From Acidobacteriota bacterium (GTDB lineage: Bacteria; Acidobacteriota; Vicinamibacteria; Marinacidobacterales; Marinacidobacteraceae): a stretch of 64,000 bases of DNA. Positions within the stretch are counted from its first letter, which is position 1. Each line of letters opens with the position of its first letter. Where the stretch lies: positions 71,583 to 135,582 of the forward strand of contig JAJDVI010000012.1 of NCBI GenBank assembly GCA_022826195.1, in the 5' to 3' direction. The notes under the pieces are model-generated. The model searched no databases. It had not been told where the DNA came from and worked only from the letters and a program-made list of their open reading frames with translations. Shown one piece after another: positions 1 to 64,000 of the stretch. A program made the position numbers and the translations under genes.

Positions 1-596
1 CCGACATGCTCATCGTCACCGGCTCCAACATGTCGGGGAAGAGCACCCTGCTGCGGGCGATCGGCGTCAACTTCGTCCTCGCCCGGATGGGTGCGCCGAC
101 CGCCGCGACGACGTTCCGTCTCGGGCCGCTCGCCCTGGGAGCCTCGATCGCCGTCCACGACTCGCTCCAGGACGGCGTTTCCCGCTTCCTCGCGGAACTG
201 CTGGCGCTCAAGGCGGTGCTGAACACCGGCTCGAAGGAGGAGCCGCTGCTCTTCCTGCTGGACGAGGTCCTCCAGGGGACGAACTCGGATGACCGCCGCG
301 CCGCGGTCGCCGCGCTCCTCCGCGAGCTGGGACGGCGGTCCGCCGTCGGCGTGATGACGACGCACGACCTGTCGCTCACGGAACTGGCTCACGAACTGCC
401 GGGCCGCGTCCGTAACATGCACTTCACGGAGCGGGTGGTGGACGGCGCCATGGAGTTCGACTATCAGCTTCGGGAAGGAGTCCTCGCCCGCGGCAACGCG
501 CTCGATCTCATGCGGATCCTCGACCTGCCGGCGCCCCGGGGGGAGGTGGCCGACTTCACCTCGCTGCCGGCCCCCGGACCGGGACGGGAGAACTGA
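1..596 (+). CDS. MutS-family DNA mismatch-repair ATPase, C-terminal domain (5'-partial, continues upstream of window)
   Basis: Walker A GSNMSGKST, LLDEV..GT Walker B-like, TTHD signature of MutS domain V; no Smr domain before stop. Confidence 0.7.
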   Translation, partial: DMLIVTGSNMSGKSTLLRAIGVNFVLARMGAPTAATTFRLGPLALGASIAVHDSLQDGVSRFLAELLALKAVLNTGSKEEPLLFLLDEVLQGTNSDDRRAAVAALLRELGRRSAVGVMTTHDLSLTELAHELPGRVRNMHFTERVVDGAMEFDYQLREGVLARGNALDLMRILDLPAPRGEVADFTSLPAPGPGREN

Positions 597-607
597 CGGA
601 GCGCCGC

Positions 608-1633
608 GTGGGTGCGCGAGAACCTCCGCCCGGCCGCCGGGACGAGGAGTTCCATCAGACCCTCCGCCCGCGGGACTTCGGGGAGTACGTCGGCCAGACC
701 GCGGTCCTCGAACAGCTCGAGATCAGCGTCGGCGCGGCGCGAGGCCGGGGAGAGGCCCTCGATCATGTGCTCCTCCACGGCCCTCCGGGCCTCGGCAAGA
801 CCTCGCTCGCCGCGGTGCTCGCGCGGGAACTCGAAGTTCCCATGCACACCTCCGCGGGCCCGCTCGTGCCGCGCACCGGCGACATGGTGGCGCTGCTGAA
901 CGCGCTGTCGCGCAACGAGATCCTGTTCATCGACGAGATCCACCGCCTCGCTCCCGCCGTCGCGGAGGTCCTCTATCCCGCCATGGAGGACCACTACGTG
1001 GACATCATGGTCGGTGAGAAGCTGGGCGCCCACAGCCTCCGCATCGACCTGCCGCCCTTCACGCTGGTGGGGGCGACCACCCGCGCCGACCTGCTGACCG
1101 GCCCGCTGCGGGACCGGTTCCCGCTCGTCCACCAGCTCGAGTTCTATTCGGTCGAGGAGGTCGAACGGGTGCTTTCGCGCGCCGCGCGGGTGCTCGGGGT
1201 GCACCTCGAGCCGGACGCCGGACAGGAGATCGCCGCGCGGGCCCGGGGGACGCCGCGGGTCGCCAACAACCTGCTGCGGCGGGTGCGGGACTACGCCGAG
1301 GTGCGCAGCGACGGGGTCATTCGCCGGGACACGGCGCTCGCGCTGCTCGAGATCGCCCAGGTCGACGAACAGGGGCTCGACCGTTTCGACCGCAAGATCC
1401 TCGAGAGCCTGCTGGACAACTTTGCCGGCGGGCCGGTGGGGGTGGCCAACCTGGCCGCCACCCTGGGGATGGACAACCGCACTCTGGAAGAGGTCCACGA
1501 GCCGTATCTCATCTACCGCGGCTTCCTGCGGCGGACGGCGAAGGGACGCATGATCACCGACCGGGGCGCGAGGCACCTGGGGCGCGCCGCCTCGGGGACG
1601 CTGTTTCCGGAGACGCCGAACGCCAAGGCGTGA
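608..1633 (+). CDS. ruvB: Holliday junction branch migration helicase RuvB
   Basis: LRPRDFGEYVGQ N-terminus, Walker A LLHGPPGLGKTSLA, RuvB C-terminal winged helix; GTG start. Confidence 0.9.
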   Translation: MGAREPPPGRRDEEFHQTLRPRDFGEYVGQTAVLEQLEISVGAARGRGEALDHVLLHGPPGLGKTSLAAVLARELEVPMHTSAGPLVPRTGDMVALLNALSRNEILFIDEIHRLAPAVAEVLYPAMEDHYVDIMVGEKLGAHSLRIDLPPFTLVGATTRADLLTGPLRDRFPLVHQLEFYSVEEVERVLSRAARVLGVHLEPDAGQEIAARARGTPRVANNLLRRVRDYAEVRSDGVIRRDTALALLEIAQVDEQGLDRFDRKILESLLDNFAGGPVGVANLAATLGMDNRTLEEVHEPYLIYRGFLRRTAKGRMITDRGARHLGRAASGTLFPETPNAKA

Positions 1634-1663
1634 TCCCGGCGCCGGCGACGGTCGATTCGAAGG

Positions 1664-2731
1664 TTGCGGACTTCCGACTTCGCCTACGAACTGCCCGCGG
1701 AACTCATTGCGCAGGCGCCGCCCGCGGCGCGGAGCGACGCCCGGTTGCTCCACCTCGGTGCTGACGGCCGGACGGCGCACCTGGAGTTTGCCGATCTCCC
1801 GTCGCTGCTCCGGCCGGACGATCTGCTGGTGCGGAACGTCACCCGGGTGATCCCCGCCCGCGTGCCGGCCAGGAAGGAGGTGGGCGGCGGGCGCGTCGAG
1901 GTGTTCCTCCTCCCGGGGGACGAGGGGCCCGGAGGGCTCTTCCGGGCCCTCACCCGGCCGGCGCTGCGGCCGGGCGTCCGCCTGCTCGCCGGCGAGGGAG
2001 ACCGGGTCCGCCTCGAGGTGGGAACGGATCTCGGCGGCGGGCAGCGCCAGATCCGGATCCTCTCCGGCGCGGCGGGGGTTCTCGACCTCGCAGAGCAGGT
2101 GGGCCGGACGCCCCTGCCGCCCTACATTCGCCGTGACCTCGAGGCGTCGGAAGGTCCGGACGGCACGGACCGGGAGCGCTATCAGACCGTGTACGCGCGG
2201 TTTCCGGGCTCGGTGGCCGCTCCGACCGCCGGTCTCCACTTCGAATCCGGGATGTTCGCCCGGTTGCGCGAAAGAGGCATCCGGGTCGTGGACCTGGTCC
2301 TGCACGTCGGCTACGGGACGTTCGCCCCGGTGCGGGTCGAGGACCCGCGCGACCACGAACTGGCGGCCGAGCGGTTCTTCCTTCCCGATGCGACCCGGAG
2401 GGCGGTCCTCGCCCAGTTGGCCGAGGGCCGCCGGGTGGTGGCGGTCGGGACGACCACCGTCCGGGTGCTCGAGACCCCCGGTGTTCTGGAAAGCGACGGC
2501 ATCGCCGGCTCGACCTCGCTGCTGATCCTCCCGGGCCACCGCTTCCGGGTGGTCTCCGCGATGCTGACCAACTTCCATCTGCCCGGGAGTTCGCTCCTCA
2601 TGCTGGTCGCGGCCCTCGGCGGAACGGACGCGGTGCTCGCCGCCTACCGCGAGGCGGTACGGCGCCAGTACCGCTTCTACTCCTACGGCGACGCCATGTT
2701 CGTGGAGAAGGGCGCCCCGGCGGCGCCGTGA
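1664..2731 (+). CDS. queA: S-adenosylmethionine:tRNA ribosyltransferase-isomerase QueA
   Basis: hallmark N-terminus DFAYELPAELIAQAP, length 355 aa; TTG start. Confidence 0.85.
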   Translation: MRTSDFAYELPAELIAQAPPAARSDARLLHLGADGRTAHLEFADLPSLLRPDDLLVRNVTRVIPARVPARKEVGGGRVEVFLLPGDEGPGGLFRALTRPALRPGVRLLAGEGDRVRLEVGTDLGGGQRQIRILSGAAGVLDLAEQVGRTPLPPYIRRDLEASEGPDGTDRERYQTVYARFPGSVAAPTAGLHFESGMFARLRERGIRVVDLVLHVGYGTFAPVRVEDPRDHELAAERFFLPDATRRAVLAQLAEGRRVVAVGTTTVRVLETPGVLESDGIAGSTSLLILPGHRFRVVSAMLTNFHLPGSSLLMLVAALGGTDAVLAAYREAVRRQYRFYSYGDAMFVEKGAPAAP

Positions 2732-2737
2732 TGGCAC

Positions 2738-2795
2738 TGCCGGCCTGGAACGCCGGTCTCCAGACCGACACCGCGGCGCCCCCCCACCGGGAGAA
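2738..2795. repeat. REP-like GC-rich palindromic repeat (reverse-complement orientation of the 32.5 kb copy)
   Basis: GCCGGCCTGGAACGCCGGTCTCCAGACCG...CGCGGCGCCC matches RC of 32540-32600 element. Confidence 0.6.
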
Positions 2796-2874
2796 CTGGC
2801 GCGCCGCGCACGTCGTAAAGCCCACCCGGCAAAGGCGGCTCCTACCTCGGCGTTGCGCTCGAGAGTGGAGGTGA

Positions 2875-2915
2875 CGCAACGGCTTGGAACGCCGGCTTCA
2901 GCCGGCACAGCAGCG
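2875..2915. repeat. REP-like repeat, core CGGCTTGGAACGCCGGCTTCAGCCGGCAC
   Basis: near-identical core at 6640-6670 and reverse-complemented at 17120-17150. Confidence 0.65.
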
Positions 2916-3003
2916 CGCAGCGCTGCGGGCGGTTCATCGCCACGGATGCTCAGGCGGCAGGGAGACGGGACCCGGCGGCCAGGGCTCCTACAATCCGCCA
3001 CCC

Positions 3004-3405
3004 ATGAAACGCCGAAGCGTCGGAAGCGGAGTCTCCTGGGAAACCGAATTCGGCTACTCCCGCGCCACCCGGATCGGCGACCGCATCCTGGTCTCCGGCA
3101 CCACCGCAACCGGGCCGGACGGGCCGGTGGCGATCGGCGACCCGGCCGAACAGACGCGATACGCCATCGGGAAGGTCCGCACCGCGATCGAGTCCCTCGG
3201 CGGCACCCTCGACGACGTCGTCCGCACCCGGATCCACGTGAAGCCGGGGACCGACTGGGAGCCGGTGGCCAGGGTCCACGGCGAGTTCTTCGGGTCCGTC
3301 CGGCCCGCCTGCACGCTGACCTACGCGGATCTCATCGGGGAGGAGTACCTCGTCGAAATCGAGGTCGAGGCGGTCGTCGGCGCCGCCGCTCCGGAGGGCG
3401 CGTGA
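3004..3405 (+). CDS. ridA: RidA/YjgF family reactive-intermediate deaminase
   Basis: YjgF signature region RIGDRILVSGTTA...IHV..TDWE.V..V...FF, ~133 aa from ATG 3004; the longer ORF start at 2884 is unlikely. Confidence 0.7.
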   Translation: MKRRSVGSGVSWETEFGYSRATRIGDRILVSGTTATGPDGPVAIGDPAEQTRYAIGKVRTAIESLGGTLDDVVRTRIHVKPGTDWEPVARVHGEFFGSVRPACTLTYADLIGEEYLVEIEVEAVVGAAAPEGA

Positions 3406-6400
3406 AGGTCGCCGGGCCGTTCGCGGGCGTCCTGCTCCTGCTCGGGGCGCTGGCCGCGCCCGCCGCGGCGCAGGGACCGGTCCGGCGCGCCGCGGTTCCC
3501 GACGGATTCGAGGTGCCCGCGCAGGTACTCGGGGACATCGACTTCCGGATGGTGGGACCGTCGCGCGGCGGGCGGGTGACCACGGTGACGGGCATTCCCG
3601 ACCAGCCGTACGTCTTCTACATGGGTTCGACCGGGGGCGGCGTCTGGAAGACCGAGAACGCCGGGGTTTCGTGGACGAACCTGTCGGACAAGGAGTTCGC
3701 CGTTGGCTCCATCGGGGCGGTGGCGGTCGCGCCCTCGGATCCGAACGTGGTCTACGTGGGCACCGGCTCCGCCTGCCCGCGCGGCAACATCTCCGTCGGC
3801 AACGGCGTCTACCGCAGCACCGACGCCGGGCGCTCCTGGACCCACGTGGGTCTGGAGGCTGCCGGCCTCATCGGCCGGATCGTGGTGGACCCGGACGATC
3901 CCGACCGCGCCTTCGTCGCGGTGCTCGGTCAGATCTTCGGCCGCTCACCCGAACGGGGCGTCTACCTGACGGAGGACGGAGGGAAGACCTGGACGGCGTC
4001 GCTCCAGATCTCCGACGCGACCGGCGCCGTGGAGCTCGCGATGAACCCGGCGAACCCGCGGGAGGTCTTCGCCGCGATGTGGCCGGCGGAGCGGAAGCCG
4101 TGGACCCTCATCGACGGCGGCGCCGAGGGGGGCCTCTACCGCACCCGGGACGGGGGCGGGTCGTGGGAACGGCTCGGAGGCGGATTGCCGGAAGCCTCCG
4201 AGGAAAACCCGGTCGGCCGCATCGGCGTGTCCATCGCCGCATCGGACCCGCGCCGGGTCTACGCGCTGGTCACCGCCGCCGAGGAGCGGGGCGGTCTTTA
4301 CCGGAGCGAAGACGGCGGAGACACCTGGACGCGGGTGAACGGCGACCGCCGCCTGCGGGGCCGCGGCTGGTACTACAGCCACGTGGTCGCCGACCCGACC
4401 GACCCGGACACCGTCTACGTCCTGAACGCCCCCTTCCTGAAGTCGGTGGACGCCGGCAAGTCCTTCCGGACGGCGCGCGTGCCCCACGGAGACAACCACG
4501 ACCTGTGGATCAACCCGAACGACTCCCGGATCATGGTGGAGGCGAACGACGGGGGAGCCACCGTGACCCTCGATGGGGGCGAGAACTGGTCGTCCATCCA
4601 CAACCAGCCCACCGCCGAGTTCTACCGGCTCACCGTGGACGACGAGTTCCCGCGGCGGCTCTACGGGGCGCAGCAGGACAACTCGACGATCAGCGTGCCG
4701 TCCTGGACCGACAGCGGCCTCTCACCCGAAGCCCACTGGTGGGACGTCGCCGGCGGCGAGAGCGGGCACATCGCGGTGACCCCCGGCCGGCCCGAACTGA
4801 CCTACGCGGGCAACTACATCGGCCAGATCGACCGGTACGACCGCGACGAGGCCGGCGCGCGCAACGTGATCGTCTATCCCGAACTCGCCGACGGGACGGC
4901 CCCGCGCGACCTCCAGTACCGCTTTCAGTGGAATGCCCCCATCGTCGTTTCCCGGCACGACCCGGAGGTCGTCTTCCACACCTCCAACTACGTCCATCGC
5001 ACCACCGACGGCGGCCTCTCGTGGACGACCATCTCGCCCGACCTGACAGTGGGGGATCCCGAGAAGGGCGCGCTACCGGGCAATCCGGTGCAGCACGACC
5101 ACACCGGCGTCGAGGTCTACGGAACGATCTTCGCCCTCGGGGAGTCTCCCCGCGCGTCCGGCGTCCTCTGGGCCGGCACCGATGACGGCCTGGTCCACCT
5201 GACGCGGGACGGCGGCGGGTCCTGGACCGAGGTGACCCCGCCGGGAATGCCGGCCGGCGGCACCGTGAACAGCCTCGACGTCTCCGCGCGTCACGACGGC
5301 GGGGTTCTCCTCGCCGTGCAGCGGTACCGCGAGAACGACTTCGAGCCCTACGTCTTTCGCACCACGGACTTCGGAGCGACGTGGACGCGTCTCGGCAGCG
5401 ACGGGGGAATACCGCCGGGTCACCCCGCGCGGGTGGTCCGGGGGGACCCCCGGGCCGAGAACGTCCTCTATCTGGGGACCGAGTTCGGGCTCTTCCTGAG
5501 TCTGGACGGCGGCGAGCGCTTCGTTCCCTTCGGGGACCTTCCGGCCACCCCGATCACCGATCTGCAGGTGGCGGGGGACGAGCTGCTGGTGGCCACCCAG
5601 GGCCGGTCGTTCTGGGTGCTCGACGACCTCACGCCGGTGCGGGCGCTGGCGGGCCGTGCGTGGGACGCGCCGGCGCTCCTGCCGGCGGGAACGGCGGTGC
5701 GGCTGGCCACCGGCGGCAGCCGGCCGTTCCGCGGTCCGGGCGCGCCGGAGAACCGTCCGGCGGGGGCTCTCCTCCACTACTTCCTGCCCGGGGATCTTGA
5801 AGAGGGTGACGAACTCCGCCTCACGGTCACGGACGCGAACGGTGAGGTGATCCGGGAGTTCGAGCGGAAGCCGGCGTCCGGCGCCGAGCGCGAGGAGTCC
5901 GGGGAGGAGCAGCCGAATCCCGACGCCGTGCTGGAAACGGAAGCCGGACTCCAGCGGATCGCGTGGGACCTGAAGTACAAGCGTCCCGAACTCCTGAAGG
6001 GCGCGGTGATGTCCATCTCCTATACCGGGGGCGCGTTCGTGATGCCGGGGTCCTACGCCGCCTCGCTGTCCTTCCGCAAGGAGGGTGGGGAGGAAGTCCG
6101 GGGCGATCCCGTCCGGTTCGAGGTGCTGAAGGACCCGCGGACGGCCGTCACCGAGGACGATCTCCGCCAGCAGCACGACCTGGTGCGGCAGTCGCAGGCG
6201 CTGCTCGAGCGCGTGCACGAGCGGATCGGCGCGCTCCGGGAAGCCCGCGACCAGTTGGAGGCGGTCGAAGAGCGGGCGCGGCAGGCGGAGCGCTGGACCG
6301 ACGAACTCGAGGAGGCGTCGGAGACCCTGCGGAAGGGTCTGACCGAGGTCGAGGACGAACTCATCCAGACGAAGAACGAGGCCGGTCAGGATCCCGTCAA

Positions 6401-6629
6401 CTTCACGCCGCGGCTGGACAACCAGATCGCCTATCTCTACGGGCACATCGCGCAGAACTACGGCCGCCCCACTGGAGGCTCCTTCGAGCGTTTCCGGGAC
6501 CTCGACGCGGAGGCGAAACCGATCCTCGAACGGCTCGCCACCCTCCTCGGCGACGGCGTCGCCGACCTGAACCGCGCGCTTCAGGAGGCCGGCGTCACCG
6601 GGGCCGTGCTGGTCGCTCCGACCCGCTGA
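3402..6629 (+). CDS. Secreted BNR/Asp-box repeat protein (sortilin/Vps10-like glycosyl hydrolase-like) with C-terminal coiled coil
   Basis: signal peptide after GTG 3402 (VKVAGPFAGVLLLLGALAAPAAAQG); many S-x-D-x-G-x-T-W Asp-box repeats (STDAGRSWT, TEDGGKTWT, TRDGGGSWE, SEDGGDTWT, TTDGGLSWT, TRDGGGSWT); coiled-coil tail 6150-6400. Confidence 0.6.
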   Translation: MKVAGPFAGVLLLLGALAAPAAAQGPVRRAAVPDGFEVPAQVLGDIDFRMVGPSRGGRVTTVTGIPDQPYVFYMGSTGGGVWKTENAGVSWTNLSDKEFAVGSIGAVAVAPSDPNVVYVGTGSACPRGNISVGNGVYRSTDAGRSWTHVGLEAAGLIGRIVVDPDDPDRAFVAVLGQIFGRSPERGVYLTEDGGKTWTASLQISDATGAVELAMNPANPREVFAAMWPAERKPWTLIDGGAEGGLYRTRDGGGSWERLGGGLPEASEENPVGRIGVSIAASDPRRVYALVTAAEERGGLYRSEDGGDTWTRVNGDRRLRGRGWYYSHVVADPTDPDTVYVLNAPFLKSVDAGKSFRTARVPHGDNHDLWINPNDSRIMVEANDGGATVTLDGGENWSSIHNQPTAEFYRLTVDDEFPRRLYGAQQDNSTISVPSWTDSGLSPEAHWWDVAGGESGHIAVTPGRPELTYAGNYIGQIDRYDRDEAGARNVIVYPELADGTAPRDLQYRFQWNAPIVVSRHDPEVVFHTSNYVHRTTDGGLSWTTISPDLTVGDPEKGALPGNPVQHDHTGVEVYGTIFALGESPRASGVLWAGTDDGLVHLTRDGGGSWTEVTPPGMPAGGTVNSLDVSARHDGGVLLAVQRYRENDFEPYVFRTTDFGATWTRLGSDGGIPPGHPARVVRGDPRAENVLYLGTEFGLFLSLDGGERFVPFGDLPATPITDLQVAGDELLVATQGRSFWVLDDLTPVRALAGRAWDAPALLPAGTAVRLATGGSRPFRGPGAPENRPAGALLHYFLPGDLEEGDELRLTVTDANGEVIREFERKPASGAEREESGEEQPNPDAVLETEAGLQRIAWDLKYKRPELLKGAVMSISYTGGAFVMPGSYAASLSFRKEGGEEVRGDPVRFEVLKDPRTAVTEDDLRQQHDLVRQSQALLERVHERIGALREARDQLEAVEERARQAERWTDELEEASETLRKGLTEVEDELIQTKNEAGQDPVNFTPRLDNQIAYLYGHIAQNYGRPTGGSFERFRDLDAEAKPILERLATLLGDGVADLNRALQEAGVTGAVLVAPTR

Positions 6630-6639
6630 AGCACGCTAC

Positions 6640-6775
6640 GGCTTGGACCGCCGGCTTCAGCCGGCACCGCGCATCGGTTCCTGAGCAGGGGCGTCGGCTC
6701 GGAGCGCCGGCCTCCGGCCGGCATCGCGCGGGAGCGCGAAACCCGCGTCGATGGCGCTCTCCGCGAATCCATGCC
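6640..6775. repeat. Composite REP-like mosaic element (two modules)
   Basis: module 1 CGGCTTGGACCGCCGGCTTCAGCCGGCAC; module 2 GGAGCGCCGGCCTCCGGCCGGCATCGCGCGGGAGCGCGAAACCCGCGTCGATGGCGC matches 58715-58775 with 2 mismatches. Confidence 0.7.
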
Positions 6776-6845
6776 GGTGCGCGAGCGTTTCCTGGGTGTT
6801 ACACTGGCCTGCACATGCACACTTTGAATGTGCAACACAACGACA

Positions 6846-7132
6846 TGTCCAGAATCCACCTCATCGTTACCGAGGCCCAGAAGGTCCGCTACCAGGGCCA
6901 GGCGGCCCGCGAGGGAAAGTCGCTCGGCGCCTGGCTGCGCGAAGCCGCGGAGGAGAGAATCAGCCGCCCGGCCGCAAGACGCTTCGGCACGCCGGAGGAG
7001 GTGCGCACGTATCTCGAGGGATGCTGGGAACGGGCGGCCGCTGGCGGTGGTCCGGACCGCGAACCCGATTGGGAAGAGACGAAGAAGCTCATCCTCGATT
7101 CGAAGATTCGCGGGCCCGAAGAGTTCGCGTGA
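6846..7132 (+). CDS. vapB: Ribbon-helix-helix antitoxin (VapB/CopG-like)
   Basis: MSRIHLIVTEAQKVRYQGQAAREGKSLGAWLREAAEE RHH fold; directly upstream of and overlapping the PIN gene; alternative ATG at 6817. Confidence 0.6.
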
Positions 7133-7530
7133 CCTTCATCGAGACGAACGTCTTCCTGTTCGCGGTCGGACGACCGCATCCCTTGAGGGAGGAAGCCCTT
7201 CGCGTGCTCGACCGGGGGATGCGGAGCAGTACGGAGTTCGTTACCTCGGCGGAGGTCCTTCAGGAGGTGCTCCACGTGTTTTCGCGGCGCCGACTCCTGG
7301 AGCGTTGCGACGACGCGTTCGGACTGGTCGAACGGGTGGTCTCGGATGTGTGGTCGCTGGAGCCGGAGGATGTCGCGCTTGCCCGGACATTGGCCGACCG
7401 CCACCCCGAGCTCGAAGCGCGCGATCTCGTCCATATGGCCTGTTGCCTGCGGCGGCAGGCGACCGATCTCGTCACCTTCGACCGCGGTCTCGCCGCCGCC
7501 TGGGCGCGGCGGTCGCGATCCCGGCCGTAG
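7129..7530 (+). CDS. vapC: PIN-domain ribonuclease toxin VapC
   Basis: GTG start overlapping vapB stop; PIN acidic residues (IETN, EVLQEV, ARDLV, TFD); ~133 aa. Confidence 0.7.
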   Translation: MTFIETNVFLFAVGRPHPLREEALRVLDRGMRSSTEFVTSAEVLQEVLHVFSRRRLLERCDDAFGLVERVVSDVWSLEPEDVALARTLADRHPELEARDLVHMACCLRRQATDLVTFDRGLAAAWARRSRSRP

Positions 7531-7637
7531 CGCCGGGCTACGCGGGAACCGGCTCGGCGGCCGGCGACTCCGGCCAGAGAGGACCCAAGCTGCGGGATTC
7601 CCGCCGCCCCTTCGGCGCCGAGGTCTGGTGCGGCGAG

Positions 7638-7952
7638 CTACCCCGAGACCCGCTCGGAGTCCCCGGCCTTCGGCCAGAGCCGCTCGAGGTGCAGGTCCTT
7701 CGCCGCCGCAACCGCCTGCGCAAGGTCGTAGTTCGCCTGCAACCGGTACCAGGCCCCGGCGCCGCCGCCGAACACCTTTTCGAGCCGAATGGCCATCGTC
7801 GGGGAGATCCCCACGCGGCAGTTCACTAACGCCGACAACTGTTTCCGGCTGACTCCGAGCTTCTTTGCGGCTTCAGCGACCGTCAACCCCAGCGGCTCGA
7901 TGCAGTCATGCAGCACTGACAGGCCGGGGTGTGGCGGGTTCTCCCTGGTCAT
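7638..7952 (-). CDS. higA: HigA-family HTH (XRE) antitoxin-like protein, no cognate HigB adjacent
   Basis: HPGLSVLHDCIEPLGLTVAEAAKKLGVSRKQLSALVNCRVGISPTMAIRLEKVFGGGAGAWYRLQANYDL is the canonical HigA fold. Confidence 0.65.
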   Translation of the reverse strand: MTRENPPHPGLSVLHDCIEPLGLTVAEAAKKLGVSRKQLSALVNCRVGISPTMAIRLEKVFGGGAGAWYRLQANYDLAQAVAAAKDLHLERLWPKAGDSERVSG

Positions 7953-7956
7953 TGGG

Positions 7957-9177
7957 TCACTCGTCCGTCGGTCCCGGCAAGTCCTCCAGCAAGCCCTCCC
8001 GGTACGGGAACAGCGCTGGGGTGCCGCCGGTGTGGAGGAAGACCACCACGTCGGTGTCGCTGAATTGGCCGTTGCGCGCCATGTCGAACAGACCCGTCAT
8101 GGCCTTCCCGGTATAGACCGGATCGAGGAGGATTCCCTCGGTCCGGGCGGTCAACGCGATCGTCTCCACGACGTCCTCGTTCAGGATGCCGTAGCCCTCG
8201 CCGACGTATTCGTCGTGGACCACCACGTCAGAGGGGCCGACTTCCAGGTCGAGCCCCATCGCCTCAACCGTCTCCTGCGCGATGGCGAGCACGTTCGCTT
8301 CGCTCGGGGCCTTGCTGCCGCCGGTGCTGATCCCGATGATCCGCACGTCGGGCGCGAGCATCTTCGCCCCGACCACGAGCCCGGCCTGGGTGCTGCCGGA
8401 GCCCGAGGCGTGGACCACGTGGGTGATCGTCACGCCGGCGTCGCGCGCCTGGGCGACGAGCTCCCGGAAGCAGTTCGCGTAGGCGACCGAGCCGAGCGGC
8501 AGCACCATGTCGCCACCCGTGCGCGAGCCGCCCACGGACACCACGTAGGGATTCCGTCCCGCCTCGCGTTCCGTCGCGGCGATCTCGTCCACCATCGCCT
8601 CCCGGTCCTCGCCCGGCTCGATGATGCGCACGTCGGCGCCCAGAATCCGGTCGAGCAGCAGGTTGCCGTCCGCGGGCGCTACCGACTGGTCCTCCCGGCG
8701 CGCCAGGACGAGGATCGGGTCCATGCCCAGCCGCCGCGAACCGGCGGCCGTCATCCGCGCCCAGTTGGACTGCACGCCGGCCCAGGTGATCACGCTGTCG
8801 CTGCCTTTCGCGACCGCGTCGGCGAGGATGAAGTCGAGCTTTCGCGCCTTGTTGCCGCCGAAGGCGAGCCCGGTCTGGTCGTCACGCTTGACGAACAGGC
8901 GGGGGCCGCCGAGTTCCGCGGCGAGTGTGGGCATCTCCTCGAAGGGGGTCGGGAGGTGAGCGAGCGGGGCCTGTTCGAAACGGCCGACGGCCTCGTCGAA
9001 GATGGTCATGGGGTCGGTGGTGTCTCCTTCCAGGTCGCCGGCGCCGGCGCCGCCGCAGGCGGAAAGACTGGCGGCGAGGAGGCCCCCACCGGCGACCATC
9101 GAGATTGAGCGGAGTGCGTTCACGGGCAGTCCTCCAGGGCGGGCGAGTTTACGCAGGCAGATCCGGAAGGGTGTCAT
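7957..9177 (-). CDS. PLP-dependent ACC deaminase / D-cysteine desulfhydrase family protein, probable lipoprotein
   Basis: GGNKARKLDFILADA (PLP-lysine motif), family-typical glycine-rich stretch; LSAC lipobox; true start may be internal (MVAGGG at ~9099). Confidence 0.7.
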   Translation of the reverse strand: MTPFRICLRKLARPGGLPVNALRSISMVAGGGLLAASLSACGGAGAGDLEGDTTDPMTIFDEAVGRFEQAPLAHLPTPFEEMPTLAAELGGPRLFVKRDDQTGLAFGGNKARKLDFILADAVAKGSDSVITWAGVQSNWARMTAAGSRRLGMDPILVLARREDQSVAPADGNLLLDRILGADVRIIEPGEDREAMVDEIAATEREAGRNPYVVSVGGSRTGGDMVLPLGSVAYANCFRELVAQARDAGVTITHVVHASGSGSTQAGLVVGAKMLAPDVRIIGISTGGSKAPSEANVLAIAQETVEAMGLDLEVGPSDVVVHDEYVGEGYGILNEDVVETIALTARTEGILLDPVYTGKAMTGLFDMARNGQFSDTDVVVFLHTGGTPALFPYREGLLEDLPGPTDE

Positions 9178-9204
9178 TCGACGACTCCGGAGCCGTCCGC
9201 CGGG

Positions 9205-9362
9205 TCAGGCATGTGTCTAATCCGGGTTCGGAGGGCGAGGCATGTGTCCTATTGGGAGTCGGCTGAATCCGGGCATGCGTCAATTCCGGGTTCGGGAAGC
9301 GAGGCATGTGTCCATTTCGGAGCCGGCTGAATCCGGGCACGTGTCCATTGGGAGCCCTGCCG
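9205..9362. repeat. Tandem repeat, ~63-bp unit (two alternating ~32-bp subunits) x ~2.5, lower GC than surroundings
   Basis: subunits GCATGTGTC(T/C)AAT..CCGGGTTCGG.A.GCGAG and GCATGTGTCC.ATT.GGAG.CGGCTGAATCCGG repeated at 9207, 9238, 9270, 9302, 9334. Confidence 0.7.
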
Positions 9363-9394
9363 GTTCAAGCGGCGCGCCGTGAGGTGGTTGGGGT

Positions 9395-9475
9395 TGCGAC
9401 GTGCGCGGCGCGGCGCGCCGCGCGTGCCGGTCTGAAGACCGGCGGTCCCGGCCGGCGCGCCATGGGGAGGCGGTT
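9395..9475. repeat. REP-like repeat (GTGCCGGTCTGAAGACCGGCG variant)
   Basis: GTGCGCGGCGCGGCGCGCCGCGCGTGCCGGTCTGAAGACCGGCGG aligns with 32540-32590. Confidence 0.65.
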
Positions 9476-9517
9476 CCGGGCCCCTCACTAGAATCACGCC
9501 GCGTCAGGAAGCACTGT

Positions 9518-11125
9518 TTGGCCCGGCTCAAGTCCCACATCTCGACGGACTCCGACGAGTTCCGGGCGAATGAGGCGCATAACCGCGCACTCTGCGAGAC
9601 GCTCCAGGAGCGGCTGGCCGAGGCCCGCCAGGGGGGCGGCGGCCGGGCGCGGACCCGGCACGCCGAGCAGGGGAAGCTCTTCGTGCGGGAGCGGATCGAA
9701 CGGCTCGCCGATCCGGGTTCGCCGTTTCTGGAGATCGGACCGCTCGCCGCCCACGACTGCTACGACGCTCCCACTCCGGCCGCCGGCCTGGTCACCGGGG
9801 TGGCCTCGGTTTCGGGACGACTCGTCATGGTGGTCGCGAACGACGCCACCGTGAAGGGCGGGACCTACTACCCGCTGACCGTCAAGAAGCACCTCCGCGC
9901 CCAGGAGATCGCGGACCGCTGCGAACTGCCCTGCGTGTACCTCGTGGACAGCGGAGGGGCGTTCCTGCCGCTCCAGGCCGAGGTTTTCCCCGACCGCGAC
10001 CACTTCGGCCGGATCTTCCGCAACCAGGCGGTCATGAGCGCCCGCGGCATCCCGCAACTCGCGGCGGTGATGGGCATGTGCACGGCGGGGGGCGCCTACG
10101 TCCCCGCCATGAGCGACGAGGCCGTCATCGTCGAGGGCACGGGGACCATCTACCTCGGCGGCCCGCCGCTCGTGAAGGCCGCCACCGGCGAGGAGGTGAG
10201 TCCCGAGGAACTCGGAGGGGCCCGGGTCCACACCGAGCGTTCCGGGGTGGCGGACCACCTCGCGGAGGACGACGCCGCGGCCATCCGGATCCTCCGGGAA
10301 GCCGTCGGACGGCTGCCCGCCGGCAACCGAGACCCCATCCGCGACGCCGACCCCGAGCCGCCCGACTACCCGGAGGAGGAGATCCTCGGCATCTGGCCGC
10401 GAGACCGCCGGGTCCGGGTGGACATCCGCGAGACGCTCGCCCGGCTCCTCGACGGAAGCCGCCTCGACGAGTTCAAGGCGCGCTACGGGACGACGCTCGT
10501 GACCGGCTTCGGCCGTATCGAGGGGATCACGGTCGGGATCGTGGCCAGCAACGGCGTCCTCTTCAGCAAGAGCGGGCTGAAGGGCGCGCACTTCGTCCAG
10601 CTCTGCGCCCGCGAGGGTCTGCCGCTGCTCTTCGTCCAGGACATCACCGGGTTCATGGTCGGGGCCCGCTACGAGCAGGGCGGGATCGCCAAGGACGGGG
10701 CCAAGATGGTGAACGCGGTGGCGACCGCGGAGGTGCCCAAGCTCACCCTGATCGCGGGCGGCAGCTTCGGCGCCGGCAACTACGCCATGTGCGGGCGGGC
10801 CTACGATCCGGCCTTCGCCTGGTCCTGGCCGGCGAGCCGCATTTCGGTGATGGGAGGGGAACAGGCCGCCTCCGTCCTGGTCCAGGTCAAGCGCGATCAG
10901 CGCGAGCGCGCCGGCGAGGAGCTGAGCGGTGCCGAAGCCGACGAGATCGCGACACCCGTGCGGGAGAAGTACGAACGCGAGGGGAGCCCCTACTACGCGA
11001 CCGCGCGTCTTTGGGACGACGGCATCGTGGACATGCGGCACACGCGCCGGACGCTCGCCCTGAGCCTGGCGGCCGCCGCGAACGCGCCCGTTCGGAGCTC
11101 CGGGCACGGCATCTTCCGGATGTAG
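9518..11125 (+). CDS. Biotin-dependent acyl-CoA carboxylase, carboxyltransferase (beta) subunit (methylcrotonyl-/geranyl-CoA carboxylase type)
   Basis: strong family similarity across ~530 aa ([50 protein letters not shown]); start is uncertain (no ATG; TTG/CTG near 9518); upstream part of the ORF is REP sequence. Confidence 0.8.
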
Positions 11126-11145
11126 GGATCCGGGAGCGCCGCATC

Positions 11146-13035
11146 GTGAAGCGAACCGTCCGGGTCGGAAACGCCGGCGGCTACTGGGGAGACGATCCGC
11201 GGGCGCTCCGGTCCCAGGTGCTGGGGCCGGAGCCTCCCGAGTTCGTGACCGCGGACTTCCTGGCCGAGATCACGATGAGCATCCTGCAAAAGCAGCGCGC
11301 CCGGGATCCCGAGGCCGGCTACGCCCGCGACTTCGTGAGCCAGGTCGCTCCGCTCCTCGGCGCCATCCGGGAACGCGGGATCACCGTCATCACGAACGCG
11401 GGTGGGGTGAATCCGGGAGGCTGCGCCCGCGCGGTGCTCCGCGCGGCGACGGAAGCCGGAGTCGAACTGACGGTGGCGGTGGTGGACGGCGATGACCTGT
11501 TGGGCCGGCTCGACGCGTTCCTCGACGACGGGATCCGGTTCGACAACCTGGAAACCGGCGAACCGTTCGGGCCCCGGCGGGCCGACGTCCTGTCGGCGAA
11601 CGCCTACTTCGGCGCCGAGCCGATCGTCCGGGCGCTCGCCCATCAGCCGGACGTGGTCGTCACCGGGCGCGTCACGGACACCGGCATCACCCTCGCCCCT
11701 ATCCGGCACGCCCACGGCTGGGACCCCGACGACTGGCAGCGGATCGCGGGCGGCATCGTGGCGGGACACCTGATCGAGTGCGGGGTGCAGGCCACCGGCG
11801 GGAACTTCACCGACTGGGAGCGGGTTCCCGGACTCGGCAACGAGGGCTTCCCGGTCGTCGAGGTCGAGGAGGACGGCGCCTTCGTGCTGACGAAGCAGCC
11901 CGGAACGGGCGGCCTGGTGTCCCCTGCGGTCGTCCGGGAACAACTGCTCTACGAGATGGGCGACCCGGAGCGCTACCTGTGCCCGGACGCGACCGTGGAC
12001 TTCTCCGGTCTCACCGTGACGGCTGCGGGAGAGGGTCGGGTGCGGGTCCGGGGGGCGCGGGGAGGGCCGCCTCCCGGCGACCTCAAGGTGAGCGCGTCGG
12101 TCCGGGGCGGCTTCAGCACCCGCGGCAGCCTGGTGGTCGGGGGGCCGGATGTCCGGGCGAAGACGGCGGCCCTCGAAGCCGCTTTCCGGGATCGGCTGCG
12201 GACCGACTGCGAGGCCGCGGGTGTTCCTTTCCCCGCCGAGTTCCGCGTGGACCTCGCGGGCGCGGACGCCGCCCAGCGCGGGCTCGCCGACGCCGCGCGC
12301 CTCGATCCGTCCGAGGGACTCGTCCGCTTCGCCGCCTGGAGCCCGACCCGGGAGCCGCTGCACGTCTTCCGCAAGCTGCTCCCCAGTTTCATCCTCAGCG
12401 GTCCCGCCGGACTCGCGGTCACGGGAGGCGCCCCGGCGATCTCCGAGGTGGTCGGCTACTGGCCGGCGCTCGTCCCCCGGGACCGGGTCCCGGCGTCCGT
12501 CCGGGTGATCCGGGTTTCCGCGGGCGGAACCGAAACCGTGGTCGGCGAGGAAAAGGTGCGTTTCGAGGGGCCGACCGCTCCGGCGAACGCGCCGTCGGCG
12601 GCCGGCAAGCGCTCGCAGACCGGCGTCGCGGCATCGGGCCCCCTGATCGAGACACCCCTCGGCTCGGTGGCGCACGCCCGCAGCGGAGACAAGGGGGACG
12701 CGGCCAACATCGGGATCGTCGGCCGGAGCGCCGCCTGCTACGAGTGGCTCCGCGAGCAGTTGACCACGGAGCTCGTCGGGGAGTGGGTGAGGGACGTGGC
12801 CCGGGGTCCGATCGTCCGCTACGAGGTGCCCGGGCTCTGGGCTCTCAACTTCATCCTGGAGCGGGCGCTCGGGGGCGGCGGCACCCGGAGCCTGCTCCTC
12901 GACCCGCAGGGCAAGACCTTGGCGCAGGGAATCCTCCGCCGGCGCGTCCGGATCCCGGCCGCTCTCCTAGCCACGATCCCTCCCGAAAACCGCCCGCGCT
13001 CCCCGGGGTTCGCCGCTCCTTTCTCTGCCTCATGA
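11146..13035 (+). CDS. atuA: AtuA-like protein (acyclic terpene utilization; DUF1446 N-terminal + DUF4387-like C-terminal)
   Basis: N-terminus VRVGNAGGYWGDDP...TADFLAEITMSILQKQRARDPEAGYARDFV is characteristic of DUF1446/AtuA; GTG start 11146; 629 aa. Confidence 0.65.
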   Translation: MKRTVRVGNAGGYWGDDPRALRSQVLGPEPPEFVTADFLAEITMSILQKQRARDPEAGYARDFVSQVAPLLGAIRERGITVITNAGGVNPGGCARAVLRAATEAGVELTVAVVDGDDLLGRLDAFLDDGIRFDNLETGEPFGPRRADVLSANAYFGAEPIVRALAHQPDVVVTGRVTDTGITLAPIRHAHGWDPDDWQRIAGGIVAGHLIECGVQATGGNFTDWERVPGLGNEGFPVVEVEEDGAFVLTKQPGTGGLVSPAVVREQLLYEMGDPERYLCPDATVDFSGLTVTAAGEGRVRVRGARGGPPPGDLKVSASVRGGFSTRGSLVVGGPDVRAKTAALEAAFRDRLRTDCEAAGVPFPAEFRVDLAGADAAQRGLADAARLDPSEGLVRFAAWSPTREPLHVFRKLLPSFILSGPAGLAVTGGAPAISEVVGYWPALVPRDRVPASVRVIRVSAGGTETVVGEEKVRFEGPTAPANAPSAAGKRSQTGVAASGPLIETPLGSVAHARSGDKGDAANIGIVGRSAACYEWLREQLTTELVGEWVRDVARGPIVRYEVPGLWALNFILERALGGGGTRSLLLDPQGKTLAQGILRRRVRIPAALLATIPPENRPRSPGFAAPFSAS

Positions 13036-13835
13036 GTTCTCCGCATCTTCATCTCGATTTCGCCGCGGACGGCGTCGTCCGCCTGAGCCTCCGGCGTCCG
13101 GAGGCGAGGAACGCGCTGACCCCGGAAATGGTGATCGGGATCCCCCAACTCCTCGAGGAGCTTCGAGCGCTGCCTGCGGAAGAGTGCCGGCTCGTGGTGT
13201 TGCGAGGGGAGGGAAAGGTCTTCTGCGCCGGGGCCGACCTGAAGGCAATGCGCGAGTCCGGGCAGGCGAGCGAGGAGGCGAACCGCGAGGACGCCCGGCG
13301 CTTTGCGACCCTCTTCCGGTCGGTCGCCGCCTTTCCGGCCCCGGTGGTTGCCGCGGTTCAGGGGGCGGCGCTCGGCGGCGGCTTCGGGCTGGCCGTCTGC
13401 GCCGACCACGTCATCGCGGAGGACACCGCTCGCTTCGGTACGCCCGAAGCGCGGCTCGGCCTCGTCCCGGCGGTCATCTCTCCCTACGTGGTACGGCGCC
13501 TGGGGCCGGGCCGCGCCGGCCCGTTCCTGCTGGGCGGCGCCGTGGCCCGGGGGCTTCCCGCCCTCGCCGCCGGCATCGCGCACGAGCTCACCCCGGTGGG
13601 AGGTCTGGAGGACGTGCTCGGGCAGACGGTGGAACGTTTTCTCGGAAGCGCCCCCCGCGCCGTCCGTCGGGCCAAGGCGCTCATGTTGCGGGAGGCTCCG
13701 CTCCCGCCTCGGGATCTGGAGGAGTTGACCATCCGCACCATCGCCGAGGCGCGGGCCTCCGAGGAGGGGCAGGCGGGAACCGCGGCGTTCTTCGCCAAGG
13801 TCCCGCCGCCCTGGGCACCGTCAGGTTCCAGGTAG
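13032..13835 (+). CDS. Enoyl-CoA hydratase/isomerase (crotonase family; methylglutaconyl-/isohexenylglutaconyl-CoA hydratase-like)
   Basis: crotonase motifs VFCAGADLK, AAVQGAALGGGFGLAVCAD, GTPEARLGLVP; ATG overlaps atuA-like stop (ATGA). Confidence 0.8.
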   Translation: MSSPHLHLDFAADGVVRLSLRRPEARNALTPEMVIGIPQLLEELRALPAEECRLVVLRGEGKVFCAGADLKAMRESGQASEEANREDARRFATLFRSVAAFPAPVVAAVQGAALGGGFGLAVCADHVIAEDTARFGTPEARLGLVPAVISPYVVRRLGPGRAGPFLLGGAVARGLPALAAGIAHELTPVGGLEDVLGQTVERFLGSAPRAVRRAKALMLREAPLPPRDLEELTIRTIAEARASEEGQAGTAAFFAKVPPPWAPSGSR

Positions 13836-13844
13836 CGGCTCACG

Positions 13845-15773
13845 GTGTCCACCGCCCCGCGGCTGCTGATCGCGAACCGCGGCGAGATCGCGCGCCGGAT
13901 TCTTCGCACCGCCCGCGCGCGCGGCTGCCCGGTGGCCGTCGTCTCGACCGCCGCCGATCGCGGGGCCCCGGTGCGCGGCGAGGCCGATCGGGTGTTCGAA
14001 GTCCCGGGTTTTCTGGACAGTGAAGCCATCATCGCAGCGGCCACCGGCTGGGACGCCGGACTGCTGCATCCCGGATACGGGTTCTTGTCCGAGAACTCGT
14101 CGTTCGCGGCCGCGGTCGAAGCCGCCGAGATCGCCTTCGTCGGCCCCACCGCAGAGAGCATGCGCCTGCTCGGCGACAAGGAAGCGGCGCGGCGGACCGC
14201 CGTGGCCGCCGGAGTCCCTGTATTGCCCTCGCTCGGGGTGGACGAACTCGCCTCCGAACCGAACCCGGCGGCGGCCGTGGAACAAACCGGGGTGGGTTTC
14301 CCCTGCGCCGTGAAGGCGGCGGCCGGGGGTGGCGGCATCGGCATCCGCGTGGTCCGCCGTCCGGAAGCGCTGGAGGAGGCGCTCTCGACAGCCGCCTCCG
14401 AGGCCCGGGCGGCGTTCGGGGACGGCCGCGTCTACGTGGAACGCTGGCTCGACCGCCCGCGACACGTCGAGATCCAGGTCCTCGGCGACGGACGGGGAGC
14501 CGGAATCCACCTCGGCGAGCGCGAGTGTTCCGTCCAGCGCCGCCGCCAGAAGCTCCTCGAATGGGCGCCGGGATTCGGAATTTCGGCCGACCTGCGGGCC
14601 CGGATGGGGGAAGCCGCGCTGCGGCTCGTGATCGCGACCCGTTACCGGGGTGCCGGGACGGTCGAGTTCCTGCTCGAACCGGACGGGAGCTTCCACTTTC
14701 TGGAGGTGAACACCCGGCTCCAGGTGGAGCACCCGATCACCGAGGAGATCTACGGCGTGGATCTCGTGGACGCGCAACTGGAGATCGCCGCCGGCGGATG
14801 GGCTGCGGCGCTGCCGGATCCGGTTGTCCGAGCGGGGGCGTTCGAACCTCTATCGCCCCGCGGGGCGGCCTTCGAAGCCCGCATCGTCGCCGAGTCGCCG
14901 CGGAACGGATTCGCTCCCAGCCCCGGACGGCTGCGCCGCTACCGCGAGCCGGCGGGAGACGGTGTGCGGGTCGATTCCGGGGTCGTCGAGGGAAGTCCGG
15001 TGCCCCCCGGCTTCGACTCCCTGCTGGCGAAGGTCATCGCCTCCGGGGATTCCCACCCCGCCGCGGCGGCGCGGCTCGCGTCCGCGCTCGAGTGGACGGT
15101 GATTCACGGGGTGGAGACCAACGCTTCGCTCATGGTTTCCGTGCTGCGGCATCCGGATCTGCTCGGCGAACGCGTTCACGCCGGCTGGCTCGAGGGGCGC
15201 ATCGAGGAGGTCGCCGCTTCCCGGCTGGCGCCGGACGTGATGGCGCTGCTGGGGCGTGATGGGGTGGCCGACGCGGTGGCGGCGGCCGCCTCGCGCCGCC
15301 GGACGACCACGGGGGCGGACCTCTTCCGATCGCTCGGTCAGGCGGACGAGTTTCCCCGGGTGGAGCCGGGACGGCGCGCGGGCGAGGTGATGCTCTCGGG
15401 TGCTCCGGTCCGTGACGCGGGGGCCGGCGAGGCGCTGACCGTCACCGCCACCCCGCTCGCCGGCGGGCGCGAGCTGGCGGTCACCGTGGCGGGCGAGACC
15501 CTGGCGCTGCCGCTCTCCGCGGAAGGTGAAGGACTCCGTCGCGGGCATGACTCCGGGGAGATACGGGCGCCGCTCGCCGGCCAGGTCATCCGCATCCTCG
15601 AAGGCGGGAGCAGCGTCGAGGAAGGGGACGTGGTCGCCGTGATCGAGTCCATGAAGATGCACTGGGAGATCCGCGCCCCGGCGGGCGGAGCTCTCGAGGG
15701 CGTGGCTGTCGAACGCGGACAGGCGGTCGCTGCCGGAGCGCTGTTGCTCCGGGTTGCCTCTCCGAGCGAGTGA
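13845..15773 (+). CDS. Biotin-dependent acyl-CoA carboxylase alpha subunit (biotin carboxylase + BCCP)
   Basis: ATP-grasp biotin carboxylase signatures (RLLIANRGEIA, EVNTRLQVEHPITE), C-terminal biotinyl domain with ESMKM; GTG start. Confidence 0.85.
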   Translation: MSTAPRLLIANRGEIARRILRTARARGCPVAVVSTAADRGAPVRGEADRVFEVPGFLDSEAIIAAATGWDAGLLHPGYGFLSENSSFAAAVEAAEIAFVGPTAESMRLLGDKEAARRTAVAAGVPVLPSLGVDELASEPNPAAAVEQTGVGFPCAVKAAAGGGGIGIRVVRRPEALEEALSTAASEARAAFGDGRVYVERWLDRPRHVEIQVLGDGRGAGIHLGERECSVQRRRQKLLEWAPGFGISADLRARMGEAALRLVIATRYRGAGTVEFLLEPDGSFHFLEVNTRLQVEHPITEEIYGVDLVDAQLEIAAGGWAAALPDPVVRAGAFEPLSPRGAAFEARIVAESPRNGFAPSPGRLRRYREPAGDGVRVDSGVVEGSPVPPGFDSLLAKVIASGDSHPAAAARLASALEWTVIHGVETNASLMVSVLRHPDLLGERVHAGWLEGRIEEVAASRLAPDVMALLGRDGVADAVAAAASRRRTTTGADLFRSLGQADEFPRVEPGRRAGEVMLSGAPVRDAGAGEALTVTATPLAGGRELAVTVAGETLALPLSAEGEGLRRGHDSGEIRAPLAGQVIRILEGGSSVEEGDVVAVIESMKMHWEIRAPAGGALEGVAVERGQAVAAGALLLRVASPSE

Positions 15774-15839
15774 TGGTGTTGCCCGTTTGGGCATGCAAAT
15801 CCTAGTGCTGCTAGTATCCGCTCGAACACGAGAGCTGCC

Positions 15840-16421
15840 ATGACACCGGTCGAACGCTACCTGACCTCCCGGGGCCTCAAGGAAACGGACCCGCAGGTCC
15901 TGAACAGCGCTCTCGCGGCGGTCCTGGACGGCATCGAACCGTTGGCGTACGGTGATGCTCCGGGTGGTCTGCCGGCGGCCGAACAGGCGGTCCTCCGTGC
16001 GGGTGGCTTGCAATTGGAGCCACAGCCCGGCCTCGATCCCTTGGCGATGACTGCCGTCAAGTACGCCGCCATCGTCGAGGGGAGCCTCACCGCGCGGGAG
16101 GTTGGCGAACGGTTGAACCTCACCGGGGGCCGAGTGCGTCAGTTGATCGCGGATCGGTCGCTCTACAGCTTCCTGATGGGTAGCCGGCGCCTGATCCCCA
16201 GATTCCAGTTTCGGCCCGATGGCGGGCTGGTACCGAACATTGCTGTTGTCAACCGGGTGTTGAGCCCCGGACTGCATCCCGTGGAGGTCTTCAACTGGCT
16301 TCACGCCAGAAACGCCGATCTCTTCCGGGACGAAGACCTGGATGCCACCGTATCGCCGCTTGACTGGCTCAAGGCGGGATACGAGGCCGCCCGGGTTGCC
16401 CTGCTGGCCCGTCGCCTGTAG
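15840..16421 (+). CDS. Xre-like/DUF2384 antitoxin (ParS/MbcA-like) of a RES-Xre TA pair
   Basis: C-terminal SPLDWLKAGYEAARVALLARRL resembles the DUF2384 C-terminal motif; immediately upstream of a RES-domain gene. Confidence 0.55.
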   Translation: MTPVERYLTSRGLKETDPQVLNSALAAVLDGIEPLAYGDAPGGLPAAEQAVLRAGGLQLEPQPGLDPLAMTAVKYAAIVEGSLTAREVGERLNLTGGRVRQLIADRSLYSFLMGSRRLIPRFQFRPDGGLVPNIAVVNRVLSPGLHPVEVFNWLHARNADLFRDEDLDATVSPLDWLKAGYEAARVALLARRL

Positions 16422-16427
16422 GGCGCG

Positions 16428-17066
16428 GTGCCCAAACTACCGAACCGGCCGGATCCCGCCCGACTGCGGGATCGCGAGCCCCACCTGATCTCGCTGCCTG
16501 CCGGCTCGACGCTCCACCGGGTGTATCGCCGGGGCGGCCCGTACCCCACGCTCTGGAACGCGTTTCGTTTCTTCGGTCCTACTTCGGCGCGGTTCGATCA
16601 CCACCTGCCGGATGGTTCCGGTGAGCCGCGTGAACAGGAGCGGGGCGTGTTGTACGCGGCGGCGGACATCGTCACGGCGTTGGCCGAGGCCTTTCAGCAG
16701 CGACGCACCGTGAACCGGCGGGCGGATCGCCCGTGGCTCGTTTCGTTTGCGCTGTCCCGCGAACTGACATTGCTCGACCTGACGGGTACCTTCCCGGTGA
16801 GCGTGGGCGGCTCCATGACACTCGTGACCGGTCCGGCGCTCCACGCGCAGAACTGGTCCCGCGGCTTCCACGATGCGTACCCGACGATCGAGGGGCTCTA
16901 CTACCCCGGTTCCCTGACAAATCGGCCCGTCGTGGCGCTCTACGAACGGGCGCTGGACCTGGGTCCGTTTCCCGCGACCCCGACGGTTCACCGAGCGCTG
17001 GATGACCCGTTGTTGATCGAACCGCTCCGGAACGCCTGCCGTACCCTCGGCTACGACCTGCTGTGA
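16428..17066 (+). CDS. RES-domain toxin (putative NAD+ glycohydrolase)
   Basis: R-E-S triad context: SARFDHH (Arg), YAAADIVTALAE (Glu), GLYYPGS (Ser); ~212 aa. Confidence 0.65.
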   Translation: MPKLPNRPDPARLRDREPHLISLPAGSTLHRVYRRGGPYPTLWNAFRFFGPTSARFDHHLPDGSGEPREQERGVLYAAADIVTALAEAFQQRRTVNRRADRPWLVSFALSRELTLLDLTGTFPVSVGGSMTLVTGPALHAQNWSRGFHDAYPTIEGLYYPGSLTNRPVVALYERALDLGPFPATPTVHRALDDPLLIEPLRNACRTLGYDLL

Positions 17067-17094
17067 TCGCGGTGCGCCTTCTCGGCGGATTGGA

Positions 17095-17160
17095 TTTGTC
17101 CCGCCGCCCGCCTGCGGCGGGCTGTGCCGGCTGAAGCCGGCGTTCCAAGCCGTTACTGCG
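17095..17160. repeat. REP-like repeat plus GC hairpin
   Basis: GTGCCGGCTGAAGCCGGCGTTCCAAGCCG is the exact reverse complement of the 2880 core; preceded by hairpin GCCCGCCTGCGGCGGGC. Confidence 0.7.
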
Positions 17161-17223
17161 ATTCTCGTGACGAGCGGGGTGCGCAGGAGAATCCGTGTGA
17201 GTGGCAGGCCGTACGCTTTCCGA

Positions 17224-18630
17224 ATGGACGCGTCGCCGACTCATCGTCCTGACGAAGGCAGTCGCGGGCTCGATATCTACATCGTCCTCTCCGCGCTGAT
17301 CGCGGTCGCGGCGCTCCTCACCTGGATCATCCCGGCGGGCCGCTACGAGCGCACGGTCCTTCCTGACGGCCGGGAGGCGGTGGTCCCGGGGTCGTACGAG
17401 GTCATCGAGCGGTCGCCGGCGGGCTTTTGGGAGGTGGTGACCGCGATCCCGGACGGGCTGACCGACGCGGCGAGCGTGGTCTTCCTCGTGTTCCTGTGCG
17501 CGGGCTCGGTGGGGGTGATGCGCCGGGCGGGAATCCTGGATCTCGGGGTGAACCGGCTGACCGCGGCTACCGGGCGGCGGGTCGAACTGCTGATCCCGGC
17601 GCTCATGTTCGGCTTCGCCGCGGTTTCGGGCGTGGTGGGGATGCCGGAGCTTTCCATCGCCTACCTGCCGATCGTGACGCCGATGCTCGGACGCCTGGGC
17701 TGCAGACGAACGACGGCGACCGCGGTCGCCCTCCTCCCCACCACGCTCGGTGCGGCGTTCGGCGTGACGGTGCCGGCGACGGTGGGCATCGGGCACATGC
17801 TGGCGGGGCTGCCGATGTTCTCGGGGGCCTCCTACCGGTTCGTGTTCTTCCTGATCGTGCAGGCGGCGGCGGCCATCTTCGTGGTACGGCGGGCCCGGCG
17901 GGAGATCGCCCGGCGCCACGAGCCCTCGGACCCCCGGGAGACCATCGCCGCTTCCGGCGAAGAAGCCGCGCCGGCCGCTTTCCGCGGGCGCCAGAAGGCG
18001 GCGGGCGTTGTGGCGCTCGTGCTGTTCGTGGTGTTCGTTGTTGCGGTTCTGGTGCTGCGCCTCGGGTTCGAGGAGATCGGGGGCGCGTTCGTCGCGATGG
18101 CGGTGGTGGTGTCGCTGGTGGCAGGACGGGGGCTGAACCAGATCTGCACGGACTTCAACGACGCGTTCCGCGAGATCCTGGTGGGCGCCTTGGTGTGCGG
18201 GGTGGCGCGCGGCGTCTCGGTGGTGATGACCAAGGGGATGGTCATGGACACCGTCGTCTACGGCGCCGCGCTGCTCGTCTCGTCGCTCCCGCCGGCGCTG
18301 ACCGCCGTCGGGGTGCTGTTCGGGCAGACGATCTTCAACTTCCTCGTCCCCTCCGGGAGCGGGCAGGCCCTCATCACCCTGCCGATCCTGGTGCCGGTGG
18401 CCGACCTCGCGGGGGTCACCCGGCAGGTGGTGGTGCTCGCCACCCAGTGGGGCGACGGCATCACGAACGTGATCTTCCCGACGTCCGGGTACTTCATGGC
18501 GACGCTCGTGATGGCGCGCGTCGGCCTCCTGCAGTGGATCCGCTACTACCTGCCGCTCTTCGGGATCATTCTCCTGGTCGCGACCGGCGGACTCGTGGTC
18601 GCCCAGCACATACAGCTCGGCCCGTTCTGA
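17224..18630 (+). CDS. YfcC/C4-dicarboxylate anaerobic carrier family membrane transporter
   Basis: ~470 aa polytopic membrane protein with YfcC-family organisation; ATG 17224 in frame with ORF 17167. Confidence 0.65.
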   Translation: MDASPTHRPDEGSRGLDIYIVLSALIAVAALLTWIIPAGRYERTVLPDGREAVVPGSYEVIERSPAGFWEVVTAIPDGLTDAASVVFLVFLCAGSVGVMRRAGILDLGVNRLTAATGRRVELLIPALMFGFAAVSGVVGMPELSIAYLPIVTPMLGRLGCRRTTATAVALLPTTLGAAFGVTVPATVGIGHMLAGLPMFSGASYRFVFFLIVQAAAAIFVVRRARREIARRHEPSDPRETIAASGEEAAPAAFRGRQKAAGVVALVLFVVFVVAVLVLRLGFEEIGGAFVAMAVVVSLVAGRGLNQICTDFNDAFREILVGALVCGVARGVSVVMTKGMVMDTVVYGAALLVSSLPPALTAVGVLFGQTIFNFLVPSGSGQALITLPILVPVADLAGVTRQVVVLATQWGDGITNVIFPTSGYFMATLVMARVGLLQWIRYYLPLFGIILLVATGGLVVAQHIQLGPF

Positions 18631-18637
18631 GGTCACC

Positions 18638-19129
18638 ATGCGAATCGTCAAACTTCCGGTCGAGCCCATGACCGCCGAGTCCTTCGCCCCCTACGGCGAG
18701 GTCATCGAGGCGCGGGAACGGCCGGCCGACGGCCGCCGGTTCTTTCCGGTCGACTTCCGGATCGATGGCCGGACCACGATGGACGTCATCTGGCAACCGG
18801 CCGGGGGAAAGCGGTTCCGGATGCTGGAGCGCCACTTCGCGGTCACCCAGGCGTTCATCCCGCTCGAGGGTGCGCCCGCGGTGGTGGCGGTGGCCCCGCC
18901 CACCGATCTCGACGACGCCGAGGCCGTTCCGAAGCCCGAGGAGGTGCGCGCCTTCCTCATCGATCCGGGGAAGGGGTACGCCTACAGGACCGGGACCTGG
19001 CATTCCCTCGACCGCTACCTGCTCGAGCCGCCGGGCGCCAGCTTCGTGATCCTGAACGTGGATCCCAACCCGACGCAGTTCGTGGACTACGGCGAGCGGT
19101 TCGGGGTGGAGTTCGAGGTGGACGCGTAG
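18638..19129 (+). CDS. Ureidoglycolate lyase (AllA)-like cupin protein
   Basis: AllA-like N-terminus LPVEPMTAESFAPYGEVIE, ~160 aa cupin. Confidence 0.5.
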   Translation: MRIVKLPVEPMTAESFAPYGEVIEARERPADGRRFFPVDFRIDGRTTMDVIWQPAGGKRFRMLERHFAVTQAFIPLEGAPAVVAVAPPTDLDDAEAVPKPEEVRAFLIDPGKGYAYRTGTWHSLDRYLLEPPGASFVILNVDPNPTQFVDYGERFGVEFEVDA

Positions 19130-19145
19130 GGGGGCGGTGCGTCCC

Positions 19146-19802
19146 CTACCGCAGGATCCGGCGTTCCGCGGCGAGGGCGTCCAGTTCCCGGTCCAGCTCT
19201 TCCGCTTCCGCCCGGAGGCGGTTCGTGTCGAGGGGACTCAGGAACCGATTGGGGTTGCGCGGCGCGGTGGGAAGGCCGCTTGACCCGATGGCGGTCAGCG
19301 AGGCCTCGATGTCGAGCAGGCGCTCCCGGATCTCGGCTTCCCGTTCCGCGATCTCGCGGAGCCGGGCTTCGATGGCTTCCTGAACGTCATCCGCGCTGGG
19401 TTCGGCCGTGTCCTCGCCGGGGTCGCCGGGCGGAAGGTCTTCGCCGGTGACGGGAGGGTCGCGGAGTGGGTCCGTCTCGAGCGGAGCCGGCGGTTGATCC
19501 GGACTCGTCGAGCGCGTACCGGAGAGATCGGCGTCGGTGAAGCGCGGCGCCGGGCCGTGTCGCTCCCGGCTGGCCGCGATGCGGGCGCGGTTCCGCCGCG
19601 CGGCCTCGGCAAGCGACGGCTGGCTCTCCTGAACGGACGGTGAGGGAGCGGCGCTCCCGGCCGTCGCGATCAGCAGCCCGAGGGCGAAAACCGCGGCGGG
19701 CAGTTCAAGCGTTGACAGGATTGCCGAAGCGGTCGCGCAGGACGTACGGCGGCAGGCGATATTCCTCGCGGAACATCTGGGTACGGACAGAACCCGTGAC
19801 AT
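19146..19802 (-). CDS. Hypothetical secreted Pro/Glu/Arg-rich coiled-coil protein
   Basis: internal signal-like LELPAAVFALGLLIATAGSAAP; true start probably internal (~19715), since the 5' end of the ORF overlaps the upstream gene; no recognised domain. Confidence 0.35.
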   Translation of the reverse strand: MSRVLSVPRCSARNIACRRTSCATASAILSTLELPAAVFALGLLIATAGSAAPSPSVQESQPSLAEAARRNRARIAASRERHGPAPRFTDADLSGTRSTSPDQPPAPLETDPLRDPPVTGEDLPPGDPGEDTAEPSADDVQEAIEARLREIAEREAEIRERLLDIEASLTAIGSSGLPTAPRNPNRFLSPLDTNRLRAEAEELDRELDALAAERRILR

Positions 19803-20928
19803 GGGACGCGATGTCTCTCCCGGTGAGCAGATAGACGACAGTGGGGCAAAGGTCGCGCCGCATCACCTGCTCGGGGAACACCGCGCCCGCCCGGAAGTCG
19901 GGGCCGACCCCGAGCGTCCAGACGTTGTGGGCGTAGTAGTTCCCCTGCGAGTGATGGAGCTGTCCGTACACGTTGACCTCGTCGTCGCGGCCGCATTCGG
20001 GCCGCAGCAGGATCGAGGTGGTGTCACGCAGGTACGGATCGTTCTGGATGAAATCGTGGAGGTTGCCGATGAGCTCGTCGGTGGCCGCGATATGCCGCCG
20101 GTACTGCTCGTAGTCGGTGTCGTAGTCCCAGAAACCGGCGTCGGCGTGGGCATCGTCGAGCGCCAGCATCTGGATGGTGATCAGTTTCGGCCGGAAGTCC
20201 CGGAGCAGGTGTTTCGCGATCTCGAAGCACTGCCCGTCGCCGAGCGGGACCTCCCGGTCCACCAGCGAGGTCTTGGTGGACGCCGGCACGTCGGTCCGCC
20301 GGGAGACGGCGTCGGCGAGCCAGTCCTCGAGGTCCTTCCGGGTCTGCCGGGTGTGGCCGAGTCCCGGTTCGATGTTGGCCTTCACGAGAGCCGCGGCCGA
20401 CTGCTCCTGATCGTCGTGGAACAGCTTGTTCATGGTCAGCGAATTCGCGCCGAACTGGAGCCCGCCGTCCGGGTGGGCGCTCCAGTGCTTCCGGTCGAAG
20501 ACCCACGACCGGTAGTAGCTGACTCCCTGGAGCATCCAGTAGTCGTTCACCGAACCCCCGAGTTCCTTGCGGACCGTCTCGGTCCACGTCGGATAGAGCG
20601 GATGCTCCGAGACCGTTTCCCGGCCGGTCAGCATCTCGGTGTACATGTAGCCGTGGAGGTTCGCGGTCTCGCCGAAGTCCTCGGTGAACACGCTCCCGGC
20701 GTCCATCATCCGGGCCATGTGCGGCGCGTGCGCCCGGTCCTCGACGGTGTCCTTCTTCCGGCAGCCGTTGCCGTAGAGGATGACCACCAGGTGCTTCGTC
20801 TTCAGGCTCGCGTCGGGAACGACGCCCGCGCGCTCGGGCGCGGCGGCCAGCAGCCGGTTCGCGCTTCCACCCAGGCCGAGGGCCGCCGCGCCGGCGGCGC
20901 CGAGAAAGCGACGGCGGTTCATGCTCAT
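19705..20928 (-). CDS. Tat-exported hypothetical protein
   Basis: twin-arginine signal MSMNRRRFLGAAGAAALGLGGSA; 407 aa; ATG overlaps upstream gene stop (ATGA). Confidence 0.55.
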   Translation of the reverse strand: MSMNRRRFLGAAGAAALGLGGSANRLLAAAPERAGVVPDASLKTKHLVVILYGNGCRKKDTVEDRAHAPHMARMMDAGSVFTEDFGETANLHGYMYTEMLTGRETVSEHPLYPTWTETVRKELGGSVNDYWMLQGVSYYRSWVFDRKHWSAHPDGGLQFGANSLTMNKLFHDDQEQSAAALVKANIEPGLGHTRQTRKDLEDWLADAVSRRTDVPASTKTSLVDREVPLGDGQCFEIAKHLLRDFRPKLITIQMLALDDAHADAGFWDYDTDYEQYRRHIAATDELIGNLHDFIQNDPYLRDTTSILLRPECGRDDEVNVYGQLHHSQGNYYAHNVWTLGVGPDFRAGAVFPEQVMRRDLCPTVVYLLTGRDIASHVTGSVRTQMFREEYRLPPYVLRDRFGNPVNA

Positions 20929-22349
20929 TGCGGTTTCGGGGCGGCGGCCGGTTCCGTCTTCGCTTCGGGCAGGAACTCCACCTCCAGGCCGCGGACCTCG
21001 TCGTCGCGGACCGGATTCAGGTTCAGGTAGTTCTGCGCCCGGTCGGAAATGTTCACCCGCGACACCGAGTAGGTGCCGCGCTCCTGCCACGTCTCGATCT
21101 TCAGGACGCCGCGGAAGACGTTGGGCTGCGGGACCAGCGAGGGCCGGTTCAGCGGCGGGTTCCGGCTCTCGAGCTCCACCCGGACCAGGTCGGCGCCGGA
21201 CGGGCTCTGGAAAGAGACGTAGACCTTGTCCACGCCGCTCAGGTTGTCCTCCACGAGGGCGGCCACCGGGATGGACTCGCTGGCGAGCGCCTCGCGCTGC
21301 GGCAACTCGACGGCGAGCAGCACCGGCGGCTCGTCGTCGCGCTTGTCCGGGTTCTCCGTGATCAGCACGGTCCGGTTCGCGAGCACCGGCGACGTCGCGG
21401 CGAAAACGAGGGCGCTGTTCCGCGCCGCGTCATAGAGCTCGACCTTCTGGACCGTCCAGCGGCCGCCCTCGTACCACTCGGGAATGGAGAAAGCCCCGAG
21501 AAAGCGGCCCGGGTTCCGGGCGTCGCCGATCAGGTCCGCCCGCACCGCGCGTCTTCCCGAGGGACTCGCGAACACCGCCCGCGCCTGGGTCGGGCCCGCC
21601 AGGTTGTCCTCGGCGAAGGCCTCCACCCGGATGGTCTCGCCGACGCTCGCCTCGGGGGTGAGGATCTCGAGCGAGCGGAGCGTGGGCGGGGTCACGTCCG
21701 CCTCCGGATTCTCCGAGACCACGAAATAGGCCGGGCTGCCGTCCGGCGCCCGCATCACCGGGTTGAACTCGGTGGAGTACGCCTTCTTGTGCCCGTGCTC
21801 GTCGGTGATCATCGTCGAGCCCACGTTGTAGCGGCCGCCCGGGTGGTAGCGGTCCACCTTGCCGCGGCCGAGATAGAGGCGCTTGTCCTTCTCGTGGGGC
21901 TTGAAGTTCACGTAGATGACCGACGCCCGGCCGTACTCCTGGCTCCAGAACTCCGCGACGAACCGCCGGCCTTTCTCGAAGGCCGGCTCCACCCTGGCGA
22001 TCGCCCGCACGGTGTCGCCGGGGTCCACTGCCAGATCGATGACCCGGAACTCGGTCAGCGCGGTCGAACGGTGTTCCCCGCTCAGCTCGCGCTGGGCCGG
22101 CTGGGCGCCGCGCCGGCGGTACTGGAAGACCTCGGGGATGTAGTCCTCGTCGGCGACCCCGAGCTGGCCGGTCACGTCGGCGCTCGCCGGTTCGGTCCCC
22201 TGGGTTACGTCGTCGACGATCGCGAAGGGGTACGCGGCGGCCTTCGCATCCTCATCCTTCTCGCGCGCGCGCCGGGTTTCGGGCGGCTGGGCGAGCGCGG
22301 CCGACGCGCCGAACAGCGCGGCGAGCACCACAAAACGCACTGACATCAA
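20925..22349 (-). CDS. Secreted hypothetical protein with two tandem ~110-aa repeated domains
   Basis: Sec signal MSVRFVVLAALFGASAALA; internal duplication (PPTLRSLEILTPEASVGETIRVEAFAEDNLAGP... / PPVLLAVELPQREALASESIPVAALVEDNLSGV...). Confidence 0.55.
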   Translation of the reverse strand: MMSVRFVVLAALFGASAALAQPPETRRAREKDEDAKAAAYPFAIVDDVTQGTEPASADVTGQLGVADEDYIPEVFQYRRRGAQPAQRELSGEHRSTALTEFRVIDLAVDPGDTVRAIARVEPAFEKGRRFVAEFWSQEYGRASVIYVNFKPHEKDKRLYLGRGKVDRYHPGGRYNVGSTMITDEHGHKKAYSTEFNPVMRAPDGSPAYFVVSENPEADVTPPTLRSLEILTPEASVGETIRVEAFAEDNLAGPTQARAVFASPSGRRAVRADLIGDARNPGRFLGAFSIPEWYEGGRWTVQKVELYDAARNSALVFAATSPVLANRTVLITENPDKRDDEPPVLLAVELPQREALASESIPVAALVEDNLSGVDKVYVSFQSPSGADLVRVELESRNPPLNRPSLVPQPNVFRGVLKIETWQERGTYSVSRVNISDRAQNYLNLNPVRDDEVRGLEVEFLPEAKTEPAAAPKPQ

Positions 22350-22445
22350 AGGGAAACCGAGCCGATCAGCCAATATATCATCCGCCCCCCGGCGCCCGGC
22401 CCGCCACCGCGGCGGGCTGATTTCCCCGGCGCCCGGTTGAACGAC

Positions 22446-23753
22446 ATGCCTCTTTTCGCCCGGCGTTTCGGCCACATGGGGACCGAGAACGCCTTCAAGA
22501 TCGGAGAAGACATGGCCCGCGCCCGGGCGCGCGGCGTGGATGTCATTCCCTTCACCATCGGCGAGCCCGACTTCGACAGCGCGCCGCACATCAACGAGGC
22601 GGGGATCGCGGCGATCCGCGCCGGAGACACCCACTACACCGATCCCGCCGGGATCGCGCCGCTCCGGGAAGCGCTCGCCGCCTACGTGTCCCGGACGCGC
22701 GGCATCGAGGTGGCCGCGGACCGGATCATCATCCTTCCGGGGGCGAAGCCCGCGATCGGCTACACGATGATGGCCTACGTGGATCCCGGCGACGAGGTGA
22801 TCTACCCGAGTCCCGGGTTCCCGATCTACGAGTCGTGGGTCACCTATCTCGGGGGCGTGCCGAAACCGCTCGTGCTGCGGGAGGAGCGGGGCTTCTCCTT
22901 CACGGTGGAGGACCTGGACCGGCTGCTCACCGAGCGGACGAAGGTCCTGATGCTCTGTTCGCCGTCGAACCCGACCGGCGGGGTGCTCCCGAAGAGCCTG
23001 CTCGAGGAGGTCGCCGCGCTCGTGAAGGAGCGGGGCCGCCCGGACATCCGCGTCTACTCCGACGAGATTTACGAACACATCACCTTCGACGGTTTCGAGC
23101 ACACCTCGATGGCTTCCCTGCCGGGCATGGACCGGCACACGATCATCGCGAGCGGACACTCCAAGGGGTACGCGATGACCGGCTGGAGGCTCGGCTGGTG
23201 CGTGCTTCCCACGGCGGAAGAAGCCCTGCGGTTCAAGCAGATCAACATCAACACGGTGAGCTGCGTTCCCCCCTTCATCCAGCAGGCCGCCCGCGAGGCG
23301 CTGGAGAACCCGAAGACCTGGGAGGTGGTGGGTTCGATGGTGGCCGAGTTCAAGCGGCGGCGTGACTACGTGGTGCCGGCGCTGAACGCCATTCCCGGAG
23401 TCAGTTGCGCGAATCCGCTGGGCGCCTTCTACGTCTTCCCGAACATCACGGGCGTCTGCGAATCCCTCGGCGCCACCGCGCACTTCGAGTCGCTGCCGGA
23501 TTCCCTGAAGGCGAGCACCAGCCCGGCGACCCTGGTTTCCCGGTTCCTCCTCTACTACCACGGGGTCGCCCTGGTGGACCGCCGCAGCTTCGGCGTGATC
23601 GGCAGCGAGGGACAGAACTTCCTGCGACTCTCCTATGCGGCGGACATGGACTCGATCCGCGAGGGGATCCGGCGGATCGCCGCCGGGGTCGCCGACCACG
23701 ACGGGTTCGCCCGCTTCCTGCAGGACCAGACTGCGTTAGGACTCGCCGCATGA
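22446..23753 (+). CDS. PLP-dependent aminotransferase, class I/II (aspartate aminotransferase-like)
   Basis: fold-type I signatures incl. SGHSKGYAMTGWRLGW (PLP-lysine), NPTG. Confidence 0.8.
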   Translation: MPLFARRFGHMGTENAFKIGEDMARARARGVDVIPFTIGEPDFDSAPHINEAGIAAIRAGDTHYTDPAGIAPLREALAAYVSRTRGIEVAADRIIILPGAKPAIGYTMMAYVDPGDEVIYPSPGFPIYESWVTYLGGVPKPLVLREERGFSFTVEDLDRLLTERTKVLMLCSPSNPTGGVLPKSLLEEVAALVKERGRPDIRVYSDEIYEHITFDGFEHTSMASLPGMDRHTIIASGHSKGYAMTGWRLGWCVLPTAEEALRFKQININTVSCVPPFIQQAAREALENPKTWEVVGSMVAEFKRRRDYVVPALNAIPGVSCANPLGAFYVFPNITGVCESLGATAHFESLPDSLKASTSPATLVSRFLLYYHGVALVDRRSFGVIGSEGQNFLRLSYAADMDSIREGIRRIAAGVADHDGFARFLQDQTALGLAA

Positions 23754-24772
23754 GCCGCATCTTCGTTACCCGCCCTATTCCAGCCGCCGGCCTCGCCATC
23801 CTGCGCACCGCGGCCGAGGTGGAGGTGGCGCCCACCGCCGACGGCGACTCGACTCCCCGGGAGCAGGTGCTTGCCGGCGCCCGGAGCGCCGACGTGCACG
23901 TCTCGCTGCTGACCGAGGCGGTGGACCGGGAGCTCATGGAGTCCGCTCCGCGGTTGCTCGGGGTGGCCAACTACGCGGTCGGCTTCAACAACGTGGACGT
24001 GGCGACCGCGACGGAGCTCGGCTTGCCGATCACCAACACCCCCGGCGTCCTGACCGACACGACCGCGGATCTGGCGTGGACGCTGCTGATGTCCGTCGCG
24101 CGCCGGGTGGTTCCGGCGGACGCCTACATGCGGGGCGGCCGGTACCGGATCTGGGGGCCGTCGCTGATGCTGGGCGCCGACGTCAGCCCGGGCGGTGACG
24201 AGCGCCGGAAGGTGCTGGGAGTCGTCGGCTTCGGGCGGATCGGGCAGGCGATGCACAGGCGCGCCCAGGGGTTCGACATGGACGTGCTGGCCTTCGATCC
24301 CCCCATGAAGGACATCATCGAAGCCCGCTCCGACGTGGAATACGCCGAGTTCGACGACCTGCTCGCCCGCAGCGATTTCGTGACGATCCACACCGACCTC
24401 AATCCCTCGACGCATCATCTCTTCGACGCGGCGGTCTTCGCGCGAATGAAGGAGACGGCGATCCTGATCAACACCGCGCGCGGGCCGGTCGTGGACGAGG
24501 CGGCGCTAGTGGACGCGCTCAAGTCGGGTCAGATCGGCGGCGCGGGGCTCGACGTGTTCGAGCACGAGCCGGCGTTCCACCCGGGGCTGGCCGACTGCGA
24601 CAACGTGGTGATGCTTCCCCACATCGCGAGCGGCAGCGTGGCCACCCGGGACCGCATGGCCACCATGTGCGCCGAGAACGCGGTGGCCCACCTGAACCGG
24701 CAGCGCGCGCCGAACTGCGTAAACCCGGAGGTCTACGACACGGAGGCGTACCGGCGGCGAACATCCCGGTAG
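23750..24772 (+). CDS. D-isomer-specific 2-hydroxyacid dehydrogenase (glyoxylate/hydroxypyruvate reductase-like)
   Basis: NAD-binding GVVGFGRIGQA, catalytic region ILINTARGPVVDE...MLPHIAS; ATG overlaps aminotransferase stop. Confidence 0.8.
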   Translation: MSRIFVTRPIPAAGLAILRTAAEVEVAPTADGDSTPREQVLAGARSADVHVSLLTEAVDRELMESAPRLLGVANYAVGFNNVDVATATELGLPITNTPGVLTDTTADLAWTLLMSVARRVVPADAYMRGGRYRIWGPSLMLGADVSPGGDERRKVLGVVGFGRIGQAMHRRAQGFDMDVLAFDPPMKDIIEARSDVEYAEFDDLLARSDFVTIHTDLNPSTHHLFDAAVFARMKETAILINTARGPVVDEAALVDALKSGQIGGAGLDVFEHEPAFHPGLADCDNVVMLPHIASGSVATRDRMATMCAENAVAHLNRQRAPNCVNPEVYDTEAYRRRTSR

Positions 24773-24842
24773 GCGAGTGTGTGAACCCGATTGACGCCCG
24801 GCATCCGGGATCGATCGGCGCGGCTCCGGCCGTCGGGCCGCG

Positions 24843-27005
24843 ATGAGCCAGACCTTCGTCATCGTCGCCGTCTGCGTCTATCTGGCGGGACTCCTGTTTC
24901 TGGGGGCGGTTGCCTCCACGCGGATCCGCAACGCCACCGACTTCGTGGTCGCCGGCCGCCGGCTCGGGCTGGGGCTCTGCACGTTCACGCTCTTTGCGAC
25001 CTGGTTCGGGGGCGGCACGCTGATCGGGGCGGCGGGAGCTTCCTACGCCGGCGGGCTGAACGCGGTGGTGGCCGATCCCTTCGGCGCCGCGCTCTGCCTG
25101 CTGCTCGCCGGCGCGTTCTACGTGCGGCTGCTCCGCCGGCTGCGGCTCCTGACGGTGCCGGACTTCTTCCGGCGCCGGTTCGGCCGGTCGGCCGAGATCC
25201 TCTCCGCGCTCTCGATCCTTCCGGCCTACATCGGCTGGGTGGGATCGCAGTTGCTCGCGGTGGGAACGGTGCTCTCCGCGATGGCCGGTCTCCCGTTCGT
25301 CGCCAGCATTCTCATCGCCGCCGCCATCGTCCTCGTCTACACGGTTCTCGGTGGCATGTGGGGCGTGACCCTCACCGATTTCTTCCAGGCGCTGGTCCTC
25401 ATCGCGGCGATCTGCGTGCTGCTGCCGATCGTCCTCGGAGCGGCGGGCGGGGTTTCCGCCGTGCTCGACGCCCTGCCGGAGGGCCGGACCCGGTTCCTGC
25501 CGACCGGCGGCCTCCTCGAATGGCTCTTCTTCGTGCAGGCCTGGCTGTTGATCGGCCTCGGGAACCTGCCCGGTCAGGACCTCATGCAACGGGCCCTCAG
25601 TTCCAAGAGCGAACGGGTCGCGCAGTGGTCCGCCTACTTCGGCGGTTCGCTCTACCTGGTGGTCGGCCTGATCCCGGTGGCGCTCGGGATGATCGGTTCG
25701 GTGCTGATGCCCGGCCTTCAGAACCCGGAAGAGATCGTGCCCCGTCTGGCCATGGAGTACCTGCCGCCGGCCGGGCTGGCCCTCTTCCTGGGAGCGCTCT
25801 TCTCGGCGCTCATGAGTTCCGCGGACAGCGGGCTGCTGGCCCCGGCGAGCGTCTTCGGGCAGAACATCGTCCGCAACCTGGCTCCCGACCTGAAGCCGAA
25901 GGAGGTGCTGGCTGCGGTCCGGGTCGGCGTCGTCATCTTCTGCGGACTGGCGCTCGCGGTGGCGCTGTGGTTCCAGAGCGTGTACACGCTGATGGTCGAA
26001 TCGTGGACCGTGATGATGGTCGGCCTCTTCGGCCCGCTCACGCTCGGTATGTACTGGAAGCGGACGAACACGCCGGGCTGCGTGAGCGGCATCGCGGCCG
26101 GGCTGGCGGTGTGGCTGGGGCTCGTCGGGTTGGAACTCGTCTCCGGCGCGGCCTCCCCCGAAGAGGTCCGGCAACTGCCGAACGCGCTCATCGCCACCCC
26201 GGTGTCCCTGCTGGTGACGGTTGCCGTTTCCCTGCTGACCGCGAAGAGCCACCCGCCGCGGGCGCTCACCGATCCCTCGGGAGCGCCGATCGAGGCGAAG
26301 GGCCGGCTCGGGACGCTGGGACTCCGCCCTCCGGCGTCCGCCTACGGACCCCCGGTTCCGATGGGGTCCGCGTCTCGCTGGCGGATCGTGCCGACGGCGG
26401 CGCATCACGCGGAGGCGCTCGCCGAACTCACGCGGATCGTCTTCCCCACGCTCGATCCTTCGGAGTGTTTCGTGGCGGACCACTACCGGAAACACGTCGA
26501 GATCTTTCCCGAGGGTCAGTTCGTCGCCCTGACGGGCGCGGACAGGCCGGTCGCGTCGACCACCACCCTGCGGCTGAACCTCGATCTCAGCCATCCGCAA
26601 CACCGCTTCCCCGAGTTCCTGGGAGGGCTCTACCTCGCCGCGCACAACCCCGCAGGCGAGTGGCTCTACGGCGCCGATCTCGGAGTCCACCCGGACTGGA
26701 GGCGGCAGGGAATCGCCCGGGCGCTCTACGCCGCCCGGCAGGCGACCGTCCGACGCCTGGGCCTGCGCGGCCAGCTCACCGTCGGCATGCTGAACGGCTA
26801 CGGGGCGGTCGCGGGCCGGATGACCGCCGAGGACTACTACGAGCGGCTGGTGGCGGGGGAGATCAGGGATCCGACGGTCTCCGCGCAGATGCGGATCGGA
26901 TTCCGCCCGGGGGGGCTCATTCCCAATTACGTCCAGGACCCCCGCTGCGGCGGCTACGGCGTCCTGCTGACCCTTCCCGCGGACCAGCAGGTTTCTCCCC
27001 GGTAA
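24843..27005 (+). CDS. Fusion protein: sodium:solute symporter (SSS family) N-terminal domain + C-terminal GNAT N-acetyltransferase domain
   Basis: ~480 aa of 12-13 TM helices typical of SSS family, then soluble ~230 aa with GNAT motif HPDWRRQGIARALYAARQ. Confidence 0.7.
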   Translation: MSQTFVIVAVCVYLAGLLFLGAVASTRIRNATDFVVAGRRLGLGLCTFTLFATWFGGGTLIGAAGASYAGGLNAVVADPFGAALCLLLAGAFYVRLLRRLRLLTVPDFFRRRFGRSAEILSALSILPAYIGWVGSQLLAVGTVLSAMAGLPFVASILIAAAIVLVYTVLGGMWGVTLTDFFQALVLIAAICVLLPIVLGAAGGVSAVLDALPEGRTRFLPTGGLLEWLFFVQAWLLIGLGNLPGQDLMQRALSSKSERVAQWSAYFGGSLYLVVGLIPVALGMIGSVLMPGLQNPEEIVPRLAMEYLPPAGLALFLGALFSALMSSADSGLLAPASVFGQNIVRNLAPDLKPKEVLAAVRVGVVIFCGLALAVALWFQSVYTLMVESWTVMMVGLFGPLTLGMYWKRTNTPGCVSGIAAGLAVWLGLVGLELVSGAASPEEVRQLPNALIATPVSLLVTVAVSLLTAKSHPPRALTDPSGAPIEAKGRLGTLGLRPPASAYGPPVPMGSASRWRIVPTAAHHAEALAELTRIVFPTLDPSECFVADHYRKHVEIFPEGQFVALTGADRPVASTTTLRLNLDLSHPQHRFPEFLGGLYLAAHNPAGEWLYGADLGVHPDWRRQGIARALYAARQATVRRLGLRGQLTVGMLNGYGAVAGRMTAEDYYERLVAGEIRDPTVSAQMRIGFRPGGLIPNYVQDPRCGGYGVLLTLPADQQVSPR

Positions 27006-27029
27006 CGGACCGCCCGCGCGAGCTCCCGT

Positions 27030-27071
27030 TTGACATCGGGATCAGAGTAATCTATAAAACAGACTACTCTG
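27030..27071 (+). promoter_or_regulatory. Sigma70-like promoter (TTGACA-17-TATAAA) with overlapping 7-bp inverted repeat CAGAGTA..TACTCTG
   Basis: TTGACA 27030-35, 17-nt spacer, TATAAA 27053-58; IR arms 27044-50 and 27065-71; RBS GGGAGAGG before ATG 27088; AT-rich island in GC-rich DNA. Confidence 0.45.
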
Positions 27072-27087
27072 AAGGGAGAGGTCAATC

Positions 27088-27657
27088 ATGGACACATCCA
27101 CCGCACGCAGCGACTTGGCGCTGGTCGACCGGATTCTCCGGTCGGCGGACCGCTCGCTCAACGTCGCGCCGCTCATCTTTCTCACCTGGGGGCTGTTCGC
27201 CGCGATCGTCAACGGAGTAGCGCAGGCTCGGGCCGTCGGCCTTCCGGTACCGTCCGACGGGTCCTTCCAGCTGCCGCTGATGCTGCTCGCGATCGGCATC
27301 AGCGCGTGGGCCGCGCACCGCCATGACACCGGACGCGAAACACAGATCGACAGCCAGGCGGGAATCACGTTCGGGGTGGCGTTCGGAGTTCTGTTGCTGC
27401 TGAACCTCACGGCCCAGCACCGGGTAATTCCCGGCGACGGGATGTCGCTGTTCTGGGCCGGGGGGATGAGCATCGCGCTACTGGTCGTCGGTCTGCAGGC
27501 GAGCCGGCCGCTGCTCATTGGCGGCATCGCGCTGCTCGCCGCCGCGGTGGTCGCCAGTTTCGTTCCGGCCTGGTTCCATGGCACGCTGGTCCTCGGCTGG
27601 GTGGCGGGGCTTGTGGTTCCCGCCATCGTGATCTGGGCGCGACGCGGCCGTGGATGA
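27088..27657 (+). CDS. Hypothetical integral membrane protein (4-5 TM)
   Basis: hydrophobic segments; co-oriented and overlapping with downstream wHTH gene. Confidence 0.45.
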   Translation: MDTSTARSDLALVDRILRSADRSLNVAPLIFLTWGLFAAIVNGVAQARAVGLPVPSDGSFQLPLMLLAIGISAWAAHRHDTGRETQIDSQAGITFGVAFGVLLLLNLTAQHRVIPGDGMSLFWAGGMSIALLVVGLQASRPLLIGGIALLAAAVVASFVPAWFHGTLVLGWVAGLVVPAIVIWARRGRG

Positions 27658-27928
27658 ACTCCTGCTGTCCCGGATCCGCCTGGCGGTCATCGCGGAGCTG
27701 GTTGCGGTGGAGTGGGCCACCTTCACCGACCTCCAGAAGTCGGTTCAGGCCACCAACGGCAACCTGAGCGCTCACCTCGGCAAGCTGATCGCCGGCGGCT
27801 ACGTCGTCGAACGCAAACGCTTCGTGCGCCGCCGCCCGCAGACCCGCTATCGCCTGACGGATGCCGGCCGCGCCGCCCTGCTGCAACACGTCGAGCAACT
27901 GCAGGCGCTGGTCGCTCCGGAGCGGTGA
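27650..27928 (+). CDS. Small winged-helix transcriptional regulator (MarR/PadR-like)
   Basis: LSRIRLAVIAELV...FTDLQKSVQATNGNLSAHLGKLIAGGYVVERKRF pattern of wHTH; GTG start overlapping upstream stop. Confidence 0.5.
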   Translation: MDELLLSRIRLAVIAELVAVEWATFTDLQKSVQATNGNLSAHLGKLIAGGYVVERKRFVRRRPQTRYRLTDAGRAALLQHVEQLQALVAPER

Positions 27929-28074
27929 GGCGGCGCCGTGCCGTCTGTAAGATTCGCGCCCCGCGAACGTAGCGAAGACAGGTCCTCTTCCGGCCTTCCG
28001 CGTGGAGTCCCGGGCTGTCGCACCGTGCCCGGAACCTTTCCCTCCCAAGCCTCGTAGGCTCCTGATTCAAGAAC

Positions 28075-29310
28075 ATGAATCCCTCAAACCCCGCTGACCG
28101 GCTCGCCGAACTCAAGATCGGCGAGGAGCAGCGCGGCTCGCGTCCGTTCGCGCTCGTCACCGCGATCATCGGTGGACTGCTGGTGATCGGGGGCGGAGTC
28201 TCGGCAGTCTTCCTGCTGGGTTCGGAGCCGGAGGTCTTCGCGGTCCGGACGGCGCGGGTGCGCTCGATCTCGGTGGACGCCGGGACCACGGTGCTGAACG
28301 CGAGCGGTTACGTCACGGCGCGGCGCCAGGCCACCGTTTCGTCCAAGACCGCGGGGCAGATCACCGAGATCGCCATCGAAGAGGGCATGGAGGTGACCGC
28401 GGGCCAGGTGCTCGCCCGTCTCGACTCCTCCAACCTGGGGCGGACCCTCCGCCTCGCGGAGGCGCAGACCGCGGCGGCCGGAAAAGCGGTCCTCGAGGTG
28501 GAGGCCCAGCTCGCCGAAGCCCGCCTGCGCCAGGAGCGGACCCGGCGCCTCGTGGAGCAGCAGGTCGCCGGACAGGCCGACCTCGACCAGGTGAACGGCG
28601 AGGTCGCCACCCTCGAGGCGCGCATCGAGCGCCAGCGCGAGGACATTCGCGTCTCGGAGCGGCAGGTGGAGGTCATCCGCCAGCAGATCGAGGACATGGT
28701 GATCCGGGCGCCGTTCGACGGCGTCATCACCGCCAAGAACGCCCAGCCCGGCGAAATGATGTCCCCCATCGCCGGCGGCGCCGGGTTCACCCGGACCGGA
28801 ATCGGGACGATCGTGGACATGACCTCGCTGGAGATCGAAGTGGACGTCAACGAGGCATACATCAACCGGGTCTCTCCGGAGCAGCCGGTGGACGCCGTCC
28901 TCGACTCCTACGACGACTGGACGATCCCGGCCCGGGTGATCGCGATCATCCCGACCGCCGACCGGGACCGCGCCACGGTGCGGGTGCGGATCGGTTTCGA
29001 ACAGCTCGACCCCCGGATCCTGCCGGACATGGGCGTCAAGGTGAGTTTCCGGTCCGCGGAGGCGGAGCCCGAAGCGGCTCCCGAGGGTCTGCTCGTGGAC
29101 GCCGCGGCGGTGTTCCCGGACACCGGCCGGGACCTCGTCTATCTGGTCCGCGACGGCCGGGTCCAGCGCCGGGCGGTACGGCTCGGGGACCGGCGCGGGT
29201 CCGATGTGTTCGTCCTCTCCGGACTGGTGGAGGGTGACCGGGTAGTCGTGGAGGGCCTCGAGGGACTCGAGGACGGCGCCGAAGTCGAGGAAGCGACCGC
29301 GGCGCCCTAG
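28075..29310 (+). CDS. HlyD-family periplasmic adaptor (membrane fusion protein) of ABC/efflux transporter
   Basis: N-terminal TM anchor, long coiled-coil, beta-barrel/lipoyl regions typical of MacA-like MFPs. Confidence 0.8.
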   Translation: MNPSNPADRLAELKIGEEQRGSRPFALVTAIIGGLLVIGGGVSAVFLLGSEPEVFAVRTARVRSISVDAGTTVLNASGYVTARRQATVSSKTAGQITEIAIEEGMEVTAGQVLARLDSSNLGRTLRLAEAQTAAAGKAVLEVEAQLAEARLRQERTRRLVEQQVAGQADLDQVNGEVATLEARIERQREDIRVSERQVEVIRQQIEDMVIRAPFDGVITAKNAQPGEMMSPIAGGAGFTRTGIGTIVDMTSLEIEVDVNEAYINRVSPEQPVDAVLDSYDDWTIPARVIAIIPTADRDRATVRVRIGFEQLDPRILPDMGVKVSFRSAEAEPEAAPEGLLVDAAAVFPDTGRDLVYLVRDGRVQRRAVRLGDRRGSDVFVLSGLVEGDRVVVEGLEGLEDGAEVEEATAAP

Positions 29311-29342
29311 CAGCCGGTGAACGGAGTCACCTGGAGAGTCGA

Positions 29343-30122
29343 ATGAGCGAGACGAGTTTTTCCGACGCGGCGGCCGGCAACGGCGCCGCTACTGAGGCCA
29401 TGGTGGACGTGCGAAGCGTCCGCCGGACCTTCCAGCGGGGCCGCACGCCGGTTCCGGTGCTGAAGGACCTCACGCTCCGCATGGAGAAGGGGGAGTTCCT
29501 GGCGCTGATGGGACCTTCGGGCTCCGGGAAGTCGACGCTGCTCAACCTGATCGCCGGGCTCGACCGGCCGACCGGCGGCGAGGTGATCGTGGGCGGCTCG
29601 GAGATCCACCGCCTTTCCGAGCGGAAGCTCGCCGGCTGGCGGGCCCGCAACATCGGCTTCGTCTTCCAGTTCTCGAACCTGCTCGGAGCGTTGAGCGCCG
29701 AGCGGAACGTGGCGGTGCCGCTGCTGCTGACCTCGTTCTCGGCCCGCGAGCGCCGGCGCCGGGTGGACATCGCGCTCGAGATCGTGGGGCTGTCGGATCG
29801 TGGAAAACACCGCCCCCGGGAGCTCTCGGGCGGCGAACAGCAGCGGGTCGGCATCGCCCGCGCGCTGGTGAACGATCCGATGCTCCTCGTCTGCGACGAG
29901 CCGACCGGCGACCTCGACCGGGCGACGAGCGGCGAGATCCTGGATCTGCTGGTCGCTCTCAACCGGGACCACGGGAAGACCATCCTGATGGTCACCCACG
30001 ACCCGGTGGCGGCCGAACGGGCATCGCGCACCCTGCACCTCGAGGACGGCCGGCTCGCGGACTGCGGGCACGACGGAACGGTCGTGGTGCCGGTCCACGA
30101 ACCGGCGGGAGCGGCGGTGTGA
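29343..30122 (+). CDS. ABC transporter ATP-binding protein (MacB/LolD-like)
   Basis: Walker A GPSGSGKST, signature LSGGEQQRV, Walker B LLVCDEPTGDLD. Confidence 0.85.
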   Translation: MSETSFSDAAAGNGAATEAMVDVRSVRRTFQRGRTPVPVLKDLTLRMEKGEFLALMGPSGSGKSTLLNLIAGLDRPTGGEVIVGGSEIHRLSERKLAGWRARNIGFVFQFSNLLGALSAERNVAVPLLLTSFSARERRRRVDIALEIVGLSDRGKHRPRELSGGEQQRVGIARALVNDPMLLVCDEPTGDLDRATSGEILDLLVALNRDHGKTILMVTHDPVAAERASRTLHLEDGRLADCGHDGTVVVPVHEPAGAAV

Positions 30123-31279
30123 GTTCCTTCACCCTGATCAGCGCGGCGCTCCGCCGCAAGAAGACGCGGACCTTCCTGACCTTCTCGTCGGTGGTGTTCG
30201 CGTTCCTGATCTTCGGGGTCCTCTCGATGCTCCAGACCGCGTTCTCCATGGGCGCGGAGATCGCCAACGAGGACCGCCTGGTGGTGCGCCACCGGGTTTC
30301 CCTCTTCCAGCTCCTGCCGCAGTCCTACGAGGCCGACATGGAGGAGATCCCCGGCGTCGTGGACGCGATGCACATGACGTGGTTCGGCGGCGTCTACCAG
30401 GACCCGTCCAACTTCTTCATGCAGTCCCCGGTGGAACCGGCGGAGTACCTCGACATGTATCCGGAGGTTTCCGTTCCGGAGGAGGCGAAGCTGCGCTGGA
30501 TCGAGACCCGGAACGGAGCGATCGCGGGCCGGGCGCTCGTCGAACGCCTGGGTTGGGAGGTCGGCGACCGGATCCCCATCCAGCCGACGATCTGGCGACA
30601 GGACGGCCGTGGCGACGACGCCTGGGAGTTCGAGCTGGTCGGCGTCTACGACGCGGACGTGGAGGGCTTCGACCAGACCCAGTTCCTCTTCCGCTACGAC
30701 TTCTTCGACGAGGCCCGTTCCTTCGGGCGCGGACAGGTGGGCTGGTTCATGGTGCGGATCGCCGACCCGGACCGGGCTCCCGAGATCGCCGCCGCGATCG
30801 ACGACACCTTCCGGAACTCCGCCGCCGAGACCAAGAGTGAATCCGAAGGGGCGTTCGCGGCCGGGTTCGCCAACCAGGTCGGGAACCTGGGACTGATCGT
30901 GACCTCGATCCTGGCGGCGGTCTTCTTCACCATCCTGCTGGTCGCGGGCAACACCATGGCGCAGTCAGTGCGCGAACGGATCGGCGAGATCGGGTTGCTC
31001 AAGGCGCTCGGCTTCACCTCCAGCCGGGTGCAGCGGCTGGTGCTCATGGAGTCGGTGACCCTGGTGACGACCGCGGGATTCCTGGGTATGGTCCTGGCCG
31101 TGGGCTTGGAGCGCGTGCTCCGCCCGGCCCTGGCCGCCTACTTCCCGGGCCTCTTCCTGCGGCCCGAGGATCTGCTGCTGGGGCTCGGCCTGGCGGTCGT
31201 GACCGGCCTGGTGGTCGGCATCTTTCCCGCGCGGCGGGCGATGCGCCTCGAGACGGCGCTCGCCCTGCGGCGGCTGTAG
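30119..31279 (+). CDS. ABC transporter permease, FtsX/MacB-type (1 of 2)
   Basis: N-terminal TM, large periplasmic domain, C-terminal 3 TM FtsX domain. Confidence 0.75.
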   Translation: MSSFTLISAALRRKKTRTFLTFSSVVFAFLIFGVLSMLQTAFSMGAEIANEDRLVVRHRVSLFQLLPQSYEADMEEIPGVVDAMHMTWFGGVYQDPSNFFMQSPVEPAEYLDMYPEVSVPEEAKLRWIETRNGAIAGRALVERLGWEVGDRIPIQPTIWRQDGRGDDAWEFELVGVYDADVEGFDQTQFLFRYDFFDEARSFGRGQVGWFMVRIADPDRAPEIAAAIDDTFRNSAAETKSESEGAFAAGFANQVGNLGLIVTSILAAVFFTILLVAGNTMAQSVRERIGEIGLLKALGFTSSRVQRLVLMESVTLVTTAGFLGMVLAVGLERVLRPALAAYFPGLFLRPEDLLLGLGLAVVTGLVVGIFPARRAMRLETALALRRL

Positions 31280-31292
31280 GGGAGTCGGCACG

Positions 31293-32489
31293 ATGCGGCT
31301 TGGTTCCTTCCTTCGCCAGTGCCAGGCGGTGACCCGCTACAATCTGGAGACGATCTGGGAGCGGCGCGCCGTTTCGGTGGTCGCGATCTTCGGCATTGCC
31401 GGAGTCGTCGGCGTGATGGTGGCCGTCCTGTCGATGGCGGCCGGTTTCCGTTCGGTGGTCACCGGGCAGGCCCGCGACGACGTGGCGGTGGTGCTCCGGA
31501 GCGGCTCCACCGGCGAGTCGGACAGCATCCTGAACCATCAGGACATCCAGGTCCTCTGGGAGGCGCCGGGAGTGGCGCGCGGCCCCGACGGCCCGCTCGT
31601 CTCGCCGGAGCTGTTCGTGATCATCGACCGCAAGAAGATCGGCGCCGGCACCGACGCCAACGTCCCGCTCCGGGGCGTCGAGACGGCCGGTTTCGCGCTC
31701 AGGGAGCAGTTCGAGATCGTCGAGGGCCGGAACTTCGAACCGGGCCGGAACGAGGTGATCGTGGGCGACGGGGCGGCCGGCGCCTTCGAGGGCCTGTTGG
31801 TCGGAGACCGGATCGACGTGGGCCGCACCTCCTGGGAGGTGGTCGGGCGCTTCACTGCGGGCGGCGGGGTTGCCGAATCGGAGATCTGGACCGACACCCG
31901 CGTGCTCCAGGCGATGTACCAGCGGGGGAACTCCTGGAACGTGGCCCTGGTGCGGCTCCGGGACGCCGAGGCGTTCGAGGGCTTCGAGGCGGCGCTCACC
32001 GACGATCCGCGGGTCAGCCTCGGCGCCCGCCGGCAGACGGCCTACATGGCGGCGCAGTCGGAGCCCATCGAGGTGTTCATCTCGGTGGTCGGCTGGATCA
32101 TCGTGGTCATGATGTCGGCGGGCGCGGTGTTCGCGGCGCTCAACACCATGTACGCGGCGGTGTCCTCCCGCTCGCGCGAGATCGCGACCCTGCGCGCGCT
32201 GGGTTTCTCGCGGTTGCCGGTGGTCGTCTCGGTGATGATCGAGTCGCTCGTCTTCGGGCTCATCGGCGCGGCGGCGGGCGGCGCGGCGTCGTGGTTCCTG
32301 TTCGACGGGTTCCGGGCCGCGACGATCAACTGGGCCTCCTTCAGCCAGGTGGCCTTCGCCTTCGAGGTGACGCCGGAACTGCTCGTCCAGGGGACCACCC
32401 TGGCCCTCGTGATCGGGACGATCGGCGGTTTCCTGCCCGCGGTGGGCGCCGCCCGCCGCAGCGTCGTGGGGGCACTGAGGGAGCAGTAG
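31293..32489 (+). CDS. ABC transporter permease, FtsX/MacB-type (2 of 2)
   Basis: same architecture as preceding gene; ends ...GGFLPAVGAARRSVVGALREQ. Confidence 0.75.
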   Translation: MRLGSFLRQCQAVTRYNLETIWERRAVSVVAIFGIAGVVGVMVAVLSMAAGFRSVVTGQARDDVAVVLRSGSTGESDSILNHQDIQVLWEAPGVARGPDGPLVSPELFVIIDRKKIGAGTDANVPLRGVETAGFALREQFEIVEGRNFEPGRNEVIVGDGAAGAFEGLLVGDRIDVGRTSWEVVGRFTAGGGVAESEIWTDTRVLQAMYQRGNSWNVALVRLRDAEAFEGFEAALTDDPRVSLGARRQTAYMAAQSEPIEVFISVVGWIIVVMMSAGAVFAALNTMYAAVSSRSREIATLRALGFSRLPVVVSVMIESLVFGLIGAAAGGAASWFLFDGFRAATINWASFSQVAFAFEVTPELLVQGTTLALVIGTIGGFLPAVGAARRSVVGALREQ

Positions 32490-32499
32490 GGGCCCCCCT

Positions 32500-32595
32500 T
32501 TCGCTGACCCCGGGCACCCCCGGCACGGCCTCCCAGCGCGGTGCGCGGCGCGGAGCGCCGCGCGTGCCGGTCTGGAGACCGGCGTTCCAAGCCGG
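32500..32595. repeat. REP-like repeat (GTGCCGGTCTGGAGACCGGCGTTCCAAGCCGGC variant)
   Basis: GGTGCGCGGCGCGGAGCGCCGCGCGTGCCGGTCTGGAGACCGGCGTTCCAAGCC; related copies at 9400, 2745 (rc), 58790 (rc). Confidence 0.7.
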
Positions 32596-32659
32596 CGGCT
32601 TCCTCCCGGCGGTGGGTGCCGCCCGCCGCAGCGTGGTGGGCGCCCTCCGCGAGCAGTAG
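32594..32659 (+). pseudogene. Relic duplicate of the 3' end of the preceding ftsX-like gene (encodes identical 21 aa, out of frame with the gene)
   Basis: GGCGGCTTCCTCCCGGCGGTGGGTGCCGCCCGCCGCAGCGTGGTGGGCGCCCTCCGCGAGCAGTAG vs 32433-32489: 9 nt differences, all synonymous. Confidence 0.6.
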
Positions 32660-32787
32660 CAGCGGCCGTAGCCGCCTTCTCGCCGCTACCTCGACGCGCC
32701 TCCTCCCGTGGCGGCAGGGCCGCGGTCCATTGTGGACACGCTGTGACTACATCGTTAGAATGGAGTCCTCCGAGGAGGCGCCGAACC

Positions 32788-33066
32788 GTGGAATTCGCCC
32801 TGCGCGACGCAAAGGCGCGACTCTCTGAACTCGTCGGCGCGGCGGTGGCTGGAGAGCGGGTCGTGATCACGCGGTATGGCGAGCCCGTCGTGGAACTCGT
32901 GCGGTGGCGCCGGCGTGGCGCTCTCGATCTCGAGCGGCTCGCGAAGGTGTGCGCGGAGCACGGCATCGAAGAGGCGCCGCCGGACGAAGCCGAGGCGATG
33001 ATCGCCGCGTTTCACGATCCGGCACTCAGCCGTCAGGTGCTGGGGTTCGAGACGGAAAGCGACTGA
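32788..33066 (+). CDS. Phd/YefM-family antitoxin
   Basis: VEFALRDAKARLSELV...GERVVITRYGEPVVELV; GTG start; directly upstream of a PIN gene. Confidence 0.6.
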   Translation: MEFALRDAKARLSELVGAAVAGERVVITRYGEPVVELVRWRRRGALDLERLAKVCAEHGIEEAPPDEAEAMIAAFHDPALSRQVLGFETESD

Positions 33067-33080
33067 GCGCGAGCCGGTCC

Positions 33081-33476
33081 GTGGGCGTTCTTCTCGACAC
33101 GTCCTACCTCTACCGGTTGATGAGGGCCCGGGCGAGTCTGTCCGGGAGCGAGCGGCAGTTTCTTGAGCGCCAGGACACCCCGATCCACGTCAGCGCGGTT
33201 TCCATTTGGGAAATGCGGCTGAAGTACCAGGCGCGCGACCGGCTGGGCCGGCGCAAGAGCCCTTTCGATCCACGAGAGGTGGTTGCCGCGCTGACCAGGC
33301 TGAACGTGGTGCTGCTGCCGCTCACCATGCGCCATGCGGCCGAGCGGCTTCGCGTTCCCATCACGCACCGCGATCCCTTCGACGAGCTGCTCCTGGTTCA
33401 GGCCCAGGTGGAGGGGCTGCGTCTGCTGACCGCGGACGAGCACCTGGTCGGCCATCCCTTGGCCATCACCCCGTAG
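33081..33476 (+). CDS. vapC: PIN-domain toxin VapC
   Basis: LLDTSYL, IWEM, HRDPFDELL, TADEHL acidic PIN residues; ~131 aa. Confidence 0.7.
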   Translation: MGVLLDTSYLYRLMRARASLSGSERQFLERQDTPIHVSAVSIWEMRLKYQARDRLGRRKSPFDPREVVAALTRLNVVLLPLTMRHAAERLRVPITHRDPFDELLLVQAQVEGLRLLTADEHLVGHPLAITP

Positions 33477-33537
33477 CGGCTTCCCGGACGCGCCCCTGAA
33501 CGGAGGGAGTGACCGGGATCTCCTGACGCGGGCGGTT

Positions 33538-35661
33538 TCAGTTCAGGCCGCGCCGCCGGAGCAGGGGCTCCACCTCCGGGTCCCGCCCGCGGAAGGTGCG
33601 GAAGAGGTCCATGGCCTCGATGCTGCCCCCCTTCGAGAGCAGGGTCTCCCGGAAATGGTCGCCGTTCTCGCGCAGGAGGCCGTCGTTCTCCCGGAACCAC
33701 TCCACGGAGTCGGCGTCGAGCACCTCGCTCCAGATGTAGGAGTAGTAGCCGGCCGAGTAGCCGCTGCTCCAGATGTGGGAGAAGTAGGTGGTGCGGTAGC
33801 GCGGGGGCACCGGCGCGAACGCGATGCCGGCCTTCTCGAGCGCCGCTTCCTCGAACGCGAGCACCCCGTCCGCATCGGGGGTCTCCCCGACCCCGAGCTG
33901 ATGCCACGCGAGGTCGAGCAGGGTGGCGGCCAGGTACTCGGTGGTGGCGAAGCCCTGGTTGAAGGTGCGCGCCGAGAGCACCCGGTCGAGGAGGTCGCCC
34001 GGGATCGGCTCGCCGGTCTCGTGGTGGACGGCGTAGTTCCGGAGCACCTCCGGCCAGGTCGCCCACATCTCGTTCACCTGCGAGGGGTACTCGACGAAGT
34101 CGCGGGGAACGGAGGTCCCGGCGAAGTAGGGATAGCGGACGTTCGAGAAGAGGCCGTGCAGGGCGTGCCCGAACTCGTGGAACAGGGTGATGACCTCGTC
34201 GAAGGTCAGCAGCGTAGGTTCGCCCTCCGGGGGCTTGGGGACGTTCAGGTGGTTGGCGACCACCGGCTGCGTGCCGAGCAGGCCGGACTGGGAGACGTAC
34301 GCGTTCATCCAGGCGCCGCCCCGCTTCGACGGCCGGGCGTAGAAGTCGCCGATGAAGAGCCCGAGCGGGCTGCCGTCCTCCTCGAACACCTCCCAGATGC
34401 GGACGTCGGGGTGATAGACGGGCAGTTCAGGCCGCTCCTCGAAGGTCAGGCCGAAGAGCTGGTTGGCCGCGAAGAAGACCCCGTTCACGAGCACCCCGTC
34501 CATCTCGAAATAGGGCCGGAGCTCGGAGGCGTCGAAGGAGAACCGCTGGGCTCGCAGCTTCTCGGAGTAGTAGGACCAGTCCCAGGCCGCGATCTCGATG
34601 TCGGCGCCCTCCGAACGGGCCAGTTCCGCCAGGTCGTCCGCCTCGCGGCGGGCGTTCGCCACCGCCCGGGGGGTGAGGCCGGACAGCCGCCCGTTCACCG
34701 CCTCGATGGTCTGCGCCGTCTGTTCCTCGAGGATGAAGGCGGCGTGGTGCGGGTAGCCGAGGAGCGCGGCGCGCTCGGCGCGGAGGGCGGCGATCCGCAC
34801 CACCGCTTCCCGGTTGTCGTGCTCGCCGCCACGGCTGCCGCGCGCGAGCGAGGTCTTCATGATCCGCTCGCGGAGCGCGCGGTCCTCGAGGGAGGAAAGG
34901 GCGGGCTGGCCGCTGGTGTTGAGGAGCGCAATGACGTACTTGCCTTCGAGGTCGCGGGCCTTCGCGGCCTCGGCCGCCGCGGCGATTTCACCCTCGGAAA
35001 GTCCGGCGAGTTCCTCGGCGGAATCCACCACCACGGCCGAGGCGTTCACCTCGTCGAGGGTGTTCTCGCTGAAGGCCGCCGAGAGCGAAGCGAGTTCCGC
35101 GTTGATCTCCCGCATCCGGTCCTTTTCCGACTCGGAGAGCAACGCCCCGGCGCGGGTGAAGTCCCGCCGGTACTGCTCCACGAGGCGGACCTCTTCGGGC
35201 GAGAGGCCGAGGTCGTTCCGGGACTCGTAGAGCGTGTCCACCCGGGCGAAGAGATCGGCGTTCAGGAGGATCTGGTCCGAGTGGGCCGCCAGCTTCGGCG
35301 CCATCTCGGCGCGGATGGCGTTGATCTCGTCGTTCGTGTCGGCGGAGGACAGGCTGAAGAAGACCCGCGCCACCCGGTCGAGCAGCCGGCCCGACCGCTC
35401 GATGGGCACCAGGGTGTTCTCGAAGGTGGCCGGTTCGGAGGACGACGCGATGGCCTCGATCTCCTCGAGTTGCTCGGCCATGCCGCGCTCGAACGCCGCC
35501 CGGTAGTGCCCGTCCTCGATGAGGTCGAAATGGGGCAGTCCGTAGGGCAGCGTGCTCTCGGTGAAGAACGGGTTATCGCCCATCTCGGTCTCGGGGGTTC
35601 CGCCGCACCCGGCGGCGAACACGAGAGCCGCTGCTACAGCTCGCAGGGTCCTGCTGGTCAT
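33538..35661 (-). CDS. dcp: Peptidyl-dipeptidase Dcp / oligopeptidase A family (M3 metallopeptidase), lipoprotein
   Basis: HEFGHALH zinc motif, M3 family length (707 aa), lipobox LVFAAGC. Confidence 0.85.
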   Translation of the reverse strand: MTSRTLRAVAAALVFAAGCGGTPETEMGDNPFFTESTLPYGLPHFDLIEDGHYRAAFERGMAEQLEEIEAIASSSEPATFENTLVPIERSGRLLDRVARVFFSLSSADTNDEINAIRAEMAPKLAAHSDQILLNADLFARVDTLYESRNDLGLSPEEVRLVEQYRRDFTRAGALLSESEKDRMREINAELASLSAAFSENTLDEVNASAVVVDSAEELAGLSEGEIAAAAEAAKARDLEGKYVIALLNTSGQPALSSLEDRALRERIMKTSLARGSRGGEHDNREAVVRIAALRAERAALLGYPHHAAFILEEQTAQTIEAVNGRLSGLTPRAVANARREADDLAELARSEGADIEIAAWDWSYYSEKLRAQRFSFDASELRPYFEMDGVLVNGVFFAANQLFGLTFEERPELPVYHPDVRIWEVFEEDGSPLGLFIGDFYARPSKRGGAWMNAYVSQSGLLGTQPVVANHLNVPKPPEGEPTLLTFDEVITLFHEFGHALHGLFSNVRYPYFAGTSVPRDFVEYPSQVNEMWATWPEVLRNYAVHHETGEPIPGDLLDRVLSARTFNQGFATTEYLAATLLDLAWHQLGVGETPDADGVLAFEEAALEKAGIAFAPVPPRYRTTYFSHIWSSGYSAGYYSYIWSEVLDADSVEWFRENDGLLRENGDHFRETLLSKGGSIEAMDLFRTFRGRDPEVEPLLRRRGLN

Positions 35662-35753
35662 CGTTCTTGCTCCTGTCTGGGGGAAACTGTTCGCCCGTGG
35701 CGGTCACGAGCGACACTACCGGGGCCGACACTTCCTGCGGGCCGTACGGGTCG

Positions 35754-36176
35754 CTAGACGGTCTTCCACGGATCGATGACCGACACGCCGCACTCCCGAA
35801 AGTCCTCGGTGTCGCGTGTCGCGAGGGCCGCGCCGTGGGTCTTGGCGATTGCGGCGATCTGACAATCCAGAGAACCAATGGGGTTTCCGGCTTCGCGGCG
35901 CCGCGCACCGATCTCGCTGAATGCGGCGGCGGCAGCGCGGTCGAACGCCAGGATGCGCCCCGTGAAGGTTGCGCGGAAGAACTCATCGGCCATTGAGGCC
36001 AAGTGGCGTCGTCGTCTCCCGGCCGGCAGGATGGCGATGCCGTAGCGGAGTTCGCCTTCGCTGACGGAAGTGGTGAAGAGTTCGCCGTACGGTTGGAGCC
36101 GCGTCCACGTGGCAACCCGAAGATCCGGCTCAGGGCGCATCAACTCCGAAATCACGTTCGTGTCAACGATGGTCAC
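35754..36176 (-). CDS. PIN-domain toxin (VapC/FitB-like)
   Basis: VTIVDTNVISEL N-terminus, TRDTEDF C-terminus; GTG overlaps antitoxin stop. Confidence 0.7.
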   Translation of the reverse strand: MTIVDTNVISELMRPEPDLRVATWTRLQPYGELFTTSVSEGELRYGIAILPAGRRRRHLASMADEFFRATFTGRILAFDRAAAAAFSEIGARRREAGNPIGSLDCQIAAIAKTHGAALATRDTEDFRECGVSVIDPWKTV

Positions 36177-36433
36177 GAGAAGTCCTCGGAGCTGAAGTCC
36201 GGCGGGTCGCGCATCGGTTCGCGCGGTGGCAGTTCGAGTTCCACTCCGCCGATGGGGTCGACGATCCGCCGGATCGCGTCGTAGAGGTTCTCTGGCGGGC
36301 CGGGATCCGTCTCCACGGCACTCTTCAGAATGGTTCGCGCCTCGGCCTCCATGGATCGCCCGTTCTCCGCCGCGCGCACACGTAGCCGCTTCTTGGTGGT
36401 CTCGTCGAGGTTGCGGATCGAAAGGCTGGCCAC
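36173..36433 (-). CDS. Ribbon-helix-helix antitoxin (FitA/VapB/StbC-like)
   Basis: MASLSIRNLDETTKKRLRVRAAENGRSMEAEARTIL. Confidence 0.7.
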   Translation of the reverse strand: MASLSIRNLDETTKKRLRVRAAENGRSMEAEARTILKSAVETDPGPPENLYDAIRRIVDPIGGVELELPPREPMRDPPDFSSEDFS

Positions 36434-36456
36434 GGGGTTTCTCTTGGGAACTCCGG

Positions 36457-36482
36457 AATTCTAACGCATGCAATGCCTGCAT
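36457..36482. promoter_or_regulatory. Perfect 10-bp inverted repeat CATGCAATGC-ct-GCATTGCATG upstream of the fitA-like gene (putative operator)
   Basis: palindrome ~25-50 bp upstream of antitoxin start on minus strand, AT-richer than flanks. Confidence 0.4.
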
Positions 36483-36531
36483 TGCATGGAACGAGAGCGT
36501 ACAGGGAAGCCGGGGGGGGTGGCGGCTGGAC

Positions 36532-37344
36532 TTAGTAGCCGGGACCCTCGACGTCCACCGCGATCGTCCGGTTCCGCCGCGGGTTGTGGCGTTCGTGGCC
36601 GTAGCCGCGCGGATTGGCGACGAACCAGATGTCCCGGCCGAGCGACCGGTCCCGGAAGAACGCCGGGTGGTGGGTGTGCCCGAAGCACCAGACCCGCACC
36701 TTGTCGAGGAGTTCGCCGCCCGCGTCCTTGGCCTCGTCGAAGAGCCCGTTGTAGAAGGCGCCGCTGGACGCCGGCTCGTACCCGTCGACGAGCCCGCCGG
36801 GGTGGGGCACCGAGTGGGTCAGCACGACGACGTGCTCGACGGCGGGATCGTCGCGGGCGGTTTCGAGCTGGCGGAAGAGCGTCCGCTTCGACTCCTCCCA
36901 GCGGTCCAGCGCCTGCCGGGGGTCGCCTCCGGGAAACACGAGCCGCGCGTCGTTCGAACGGCCGCTCCACCACCCGGACTGCGCCCCGAACGACCCGCCG
37001 CGCGGCGCCTGGAAGTGGTACCAGCCGTTCGCGCCGGCGAACGCGGTGTCGCCCACCCGGAACAGGCCTCCGCGGTCGAGATAGTGGACGTTGACCGGGA
37101 AGGCGTCGGCGAGCAGGTCGCGGGTGCGGTCGAGCGCTCCGGACGAGGAGTAGAACTCGTGGTTGCCGTCCACGAACACCACGTCGCGGTACTTCCCGGC
37201 GAGGGCGGCCACCACGCCCGCCGTCACCCCGACCCGGTTCCCCACGTCCCCGGGGAGCACCAGCGTGTCGCATTCCCCGGTCCCCAGCGGGCGGCCGCGC
37301 CACCCGATGTCCTGGTGAACGTCGGACACCAGGTCGAAGCGCAT
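36532..37344 (-). CDS. Calcineurin-like metallophosphoesterase
   Basis: MRFDLVSDVHQD, GDVGNR, DGNHE, VVLTHS, GHTH metal-binding motifs; the longer ORF start is unlikely. Confidence 0.7.
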   Translation of the reverse strand: MRFDLVSDVHQDIGWRGRPLGTGECDTLVLPGDVGNRVGVTAGVVAALAGKYRDVVFVDGNHEFYSSSGALDRTRDLLADAFPVNVHYLDRGGLFRVGDTAFAGANGWYHFQAPRGGSFGAQSGWWSGRSNDARLVFPGGDPRQALDRWEESKRTLFRQLETARDDPAVEHVVVLTHSVPHPGGLVDGYEPASSGAFYNGLFDEAKDAGGELLDKVRVWCFGHTHHPAFFRDRSLGRDIWFVANPRGYGHERHNPRRNRTIAVDVEGPGY

Positions 37345-37366
37345 GGCTCTCGCGGTCGGGATGCAG

Positions 37367-39670
37367 CTACCGCCGGTAGGACCGCGCGCGGCGGACCTCG
37401 CGTTCCGCCTCGGCGGTGCGGCCCTGCCGGTTGTAGACGTCGGCGAGCACGAAGTGCCCGAGGGGCGCCATCTCCGCCTCCGGTTCGAGGGCGAGGCCGC
37501 GAAGCGCGGTTTCCTCGGCTTCTCCCAGTTCGCCCCGGTCGAGCAGCGCCTTGGACAGATAGAGATATCCGACCGCGAACGCGTCGTTGTGCTCGAGGGC
37601 GGCACGGAACGACGCCTCCATGCGCTCCGGATCTCCCATCGCCCCGTAGAGCTTCGCGACGTTGAAGTGCGACCGGAAGTCCTTCGGCGCCATCTCGAGC
37701 CGGGTTTCGTAGGCCTGGATGGCGCCCGAGCCGTCTCCTCGTTCCTCGAAAAGCAGGGCCAGGTTGTACCAGGCGTCCGAGAGCTGGTCGTCCATCTCCA
37801 GCGCGAGGCGCAGCTCGGCCTCGGCCTCGTCGAGTCGGCCGAGGCTGAGGAGGCACTCGCCCTTCAGGTTCCGGGCCGGCGCCCGCTCCTCGCCGGTGGC
37901 CTCGAGACCGGCGAGCACCTCGAGCGCCGCTTCGTACTCTCCCTCGGCCGCGTGGATTTCGGCCAGGTGGTAGTGGGCCTTGTTGTCGTTGGGGTCCAGC
38001 TCCAGCAGCCGCCGGTAGCCGGCCGCGGCTTCGCCATAGCGCTCGGCGAGCCGGTACGCGTCCGCGAGTCCCAGGATCGCGGACTTGTATTCGGGATCGA
38101 GCGCCAGCGCTTCCCGGTAGGCGCCGATGGCCCCGCTCCAGTCTTCGAGCTTGACGTGGAGGTTGCCGAGGATCAGGTGCGCTTCCAGGATGCCGGGGTC
38201 CTCGGCGAGCACGCGCTCCACCTTGGCCATCGCGTCCTCGATCCGGTCCTCGGTGGAGTCGGTACCGGCTTCCTTCAGCAGGTTGTAGAGGACGATCTTG
38301 TCCTTGGGGTCGGCGAGTTCCTCCCCTTCTGCCACCCGGACGCGCGAAGAGCCGCCCAGGTAGCCGAGCGCGGCGAGCTGGGCGCGCGTCTCCTCGTCCA
38401 GGGTCTCGGGGGCCGCTTCGTCGGCTCCTTCCTTCTCGTACTCGGCCACCAGTCGGTCGAGCCGCGCCTGGAGCTGGCGCACCTGTCCCGGCCGTTCGGG
38501 GGCGAGATTCCGCGTTTGGCCCGGATCCTCGAGCACCTCGAAGAGTTCCGGCCGCGGCGCCGAGATGAAGTGGAGCAGGCCGTTGCGGAGGGCGCGGAGC
38601 GGAGCCCAGCCGTAGTGGTTCCGGGGGTAGAAGCTCTCCGAATACGCCCAGAGTCCCAGGTCGGTCTCCGTTCCGTCGGCGAGCGGCACGAGGCTCGCGC
38701 CCTGCACGTCGCCCGGGACCCCAACCCCCACCAGGTCGAGGACCGTCGGCATCAGGTCGATCCCGCGCACCTGGGCGGGGACGCGCAGTCCGCGGCCGAT
38801 CTGGCGGTAGGGCGCCCGGAGGAGGAAGGGCACCTGCATCGCGGCGTCGTAGATGAAGAACCCGTGCGCCCCCTCCCGGTGCCGGCCGAGGCTCTCGCCG
38901 TGGTCCCCCATCAGGACGAGCAACGTGTCGTCCGCGAGTTCGTTCTCGTCCAGCCAGTCGAGCAACCGCCCGACAAGGGAATCGGTGAACAGCACCTCCG
39001 CGTCGTAGGGCGCTTCCGAATAGCCGCTGACCCGGGACGCCCAGGGCTCCGGCGCCTCGTAGGGCCAGTGCGGGTCGTAGAGGTGGATCCAGGAGAAGAA
39101 CCGTTCCTCCTTCACCCCGTCCATCCAGTCGAGCGCCGCATCGACGACCTCGTCCCCGGGGCGCTGCACGCTGTCGAGGCTGATCCGCTCGAACTCGCGG
39201 AAGTTGAAGTCGTCGAAGTAGCGGTCGAATCCCTGGTCGAGACCCCAGCGGGAATCGACGACGAAGGCGGCGACGAACGCGCCGGTGCGGTACCCCGCCG
39301 CGTTCAACACCTCGGCGAGGGTTTCGGAGTCCTCTCGGACGTAGTAACCGCCGTTGTCCCGCACTCCGTTGAACATCGGGTAGGTCCCGGTGAACATGGA
39401 GGTGTGGGAGGGCAGGGTGAGCGGCACGGTGGCGGTCGCCTGCTCGAAGAGCACGCCCTCCGCCGCGATCCGTCCGAAGGCGGACGTCTGGATCCGGTCG
39501 TTGCCGTACTGGGTCAGGTGACGCGCCGAAAGGGTGTCGAGGGTGACCACCACGACGTTCAGGGGCCGGACCTCGTCGGTTCCCCCCGGTAGTCCCGCGC
39601 ATCCCGCGCCGAGGAGCGCGGCCAGGCCCGCGGCGGCCAGGTCGAACCGAACGTGCGTGCGCGGGAACAT
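37367..39670 (-). CDS. Alkaline-phosphatase-superfamily hydrolase (sulfatase/NPP-like, Thr-x-Pro-Ser-His active-site variant) fused to C-terminal TPR repeats; lipoprotein
   Basis: lipobox LLGAGCAG; TLPSHTSMFTGTYPMFNGV and LMGDHGESLG motifs; >=7 TPR repeats in C-terminal 330 aa. Confidence 0.65.
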   Translation of the reverse strand: MFPRTHVRFDLAAAGLAALLGAGCAGLPGGTDEVRPLNVVVVTLDTLSARHLTQYGNDRIQTSAFGRIAAEGVLFEQATATVPLTLPSHTSMFTGTYPMFNGVRDNGGYYVREDSETLAEVLNAAGYRTGAFVAAFVVDSRWGLDQGFDRYFDDFNFREFERISLDSVQRPGDEVVDAALDWMDGVKEERFFSWIHLYDPHWPYEAPEPWASRVSGYSEAPYDAEVLFTDSLVGRLLDWLDENELADDTLLVLMGDHGESLGRHREGAHGFFIYDAAMQVPFLLRAPYRQIGRGLRVPAQVRGIDLMPTVLDLVGVGVPGDVQGASLVPLADGTETDLGLWAYSESFYPRNHYGWAPLRALRNGLLHFISAPRPELFEVLEDPGQTRNLAPERPGQVRQLQARLDRLVAEYEKEGADEAAPETLDEETRAQLAALGYLGGSSRVRVAEGEELADPKDKIVLYNLLKEAGTDSTEDRIEDAMAKVERVLAEDPGILEAHLILGNLHVKLEDWSGAIGAYREALALDPEYKSAILGLADAYRLAERYGEAAAGYRRLLELDPNDNKAHYHLAEIHAAEGEYEAALEVLAGLEATGEERAPARNLKGECLLSLGRLDEAEAELRLALEMDDQLSDAWYNLALLFEERGDGSGAIQAYETRLEMAPKDFRSHFNVAKLYGAMGDPERMEASFRAALEHNDAFAVGYLYLSKALLDRGELGEAEETALRGLALEPEAEMAPLGHFVLADVYNRQGRTAEAEREVRRARSYRR

Positions 39671-39711
39671 GCTGGGCGGATTATCGCCTCACGCTCGGAC
39701 GCAGACCTGTT

Positions 39712-39768
39712 CCGGTGGCGCCAGGAGTATGGAGCATCATCCACATAATCATGTGGTAATATGCCACC
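39712..39768. promoter_or_regulatory. AT-rich promoter/operator region with palindrome CCACATaatcATGTGG upstream of the mazEF-like operon
   Basis: GGAGCATCATCCACATAATCATGTGGTAATATGCCACCATG; TAATAT -10-like. Confidence 0.4.
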
Positions 39769-40008
39769 ATGAAGGCGGTGCAGATCAACTTCTCCGAGGA
39801 CTTGCTGGCGCGTCTCGATGCCGACGAGATCGTCCGCGAGCTCGGTCGTTCCGAGGTCGTCCGGCGGATGGTGGAGGGCTATCTCCGCCGCCGGGAATCC
39901 CAGCGCATCGACGAATCACTGATCCGCGGCTATGGGCCGGAATTCCCGCCCATCGAGGAAGAACTGGAAGGCTGGACGGAGGCTGCCGCGGCGTGGCGCG
40001 AACCGTAA
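39769..40008 (+). CDS. Ribbon-helix-helix antitoxin (MazE/CopG-like)
   Basis: MKAVQINFSEDLLARLDADEIVRELGRSEVVRRMVEGYL; overlaps toxin start. Confidence 0.6.
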   Translation: MKAVQINFSEDLLARLDADEIVRELGRSEVVRRMVEGYLRRRESQRIDESLIRGYGPEFPPIEEELEGWTEAAAAWREP

Positions 40009-40352
40009 GGCGCGGAGACCTCTGGCTCTACGAATTCCGTTCCCCCGATCGGCGGCGTCCGGTTCTGGTGCTGACGCGGGAGGTCATCGTGAATCGGCTC
40101 CAGACCGTTACCGTGGCGCCGATCACCTCGACGATTCGCGGGAACGCGACCGAGGTGCGCGTGGGGACGTTCGAGGGCCTGAAACACGAATCCGTGGTGA
40201 ACCTCGACCACGTCCAGACGGTCCCGCGGACGGATCTCCGCCAGTGGATCGGGCGGCTCGGCCCCGGCCGGATGTTCGAGGTCTGTCAGGCGCTGAACGC
40301 GGCTTTCGGATGCGAGGCGACGATGGTTCGCGAGGAGCTCTGGGTGTTCTGA
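39993..40352 (+). CDS. mazF: MazF/PemK-family mRNA interferase toxin
   Basis: RGDLWLYEF...RRPVLVLT...VAPITS canonical MazF/Kid motifs; GTG start. Confidence 0.75.
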   Translation: MARTVRRGDLWLYEFRSPDRRRPVLVLTREVIVNRLQTVTVAPITSTIRGNATEVRVGTFEGLKHESVVNLDHVQTVPRTDLRQWIGRLGPGRMFEVCQALNAAFGCEATMVREELWVF

Positions 40353-40418
40353 CGGCGGACAGCCCCGACCCGAGGCGAGTCCGTGGCATCACTCGTTGGC
40401 TGCCAGAATCGCTCAGCC

Positions 40419-40658
40419 ATGAAACGACGGGCCACGCTCACCGTCGCCGCCGACGATCTTGAGACGATTCGCGCCGAAGCCGGGCGACGGGGAGTGTCGT
40501 TGAACGCTCTACTCAGCGAGATCGTCGCCGAGCGGGCGGCGGAACTCCGGTCCCGGCGGAAACCCCGCCTGGGACTCGGTGGTAGCGGAAGCGGCGATCT
40601 TTCGCGACAAAGCGTCGAGGACGAAGCCTCTCCGGCTCGCGCTCCCCGGCGCGGTTGA
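40419..40658 (+). CDS. Ribbon-helix-helix antitoxin (CopG/VapB-like)
   Basis: MKRRATLTVAADDLETIRAEAGRRGVSLNALLSEIVAERAAE. Confidence 0.55.
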   Translation: MKRRATLTVAADDLETIRAEAGRRGVSLNALLSEIVAERAAELRSRRKPRLGLGGSGSGDLSRQSVEDEASPARAPRRG

Positions 40659-40907
40659 TGGCCCTCGTCCCCGATACCGGGCCGATCGTCGAACGTGCTC
40701 GACTGCGACGATACCGAACCGCTGCGAGCCGTTGAGCTCGGGCGCCGGTACGTGGACCTCGATCTGGGGTTCGTGGATGCGGCCGTGATCGCCATCTGCG
40801 AATCGCTGGGGGAGACGAAAGTCGCGACCCTGGACCGCCGGCACTTCGGCGTCGTCCGCCCCGCGCACTGCGAACGGCTGCGGCTTCTGCCGGAGGGAAA
40901 TGCCTAG
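40658..40907 (+). pseudogene. Degraded PIN-domain (VapC-like) toxin gene: 13-aa N-terminal fragment in one frame, 70-aa C-terminal part in another
   Basis: ATG 40658 gives MALVPDTGPIVER (PIN N-motif) then stop; +1 frame from GTG 40695 gives ...YVDLDLGFVDAAVIAICESLGETKVATLDRRHF (PIN C-motif); total too short for intact PIN. Confidence 0.4.
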
Positions 40908-41085
40908 GGCGAGCCCGCGCCCTCTGTTTTGGTCCTTGCCGGTTCCCCAAGCCTCCGCGGGCTTCTCGTTGCCGGGGTTCCGGCCGGTTGACACGCCCCC
41001 TCCCGAGTCCATACGGTTCGGAATTGGACTGGAGGCGGTTTTGGTCGTCTTCCGGGTCCGCAACTTCCATCTCCAGGGGGTTTGG

Positions 41086-43917
41086 ATGACTCGATCTCGA
41101 AGAGCAATTGGAGGCCTGCTGGCGCTCGGACTCGTCCTTGGCGCCGGCCCGGCGTTCGGCCAGATCACGGGCACGATCCTGGGGAGCGTCTCCGACGACC
41201 AGGGGCTTGTGCTCCCCGGGGCGACGGTGAGCGTCGCCTCGGAACAGCTTCCCGGGGGTCCCCGGATGGCGGTAACGAACGCGTCCGGGCAATACCGCTT
41301 CCCCAACCTGCCTCCCGGCGACTACACGCTGACCATCGAACTCCCGGGCTTCGGGACGTACATCGAGGACGGGATGCAGGTGCTGGTGGGAGGCACGGTA
41401 GAACGGAACGTTTCCCTCACGCTCGCCACCGTCGCCGAGACCGTGACGGTGACCGGTGAGACCCCGGTGGTGGACACCCGCAAATCCGGCGTGTCCACGA
41501 ACTACTCGAGCGAGTACATGGAGAACACTCCGCTCCGCCGGTTCAGCTTCTTCGACTTCACGAAGTCCGCTCCCGGCATGTCGGCGACGAACCCGACGAG
41601 CGGCACCAGCAGTCGGGTCTCCGCCTTCGGCTCCGGGGTGGACGAGAACAAGTACCTGATGGACGGGGTGGACTTCACCGCGCCGGTGTCCGGAGCCGCT
41701 TGGCCGTGGCCGGCCACCGACCTGATCGAGGAAATGGAGATCGTCTCCCTCGGCGCTTCGGCGGAACACGGAAGCGCGGCGGGGGCCGTCTTCAACGTCG
41801 TGACGAAGCAGGGCACGAACGACCTCACGATCACGGCTTCCGGCTACAAGCAGCACAGCGCGCTCACCACCCAGCCCATCAAGCTCAACGCCGACGGCGA
41901 CGAGGATCCGAACGGCTGGGGGTACAACCGGGACCGCTACGACGACTACACGATCCATGGCGGAGGACCGATCATCCGGGACCGGGCGTGGCTCTACGCG
42001 AACTATCAGTACCTGCAGGACTGGGACACCCAGCCCGGGGCGGACCCGCAGTTCCCCCGGAAGTTCGGCGCCCACCGCATGTTCTGGAAGCTGACGGCGG
42101 ACCTCACCCCGAACGTCAAGTTCATGCACACCTACCACGACGACATCTGGGTGATCCCGTCCACGCCGTCGGTGACGCGCCCCTTTTCCACCATCGCCAC
42201 CTTCAGCGGGAAGAACCCCTCGGTGACCTTCGGGCGGATCACGCACGTCCTGAGTTCCGAGACCTTCTATGAGGTCGGGGTATCGGGTTTCTACTCTCCT
42301 CGCGATCTCAGCGAATCGAACAACCCGGGGGTCCCCAACACCCTCGACATCGACAACGGATTCCACTACGGCGGTTACGCGTGGTACGACATCTTCAAGC
42401 AAGCGCGCACCGACGTGAAGGCGAAGGTCAGTCACTTCGCGAGCGACTGGATAGGCGCGGACCACGACTTCAAGTTCGGCGTCGTGTATACGGACGGCTC
42501 CCACAGCGTGCACGGCGGCTATGTGCCCGGCCCCAACTACCCGGGCGGCGTCCGCTACTACATCAACGGCGACGGCAGCCCCTACGGGATTATCACCGGC
42601 ACGACCTACAACATTGGGGGACAGTTCAAGGAGACGTCGGCGTACGTAGAGGACGTCATCAATGTCGGGAACCGCATCACGGTGTCCGCCGGGGTGCGCA
42701 TCGAGTCGGTGCAGGGCCTCAGCCAGGATGTGCCCGACCTGCTGGTGAACGACCTGGTGGCGCTCACGTTCGACGAGCAGGGGACCGTTGCCGGCGCCGG
42801 GGAGCAGTTCAGTTGGACCAACGTGGGGCCGAGGTTCGGCTTCAACATGCGGCTCGACGACGACGGGAAGACCGTCCTGCGCGGCAACTGGGGCCGTTTC
42901 TACCGGACCGCCATCACCGGTGAGCTGAGCGGCATCCACCCCGGGCAGGGAAGCCAGCAGGAGTTCTATTGGAACGAGGAGACCGGGCTCTACGACATCG
43001 AGGGGCCCAAGTACACGGCGAGCACCGACTTCGGGTACGACTCCAATTCCCGGTCGCCGGTGACGGACCAAATGTCCATCGGTTTCGATCGGGAACTCGG
43101 AACCAGCCTCGCCTTCAACTTCACCTACGTCCGCAAGGACCAGAACGACCTGCTCGGCTGGAACGTGGACAACGCGACCTACACGACCGTCCCACACACG
43201 TTCGGCAATGGCCAGACCCTCGACGTCTATCCCATCACGTCGGACCCGAACGCCCGGTTCTACCGTCTCAGCAACGTGGACTGCCAGGGCGTGTCCTATC
43301 GCTGCGATCCGATGTACATGGACTACAACGGCCTCGTGTTCGGCCTTGAAAAGCGGATGTCCGACAACTGGCAGGCCCAGATCAACTACGTCTGGTCGAA
43401 GGCCTACGGGCTCCTGCCTTCAAGCGGGTTCGGGGCGGCGTCCAGCCAGACCACCCGGGTCTACGGCAGCTCGCTGGCCCGGGACCCGAACCAGTTCATC
43501 AACGCCGAGGGCCACCTGTTGAACGACCGGACCCACACGTTCCGGGTCACTGGGACGCTGATGCTGCCCTACGACATCCTGTTCGGCTGGAACTACGCCT
43601 ACTTCAACGGCAAGCCTTGGGCGACGCGCGACCGGGTCGAGCGTGACGTCCTGCCTCAGGGCGGCCGCAGCATCTATCTCGAGAGCCCGGGATCGCAGCG
43701 ACTCGAAGACCAGAACCTGTTGGACTTCCGGATTTCGACATCGGTGTTCCTCGCCGACACGACCCGGTTCGAAGTGTTCGTTGACGCGCTGAACCTCCTG
43801 AACTCGACGTCAACCGAGGACGTAGCGTCCCAGACCTGGGACTCCAGCGTGTTCGGCATCGGCGAGCGCTGGGTGGATCCTCGCCGGCTCATGGTGGGCG
43901 TCAAGATCACCTACTGA
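41086..43917 (+). CDS. Outer-membrane TonB-dependent-receptor-like protein with N-terminal carboxypeptidase-regulatory-like domain
   Basis: signal peptide; GTILGSVSDDQGLVLPGATVSV...NASGQYRFPNLPPGDYTL (CarboxypepD_reg); ~940 aa with a C-terminal Tyr as in outer-membrane beta-barrels. Confidence 0.65.
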   Translation: MTRSRRAIGGLLALGLVLGAGPAFGQITGTILGSVSDDQGLVLPGATVSVASEQLPGGPRMAVTNASGQYRFPNLPPGDYTLTIELPGFGTYIEDGMQVLVGGTVERNVSLTLATVAETVTVTGETPVVDTRKSGVSTNYSSEYMENTPLRRFSFFDFTKSAPGMSATNPTSGTSSRVSAFGSGVDENKYLMDGVDFTAPVSGAAWPWPATDLIEEMEIVSLGASAEHGSAAGAVFNVVTKQGTNDLTITASGYKQHSALTTQPIKLNADGDEDPNGWGYNRDRYDDYTIHGGGPIIRDRAWLYANYQYLQDWDTQPGADPQFPRKFGAHRMFWKLTADLTPNVKFMHTYHDDIWVIPSTPSVTRPFSTIATFSGKNPSVTFGRITHVLSSETFYEVGVSGFYSPRDLSESNNPGVPNTLDIDNGFHYGGYAWYDIFKQARTDVKAKVSHFASDWIGADHDFKFGVVYTDGSHSVHGGYVPGPNYPGGVRYYINGDGSPYGIITGTTYNIGGQFKETSAYVEDVINVGNRITVSAGVRIESVQGLSQDVPDLLVNDLVALTFDEQGTVAGAGEQFSWTNVGPRFGFNMRLDDDGKTVLRGNWGRFYRTAITGELSGIHPGQGSQQEFYWNEETGLYDIEGPKYTASTDFGYDSNSRSPVTDQMSIGFDRELGTSLAFNFTYVRKDQNDLLGWNVDNATYTTVPHTFGNGQTLDVYPITSDPNARFYRLSNVDCQGVSYRCDPMYMDYNGLVFGLEKRMSDNWQAQINYVWSKAYGLLPSSGFGAASSQTTRVYGSSLARDPNQFINAEGHLLNDRTHTFRVTGTLMLPYDILFGWNYAYFNGKPWATRDRVERDVLPQGGRSIYLESPGSQRLEDQNLLDFRISTSVFLADTTRFEVFVDALNLLNSTSTEDVASQTWDSSVFGIGERWVDPRRLMVGVKITY

Positions 43918-43936
43918 CCCTACGGGTAGCCCACTT

Positions 43937-43966
43937 CGGGGCGGGGGCCTCCGGGTCCCCGCCCCT
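43937..43966 (+). terminator. Putative intrinsic terminator
   Basis: GGGGCGGGGgcctccgggtCCCCGCCCC 9-bp GC stem, followed by TTCCCTTAT. Confidence 0.4.
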
Positions 43967-43972
43967 TCCCTT

Positions 43973-46135
43973 ATGGTCCCCGTCGTGAACCGGACGGGGC
44001 GGACCTACCTGGCGCTCGCGCTGGCGTTTGCGGCACTGCCATTCGCGACCGCCTCCGCGCAGGACGCCGCCGCCGACATCCGCAAGCAGGAGGCCGAGGC
44101 GCACTTCCAGCACGGCCTCCGCATGGTGGGCCTCCGCAACAACGACCGCGCCATCGAACTCTTCCAGTACGCGATCGCACTGGACCCCGACCATGCCGGA
44201 GCCCACTTCTACGTGGGCCTCGCCTACATCCAGCGCGGCTACACCAGCCTGCGGCGCGCCGACCACCACCTCTCCCGCGCCATCGCGGTCGACGGGTCGA
44301 ACCCGCGGCAGTACCACTGGCGGGGGATCGCCCGGCTGCGGCTCGGGGACTATCCGGCGGCCACCGCCGACTTCGAGGTGGTGCTCCGCGAGACCCCGGA
44401 CAGCGCCACCACCCTGCGGGCGCTCGGGGCCGCGCTGCTCCGGATGGGCGCTCCCGGTCCGGCGGCGGCGGCGCTGCGGCAAGCCGCGGACCTCGAGCCC
44501 GAGCTGCTCGAGACGCGCTGGAACCTGATGGTCGCGGCCGGGCGCGCCGGCGACGATCCGGACACGCTCCCGGAGCGCTACCGGCTCGACATCCCGGACC
44601 GCGGCGCGGCCTCTCCGTTCCGCTTCGAGGAAGTGTCCGCCGAGATCGGGATCGAACGCTGGTCCCGCGCCCGGGGAAGCGGCTGGGCCGACTTCGACGG
44701 CGACGGGGACCTCGATCTGGTCGCCCTCGGCATCCGGGATCCGCACGCGCTCTACCGGAACGGCCTGGTGGAAGACGGCGCCGCGACCTTCACTCCGGCG
44801 GCCCTTGACGCGGCCCTCTTCGACCCGCGCGGCGGCTGGTCGGCGCTCTTTTTCGACTACGACCGGGACGGCGATCCCGACCTCCACGTCACCAGGGACG
44901 GCTGGGACGGTGAGGACGCGAACAGTCTCTATCGAAACGACGGCGGCCGCTTCGTGGACGTGGCCGCCGCCGCCGGGGTTGCGAGTAAGGCGGACGGGTT
45001 CACGGCGGCGGTCGCCGACGTGAACCGGGACGGGCTGCTCGACCTCTACGTCGCCAACGGGGTGGCGACCCGGGGCGGCGCCCCGAACGAGCTCTTTCTG
45101 GGCGCGCCGGAGGGCCGCTTCGTCGAGCGCGGGGAAGCGATGGGGGTGGCCGACCACGGCCGCTCCGTCGGATCCGCATTCGGGGACTACGACGGCGACG
45201 GCTGGCCGGATCTCCTGGTCGTCAACTTCTTCGACGGCCCGGTGCTCTACCGGAACCTGGAGGGCGCTGGATTCGCGGACGTCTCGGCGCAGGCCGGCAT
45301 CGCCGCCCCTCACGAGGGGTTCGTCGGGTTCTTCTTCGACTACGACAACGACGGCTGGCTGGACGTCTTCATCGTGGGTTTCACCTCCGACATGGAGACG
45401 GCCCTGCAGAGCCAGTTGGAAGGGAAGGCGGTCCACGAGGGGAGCCGGCTGGCGCTCTACCGCAACGACCGCGACGGCACCTTCACCGACGTCACCATCG
45501 AAGCCGGCCTCTCGTGGAACCTGGGCGCCATGGCGGCCACCTCGGGCGACTACGACAACGACGGCTGGCAGGACATCTTCATCGGCGTCGGGGCGCCGCC
45601 CATGGAGCGGTTCGAGGCGAACCGGCTGTTCCGCAACCTGGGTGACGGCACCTTTGCCGACGTGAGCGCCTCGGCCGGGGTGGACGATCTGGGGAAGGGA
45701 CACGGCGCGACCTTCGCCGATCCCGATCACGACGGCGACCTCGACCTCTTCGTGCCTATCGGGGGCGCCTTCCCGGGCGACCGCCAGCGAAGCCGCTTCT
45801 ACCGGAATCCGGCGTCCCAGTTGCCGCATCCGAACGGCTGGCTCCACATCCTGCTCCGCGCCTCGGGCCTCCATCCGGACGCCGTGGGCGCCCGGGTCGC
45901 GCTCCGGGTCACCGATGCTCCGCAGGCGCCGGTACAACTCCAGGAGGTCGTGGTCGGCGGGGGCTTCGGGGTGACGCCGAGTCCGATCCTGGAATTCGGC
46001 CTCGGGCAGCACCAGACGGTGGCGGAGGTCACCATCCGCTGGCCGGGCGGTGGTCACCGGGTGCTGCGGAACGTTCCCGCCAACCAGCGGATCCTCGTGA
46101 TCGAGGACGAGCCCGGATACCAGGTCCTCAACTGA
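43973..46135 (+). CDS. CRTAC1/ASPIC-UnbV family protein: N-terminal TPR + FG-GAP/VCBS-like repeats + ASPIC/UnbV C-terminal domain
   Basis: signal peptide; repeated DxDGDGxxDL motifs (FDGDGDLDLV, DYDGDGWPDLLV, DYDNDGWLDVFI, DYDNDGWQDIFI, DPDHDGDLDLFV); C-terminal domain typical of UnbV_ASPIC. Confidence 0.7.
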   Translation: MVPVVNRTGRTYLALALAFAALPFATASAQDAAADIRKQEAEAHFQHGLRMVGLRNNDRAIELFQYAIALDPDHAGAHFYVGLAYIQRGYTSLRRADHHLSRAIAVDGSNPRQYHWRGIARLRLGDYPAATADFEVVLRETPDSATTLRALGAALLRMGAPGPAAAALRQAADLEPELLETRWNLMVAAGRAGDDPDTLPERYRLDIPDRGAASPFRFEEVSAEIGIERWSRARGSGWADFDGDGDLDLVALGIRDPHALYRNGLVEDGAATFTPAALDAALFDPRGGWSALFFDYDRDGDPDLHVTRDGWDGEDANSLYRNDGGRFVDVAAAAGVASKADGFTAAVADVNRDGLLDLYVANGVATRGGAPNELFLGAPEGRFVERGEAMGVADHGRSVGSAFGDYDGDGWPDLLVVNFFDGPVLYRNLEGAGFADVSAQAGIAAPHEGFVGFFFDYDNDGWLDVFIVGFTSDMETALQSQLEGKAVHEGSRLALYRNDRDGTFTDVTIEAGLSWNLGAMAATSGDYDNDGWQDIFIGVGAPPMERFEANRLFRNLGDGTFADVSASAGVDDLGKGHGATFADPDHDGDLDLFVPIGGAFPGDRQRSRFYRNPASQLPHPNGWLHILLRASGLHPDAVGARVALRVTDAPQAPVQLQEVVVGGGFGVTPSPILEFGLGQHQTVAEVTIRWPGGGHRVLRNVPANQRILVIEDEPGYQVLN

Positions 46136-46172
46136 GGCGCAGCCGGTTTCTCACCCTTACGATACGGGCGGC

Positions 46173-47711
46173 ATGCAAACCGTTCTCGATCGCCTGGGAC
46201 TCGGGGAGGGCGCTCCGGGCGCCTGCACCGGCCCGGAGGGCTGGATCCTCACCGGCGAGCGGCCGCTCGTCTCCCTGAACCCCTCGACCGGCGAGCCCAT
46301 CGCCGCGGTCATTCCCGCGGACGGCAGGGCGGCCGAGCGGGTCGTGACCGAAGCGGCGAGGGCCTTCCGCTCGTTCCGCGAGTTGCCGGCGCCGAAGCGC
46401 GGCGACCTCGTGCGCGATCTGGGGAGCGCGCTGCGCGACGACAAGGAGCCGCTCGGCGACCTGATCGCGCTCGAAGCCGGCAAGATCCGGGCCGAAGGCC
46501 ACGGCGAAGTCCAGGAGATGATCGACATCTGCGACTTCGCGGTGGGGCTCTCCCGCCAGCTCTACGGGCTGACGATGGCTTCGGAGCGGCCCGGCCACCG
46601 GATGTTCGAGCAGTGGCATCCGCTCGGTCCCATCGGCGTCATCACCGCGTTCAACTTCCCCATGGCGGTCTGGTCCTGGAACGCGGCGATCGCCACCGTC
46701 TGCGGCGATCCGGTGGTCTGGAAGCCGTCGGAGCACACCCCGCTCTGTTCCGTCGCGGTTCAGAACATCGCCAACCGGGTGATGGACGACCACGGCGTCT
46801 CCGGGGTCTTCAACCTGCTCGTGGGCGGCGGGGAGCTCGGGGCGGCGCTCGCCGCCGACCGGAGGCTGCCGCTGATTTCCTTTACCGGTTCCACGCGGGT
46901 CGGGCGGAAGGTGGCCACCGAGGTCGCCGGCCGGCTGGGCCGCTGCCTCCTCGAGCTCGGCGGCAACAACGCGGTGGTGGTCAGCCGGAACGCCGATCTG
47001 GAGCTCGCGGTCCGCGCCATCGTGTTCGGATCGGTGGGCACCACCGGCCAGCGGTGCACCACCACGCGCCGGGTGCTGGCCGACCGGGAGGTTGCCGGAC
47101 CCCTGGTGGAGCGGCTTCAGGACGCCTACCGGCAGGTCCCCATCGGGGACCCGCTCGATCCGGCCACGCTCATGGGGCCGCTGATCTCGGGCGACGCCGT
47201 CGAAGCGATGCAGGGTGCGCTGGAGCGGGTGGTCGCCGACGGGGGAACCGTCGTCTGCGGCGGAGGGCGGCGTCCCGACATCGGCCCGAACCACGTCGAG
47301 CCGGCCATCGTGCGAATGTCCGCCCAGACGCCGCTGGTGGCCGAGGAGACCTTCGCTCCGATCCTCTACGTCCTGGAAACGGAATCGCTCGAAGCGGCGA
47401 TCGCCCTCCACAACGACGTCCCGCAGGGCCTCTCTTCGGCGATCTTCACCGACAGCCTCCGCGAGGCGGAGACCTTCCTCTCGGCGCGCGGTTCGGACTG
47501 CGGGATCGCCAACGTGAACATCGGCACCTCGGGGGCCGAGATCGGGGGCGCTTTCGGTGGCGAGAAGGACACCGGCGGCGGCCGCGAATCCGGCTCGGAC
47601 GCCTGGAAGGCCTATATGCGCCGCCAGACGAACACCATCAACTGGTCGAAGGACCTGCCGCTTGCCCAGGGGATCGAATTCGGTCCCGCGGCCGGCGAAG
47701 GAGGCACGTAA
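46173..47711 (+). CDS. Aldehyde dehydrogenase, ALDH7/antiquitin type (alpha-aminoadipic semialdehyde dehydrogenase-like)
   Basis: ELGGNNAVVV, GQRCTTTRR catalytic Cys, EKDTGGGRESGSDAWKAYMRRQTNTIN tail typical of ALDH7. Confidence 0.8.
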   Translation: MQTVLDRLGLGEGAPGACTGPEGWILTGERPLVSLNPSTGEPIAAVIPADGRAAERVVTEAARAFRSFRELPAPKRGDLVRDLGSALRDDKEPLGDLIALEAGKIRAEGHGEVQEMIDICDFAVGLSRQLYGLTMASERPGHRMFEQWHPLGPIGVITAFNFPMAVWSWNAAIATVCGDPVVWKPSEHTPLCSVAVQNIANRVMDDHGVSGVFNLLVGGGELGAALAADRRLPLISFTGSTRVGRKVATEVAGRLGRCLLELGGNNAVVVSRNADLELAVRAIVFGSVGTTGQRCTTTRRVLADREVAGPLVERLQDAYRQVPIGDPLDPATLMGPLISGDAVEAMQGALERVVADGGTVVCGGGRRPDIGPNHVEPAIVRMSAQTPLVAEETFAPILYVLETESLEAAIALHNDVPQGLSSAIFTDSLREAETFLSARGSDCGIANVNIGTSGAEIGGAFGGEKDTGGGRESGSDAWKAYMRRQTNTINWSKDLPLAQGIEFGPAAGEGGT

Positions 47712-48472
47712 TGCCGAGAATCTGCCTGAGCCTGTTCTTGACGGGAGCTCTCGGAGCGTGCGGCGGCGAGCCGCCAGCTCCCGAACCCGAGCCGCCGGCG
47801 CCGGACGTTTCCGCCGCGGAGGCGCTGATCGCCAGGTCCATCGCCTACCACGATCCGGCCGGACTCTGGGACCGGGGCGAGATCGGGCTCCGAATCATGG
47901 AGTCCCGGCCGAACGGGGTCACCCGCACGGTCGAGGTGGGGATGGCGCCCGGGAGCGGCGCGATGGAGGTCCGCCGCGAGACCGACGCCGCGGTGGCGTC
48001 GTTCGCGGTGAGCGGCGAGGAAGTCCTCCGGCGAGCCGTGGACGGCAACGAGGAACTCGACGAGGCGGCGCTCGGTGAACACGGCCTCGACGCCGAGCGC
48101 GTGATGTGGCTCCGGAACTACTACCTGTTCGTCTGGGGGCTCCCGATGAAGCTGCGCGATCCGGGGACCATCGTGGACCCGGAGCCGGTGATGGACTCGT
48201 ACGACGGCCAGGACGCGCTCAAGGTCCGGGTCACCTACGACCCCGATGTCGGTGGCGATACCTGGTACTTCTACTTCCACCCGGAAACGGCGCGGATGAT
48301 CGGCTACCGCTTCTACCACGACGAGTCGGCGAACGACGGGGAGTACATCCACCTCGAAGGGGAGATCGAGAACGGCGGGCTGCGGCTGCCGGCGAAGCGG
48401 AGCTGGTTCTTCCACCAGGGCGAGGAGTTCCTCGGAGAGGACGAGGCGGTCTCCCTGACCGTGACGCCCTGA
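47711..48472 (+). CDS. Hypothetical lipoprotein
   Basis: lipobox LTGALGAC; no recognised domain. Confidence 0.45.
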   Translation: MPRICLSLFLTGALGACGGEPPAPEPEPPAPDVSAAEALIARSIAYHDPAGLWDRGEIGLRIMESRPNGVTRTVEVGMAPGSGAMEVRRETDAAVASFAVSGEEVLRRAVDGNEELDEAALGEHGLDAERVMWLRNYYLFVWGLPMKLRDPGTIVDPEPVMDSYDGQDALKVRVTYDPDVGGDTWYFYFHPETARMIGYRFYHDESANDGEYIHLEGEIENGGLRLPAKRSWFFHQGEEFLGEDEAVSLTVTP

Positions 48473-48497
48473 CGCTCGGAGTCGCCGGCCAGCGGCC

Positions 48498-50255
48498 ATG
48501 ACGGCGCTCGTACTCGGCCTGCTGCTGTGGACAGCGCCCGGGGCGGCGCAGCCGGACGCGCGGCTGCTGGCCGAGGTCGGCCAGCGGCTCGGCGACGAGG
48601 ACTTCGCCGGAGTTCTCGCGCTTCTGGATGCGGCCGGGCCGGACAGCTCGCACCCGGCGTTGCTGCGCCTCCGCGCCGAGGCCCACGTGGGGCTTCTCGA
48701 CTATCCGGCGGCGGCGGCCGCCCTCGCGGGAGCACCCGCCACCCCGGACAACCTGGCGCTCCGCGCTCGGTTGCTCGCCATCCTGAGCCGGGACGACGAG
48801 GCTCGGGCGGTGGTGGCCGCACTGTTGGAGCATGACGGGCCGTTTTCGGGCGGGTCCCGGGTGGAACTGGCGGCGCAGCTCCGTGAGTCCGGCCTGGTAC
48901 CGGAGTCGCGCCGCGTCCTTGGTCCTCCGGTCCCCGGGGAGTCGGCGGCGGCGGTCCTGGAACGCGCGCGGCTGCGCCTCGAAGAGGACGACTACGAGGG
49001 TGCTCTGCCGCTCCTCGAGGCCGCCCTCGAGGCGCCGCGCCCGCCGGCCGGGGCGGCCCGCGAGTTCGGCCGCGCGCTCGCGCTCCTCGGACGGCGCGAC
49101 GAAGCGATCCACTGGCTCCGCCGGGCCGTCGCGGAATCGCCGCCCGACGAGGCCGCGCGGTTCCGGCTCGGCCAGTTGCTCGCTCAGGACCCGGAGCCCG
49201 CGCTCGCCGCGGAGGGGCAGCGCCTCCTTTCGGGCTACGAGGAAAGCCGGCTCCGCGCGCGCCGCCGTGACCTGTTGCTCGCCACGCTCGGTGAAGGGGG
49301 CCGGGACGAATGGGCGGAACTGCTGGGACTCCTGCTCGACGGCGGGGACCTCCCGGAGGCGGCGCGGGTGGCGCAGGCGGCCTCGGTCCGGTATCCGGCG
49401 GATCCGGTGTTCGCCATCGGAAAGGCCCGCGTGCATCTCCTGTCCGGAGATCCGGGCGCGGCTGCCGGCGTGCTTGCCCCGCTCGTGCCGGGGCCCGGCG
49501 AGCCGCTGGCAGGAGCGTCGCTGAGCGCGGCTCGCTGGCTCGCGGACGCGCGGCTGCGGGGAGGCGATCCGGCCGCCGCGGCGGCTCTCTTCGACCGCGT
49601 GCTGGCGGCGGGCGGCGAGGGGATCTCTCCCCGGATTCGCGCCGCCGCCGCGACCGCCTTCGCGATGACCGGAGATGCGGAGCGCGCGCTCGCCCTCTTC
49701 GACCAGGTGCTCGGGCGCACCTCCGGCCCGGCGCGCGCGGGGCCGCTGGCGGACAGCGCGCTGGTGCTCGAGATGCTGGGGCGCCCGGCGGAAGCCGAAT
49801 CCCGCTATCGGGAATCCCTGGAGGCCGATCCGGCGAACACGGCGGCGTCGCTGGGCCTTGCCGAACTGCTGCTTCGTGCCGGGCGAAGTGCGGAGGCGGC
49901 CGAGGTGCTGCGTTCCGCCCTGGAGTACGCCCCCCGCGATGCCGCCCTCAGGGCGTTGCTGTCCCGGATCGGCGGCCCGGCTCAGGGTTCGTTCGAAGGT
50001 ACGCGGGCGGCGGCCAGCGACCCGGTGATCTCATCCCAGGCCTCCGTGCCGACCACCAGCGTCCGGCCGTCGTCCGCCCGGAGCGCCCGCACCTCGCCGT
50101 CCGCGGAGACGCTCAACCGGACCGTTTCCGGCGCGGTCTCACTCGTGTCGCCGCCCTCTTCGATCTCCTCGGTGACCGCGATGGTCCAGACGGCGCCGTC
50201 TCCGGGCAGGCTCGCTTCGCCCACGTCGACAGCCTCGGTGGAGTTCAGTTCGTAG
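48498..50255 (+). CDS. Secreted TPR-like repeat protein; C-terminal ~90 aa low-complexity and possibly not coding
   Basis: signal peptide, helical repeat region to ~49980; the tail overlaps a convergent gene. Confidence 0.45.
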   Translation: MTALVLGLLLWTAPGAAQPDARLLAEVGQRLGDEDFAGVLALLDAAGPDSSHPALLRLRAEAHVGLLDYPAAAAALAGAPATPDNLALRARLLAILSRDDEARAVVAALLEHDGPFSGGSRVELAAQLRESGLVPESRRVLGPPVPGESAAAVLERARLRLEEDDYEGALPLLEAALEAPRPPAGAAREFGRALALLGRRDEAIHWLRRAVAESPPDEAARFRLGQLLAQDPEPALAAEGQRLLSGYEESRLRARRRDLLLATLGEGGRDEWAELLGLLLDGGDLPEAARVAQAASVRYPADPVFAIGKARVHLLSGDPGAAAGVLAPLVPGPGEPLAGASLSAARWLADARLRGGDPAAAAALFDRVLAAGGEGISPRIRAAAATAFAMTGDAERALALFDQVLGRTSGPARAGPLADSALVLEMLGRPAEAESRYRESLEADPANTAASLGLAELLLRAGRSAEAAEVLRSALEYAPRDAALRALLSRIGGPAQGSFEGTRAAASDPVISSQASVPTTSVRPSSARSARTSPSAETLNRTVSGAVSLVSPPSSISSVTAMVQTAPSPGRLASPTSTASVEFSS

Positions 50256-51376
50256 AGCAGGTCCTCGACCGCCACCGTGTCCACGACGACCGGCGCGGCG
50301 CCGCCACGCTCCATCGTCCATTCCCGGCCTTCCTCACCCTCCCGGCGGTGAAACGCCGTTTCGCCGTCGGGGGTCGTGAACCGGAGCGCGATGGTCCGGA
50401 AGGCCGCGAACCGGAAGAGATCGAGGGACCGAAGGCTCGCCAGTTCGGTCTCGGCCGCTTCACGGAGCGCGTCGAAGAGCGGCTTCCGGGCCACGAACAC
50501 CAACGGGTCCGTTTCCAGCCGGGCGAAGACGCCGGGTGGGGTGCGGCTCTCGCCGCCGAAATGGACGGTCCGGGAGACGGCCTCCTCCCGTGGTCCGGCG
50601 ACGAGGTCCAGTTCCGCCGTGAGCCGGGGCGAAGCCAGACCGAAGGGATCCTCCTCCCCTTCGTCCGGCGCTGGCGCTACGCCGGCCATCTCCGCATCCA
50701 GCAGTCGGGACGCGAACCGGGAGGCCTCATAGGGGTCCGCGGCGAAGCGATAGGGACGGAGGATGTTCCAGACGCCCTCGTCCCGGGCGACCTCCACCGC
50801 GGTGTCTCCCCCGGCGGTGACCTGGAGGCGCCGCGCCGCCGCCATCTCCAGCCGGAACACCCGCTTGTCCCGGAGGTCCCAGGCGCTTCGGTCGAGGTTG
50901 TCCGGAGCGAAGGCGGACGTCACCAGCACCCGTTCGCCGAGCTGGAGGTAGCGGTTCCCGGCCGCCGGGGTCTCGTCCCCGAAACCGCTGGTCAGCGGTT
51001 CGCCATCCGTCGGGAACAACCGGATGGTGAGTCCGGGTGGTGCGAGGCCGAATTCGGCGAGACCCGCTCGGTCCACGCCTTCGACCTCCCGCTCGAAACG
51101 CAGCGAGACGACGTTTTGCAGGAAGAGGTCCACTTCGCCGGAGTCCGCCGCTGATTCGGGACCACCGGCCTCCGCGACGGTGAACCCTTCGCCCTCGCGG
51201 GCCAGGCGCACGGCCGGTTCGCCGGGCCGCTCGATCTCGATGGCCTGGATGGCCGCCTCATCCACGCCGAAGACCGGGTGTCCTTCGACTTCGGCGCTCT
51301 CTTCCCGCTCGAACAGCGCGATCCAGCCGGCGACCGCCAGCGCGGCGAGGAGCGCGAGGAGCGTCGTCCGGCGCAT
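49982..51376 (-). CDS. DUF4340-like secreted protein (accessory protein of GldG-type ABC system)
   Basis: signal peptide MRRTTLLALLAALAVAGWIA; located immediately downstream of gldG-like gene as is typical. Confidence 0.5.
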   Translation of the reverse strand: MRRTTLLALLAALAVAGWIALFEREESAEVEGHPVFGVDEAAIQAIEIERPGEPAVRLAREGEGFTVAEAGGPESAADSGEVDLFLQNVVSLRFEREVEGVDRAGLAEFGLAPPGLTIRLFPTDGEPLTSGFGDETPAAGNRYLQLGERVLVTSAFAPDNLDRSAWDLRDKRVFRLEMAAARRLQVTAGGDTAVEVARDEGVWNILRPYRFAADPYEASRFASRLLDAEMAGVAPAPDEGEEDPFGLASPRLTAELDLVAGPREEAVSRTVHFGGESRTPPGVFARLETDPLVFVARKPLFDALREAAETELASLRSLDLFRFAAFRTIALRFTTPDGETAFHRREGEEGREWTMERGGAAPVVVDTVAVEDLLYELNSTEAVDVGEASLPGDGAVWTIAVTEEIEEGGDTSETAPETVRLSVSADGEVRALRADDGRTLVVGTEAWDEITGSLAAARVPSNEP

Positions 51377-51404
51377 GGAGCCTCTCTGTCAGGGCGTCTG
51401 GGGG

Positions 51405-51470
51405 CAGGGGTCTTTCGCCGCCCGCGGCGGCGGTGCCGGCCTGAAGGCCGGCGCTCCCTCCCTCACCTTC
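51405..51470. repeat. REP-like repeat variant with GC hairpin
   Basis: CCGCCCGCGGCGGCGG hairpin + GTGCCGGCCTGAAGGCCGGCGC. Confidence 0.5.
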
Positions 51471-53016
51471 GCGACCACCAGACGGTGACGCCCCAGATGA
51501 GGAAGAACCCGGGCAGGAACACCAGGCTCAACAGCACCACGTTCCGTACCTGCGCGGACGTCATCGTGATCCGCCGGTCCTCGGCCGCGCGCGGACGGAT
51601 CGCGATCAGGTCCTCGTCCTCGGTGAGCCAGTTCACCATGTTGAGGAACAGATCGGCGTTCCCGAGCGGCGCGAGCGCCAGGTTGTTCCCGATGAAGTCG
51701 GAGTCCCCGACGATCACCACGCGGCCCTCGGGGGCTTCGGCGGGTTCCTCGGGCTCTCCGTCCGGATCGGCCTCCGCCTCCGGGTCCGCCGCGGCTTCCG
51801 GACCCGGCGCCGCCGCGCCCGCCTCCTCCGCCGGTTCTTCCTGATCGCCGGTCGGAACGTGGACCGCATAGGCGAGCCGCAGCGGTCCGGCCCGCTCGTC
51901 CTCTCCGGCGTTCACTTCGCCGGTCTCCAGCTCGTCGGGATCGACTTCCCCCCAGGCGACGTCGGAGCTGAGGACGAGTTCCGAGAGGCGCATCCCCCGG
52001 GGAAGCTCGTCGGGCGGGGTGGCGATGAGGCTCTGCGCGAGCGGAAAGACGGTGGCCGCGTTCACGAAGCCCCGGGTGATCGGGTGGAACCCGTAGGAGG
52101 CGGCGAGCGGCACCTCCACCCCGAAGCCGAAGAGCTGTCCGACCCCGCTGGCGTCGATCACCACGTCCCCGGCCGGAGTCGCCCCGAAGTCTCCGGCCAG
52201 TCCGGTGAGTTCCTTCCTTGCGTCGGGCGCTCCCGGCGGATCCGGCGGATCGAGGAGCAGCATGGCCTTCCCGCCCGCCTGGACGTGCGCGGCGAGGGCG
52301 GCGGCTTCCGCCTCCAGGAGATCGAGGCGGGGGCCGGCGACGATCACGGCGGCCGCATCCCCGGGAATCCGGACCTCGCCGTCCTCGACGTGCTCGAGCA
52401 GCGCCAGCGGCGCAACCTCGTAGTTGGACTCCTCGAGCCGCGACCCGATGGCGGAGAGGCCGCCGGCGCCCGTCTCTTCGAGCGACCGCTCCTGGTGCCC
52501 GGTCGTGAAATAGATCCTTTTGGTCTCGCCCTTCAGGATCTTCACGATGGCATTCGTGATGTCCTGCTCCTGGGGCGCGGAGACGCGCTCCTGCCGCCCG
52601 CCGCTCTCCACGACGACGGTGCCGAAGGGAATCCCGGCTTCGGCAGTCGCCTGATAGGCCCGGGCGCGGGCGGGTTCCGCCTCCTGGTCGATGACCTCCC
52701 AGGCGACCCGGCCGCTCCGGTCGGCGTAGCGCTCGAAGAGTTCGACGGTGCGTCCGGCGGCGCGCGGCTGGTCGAGGACAACGAGGCGGATGTCGCGGTC
52801 GAGTTCTTCGAGGATCCTGATCGTCTGCGGGGAGAGGCTGAACTGGCCGCCGGCGGTGAGGTCCCAGGAGACGCTGCGCCGGTTCGCCACGTAGTTGACC
52901 CCCACCAGGACGCCGAGGAGCAGGAGCGCCGTCGCTCCGAGGTTCGCCCCCTCGCGCGCGCTCCGCCTGCCGAACGCGGTCCGCAGCCGGTCGAGCGGGC
53001 GGCTCACCCACGCCAC
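51463..53016 (-). CDS. gldG: GldG-like ABC-transporter-associated protein (ABC-type uncharacterized transport system auxiliary component)
   Basis: N- and C-terminal TM anchors, acidic linker, family position after ABC-2 permease. Confidence 0.65.
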   Translation of the reverse strand: MAWVSRPLDRLRTAFGRRSAREGANLGATALLLLGVLVGVNYVANRRSVSWDLTAGGQFSLSPQTIRILEELDRDIRLVVLDQPRAAGRTVELFERYADRSGRVAWEVIDQEAEPARARAYQATAEAGIPFGTVVVESGGRQERVSAPQEQDITNAIVKILKGETKRIYFTTGHQERSLEETGAGGLSAIGSRLEESNYEVAPLALLEHVEDGEVRIPGDAAAVIVAGPRLDLLEAEAAALAAHVQAGGKAMLLLDPPDPPGAPDARKELTGLAGDFGATPAGDVVIDASGVGQLFGFGVEVPLAASYGFHPITRGFVNAATVFPLAQSLIATPPDELPRGMRLSELVLSSDVAWGEVDPDELETGEVNAGEDERAGPLRLAYAVHVPTGDQEEPAEEAGAAAPGPEAAADPEAEADPDGEPEEPAEAPEGRVVIVGDSDFIGNNLALAPLGNADLFLNMVNWLTEDEDLIAIRPRAAEDRRITMTSAQVRNVVLLSLVFLPGFFLIWGVTVWWSRR

Positions 53017-53776
53017 CTGCGGGAGCGCACCGACTCCCGGGCGAGGTAGAGCCAGAAAGCGGCGAAGGACAGGTAGAACGCCAGATCGCGCGTCGCGATC
53101 ACCCCGCGCGCGAATCCCTCCATGTGGCCGGTCACGGACAGATAGGCCAGGACGCGGCCGAACTCGCCGCCGCGGGCCCCGGCGAACTCCACCAGCCAGA
53201 GGACGAGCAGCGCCCCGAAGGTCAGCAGCCCCGCCACGATCTGGTTCCGGGTGAGGCTCGAGAAGAAGAGGCCGAGCGCCAGCAGGCCGGCCCCGAGCAG
53301 CAGCAGACCCAGATAGGCGGCGAGGACCGGCGCGATCTCGGGCCGGGAGAACCAGAACAGGACGCCCACGTGGAGTCCCGTCAGCGCCAGCATCCCGCAG
53401 TAGAGGGCCAGCGCGGCCAGGAACTTGCCGATCACGATCTGGCCGTCGGTGATCGGCGCCGTGAGCAGCAGCTCCATGGTGCCCGAGCGGATCTCCTCGG
53501 ACACCGTGCGCATGGAGAGCAGGGGCAGCAGGAAGAGCACCAGGATCGCGGTGCTCGCCATCAGCCAGCGGAGCAGGTCGGTGTTCACGTTCAGCGTGCC
53601 GCCGCTGAAGCCGCCCATCTGGCTCATCCGCATCCCGGCTTCCACGAAGCTCTGGAGGTAGTCGGCGAAGAAGTACCCGTAGAGGAACGCGAAGGCGCCG
53701 AAGAGGACGTAGGCCACCGGCGAGGCCAGCGCGGCGCCGATCTCGCGCCGGGCGATGGTCAGCGCGTTCCTCACGG
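53004..53776 (-). CDS. gldF: ABC-2 family transporter permease (GldF-like)
   Basis: six TM segments, ABC-2 pattern; start approximate (GTG near 53776; ORF extends to 53906). Confidence 0.65.
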
Positions 53777-54787
53777 GTGTTCCTCCGGAGCCCCGGTCGC
53801 GTCGGAGCTGTCGCCGGTCCCGTTCGTCTCCGTCTCTTCGGTGGTGAGCGCCAGGAAGACGTCCTCGAGGCTCGCGCCGCCCCGGCGCAGGCCGAAGAGC
53901 GGACATCCGGCTTCGAGGAGCGCCCGCGCCAGGTCGGTCGCGATCGCGCGGTCTCCGGCCGCCTCGACCTGGAGCACCAGCGTCCGCTCCGCCGTCTCGG
54001 GGCCCGCCTCCACCCGTGCGACGCCGGGGACGGCCCGCAGTGCGGCCTCCGCCGCGTCCGCCGGCGCCGCCGTTTCGATTTCCCAGGTTCCGCGTCCGCG
54101 CTCGGCGGCGCCGAGCCGCGCCACGAGGTTTTCGGGAGTGTCTTCGGCGCGCAGCCGGCCGCCGGCGATGATCACCACCCGGTCGCAGGTGACGGTGACC
54201 TCGGGAAGGATGTGCGTGGAGAGGACCACGGTCCGTTCACCCGCCAGGGTGCGGATCAGCTTGCGCGTCTCGTGGATCTGCTTGGGATCGAGACCGGCGG
54301 TCGGTTCGTCGAGGACCAGCACTTCGGGCTCGTGAACGAGCGCCTGCGCGAGGCCCACCCGCTGGCGGTAGCCGCGGCTCAGCTTCCCGATGATGCGCTC
54401 CCGGGCCTCCCCGAGCGCGCAGCGCTCGATCGCGCGCTCGACGGCCGGCCGGATCCCGCCCTTCGGGACTCCCCGGAGCCGCGCCGCGAACTCGAGAAAG
54501 GCGGTGACCTCCATTTCCGGGTAGAGCGGCGGGTTCTCGGGCAGATACCCGATCCGGCTCCGGACCTCGAGGGGGGACTCCGCGATGTCCAGGCCGCCGA
54601 CCAGCACCCGTCCTTCGCTCGGCGGCATGAAGCCGGTGATGACCCGCATGGTGGTCGTCTTCCCGGCGCCGTTCGGTCCCAGGAAGCCGAGGACCTCACC
54701 CTTCGCGACGCCGAAGCTGAGGTCTGCAACCGCGAGCGTCCTCCCGTAGCGCTTGGAGACGCGGTCCACCTGAACGAGGGGTTCCAC
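53771..54787 (-). CDS. gldA: ABC transporter ATP-binding protein (GldA-like)
   Basis: Walker A GPNGAGKTT, signature LSRGYRQRV, Walker B VLVLDEPTAGLD; start approximate (GTG ~54787 or ATG 54859). Confidence 0.8.
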   Translation of the reverse strand: MEPLVQVDRVSKRYGRTLAVADLSFGVAKGEVLGFLGPNGAGKTTTMRVITGFMPPSEGRVLVGGLDIAESPLEVRSRIGYLPENPPLYPEMEVTAFLEFAARLRGVPKGGIRPAVERAIERCALGEARERIIGKLSRGYRQRVGLAQALVHEPEVLVLDEPTAGLDPKQIHETRKLIRTLAGERTVVLSTHILPEVTVTCDRVVIIAGGRLRAEDTPENLVARLGAAERGRGTWEIETAAPADAAEAALRAVPGVARVEAGPETAERTLVLQVEAAGDRAIATDLARALLEAGCPLFGLRRGGASLEDVFLALTTEETETNGTGDSSDATGAPEEHP

Positions 54788-54912
54788 GGCTGTCTGGAGG
54801 AGGGGGCTCTCGATGAGGTTCGGTACTCGCGGGCTCTGGTTTCCGGGGCGGCGGAGCACGGCCGGCCCGGCAGTCTATACTGGCAGCGGGGCTGATCCTG
54901 CCCGAGATTGCC

Positions 54913-55563
54913 ATGCGTTTTCGCCGCTTGTTTCTCCCTTCCGGGATTGGCCTTGCCGTGCTGCTTGCCGGCCTGATCCCGATCACGATGGCGGCTCCCG
55001 GCTGCGTCAACCGGGAGGACAACGCGACCGCCTCGCGGATGAGGCTGACCGAGCTCGTCGCCTACTGGGCCGTGCGCGGCAGGGACTCCGAGGGCAACAA
55101 CTACATCCGGCCGGCGGTCCGTTTCCGGGTCACAAACACCAATCCGGCACCGGTCGAGTACGTTCAGGTGATGTCGGTGTTCCGCCGCGAATCCGCGCCG
55201 GACGAGGCCTGGGGCACCGGCTACGTCCACTCCGTCGCCGAGGAGGCGCTCGCTCCGGGCGAAGCAAGCGGGGAACACACCCTGCGCGCGGATTCCAACT
55301 ACCTCTCGCAGGGCGCGCCGGAGCGGATGTTCGAGAACGAGCTCTGGGAGGACGTGGAGGTCGAGATGTTCGTGCGGGTGGGCGCTTCCTCGTGGATTTC
55401 GCAGGGGAAGACCGTGGCGCTCCGCCGGCTCGGTCCGCCCGGCGTCGAGAAGTACCTCGAACCGATCGAGGACGAGCCGATCTACGGCATCGCGCCGGGG
55501 CCGGACGACGTGCCGGAGTCCGAACCGGAGCCGTCCCCCGAGAACCCTTCGGTAGAGCGGTAG
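54913..55563 (+). CDS. Hypothetical lipoprotein
   Basis: signal + lipobox (ITMAAPGC); acidic Pro-rich C-terminus. Confidence 0.45.
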   Translation: MRFRRLFLPSGIGLAVLLAGLIPITMAAPGCVNREDNATASRMRLTELVAYWAVRGRDSEGNNYIRPAVRFRVTNTNPAPVEYVQVMSVFRRESAPDEAWGTGYVHSVAEEALAPGEASGEHTLRADSNYLSQGAPERMFENELWEDVEVEMFVRVGASSWISQGKTVALRRLGPPGVEKYLEPIEDEPIYGIAPGPDDVPESEPEPSPENPSVER

Positions 55564-55574
55564 CGGCGCCGGCG

Positions 55575-56708
55575 TCAGCAGGCGCCCGATCCGGCGAAGC
55601 GCCGCTGGTGGTCCCAGGCGGCGAAGCGGTCGGTCATGCCGGCGATGTAGTCGCAGACCACCCGTTCCGGGGACGATCTCCCGATCCGCTGCCGGAAATG
55701 GGCCGGCAGGTCCTCCGGCCGGTCCAGGTAGTGGCGGAAGAGGTCGGGCAACCGCCGCGTTTCGGCTTCGGTCGTGTCGGCCACCCGCGGGTGGCGGTAG
55801 AGGCGCTCGTGGAGGATCGTCTTGAGTTCCCTGAGTTCTTCGCCGTGGCGTGCGGGAAGCTCGACGACCGGTGACCCGGACGCGGATGCTTCCGGGACGT
55901 TCCCGTCAGGCGCTTCGATTCCCGCTTCCCGGATGCGCCGTTCGGTCTCGCCGGCGAGCGCGATCACGAGGTCGGCGATGACCCGGCGCAGCAGGGTGCG
56001 GACCCTGACGCGCCCGTAGTGCTGCCGCTTTTCGAAGGACCCCGGCCAGTGTCTCCGGAAGAGCGCGGCCCCCTCCAGGTCCCCGACGCCGATCAGCCCC
56101 GAGGAGAGGCCGTCCTCCATGTCGTGGGCGCTGTAGGCGATCTCGTCGGCGAGGTCCGCGATCTGCGCCTCGAGGGGCGGCGGTCCGAGACCGCGGAGGT
56201 CCTCCGGAACGAATCCCGACCGGCTCGAGTGGGCGAAGATCCCGTGACGCGATTCGCGAGTGAGGTTGAGCCCCGGAAAGTCCGGGTAGGCGCGTTCGAG
56301 CTCGTCCACGATCCGGAACGACTGGATGTTGTGCTCGAACCCGCCGTGGTTTCGCATCAGTCGGTCCAGCACCTCTTCTCCCGCATGGCCGAAGGGGGTG
56401 TGGCCGAGGTCGTGGGCCAGCGCGACCGCCTCGGTGAGGTCCTCGTTGAGCCGGAGCGCCCGGGCGATCGTCCGGGCGATCTGCGCGACCTCGAGGGTGT
56501 GTGTGAGCCGGGTGCGGTAGTGGTCGCCTTCGTGGTTGATGAAGACCTGGGTCTTGTACTGGAGCCGGCGGAAGGCGCTCGAATGGACGATCCGATCCCG
56601 GTCGCGCTGGTACGCCGTCCGGAACGGATCGGGCTCCTCCGGCCACCGCCGTCCGGCGCTGCGGGTGCTGCGGCAGGCGGCGGGGCGGAGGCCCCTCTCT
56701 GCCTCCAC
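55575..56708 (-). CDS. dGTP triphosphohydrolase-like HD-domain protein
   Basis: RDRDRIVHSSAFRRLQYKTQVF, HTRLTHTLEVAQI, AHDLGHTPFGHAGE (HD motif). Confidence 0.75.
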   Translation of the reverse strand: MEAERGLRPAACRSTRSAGRRWPEEPDPFRTAYQRDRDRIVHSSAFRRLQYKTQVFINHEGDHYRTRLTHTLEVAQIARTIARALRLNEDLTEAVALAHDLGHTPFGHAGEEVLDRLMRNHGGFEHNIQSFRIVDELERAYPDFPGLNLTRESRHGIFAHSSRSGFVPEDLRGLGPPPLEAQIADLADEIAYSAHDMEDGLSSGLIGVGDLEGAALFRRHWPGSFEKRQHYGRVRVRTLLRRVIADLVIALAGETERRIREAGIEAPDGNVPEASASGSPVVELPARHGEELRELKTILHERLYRHPRVADTTEAETRRLPDLFRHYLDRPEDLPAHFRQRIGRSSPERVVCDYIAGMTDRFAAWDHQRRFAGSGAC

Positions 56709-56716
56709 CGGTCCCG

Positions 56717-57664
56717 CTAACCCGGCGCGTAGTAGCCGAGCTTCGTCCGGACGCGGAGGTCGGGACGGGTCGTCTGCACCACGATGCGCCGCCAGGCGCC
56801 GTCCTGCCGCGGGTTGTTGGAGATGTAACCGACGTTGTACTGGCTCTTGAGCTCTTCGGCGATCCGGGCGTACACGGAGTCCAGTTCAGCCAGTTCGGCG
56901 GGGAAGAACCACTGGCCGCCGGTCTCTTCGGCCAGGTTCTTGAGGACGTGTTCGGCTTCGGAGAAGCGCCTCCCCCGCCGGCGCGCGGTGTTCTGCAGCG
57001 AGATGGAGTAGATGACGACGTCGGTGTCCTTGGTCAGGTCGAGCACCTGTTCGAAGGTGACGAGAGAACTGGTGTCCCGGCCGTCGGACAGCAGGATGAT
57101 GGCCTGCCGGCGGGCTTCCATCCGCTGGCGTTCGAGCGAGCGGAGCGAGATGTACATGGCGTTGTGCAGCTTGGTGGTGCCGCCCGCCTGGGTCATCCGG
57201 ATGGCGTGCTCGAGCTCGCCGTGGTCGTTCGTGAACTTCTGCAGGATGTTGGCGTTGCTGCCGAACTCGACCACCTGCGCCACGTCCTCCAGCCGCAGGG
57301 TCCGGGTGAACCGGACCGCCGCCTCCTGGGCGAAGTTCATCTTGTCCACCATGCTCGCGGAGGTGTCGAGCAGCAGCACCATGCGGATCGGCAGGTCCTC
57401 GCGCGAAAAGGCCTCGATTTCCTGCAGGATGCCGTCCTCGTAGACCGAGAAGTCCTCCTCGATCAGGTCGGTGATGAACCGCTCGCGCGCGTCGGTGACG
57501 GTGACGTTGAGCGAGATCAGGTCCACCGTTACCCGGAACTGGTAGGCCTGCTGGACGAGAGGACCGGCCGCCGCGGCCAGGCCGCCGAGGACGAGGGTCA
57601 GGGCGCCGGCGGCGACGATCCCCCGCCATCCCCGAAAGGACCGGCGGCCCGCGCGGAATTCCAT
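56717..57664 (-). CDS. von Willebrand factor type A (VWA) domain protein
   Basis: MIDAS motif LLLDTSASM, ...LLSDGRDTSS; N-terminal TM/signal. Confidence 0.7.
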   Translation of the reverse strand: MEFRAGRRSFRGWRGIVAAGALTLVLGGLAAAAGPLVQQAYQFRVTVDLISLNVTVTDARERFITDLIEEDFSVYEDGILQEIEAFSREDLPIRMVLLLDTSASMVDKMNFAQEAAVRFTRTLRLEDVAQVVEFGSNANILQKFTNDHGELEHAIRMTQAGGTTKLHNAMYISLRSLERQRMEARRQAIILLSDGRDTSSLVTFEQVLDLTKDTDVVIYSISLQNTARRRGRRFSEAEHVLKNLAEETGGQWFFPAELAELDSVYARIAEELKSQYNVGYISNNPRQDGAWRRIVVQTTRPDLRVRTKLGYYAPG

Positions 57665-57752
57665 GAGCAACCCGCTATTCTGACGCAATTCCCGCGCTCT
57701 CTCCCGTGTTCCCCGTCCCTTTTCCGGGCTTGCCGGAAAGCCGCCAATCCGG

Positions 57753-58304
57753 GTGACGGTGTCCGATCACTCCGGACCGGGCGCCGGCGCCGCGGTCTCG
57801 GACCCGACCGCCGCGGTTCTGACCGCGAGCGACGGGTGCGCCGCCGGGGTGGTTCCCGACCGTTCGGGGGTCGTCGCCCGCCGGATCCTCCTGGAACTCG
57901 GGTTTCGCATCGCCGACTCGGCGATCGTGCCTGACGAGGTGGACGCCATCCGGGAAAAGGTGAGCGGCTGGGCCGCGTCCGGCATTCGCCTGGTGCTGAC
58001 GACCGGCGGCACCGGGCTCGGCCCCCGGGACCGTACGCCGGAGGCGGTTAAGCCCCTGCTGGACCGTGAACTCCCCGGCTACGGCGAATTGCTGCGGTCG
58101 GAGGGTCTCCGGGACACGCCCATGGCGGTCCTCTCCCGGAGCCTCGCGGGGAGCATCGGCGCCACCCTGGTGATCGTCCTTCCGGGGAGTCCGCGGGCCG
58201 TCGAAAGCGGGCTCCGGACGCTGGCTCCGACGGTGCCCCACGCTTTGCAACTCCTGGCCGGAGATACCGCGCATCCGCGTTCCGTAAACGCTCGTAACGA
58301 TTGA
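57753..58304 (+). CDS. mogA: MogA/MoaB-family molybdenum cofactor biosynthesis protein
   Basis: VLTTGGTGLGPRDRTPEA motif. Confidence 0.7.
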   Translation: MTVSDHSGPGAGAAVSDPTAAVLTASDGCAAGVVPDRSGVVARRILLELGFRIADSAIVPDEVDAIREKVSGWAASGIRLVLTTGGTGLGPRDRTPEAVKPLLDRELPGYGELLRSEGLRDTPMAVLSRSLAGSIGATLVIVLPGSPRAVESGLRTLAPTVPHALQLLAGDTAHPRSVNARND

Positions 58305-58363
58305 TATACTTGGCCAATTCCAGCGCGTCGCACCCGGCTTGAGCCGGTGCGCAGACTCCGAAA

Positions 58364-58696
58364 ATGACACCCGAAGAACTGCAACTGCACGAGGCGAACC
58401 TGCTTGCCAAGAAGGCCGCCATCGAGAAGCTCGTGCACACGCGCGCCTTCTCGCGGACCCCGCCGCACGGAGATGACGGGGACCGCTCGATGGTGGCGAA
58501 CGACGACGAGATCGTGATCCAGCTTCAGCAGAACGACGCGAAGCTGCTCCGCGCCATCGACAAGGCGCTCGCCCGTATCGAGGCCGGCGAGTTCGGCATC
58601 TGTTCCGACTGCGAAGAGGAGATCCCGCGCCTCCGGCTGGAGGCGGTTCCCTGGACGCGCGTCTGCGTCCCCTGCAAGGAACGGCAGTACTCCTGA
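58364..58696 (+). CDS. DksA/TraR-family C4 zinc-finger protein
   Basis: coiled-coil N-terminus, CSDC...CVPC zinc finger. Confidence 0.7.
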   Translation: MTPEELQLHEANLLAKKAAIEKLVHTRAFSRTPPHGDDGDRSMVANDDEIVIQLQQNDAKLLRAIDKALARIEAGEFGICSDCEEEIPRLRLEAVPWTRVCVPCKERQYS

Positions 58697-58699
58697 ACG

Positions 58700-58945
58700 C
58701 CCCGGTTCGGAGCTTCCGGAGCGCCGGCCTCCGGCCGGCATCGCGCGGTAGCGCGAAACCCGCGCCGATGGCGCCCCCGGCTTGGAACGCCGGTCACCAG
58801 ACCGGCACGCGCGGTGCTCCGCACCGCGCACGGCGCAGCCCCCTGCGGAAAGGTGGCTCTCGCCTCGGCATGAGGCTCAACCGCACTGATGGCGCCGCCG
58901 GCCTGGAACGCCGACGTCGGGTCGGCGCCCGCGAACCGTCATCGG
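58700..58945. repeat. Cluster of three or more REP-like modules (mosaic element)
   Basis: 58715-58775 near-identical to 6702-6760; 58776-58840 is the reverse complement of the 32540-32600 type; 58880-58925 is a third GCCGGCCTGGAACGCCG copy. Confidence 0.7.
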
Positions 58946-58964
58946 AACACATGAGGTAACCCCG

Positions 58965-59756
58965 ATGGATCTCGGAATCACCGGACGAACCGCTGTCGTG
59001 GCGGCGGGAAGCCAGGGGCTCGGCCGCGCGGTCGCCGAGGCGCTGGCTGCGGAGGGGACCCGGGTCGCCATCGGAGCGCGGGGCCGGGACGCCCTCGACC
59101 GCACCGCCGCCGAGATCCGGGACCGTCACGGGGTGGAAGTCCTCGCCCACCAAGTGGACGTCGGGGACCCGGATGCCGCCTTCGGGTTCGTCCGGGCCGC
59201 CGAGGAGCGTTTCGGGCGGGTGGACATCCTGGTGACGAACGCCGGGGGCCCGCCCCCGACCCGGCTCGAGGACACGACGCCCCAGCAGTGGCGCGACGCG
59301 CTCGAAGCGAACCTGCTCTCCTGCGTGAATCTCGTGCGCGCCGCCCTCCCCGGAATGATCGAGCGCCGCTGGGGCCGGATCCTCGCCATCGCCTCGGTCT
59401 CGGTGAAGCAGCCCGTTCCCGACATCATCCTCTCGAACACCGCCCGCTCCGGCATCGCCGGGTTCATGAAGTCGCTCGCCAACGAGGCCGCGCCCCACGG
59501 AGTGCTCGCCAACGTGCTCTGTCCCGGCTACACGCGCACCGCGCGGCTCGTCGAGCTGGCGGACCACATTGCGGAGAAGCGGGGCTGTGCGGTGGACGAG
59601 GTCTACGCCGACTGGTCGAAGGACATTCCGCTCGGACGGGTCGGAGAACCCGAGGAGTTCGCCGCCGCGGCCGCCTTCCTCGTCTCCGAGCGCGCCAGCT
59701 ACATCACCGGCACGGTGCTCGCCGTGGACGGCGGCCACATCAAGAGCGTCACCTGA
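58965..59756 (+). CDS. SDR-family oxidoreductase
   Basis: Rossmann glycine motif GSQGLGRA, NAGG motif, SDR Tyr/Lys region. Confidence 0.8.
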   Translation: MDLGITGRTAVVAAGSQGLGRAVAEALAAEGTRVAIGARGRDALDRTAAEIRDRHGVEVLAHQVDVGDPDAAFGFVRAAEERFGRVDILVTNAGGPPPTRLEDTTPQQWRDALEANLLSCVNLVRAALPGMIERRWGRILAIASVSVKQPVPDIILSNTARSGIAGFMKSLANEAAPHGVLANVLCPGYTRTARLVELADHIAEKRGCAVDEVYADWSKDIPLGRVGEPEEFAAAAAFLVSERASYITGTVLAVDGGHIKSVT

Positions 59757-59872
59757 TTTCGGCCGGCGAGCGGAACGCTCGATGGCGTCTCTCACGTTGA
59801 CCTAAAGCCGCCGATCCGGTACCTTCCGCGCGCCGTCCGTTCCCGTATTTCAGGAGTGCTGAGTACCCCGTT

Positions 59873-61897
59873 TTGAACTCCCTGCTCTGGCTCATCCCGG
59901 TCATTCCCGGGGTGGGTGCCGCGATCAACGGACTCTTCGGAAAGCGCCTCGGCAAGCGGCTCAGCGGCCTGCTCGCCTGCGGGTCGGTGGCCGCCTCCTT
60001 CCTGATCGCGCTGGGGTTCTTCTTCACGGTCTTCCTCGCCGAGGGCGGGGCGTCGGCCAGGGTCGAGCAGTCCCTCTTCTCCTGGATCCCCAGCATGGGG
60101 GTGGACTGGGCCTACCGCCTCGATTCGCTCTCGATGGTGATGACCCTGGTGGTCACCGGGATCGGCCTGCTGATCCACATCTACTCGCTCGGTTATATGA
60201 GCCACGACGCGGGTTTCAGCCGGTTCTTCAGCTACCTGAACCTGTTCACCTTCTTCATGCTGAACCTGGTGCTGGGCGCGAACATGCTGCTCCTGTTCAT
60301 CGGCTGGGAGGGAGTGGGGCTCTGCTCCTACCTGCTGATCGGGTTCTGGTTCGAGCGGCCGGCGGCGGCCGCCGCGGGGAAGAAGGCGTTCATCGTGAAC
60401 CGGATCGGGGACGCCGGCTTCATCATGGCCGTGTTCCTCACCTTCGTCACCTTCGGGACGCTCGACTTCTACGGGGTGATGGGGCAGATCTCCGCTTCGG
60501 AGATGCAGGGCGGAGTGCTGACCGCCATCGGGGTGCTGCTCTTCGTCGGCGCCGCCGGCAAGTCCGCGCAGATTCCCCTCTACGTCTGGTTGCCGGACGC
60601 GATGGAGGGCCCCACCCCGGTCTCCGCGCTGATCCACGCGGCGACCATGGTGACCGCGGGCGTCTACATGGTGGCCCGCAGCGGCGTCCTCTTCGCGCAC
60701 GCCCCGGCGGCGATGGCGCTGGTCGCCACGGTGGGAGCCGTGACCGCGATCTTCGCGGCGTCCATCGCGCTCTTCCAGAACGACATCAAGAAAGTCCTCG
60801 CCTACTCGACCGTCTCGCAGCTCGGCTACATGTTCCTGGGCGCGGGCGTCGGGGCCTTTGCGGCGGCGATCTTCCACCTGATGACCCACGCCTTCTTCAA
60901 GGCCTGCCTCTTCCTCGGTTCCGGCAGCGTGATCCACACCATGGAGCACGCCGAACACGCCTCCGGCGGGCATCGCCACTACACCGAGATGCAGGACATG
61001 CGGAACATGGGCGGCCTCGCCCGCTACATGCCCCGCACCGCGTACACCTTCATGATCGCGACGGTGGCGATCGCGGGGATTCCGCCGCTCGCCGGGTTCT
61101 TCAGCAAGGACGAGATCCTCTGGAAGACCTTCGAGGGCGGCCACTTCGCCCTCTGGGCGCTCGCCGCGGCGGCCGCCGCGATGACCGCGTTCTACATGAG
61201 CCGGCAGGTGATCATGACCTTCTGGGGCGACTTCCGGGGCGGCGCGGCGATGGAGAAGCACCTCCACGAGTCGGCGCCCTCGATGACCGTCCCGCTGATC
61301 ATCCTCGCGGCCGGCTCGGTGGTCGCGGGTTTCGTCGGCGTCCCCGCGGCGCTCGGCGGGGCCAACCGGATCGAGCACTTCCTCGAGCCCGCCATCTACG
61401 CCGGCGGTCACGGCCCGGCCCCGATCCCCCACGCTTCCTACGCCGTGGAGTACGCCCTGATGGGACTCTCCGTGGCGCTGGCCGCCGCCGGCATCCTCTA
61501 CGCCTACCGCCGCTACTGGACGGGACCGACGCGGGACTCGGCGCTCGCCGGCAGCCGCGCCTACCGGACGCTGCTCAACAAGTACTACGTGGACGAGATC
61601 TACGACGCGACTGCCGTCCAGGGCGCGGTGCGCGGCGGCGAGGGCCTCTTCCGGTTCGACCAGAAGGTGGTGGACGGCGCCGTGAACGGTTCCGCGTCGC
61701 TCACCCGCCTCAGCGGGGACCTTTCCGATCTGAGCGATCAGAACCTCGTGGACCGGGCCGTCAACCTGGTCGCCGAAATCCTGGCCGCCGCCTCCACGCG
61801 GTTCCGGCGGCTCCAGACCGGGCTGTTCCAGAACTACGCCCTTCTCATGTTGTTCGCAGTGGTCCTGCTCGCCGGGGCCCTCACCCTTTGGAGCTAG
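59873..61897 (+). CDS. nuoL: NADH-quinone oxidoreductase subunit L
   Basis: strong NuoL/ND5 similarity over 670 aa incl. HTH long horizontal helix region; TTG start. Confidence 0.9.
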   Translation: MNSLLWLIPVIPGVGAAINGLFGKRLGKRLSGLLACGSVAASFLIALGFFFTVFLAEGGASARVEQSLFSWIPSMGVDWAYRLDSLSMVMTLVVTGIGLLIHIYSLGYMSHDAGFSRFFSYLNLFTFFMLNLVLGANMLLLFIGWEGVGLCSYLLIGFWFERPAAAAAGKKAFIVNRIGDAGFIMAVFLTFVTFGTLDFYGVMGQISASEMQGGVLTAIGVLLFVGAAGKSAQIPLYVWLPDAMEGPTPVSALIHAATMVTAGVYMVARSGVLFAHAPAAMALVATVGAVTAIFAASIALFQNDIKKVLAYSTVSQLGYMFLGAGVGAFAAAIFHLMTHAFFKACLFLGSGSVIHTMEHAEHASGGHRHYTEMQDMRNMGGLARYMPRTAYTFMIATVAIAGIPPLAGFFSKDEILWKTFEGGHFALWALAAAAAAMTAFYMSRQVIMTFWGDFRGGAAMEKHLHESAPSMTVPLIILAAGSVVAGFVGVPAALGGANRIEHFLEPAIYAGGHGPAPIPHASYAVEYALMGLSVALAAAGILYAYRRYWTGPTRDSALAGSRAYRTLLNKYYVDEIYDATAVQGAVRGGEGLFRFDQKVVDGAVNGSASLTRLSGDLSDLSDQNLVDRAVNLVAEILAAASTRFRRLQTGLFQNYALLMLFAVVLLAGALTLWS

Positions 61898-61946
61898 CAG
61901 CCCGCATGGACACCACGACTAGCGCCGCCAGCTCCGGATAAGCCGA

Positions 61947-63536
61947 ATGTTCGAGAACAACCCCTTCAACTTCCCGATCCTCTCGCTGGTGGTCTTCTTT
62001 CCGGCGATCGCGGCGCTCTTCATCCTGTTCTTCGTCAAGAAGACCGACGAAGACCGGATCCGCTGGCTCGCGAACGGCGCGGCGCTCATCGGGTTCCTGA
62101 TCTCGCTGCCGCTGTGGTTCGCGTTCGACGCCGCCGGCCCGCAGTTCCAGTTCGGAGAGCGCTACGAGTGGATCCCGAGCATCGGCGTCGAATACAACCT
62201 CGGCCTCGACGGGATCAGCCTGCTGCTGGTCCTGATGACCACGCTGCTCGGCTTCATCGCCATCCTGTCGTCCTGGAAGGCGGTCACCGAGCGGGTCAAG
62301 CAGTACTACGTCTTCCTGCTGCTGCTGCAGACCGGAATGCTCGGCGTCTTCGTGGCGCTCGACTTCTTCCTGTTCTACGTGTTCTGGGAAGTGATGCTGG
62401 TCCCGATGTACTTCCTGATCGGGGTCTGGGGCGGCCCGAGGAAGCTCTACGCGGCCATCAAGTTCTTCCTCTACACGCTGGTGGGCAGCGTCCTGATGCT
62501 GCTCGGCATCCTGGCGCTCTACTTCGCCCACCACGGGGCGACCGGCGAATACACCTTCGACCTGCTCCGCCTCATGGAGACCTCCTACGCGTCGGGTCTC
62601 CAGTTCTGGGTGTTCCTCGCCTTCTTCATCGGGTTCGCGATCAAGGTTCCGATGTTCCCGTTCCACACCTGGCTTCCGGACGCCCACGTCGAGGCGCCCA
62701 CCGCCGGCTCGGTGATCCTGGCCGGGGTGCTGCTGAAGATGGGCACCTACGGCTTCGTGCGGTTCTCGATTCCGCTCCTGCCGGAGGCCAGCCGCGAAGC
62801 GGTGTGGTGGGTCGCCACCCTCGCGATCATCGGGATCGTCTACGGAGCGCTCGTCGCGCTCGTCCAGAAGGACTGGAAGAGCCTCGTCGCCTACAGCTCG
62901 GTGAGCCACCTCGGCTTCGTGATGCTCGGCGTCTTCGCGCTGAACACCCTGGGTCTCGAGGGCGGCATCCTCCAGATGATCAACCACGGGCTCTCCACCG
63001 GGGGACTCTTCCTGCTCGTCGGCATCATGTACGAGCAGCGCCACACCCGGGAGATCGCGGCCTACGGCGGGATCGCCAAGGTGGTGCCGAAGTACGCGGC
63101 GCTCTTCCTGATCATCGCGCTCGCTTCCATGGGCCTTCCCATGCTGAACGGGTTCATCGGCGAGTTCCTGATCCTGCAGGGCGTCTTCCAGGTGGACTGG
63201 GTGTACGCCGCGTTCGCGGTCTCCGGCATCGTGCTCGGCGCCGCGTACCTGCTGTGGCTCTATCAGCGGGTCATGTTCGGCAAGCTCGACAAGGAAGAGA
63301 ACAAGTCGCTCGCCGACCTGACCAGCCGCGAGAACGCCACCCTGGTGCCGATCGTCGCGCTCTGCATCTTCATCGGCGTCTATCCCAAGCCGTTCCTCGA
63401 GAAGCTCGCCGTTCCGGTGGCGGCCATCGTCGAGCGCGTCTCTCCCGAGAGCGCGCAGACCGCCGAGGCGCCGCCGCTGCCGGCCGAGCTGGAGGAGGAA
63501 CTCCGGGGCAACGCCGCCGTTCCGAGCGACGACTGA
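61947..63536 (+). CDS. nuoM: NADH-quinone oxidoreductase subunit M
   Basis: NuoM/ND4 family, 529 aa. Confidence 0.9.
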   Translation: MFENNPFNFPILSLVVFFPAIAALFILFFVKKTDEDRIRWLANGAALIGFLISLPLWFAFDAAGPQFQFGERYEWIPSIGVEYNLGLDGISLLLVLMTTLLGFIAILSSWKAVTERVKQYYVFLLLLQTGMLGVFVALDFFLFYVFWEVMLVPMYFLIGVWGGPRKLYAAIKFFLYTLVGSVLMLLGILALYFAHHGATGEYTFDLLRLMETSYASGLQFWVFLAFFIGFAIKVPMFPFHTWLPDAHVEAPTAGSVILAGVLLKMGTYGFVRFSIPLLPEASREAVWWVATLAIIGIVYGALVALVQKDWKSLVAYSSVSHLGFVMLGVFALNTLGLEGGILQMINHGLSTGGLFLLVGIMYEQRHTREIAAYGGIAKVVPKYAALFLIIALASMGLPMLNGFIGEFLILQGVFQVDWVYAAFAVSGIVLGAAYLLWLYQRVMFGKLDKEENKSLADLTSRENATLVPIVALCIFIGVYPKPFLEKLAVPVAAIVERVSPESAQTAEAPPLPAELEEELRGNAAVPSDD

Positions 63537-63569
63537 TCCCGCGGCTGTTCCCCTTGCCTCGGCGGGAGA

Positions 63570-63833
63570 ATGCCGCCGATGACCCCGGAACCGCCGGTGG
63601 CGCCGCGCGCCCGGCTGCTGACCCTGCTGAGCCTCGGCTTCTCGGTGCCGATGGCGATCGTAATCGGTGGCGGCGCCGGCTGGCTGCTCGACCGCTGGCT
63701 GGGGACGGAGCCCTGGCTCTTCCTGGTATTCCTCGGCTTCGGGATCGTTGCCGGGCTACGGAACGTGGTGCGCGCCGCCTCGGCGGTGGCGGAGAGCGAC
63801 CCGCCTGAAGACACTGGCGGAGAGGACTCATGA
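63570..63833 (+). CDS. AtpZ/AtpI-like small membrane protein (ATP synthase gene-1 family)
   Basis: two TM helices with LGFSVPMAIVIGGGAGWLLDRWLGTEPWLFLVFLGFGIVAGLRNV matching the PF09527-type pattern. Confidence 0.5.
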   Translation: MPPMTPEPPVAPRARLLTLLSLGFSVPMAIVIGGGAGWLLDRWLGTEPWLFLVFLGFGIVAGLRNVVRAASAVAESDPPEDTGGEDS

Positions 63834-64000
63834 CGGATTCGGCGAGGCCGGCGGAGGGTCGCGAAGAGCGACTCACCCGGCGGGCCATTGCCCTCGGAGC
63901 GGCCGCCGCGCTGATCGCACTCGCCTTCGGCCCCCGGATCGGCCTCTCCGTGCTTGGCGGGGCCACCATCTCGGTCCTCAACATCGTCGCGCTCCGCCGG
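63830..64000 (+). CDS. Hypothetical membrane protein, 3'-partial (possibly ATP synthase protein I)
   Basis: ATG overlapping previous stop; hydrophobic segment AIALGAAAALIALAF; truncated by window end. Confidence 0.3.
   Translation, partial: MTDSARPAEGREERLTRRAIALGAAAALIALAFGPRIGLSVLGGATISVLNIVALRR

Follow-up and report, generated by a model that had tools for sequence, protein, structure and literature searches.

A permease gene end duplicated across a REP-like element in uncultured Vicinamibacteria is probably a chimera of two orthologous alleles

An FtsX/MacB-type permease gene of a member of the Vicinamibacteria is followed by a second copy of its own 3' end, and the two copies are separated by a short spacer and a REP-like repeat. 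The locus is probably a chimera of two diverged orthologous alleles, one carrying a REP-like element after the gene (REP-type) and one carrying a toxin-antitoxin module (TA-type), which would have been joined by one-sided, microhomology-mediated illegitimate recombination. The locus lies in a 64-kb stretch of DNA that was analysed as a whole (the window), with a G+C content of approximately 70%. The features of the locus, in window positions, are as follows.

28075-32489: four-gene operon encoding an HlyD-like adaptor, an ABC ATPase and two FtsX/MacB-type permeases
31293-32489, plus strand: permease 2, FtsX/MacB-type, 398 aa, last gene of the operon (Pfam MacB_PCD and FtsX)
32424-32489, plus strand: copy 1, the functional last 21 codons and TAG of permease 2
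32490-32535, no strand: 46-nt spacer directly after the stop codon of copy 1, with weak similarity to the left-flanking sequence of other REP copies (motif G..CC.CCTTT.C...GGG)
32536-32599, plus strand: REP-like two-hairpin repeat, a 58-nt core (32536-32593) with the GGCGGC of its tail, identified from repeat copies, a family alignment and hairpins in the fold
32593-32599, no strand: 7-nt junction microhomology CGGCGGC, present in the REP tail (AAGCC-GGCGGC-GCCATC) as well as in the permease sequence (AT-C-GGC-GGC-TTC)
32594-32659, plus strand: copy 2, a probable relic gene end of 21 codons and TAG, out of frame and read as untranslated
32660-32787, plus strand: spacer and TA promoter/operator, with a promoter block that is conserved in the TA-type alleles of relatives
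32788-33066, plus strand: Phd/YefM-family antitoxin gene, 92 aa as called in L001 (Pfam PhdYeFM_antitox); the ORF start is possibly at 32743
33081-33476, plus strand: PIN-domain (VapC-like) toxin gene (Pfam PIN)
33538-35658, minus strand: peptidase M3 gene, convergent, the conserved right neighbour

The C-terminus of permease 2 is GGFLPAVGAARRSVVGALREQ, encoded by 21 codons that are followed by TAG, and copy 2 encodes the same 21 amino acids and TAG. The two copies are identical at 56 of 66 nucleotides (85% over 67 nt when the preceding C is included), which bears out the sequence-only reading that the gene end is duplicated across a REP; that reading had placed copy 1 at 32433-32489, and its end is correct while the actual start is at 32424. 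Copy 2 lies 170 nt downstream of copy 1 and is out of frame because of this offset, as had been proposed. The similarity extends on the left to C-GGCGG and on the right exactly to the stop codon. A local alignment of the copies scores 47, while 1000 dinucleotide shuffles score 16.0 +/- 2.1 with a maximum of 25, and a chance origin of the likeness is excluded.

The copies differ at 10 nucleotides in nine codons, and all 10 differences are synonymous. An earlier count of nine differences, all in third positions, was right about their synonymous nature; the number is 10, and one arginine codon (AGG versus CGC) is changed at its first as well as its third position. For 10 random substitutions, the chance that none alters an amino acid is approximately 5e-6 (0.296^10), and none of 500,000 simulations reproduced the pattern. 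Because the similarity ends at the stop codon and every difference is synonymous, both copies evolved as gene ends and the DNA downstream of them is unrelated, in agreement with the initial interpretation. The 10 differences would thus be the divergence of two alleles that were each once the coding end of the gene in separate lineages.

Comparison with real gene ends is consistent with this interpretation. Orthologues of permease 2 share 67-96% amino acid identity and have a constant length in all cases. The nearest gene ends to copy 2 are those of L010 (64/66), L012 and L040 (both 62/66) and L009 (61/66). Copy 1 is identical only to the gene ends of L028 and L014, which share the event, and the gene ends of other lineages match it at no more than 61/66 positions. 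This pattern of nearest matches indicates that both copies are ordinary orthologous variants of the gene end. Judged from its position and layout, copy 2 is most simply described as a relic, now non-coding, of the truncated 3' end of a TA-type allele. It lies inside a long open frame (31319-32659) in a 70% G+C genome. The relic is under no constraint, since the sole change that is unique to the relic of one strain (CGC to TGC in L028) is non-synonymous. No functional consequence of the scar is evident for either the permease or the TA module.

The 104 nt between the copies are composed of the 46-nt spacer and the 58-nt repeat. Other copies of this repeat are found in the window at 58779-58836 (minus strand), approximately 9396-9453 (plus) and approximately 2742-2798 (minus), and partial or variant copies at 2881-2938 (minus) and 17094-17151 (plus). 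The repeat occurs in at least five copies in the 64 kb, on both strands and between likely coding ORFs, as well as in the relative L018, and these further copies justify the label REP-like. An Rfam search of 32300-32900 matched no family, the fold of the REP region was no better than that of shuffles at the G+C content of the window (z = 0.05), and a search for a T-tailed terminator at the locus found none.

The tail of the repeat marks the junction. In two L018 copies and in the window copies at 58795, 2758 and 9396, TTCCAAGCC is followed by GGCGGCGCCATC or near variants, a tail consensus that is based on approximately five independent copies. The locus in the window and in L028 follows this consensus through GGCGGC only and then continues with permease sequence (TTC CTC CCG...); the remainder of the tail is absent. 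The same GGCGGC also supplies the Gly-Gly codons that open copy 2, and the flanks on either side of the CGGCGGC are unrelated. The identical junction between REP and copy 2 is present in L001, L002 and L028-L037. Direct repeats of at least 35-40 nt lying near each other were sought in the 64-kb window and all retrieved loci, and this case was the only one found besides tandem REP arrays and internal protein repeats. The other REP copies have no flanking duplication.

Adjacent small genes for an antitoxin and a PIN toxin, with a promoter-like site of their own (TGGACA-17 nt-TAGAAT at 32733-32761), identify the module to the right of copy 2 as a type II TA system. An 83-nt stretch (32660-32742) comes after copy 2. 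Right of the module, at 33477-33537, a match resembling the relic or the REP tail is approximately 10 nt long and not conserved in L028, and was judged to be due to chance.

The whole structure is spanned by contigs L001, L002 and L028, which come from different samples (at least three, with different assembly sources), and the junction between REP and copy 2 is crossed by contigs L031-L037. Contigs from several samples encode permease and PIN proteins identical to those of the window. These contigs carry small strain-specific polymorphisms. The L001 relic has a CTG CCC variant, and L028 has an 11-nt deletion in the first REP hairpin and agrees with copy 1 at three sites of its relic. Copy-1 states are seen towards the 5' end of the relic in both L001 and L028, which indicates that the two copies exchange sequence. 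Many short-read contigs (L003, L004, L005, L014 and L031-L037) end within the REP or the duplicated stretch, as is expected for repeats.

The permease/peptidase M3 junction was compared in 20 species-level genomes (Vicinamibacteria / Candidatus Marinacidobacterium MAGs) and in further metagenome contigs, all of which have the orthologous operon. The junction is hypervariable across these relatives, and the following layouts were found between the two genes.

L009-L012 and L040: compact, the stop codons of permease and peptidase M3 1 nt apart
L017: a 36-nt spacer
L006, L013 and L041: other REP types
L019 and L020: tandem repeat arrays
L008 and L021: a dehydrogenase gene
L043/44: IS-like DNA
L024: an accessory island
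L018 (REP-type): gene end, 53 nt, the same REP (core 97% identical), GGCGGCGCTATCGG... and peptidase M3, with no duplication
L016 (=L007), L022 and four JGI contigs, L045-48 (TA-type): gene end, approximately 85 nt and the same TA family with the conserved promoter block, with no REP

The layout in the window (gene end, spacer and REP, then the last 66 nt of the gene, spacer and TA) combines the last two. Both parental configurations are thus present at the orthologous locus, REP without duplication in L018 and a single gene end in the TA-type alleles, as the suggested comparison of orthologous loci in relatives showed. The match is one of layout only, as the L018 spacer is diverged and the TA modules of L016 and L022 are only 74-77% identical to that of the window at the nucleotide level. 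Among the genomes and contigs of relatives compared, no near-identical parent allele of either the REP-type or the TA-type was found, and the parents are consequently identified by layout and not by identity. In JGI metagenomes, the relic/spacer junction pattern gave no hits, and the TA promoter pattern recovered only the four L022-like contigs, in all of which the TA module directly follows an intact gene end. Further close relatives (P0007, P0002 and P0012) added more layouts (compact, other REPs, IS-like DNA) and no near-identical parent.

Recombination between alleles is frequent at this locus. Identity profiles against 16-27 relatives, both by segment and in sliding windows, are strongly mosaic, and no clean foreign tract adjoining the junction was found in them. 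Window and L028 are approximately 87% identical across the operon up to approximately 32300 and 96-100% identical thereafter, through the gene end, REP, relic, TA module and peptidase M3. This switch indicates that exchange between alleles that are 10-15% diverged is routine in the population. It is best read as a homologous crossover near 32300 by which, after the chimera had formed, the operon of one lineage was replaced by that of a diverged allele.

A second relic is present in L024, whose permease is 81% identical at the amino acid level. There the functional gene end is followed by 36 nt and a 78-nt copy of the gene end of L024's own type, with three indels and a lost stop codon (score 45, shuffles 17.6 +/- 2.4), and then by the accessory island, which encodes IrrE/XRE, multiubiquitin, ThiF-like E1 and DUF6527 proteins. 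Its topology is that of the window, and it is the decayed product of an independent event. Such scars hence recur at the locus, and the intact relic of the window is young by comparison.

These observations suggest how the chimera could have formed. When DNA passed between related strains, one end of the exchanged segment would have recombined through ordinary homology, and the other end would have been joined illegitimately at CGGCGGC, which is present both in the REP tail and 66 nt before the permease stop codon. The process could have been homology-facilitated illegitimate recombination (HFIR) or template switching during replication at the REP hairpins, with the same product. This product would consist of the full gene (copy 1), spacer, truncated REP, the final 66 nt of the gene from the other allele (copy 2) and TA module. 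Only products with an intact permease would survive, which would account for the position of the joint past a complete gene end and for the other end being left as a relic. Two mirror-image histories may be envisaged, and they fit the sequences equally well. An allele consisting of the operon and REP may have entered a TA-type resident, or a fragment reaching from the 3' end of the permease through the TA module may have entered a REP-type resident. Copy 2 had been taken for the original terminus of the gene; this claim goes too far, as the evidence shows only that copy 2 is TA-type and copy 1 REP-type. The more general proposal that recombination brought the copies together, with REP at the junction and one copy as a relic, has held up.

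We regard as unlikely an alternative order of events, in which the duplication arose in situ (by slippage, or by insertion of REP with a long duplication) and a diverged allele that also bore the REP then replaced the functional gene, copy 1 included, by homologous recombination. Its second step has parallels, given that later allelic replacement of the operon is documented by the crossover near 32300 that distinguishes the window type from the L028 type, that a REP-bearing orthologous allele exists in L018, and that copy-1 states occur in the 5' part of the relic in L001 and L028. However, it requires two events and an unexplained mechanism for a 66-nt duplication flanking 104 nt, of a kind that the other REP copies do not show, whereas a single illegitimate joint directly explains both the truncated REP tail and the microhomology. 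The simpler form of this idea, offered earlier, has REP inserting with a long target duplication whose copies diverged afterwards. It is rejected because a non-coding copy would not gather 10 of 10 synonymous changes; it also lacks a counterpart at the other REP copies. A target-site duplication of a transposon or MITE was likewise rejected, the repeats being 66 nt long and 15% diverged at synonymous sites only, with no flanking duplication at other REPs.

The topology of a new functional end, a displaced original end and the original downstream DNA would also fit the remnant of a site-specific integration. An integrase-borne island would have brought a replacement gene end and then been mostly deleted, to leave attL and attR 104 nt apart. 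The site is a hot spot for insertions, and the independent relics of the window lineage and L024 begin at nearly the same gene position. Nevertheless we consider this origin highly unlikely. Only 104 nt lie between the repeats and no integrase is found there, the accessory DNA (the TA module and the L024 island) is outside the repeat pair, and the repeats share no evident identical core beyond ordinary coding conservation. Moreover, the 104 nt are accounted for by spacer and a dispersed REP that is also found at the undisturbed orthologous site of L018.

The donor had at first been proposed to be a paralogous ftsX-like gene of the same genome, whose end, with its downstream REP, replaced the end of the permease gene. 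Dispersed REP copies do exist in the genome, and permease paralogues are common in such genomes, but the chance that one of them was the source is very slight. A BLAST search of the 64-kb window with both copies found no further copy, the C-terminus of the neighbouring permease 1 is unrelated, and a pattern search found one locus in each of 20 related genomes. Among the matches listed, homologues fall from at least 67% identity, the orthologue level, to 58% or less. In L018 the same REP directly follows the same gene end at the orthologous locus itself. With no paralogue seen and REP present at an orthologous locus, the source is instead a diverged orthologous allele from a related strain or species.

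An assembly artefact, in which two strain haplotypes were joined or a repeat was collapsed or expanded, had been named as what could overturn the duplication, and many short-read contigs do end in the REP or the duplicated region, but its probability is negligible because independent metagenome assemblies from at least three samples hold the full structure with one and the same junction and with strain-specific polymorphisms, including the 11-nt REP deletion of L028.

The chimera of two orthologous alleles, our preferred reading, has a close parallel in HFIR, which joins DNA at 3-10 bp next to a homologous anchor and is described for Acinetobacter baylyi, Streptococcus pneumoniae and Pseudomonas stutzeri in the account that we draw upon (PMC6382021, citing de Vries & Wackernagel 2002 and Prudhomme et al. 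2002). As in that account, one end is homology-anchored and the other lies at a short G+C-rich microhomology (7 nt here), heterologous DNA is trapped beside a conserved gene, and insertion-duplication scars can result. The locus shows microhomology in the 3-10 nt range between otherwise unrelated sequences, an adjacent homologous anchor with recombination of diverged homologous DNA, and both parental configurations (by layout). It differs from HFIR as portrayed there in that it is deduced from natural genomes of uncultured Vicinamibacteria, whereas HFIR was seen in transformation experiments. In addition, the partners here are two alleles of one locus, and for this reason the scar takes the form of a duplicated gene end.

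Three further systems share some of these features. Enterobacterial REP sequences are join points of chromosomal rearrangements, for example tandem duplications in Salmonella, and here too a rearrangement junction coincides exactly with an intergenic repeat that is dispersed and forms hairpins. In the classical cases, however, REP is joined to REP, whereas here a REP tail is joined to coding sequence at 7 nt of chance identity; furthermore, the REP family of the window is unrelated in sequence and has no Rfam match. Integrase-borne islands displace 3' gene ends at attachment sites in tRNA, tmRNA and some protein genes. They resemble the present locus in that a functional end lies beside a displaced duplicate and divergence is bounded by coding constraint, but the duplicates in the window are 104 nt apart, do not flank accessory DNA and have no recombinase gene between them. 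The 'minimal mobile elements' of Neisseria are variable cassettes between conserved genes that are exchanged by homologous recombination. They likewise place differing contents at one intergenic site in different strains, but both of their crossovers are homologous and scarless, whereas one junction is illegitimate here. The duplicated gene end is a well-resolved case of a known kind of recombination scar, and it reveals no new system or mechanism.

The relics of the window lineage and L024 start within approximately 12 nt of the same gene position. This near-coincidence is somewhat unexpected under random joints and could hint at a local hot spot over pure chance. It is also the one hint of a more far-reaching scenario, which we hold to be quite unlikely, in which the relics are not accidents and the last 70-80 nt of the permease gene, or the adjoining REP hairpins, are a preferred site of breakage or template switching at which accessory cassettes (TA, the defence-like island) are repeatedly swapped. 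If it were true, a duplicated end would allow a cassette to be swapped without inactivation of the transporter.

For annotation, the finding means that gene callers report the relic as a partial gene at contig edges and that short-read assemblies tend to break there. The decayed relic of L024 shows the fate of such scars over time. The locus as a whole is a clean natural example of how accessory DNA may be shuffled between diverged strains of uncultured Vicinamibacteria, through a homologous crossover combined with a 7-nt joint on a REP tail.

The junction between the permease gene and the convergent peptidase M3 gene is hypervariable: across the relatives it holds at least eight distinct kinds of content, from stops that lie 1 nt apart to islands. 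The features at this junction, in the window and in the orthologous loci of strains and relatives (L-numbers), are as follows.

Window 32490-33537, with the corresponding site of L006-L044: hypervariable junction
L024:7233-7311: decayed permease gene-end relic
L024:7769-10687: accessory island 3' of the L024 relic
L019:7263-7567 and L020:7235-7567: tandem repeat arrays, in two Marinacidobacterium/Vicinamibacteria genomes
L003 (end of JAJDZA010000010.1) and L031/L037 (start of JAJDZA010000044.1), corresponding to about 32571-32575 in the window: insertion sequence in the REP-like repeat (REP)
L001:4300-4366 and L028:2014-2080: relics compared with the window relic (32594-32659)

The L024 locus carries a gene-end relic 36 nt 3' of the functional permease stop, which has three indels and has lost its stop codon. 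This relic is independent and decayed. The island beyond it encodes an IrrE-like peptidase, an XRE HTH protein, multiubiquitin, a ThiF-like E1 with DUF6791, and DUF6527 proteins. In L019 and L020 the tandem arrays begin immediately 3' of the permease stop, and their units of 139-166 nt are about 95% identical. In the MAG GCA_022824885.1 an insertion sequence lies inside hairpin 2 of the REP next to the permease gene end. Its terminal inverted repeats (CTCATCTTTAACAGTTT) are perfect over 17 bp, and 5 bp of target sequence (TCTGG) are duplicated around it. This insertion is missing from the window, which contains no copy of the repeat ends.

Other small repeats are found in or near REP copies elsewhere in the window. 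Hairpin 1 of one REP copy (2742-2798, minus strand) is interrupted by a second small repeat, CCAGTTCTCCCGGTGGGGG. This repeat also turns up in the intergenic DNA of relatives (L013 about 7260, L020 about 7290), a recurrence that points to a small unit of its own, mobile or repeated. At 9208-9335, a short way upstream of the REP copy near 9396, lie two 64-nt units in tandem that are 84% identical.

The window relic (32594-32659) also closes a 446-codon open frame (31319-32659, plus strand), which overlaps the real permease gene in another frame because of the high G+C content. At the contig edges of L032-L036, gene callers take the frame ending in the relic for a partial gene, which makes it an annotation trap.

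Some strains have the states of the functional gene end in the 5' part of this relic, at two sites in L001 and three in L028. Short-patch gene conversion between the two repeats, which lie 170 nt apart, could account for this, as could ancestral polymorphism. When the window is compared with L028, a co-occurring strain, identity changes sharply at about 32300, from about 87% on the operon side to 96-100% across the gene end, REP, relic, Phd/PIN toxin-antitoxin pair and peptidase M3 gene. This change marks a homologous-recombination breakpoint within the permease gene.

Follow-up and report, generated by a model that had tools for sequence, protein, structure and literature searches.

Positions 58700–58945 of the 64-kb window (the term we will use for the whole stretch of DNA that was analysed) very probably hold three stacked units of a REP family that is specific to the lineage, goes with a RAYT transposase and is likely spread by it. 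The family is a new example of the REP repeats, a well-known class of bacterial repeats. Its members are DNA repeats of ~65–100 nt that form hairpins, occur in many copies and are almost entirely confined to extragenic DNA. The family belongs to marine and sponge-associated Acidobacteriota, and in congeneric genomes the repeats and the RAYT gene are physically associated.

Anatomy of the repeat unit

The units follow a common plan, in which a leader, CGGCYTGGA(A/G)C, is followed by a first hairpin (hp1) with a near-constant stem of 6–7 bp (GCCGG…CCGGC), an invariant A, and a second hairpin (hp2) which is variable in sequence, nearly always perfectly paired and strongly covarying. Optional tail modules can be added, often with GATGGCGC at the end, and the tail is shared across the units of a family with a 120-nt period. 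In the B-type variant, the leader contains GGAGC and hp1 reads GCCGGCC-TCC-GGCCGGC, within the same two-hairpin unit. The A after hp1 is present in 140/140 units at a position outside the selection pattern, and the sequence that precedes hp1 is C-G-G-C-T-T, with 68–86% of units agreeing at each position, and then GGA(A/G)C, a foot imposed by the search pattern. The GTAG (GT[AG]G) tetranucleotide, which is conserved at the 5' hairpin foot of E. coli and Pseudomonas REPs, is absent from the units on either strand.

The preliminary description of this DNA had suggested folding as a check, and both hairpins are confirmed, hp2 with covariation. Of 269 distinct units, 241 have a perfectly paired hp2 stem of 6 bp or more no farther than 8 nt from hp1, compared with 68 of 269 after shuffling. 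When the alignment is picked on the leader and hp1 alone, hp2 is 86% paired, as opposed to ~30% with slid partners. Four of its pairs alternate GC/CG/UA, and the covariation score of 0.365 (vs 0.129) is matched by 0 of 500 shuffles. The hp2 loops are mostly 3 nt long (GCA, GAA, GGA, TCC). A candidate third hairpin in the long tail is 81% paired vs 51–67% with slid partners, a value that is not above shuffles, and it is not recovered by RNAalifold.

Other readings of these motifs were considered. A promoter of the sigma-54 or ECF-sigma type, read from GGAAC…/GGCACG-N4-TGC, was dropped by eye, since the putative -12/-10 positions lie in the variable hp2. Nor do the units fit an attC, CRISPR or small-ORF reading: no cassette genes adjoin them, the spacing is inconstant, and several copies of the tail have GTA in place of the apparent start codon.

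Units in the 64-kb window

The covariance model R1, run with filters off at E<=1e-3, finds 11 units in the window with E-values from 6e-14 to 1e-3, where 0 are expected by chance. They fall into 7 intergenic loci, fewer than the eight or more that had been proposed. By a codon-usage gene call, 11/11 units are intergenic, and units occur on both the + and - strands, both in agreement with the preliminary description. A core 29-mer, CGGCTTGGAACGCCGGCTTCAGCCGGCAC, had been placed at three sites, one of them reverse-complemented, and it is indeed found at 2880 (+, exact), 6639 (+, 1 mismatch) and 17124 (-, exact), with 0 occurrences in shuffles. All four proposed sites of a sister variant are recovered, at 2751 (-), 9424 (+), 32564 (+) and 58788 (-), together with a fifth at 51433 (+); shuffles give 0.03. 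The module of ~57 nt, described as shared with 2 mismatches, occurs at 6701 and 58718, and its mismatches are confined to the two positions that had been left open. The sharing is real, and what had been taken for a separate second module is the two-hairpin unit in a variant form. The common spurious peptide is confirmed as (V/M)RGAxRRACRSxDRRSxP at all three of its proposed sites, 9401, 32541 and 58831. The copies in the window are just 85–94% alike over 33–77 nt, and thus give no sign of a very recent burst.

The stack at 58700–58945 opens with a B-type unit at 58710–58774 (+, R1 42.5 bits over 58710–58769), immediately 3' of a dksA-like gene. All related strains examined have kept the leader and hp1 of this unit as well as the beginning of its hp2. 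The second unit, 58776–58842 (+, R1 69 bits, E=3.4e-13), has an hp1 of GCCGGTC-ACCA-GACCGGC and an hp2 of GCGCGGTGC-TCC-GCACCGCGC, and is followed by a long-type tail or spacer that ends in GATGGCGCC (58843–58896, +). The third unit, 58897–58963 (+, R1 25.4 bits, E=0.001; repeat family D4), is degenerate and reaches the start codon of an SDR gene. It has the leader CGGCCTGGAAC and an hp1 of CGCCGAC-GTCGG-GTCGGCG, and its hp2 is not clear.

A similar stack is located downstream of queA. The unit at 2739–2822 (+, R1 50.7 bits, E=3.3e-9) is formed by the leader CGGCCTGGAAC, an hp1 of GCCGGTC-TCCA-GACCGAC with one mismatch, and an hp2 of CGCGGCGC…GCGCCGCG with a 20-nt loop insertion. A long-type tail or spacer (…CGGCAAAGGCGGCTCCTACCTCGGCGTTGCGCTCGAGAGTGGAGGTGACGC) at 2823–2877 (+), whose counterpart in module type is 58843–58896, links it to a direct unit at 2878–2941 (+, R1 72.6 bits, E=5.7e-14). 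This second unit carries the exact 29-mer match, with an hp1 of GCCGGC-TTCA-GCCGGC and an hp2 of GCAGCGC-GCA-GCGCTGC. Stacking had been correctly noticed, and the stacked units are direct rather than alternating.

Two further units are found close together at 6637–6757, both with an orthologous copy in the relative L061. The first, 6637–6687 (+, R1 38.6 bits, E=1.4e-6), has a degenerate hp2 and is situated 8 nt past the stop codon of a Sortilin/BNR gene. The second, 6693–6757 (+, R1 54.4 bits over 6693–6752), is a B-type unit which corresponds to the 57-nt module, with the leader CTCGGAGC, an hp1 of GCCGGCC-TCC-GGCCGGC, AT, an hp2 of CGCGCGGG…CCCGCG, and then GATGGCGC.

The remaining loci hold single units on the - strand. 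The unit at 9390–9456 (R1 62.2 bits, E=1e-11), with an hp1 of GCCGGTC-TTCA-GACCGGC and an hp2 of GCGCGGCGC-GCC-GCGCCGCGC, lies in the divergent intergenic region between a PALP enzyme gene and a carboxyltransferase gene. The unit at 17091–17154 (R1 67.5 bits) contains the exact reverse complement of the 29-mer and an hp2 of GCCCGCC-GCA-GGCGGGC, and is oriented opposite to both of its neighbours, a RES toxin gene and dcuC. The unit at 32530–32596 (R1 67.4 bits) lies downstream of a MacB/FtsX permease gene. It is flanked by the true 3' end of this gene and by a 67-nt pseudo-copy of that end; the duplication is repeat family D6, and the arrangement is kept in all strains examined. Finally, the unit at 51402–51465 (R1 48.4 bits), which the preliminary description had overlooked, is placed inside an operon, between the co-directional genes ABC_transp_aux and DUF4340, and is oriented with them.

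Genomic placement and arrays

The placement of the units was analysed in a sample of 230 units away from locus ends, of which 228 fall between genes and just 2 within predicted genes. Convergent regions carry 0.81 units per intergenic region, divergent regions 0.36 and co-directional regions 0.21. In co-directional regions, unit orientation favours the gene direction by 75:27, and the units are found at medians of 92 nt after the upstream stop codon and 184 nt before the next start codon. This orientation bias points to some transcription-related selection, which is not predicted by a purely selfish DNA model. The units may have a host-level role, for example in mRNA 3'-end stabilisation. No replication-strand bias was detected against local GC skew, a proxy that makes this a weak test (p=0.07). 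The neighbours are ordinary housekeeping and secreted-protein genes, and an all-against-all blastp of 252 flanking proteins finds no gene family that recurrently adjoins the units.

The preference for gene 3' ends and convergent regions, the distances to the stop and start codons and the orientation bias along transcription could also be explained if the units were functional RNA elements, either factor-independent terminators or mRNA 3'-end stabilisers, under selection, with the link to RAYT secondary or coincidental. The pairing of hp2 survives many sequence changes, as a selected structure should. We consider this explanation improbable as the main account of the family. In co-directional regions, 27 of 102 units run antisense to the genes, and divergent regions, which contain only promoters, hold another 39 units. 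Intrinsic (Rho-independent) terminators are characterized by a U tract and by orientation with transcription; no T/U tract stands behind either hairpin here, and the orientation is not consistently kept. A terminator would be harmful within an operon, and the unit at 51402–51465 separates two genes whose gap is 6 nt in relatives. The mostly 3-nt loops of hp2 also argue against an RNA terminator, as GNA triloops typify very stable DNA mini-hairpins instead. Known structured RNAs, which had been named as an alternative, receive no support: the whole window has 0 matches in Rfam 15 at the gathering score, and a permissive E-value search of 58650–59000 gives only chance-level hits (E>1, 11–15 bits). 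Arrays of 6–11 units flanking RAYT genes are likewise not expected from RNA elements.

The preferred REP reading is further characterized by the arrangement of neighbouring units. Among neighbouring pairs, 146 are direct, 41 convergent and 10 divergent, so that direct pairs are 3.5 times commoner than convergent doublets. The spacing peaks at ~84 and ~120 nt for direct pairs and at 143–147 nt for convergent pairs, and a mosaic of interchangeable modules is present among the units. The label REP/BIME-like of the preliminary description holds for REP, as the repeats are hairpins, in many copies and intergenic. On the other hand, the alternating REPs with defined linkers of an E. coli-type BIME are not found, and the neighbours are mostly direct tandems. 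A REPIN-like convergent doublet folds into one long hairpin (z = -9.2).

The associated RAYT gene

A RAYT had been proposed to be encoded elsewhere as the mobilising enzyme. None is encoded in the 64-kb window, and a regular expression for the HUH and Tyr motifs together with phmmer using E. coli RayT found nothing in the first 970 kb of sequence. The gene surfaced once metagenome stretches doubled the sequence sample. In the congeneric L124 and L129, a RAYT ORF scores 94.1 bits against the NCBIfam equivalog NF047646 (cutoff 80), matches Pfam Y1_Tnp, and aligns with E. coli TnpA(REP) (PDB 4ER8) over HVH and Y..NP. Both motifs are intact, with MPNHVHVL as the HUH motif and YIENNPVKAG around the tyrosine, and homologues of 69–86% identity are found in the same clade. 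The protein has 235–240 aa compared with 165 aa in E. coli, with an Arg-rich N-terminal extension of ~45 residues according to the source-assembly calls.

In 8/8 distinct RAYT loci examined, represented by 16 contigs or assemblies (L124/L129, L243/L244, L245–L247, L248–L250, L251, L252, L254 and L256/L257), the gene is bracketed by arrays of units, which are in + orientation on its upstream side and in - orientation on its downstream side. In L243 (OY821641.1), these arrays count 6 and 11 units, respectively. The positions gmk|RAYT|coaBC-ung and thyA-folA-ridA|RAYT|M16 are each kept in several species, and two different RAYT clusters are represented on the same chromosome-sized contigs. Contig look-ups and a cluster listing lead to carriers in related species and other samples only. 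They tie no RAYT to the species from which the window comes, and the nearest genome shown to have one belongs to a related species. Many RAYT contigs are ~1 kb long, as short-read assemblies break at the arrays. The bracketing of RAYT by units in congeneric genomes supports the REP/RAYT reading, and the proposal of a RAYT outside the window is borne out in these genomes; its activity in mobilising the units is suggested by analogy with known REP systems.

Distribution and turnover among related species

Over-representation of the family, which had been proposed as a check, is evident from at least 107 genome stretches with exact matches, at least 104 of them from MAGs that represent at least 12 related species of Acidobacteriota and 3 from other bins, and from at least 120 further stretches with exact matches in sponge and other metagenomes. 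The family is present in complete chromosomes among related Acidobacteriota, and its populations extrapolate to hundreds of copies. No description of the repeats or of "Marinacidobacterium" was found by literature searches on the lineage, and no description of the repeats surfaced in a search of the general REP/RAYT literature; on this basis the family appears, as had been suggested, to be undescribed for this lineage.

The comparable genomes show ~81–94% nucleotide identity in aligned segments. Comparing insertion sites across relatives, another of the proposed checks, reveals that species differ in the sites that are occupied. L061 has a ~99-nt unit at a site that is empty in the window (7589/7590), with flanks ~95% identical. 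The unit at 51402–51465 is missing from L002, L003 and L005, where ABC_transp_aux and DUF4340 are the genes 6 nt apart, and the units at 58776–58963 are missing from the same three. Filled and empty sites were compared between lineages 5–8% diverged, and since their junctions are ambiguous by up to ~9 nt, precise deletion and insertion are indistinguishable there. In L118, the sequence departs exactly within hp1, and the left arm is replaced by 138 nt that are unique among all sequence compared, so that an insertion and a chimeric contig end look the same.

The insertion-like divergence in L118 would fit MITEs that descend from a DDE-type insertion sequence and are mobilised by it, as would the ~170-nt convergent doublets, with arms of ~30 bp and a conserved centre, that recur at several loci of one chromosome. 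This origin is extremely unlikely, and the label MITE-like given in the preliminary description is not retained. No clear target-site duplication is seen at the filled and empty sites, and most copies are single or in direct tandem, without terminal inverted repeats. In addition, no recurrent transposase-like gene family adjoins the units, and no tie to a DDE insertion sequence is seen; the sole enzyme that is consistently bracketed is the Y1/HUH RAYT.

Orthologous units persist over species ~6–8% diverged. This retention, together with the highly conserved leader and hp1 and the invariant A, could also indicate that a host protein (nucleoid-associated, gyrase-like or regulatory) binds the units, which would be retained to organise the chromosome and would have spread via recombination, not transposition. 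E. coli REP/BIME elements bind IHF and gyrase. As an alternative to RAYT this is very unlikely, as no particular binding protein is indicated, and both the inverted arrays round every RAYT examined and the gain and loss of single units are left unexplained. A protein-site role is compatible with the REP-RAYT explanation as a secondary, domesticated role.

Comparison with known repeat systems

By comparison, the family shares with the E. coli REP/BIME elements and their RayT (TnpA-REP, YafM; PDB 4ER8) the high copy number, the GC-rich extragenic hairpins with a conserved 5' foot, and a Y1/HUH transposase gene between inverted repeats. There are also differences. E. coli TnpA(REP) requires a GTAG foot and its REP hairpin is imperfect, with a bulge (PMC3479197), while the foot here is GGA(A/G)C and hp1 has a perfect stem of 6–7 bp. 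Each unit here also has a second, sequence-variable hairpin, the clusters are direct tandems rather than the alternating Y and Z REPs of BIMEs, and the host is an acidobacterium rather than an enterobacterium.

The REPIN-RAYT systems of Pseudomonas (Bertels and Rainey; PMC3116915, PMC5581495) are alike in their persistent intergenic populations, vertically inherited across related species, in the presence of inverted doublets that fold into a long hairpin, and in a repeat-flanked RAYT at a conserved chromosomal position. In Pseudomonas, the inverted doublet is regarded as the replicating unit, whereas doublets are a minority here (41 vs 146 direct pairs). Long direct arrays of up to 6 and 11 units surround the RAYT instead of a single REPIN per side, and, unlike in Pseudomonas, at least two RAYT clusters are possible per chromosome.

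Other families are less similar. The SMAG repeats of Stenotrophomonas maltophilia have a GTAG foot and a single hairpin. They and other GC-rich REP classes resemble the present family in their small GCCGG…CCGGC stem-loops, in their occurrence as singles, pairs and clusters, and in a short conserved 5' flank; the foot and the two-hairpin unit set the present family apart from SMAG. The RIME elements of Rhizobium and the pneumococcal BOX elements also have interchangeable modules and variable tandem copy numbers. Neither has sequence similarity to the units, and to our knowledge neither is associated with a Y1 transposase.

Proposed mechanism and significance

If it acts like E. coli TnpA(REP) and the IS200/IS605 elements, the RAYT, an HUH/Y1 enzyme, would likely bind the hp1 hairpin and the conserved foot on single-stranded DNA, and would then cut and rejoin the single-stranded repeat DNA. 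As an outcome, single units or inverted doublets would enter intergenic DNA without a clear target-site duplication, and arrays could later expand or contract through slippage or unequal recombination.

It is conceivable, though rather doubtful, that the system is a distinct REP-RAYT type, defined by the bipartite unit, the mainly direct tandem arrays and the RAYT with its Arg-rich extension at the arrays. In such a type, a constant recognition hairpin with a non-GTAG foot may be coupled to a freely diversifying, perfectly paired hp2. The pairing of hp2 could result from a process that preserves palindromes, such as hairpin-templated correction or selection at transposition, and direct tandem arrays, rather than REPIN doublets, may be the main form in which the units spread and are maintained.

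REP-RAYT systems have mostly been studied in Proteobacteria, and the present one is found in uncultured marine and sponge-associated Acidobacteriota. The physical link between REP and RAYT is unusually clear in this system, in which an array on a single flank of the transposase gene can reach 11 repeats. The units also have practical consequences, as they break short-read MAG assemblies (units form the ends of many contigs, and RAYT genes are stranded on ~1-kb contigs), create spurious ORF calls and can mislead binning. The combination of a constant and a hypervariable stem offers a simple substrate series for testing RAYT recognition. If the system is a distinct type, it would extend REPIN-RAYT biology beyond Proteobacteria and would provide a natural test of the features that RAYT reads.

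Units in the window and their anatomy

Copies of the repeat share a common plan, established by repeat finding and alignment, in which the leader is conserved and leads into a GC hairpin (hp1), with a second hairpin (hp2) immediately after it. The 29-nt core of the preliminary description has been confirmed at 2880 (+), 6639 (+, one mismatch) and 17124 (-), where shuffled sequences would be expected to give none, and its sister variant at 2751 (-), 9424 (+), 32564 (+) and 58788 (-); a further copy of the variant, absent from that description, lies at 51433 (+). The 57-nt module also recurs, at 6701 and 58718 with mismatches only at the two positions left open, but it is no separate module, representing instead a variant form (B-type) of this unit with leader GGAGC and hp1 GCCGGCC-TCC-GGCCGGC. 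The spurious peptide common to 9401, 32541 and 58831 is likewise real.

A covariance model of the unit (R1), built on 140 units taken from related genomes and run with filters off, identifies 11 units within the window at a threshold of E<=1e-3. These are located at 2739-2822 (+), 2878-2941 (+), 6637-6687 (+), 6693-6752 (+), 9390-9456 (-), 17091-17154 (-), 32530-32596 (-), 51402-51465 (-), 58710-58769 (+), 58776-58842 (+) and, in degenerate form, 58897-58963 (+). By R1 they occupy seven intergenic loci, rather than the eight or more initially claimed. The stacking reported at 58700-58945 holds, as three units form a direct stack with a dksA-like gene on one side and an SDR gene on the other.

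To describe the unit, 269 distinct units were gathered solely on the core GGA[ACG]CGCCG and the hp1 hairpin. Upstream of GGA(A/G)C the leader reads C-G-G-C-T-T, each position being present in 68-86% of units, and a weaker (G/A)TGGCGC motif occurs ~15-20 nt upstream. Among 351 hairpin-bearing core matches, counted prior to deduplication, the hp1 types are GCCGGC-TTCA-GCCGGC (88), GCCGGCC-TCC-GGCCGGC and GCCGGTC-TCCA-GACCGGC (49 each), GCCGGTC-TTCA-GACCGGC (25) and GCCGGTC-TCC-GACCGGC (17). The base directly after hp1, a position outside the selection criteria, is A in 140/140 aligned units.

The second hairpin starts 1-3 nt past hp1 and is perfectly paired over 6 bp or more in 241/269 units, compared with 68/269 after shuffling. 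Its stems are highly diverse (GCCCGCC/GGCGGGC, GCGGCCC/GGGCCGC, CCGCTGCGC/GCGCAGCGG, GCGCGGYGC/GCRCCGCGC and TCGCTCCCC/GGGGAGCGA among them), and at least 10-15 distinct stems have been found, every one perfectly paired. Since hp1 pairing is partly a product of the selection, hp2 alone offers a fair test of covariation. On an alignment chosen on leader and hp1 only, hp2 pairing is 86%, compared with ~30% once the 3' partners have been displaced by 1-3 columns, and four pairs alternate among GC, CG and UA. The hp2 covariation score is 0.365 versus 0.129 and was reached by 0/500 shuffles, a tally of sequences and not of independent events since subfamilies have been amplified. The hp2 loops are mainly 3 nt long (GCA, GAA, GGA or TCC); 3-nt GNA-type loops would suit DNA hairpins better than RNA terminators. 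Readings of the family as intrinsic terminators, as MITEs or as a known Rfam family have been rejected.

The optional tails are modular. Units with the short type (…AACCGCGTAC…, followed after ~15 nt by GATGGCGC) repeat in tandem every 81-86 nt, and those with the long type (…ACGTCGCAACCC…AAAGGnGGCTCCCnCCTCGGCGTGGAGCTCAA…GGTGACGC), present in the window at 2823-2877 and 58843-58896, every 119-122 nt. A third hairpin was sought in the long tail and was not demonstrated there.

Genomic location and arrangement

Genes were called with a codon-usage model that had been trained on these sequences. Of 230 units lying away from locus ends, 228 are intergenic and two fall inside predicted genes. Convergent intergenic regions carry 0.81 units each, divergent regions 0.36 and co-directional regions 0.21; in the last, 75 units are oriented with the genes and 27 against. 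Neighbours within 450 nt form 146 direct, 41 convergent and 10 divergent pairs, and an E. coli-type BIME was rejected because neighbouring units are mostly direct. The spacing of the convergent pairs peaks sharply at 143-147 nt. Several loci of chromosome OY821641.1 carry convergent doublets with a conserved centre, and one doublet, when folded, forms one long hairpin (z = -9.2). These doublets resemble REPINs but are the minority form.

Several other features adjoin units. Toxin-antitoxin modules at 15840-17066, 32788-33476 and 35754-36433, comprising a RES-domain toxin, PhdYeFM-PIN and FitA-PIN, lie directly beside units; the RES-domain gene (16428-17066) has an unannotated ORF upstream. In the divergent promoter region between PALP enzyme and carboxyltransferase genes, adjoining unit 9390-9456, five tandem copies of a different repeat starting GGCA(T/C)G(T/C)GTC are spaced ~32 nt apart (9208-9345). 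They look like an array of candidate sites for protein binding; window-wide, the 10-mer by itself is no commoner than chance would give, but its clustering is striking. Unit 32530-32596 is flanked by both copies of a 67-nt direct duplication (32423-32489 and 32593-32659, 85% identical) of a MacB/FtsX permease gene 3' end including the stop codon. The pseudo-copy is kept in all related strains examined, and the duplication likely arose by recombination with a paralogue or by a hairpin-associated event. Direct-repeat family D1 (43973-46135) corresponds to an ordinary protein, unconnected with the units, in which FG-GAP/VCBS-like DYDNDGWxD motifs are repeated.

Distribution and turnover among genomes

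The window matches the ENA scaffold KELL22-1_SAMN22237329_METAG-scaffold_647 with 100% identity across a 15.6 kb overlap and GCA_022820785.1 contig JAJEEW010000110.1 with 99.5% identity; among comparable genomes, aligned segments show ~81-94% nucleotide identity. A scan with the pattern CGGCYTGGAACGCCGG-N(4-10)-CCGGCAC, using one genome per species, matched at least 107 genome stretches. Of the matches listed, 104 belong to related Acidobacteriota MAGs of 12 species, which carry the labels Vicinamibacteria, "Candidatus Marinacidobacterium" or Acidobacteria bacterium; their isolate names, such as SB0661_bin_8, RHO1_bin_67 and bin61, apparently denote sponge MAG series. The remaining three are exact repeat copies in Chloroflexi, Gemmatimonadaceae and Janthinobacterium bins (L011, L082 and L094, respectively), whose contigs are probably binning contamination. 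The Gemmatimonadaceae contig is probably a binning error, since it shares 87% identity with one Acidobacteriota MAG (JAJEIY). The repeat could help flag such contamination.

Comparison of relatives shows both retention and change. Unit 51402-51465, between two operon genes, is missing in three ~93% identical relatives (L002, L003 and L005), in which the genes are 6 nt apart. At the 58.7-kb locus the first (B-type) unit is common to all strains compared, and the units at 58776-58963 are missing in the same three relatives, with junctions that are not clean. Conversely, SB0661_bin_8 (L061) carries a complete ~99-nt B-type unit at 7589/7590, where the window has none and the flanks are ~95% identical; no more than a short and imperfect direct repeat, CTCCGG…CTCCCGCGG, is seen at its junctions. 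Both units of 6637-6752 are orthologously kept in this genome with few substitutions. Units thus persist across speciation and also turn over.

Between an SDR gene and an antiporter-like gene, L003 (11274-12089) and L005 (11288-12105) have a strain-specific PIN/PhdYeFM cassette inserted together with a B-type unit, and L002 has a restriction-modification/DUF6339 island at this site. At a contig end corresponding to ~32570 of the window (L118 1-138; GCA_022824885.1 JAJDZA010000044.1), 138 nt of lower-GC DNA replaces the sequence left of GTCTGGAGACCGGCG, inside hp1. No second copy was found among all sequence compared, and two readings fit the segment, a chimeric end of the contig or insertion into the hairpin; some insertion sequences insert into REP hairpins.

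A RAYT bracketed by units

The first 970 kb of sequence examined contained no Y1 transposase, and no gene family recurred beside the units there. After a metagenome scan with matches in at least 120 stretches, one ORF, present in contigs L124 and L129, was found by both phmmer with E. coli RayT and a HUH/Tyr pattern. Its product reaches 94.1 bits with the NCBIfam equivalog model "REP-associated tyrosine transposase", for which the cutoff is 80, and 36.7 bits with Pfam Y1_Tnp. It aligns with E. coli TnpA(REP) (PDB 4ER8) across both the HUH motif (MPNHVHVL) and the Tyr motif (YIENNPVKAG). In L129, a contig of 1.4 kb, a unit upstream faces the RAYT gene and another, in opposite orientation, lies 14 nt past the stop codon.

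Homologues with 69-86% identity occur throughout the clade, in OY821641.1 (L243), JAJEIY010000077.1 and two KELL22 scaffolds (L245-L247), ERZ25068633 and NGUY21 scaffolds (L248-L250), ERZ25067264 (L251), ERZ25072076 (L252), ERZ28763718 (L254) and VYGC01000017.1 (L256). By R1, all have + units upstream and - units downstream: six (period 85) and 11 (period 80) in L243, six and three in L251, and, in L245, four directly upstream, four more past an intervening ParDE module and two downstream. A more distant RAYT (57% identity, L253) has no adjacent units. The proposal of a RAYT-type transposase encoded elsewhere is supported in related genomes; none could be tied to the window's own species. Bracketing of a RAYT by the abundant repeat, the key test of a REP-RAYT system, supports the initial reading of the family.

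The gene positions are conserved (gmk|RAYT|coaBC-ung-priA or thyA-folA-ridA|RAYT|M16 peptidases), which suggests vertical inheritance, and members of two distinct RAYT clusters occur on the same chromosome-sized contigs, so the RAYT need not be single-copy. As called in the source assemblies, the proteins of L243 (4001-4708), L245 (4001-4708), L248, L251 and L252 are extended at the N terminus by ~45 residues, conserved and Arg-rich (…RVPARVRRRWPxSxPSARSEGHSG…), with no counterpart in E. coli RayT. Unit arrays have also been called as genes, including a 288-aa product without Pfam hits over the 11-unit array of L243 (4615-5481). Many contigs start or end within a unit, and breakage of assemblies at the arrays on either side leaves many RAYT genes on contigs of only ~1 kb. 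Short-read assemblies are thus interrupted by the repeats, and annotation is distorted.

Relation to known systems and proposed mechanism

The repeat family behaves like a REP-RAYT system but departs from classical examples in having no GTAG foot, perfect instead of bulged stems, a second, variable hairpin in every unit, and direct arrays that outnumber inverted doublets. Literature searches on this lineage yielded no description of it, nor did a general one on REP/RAYT.

E. coli TnpA(REP) requires a hairpin and a conserved 5' foot on single-stranded DNA (PMC3479197). By analogy with this enzyme and with REPIN-RAYT work (PMC5581495, PMC3116915), the RAYT would recognise hp1 with its GGA(A/G)C foot and would move single units or doublets, and slippage may then expand the arrays. 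The bias of units toward gene 3' ends, together with the 75:27 orientation bias, suggests an added transcription-related filter or use.
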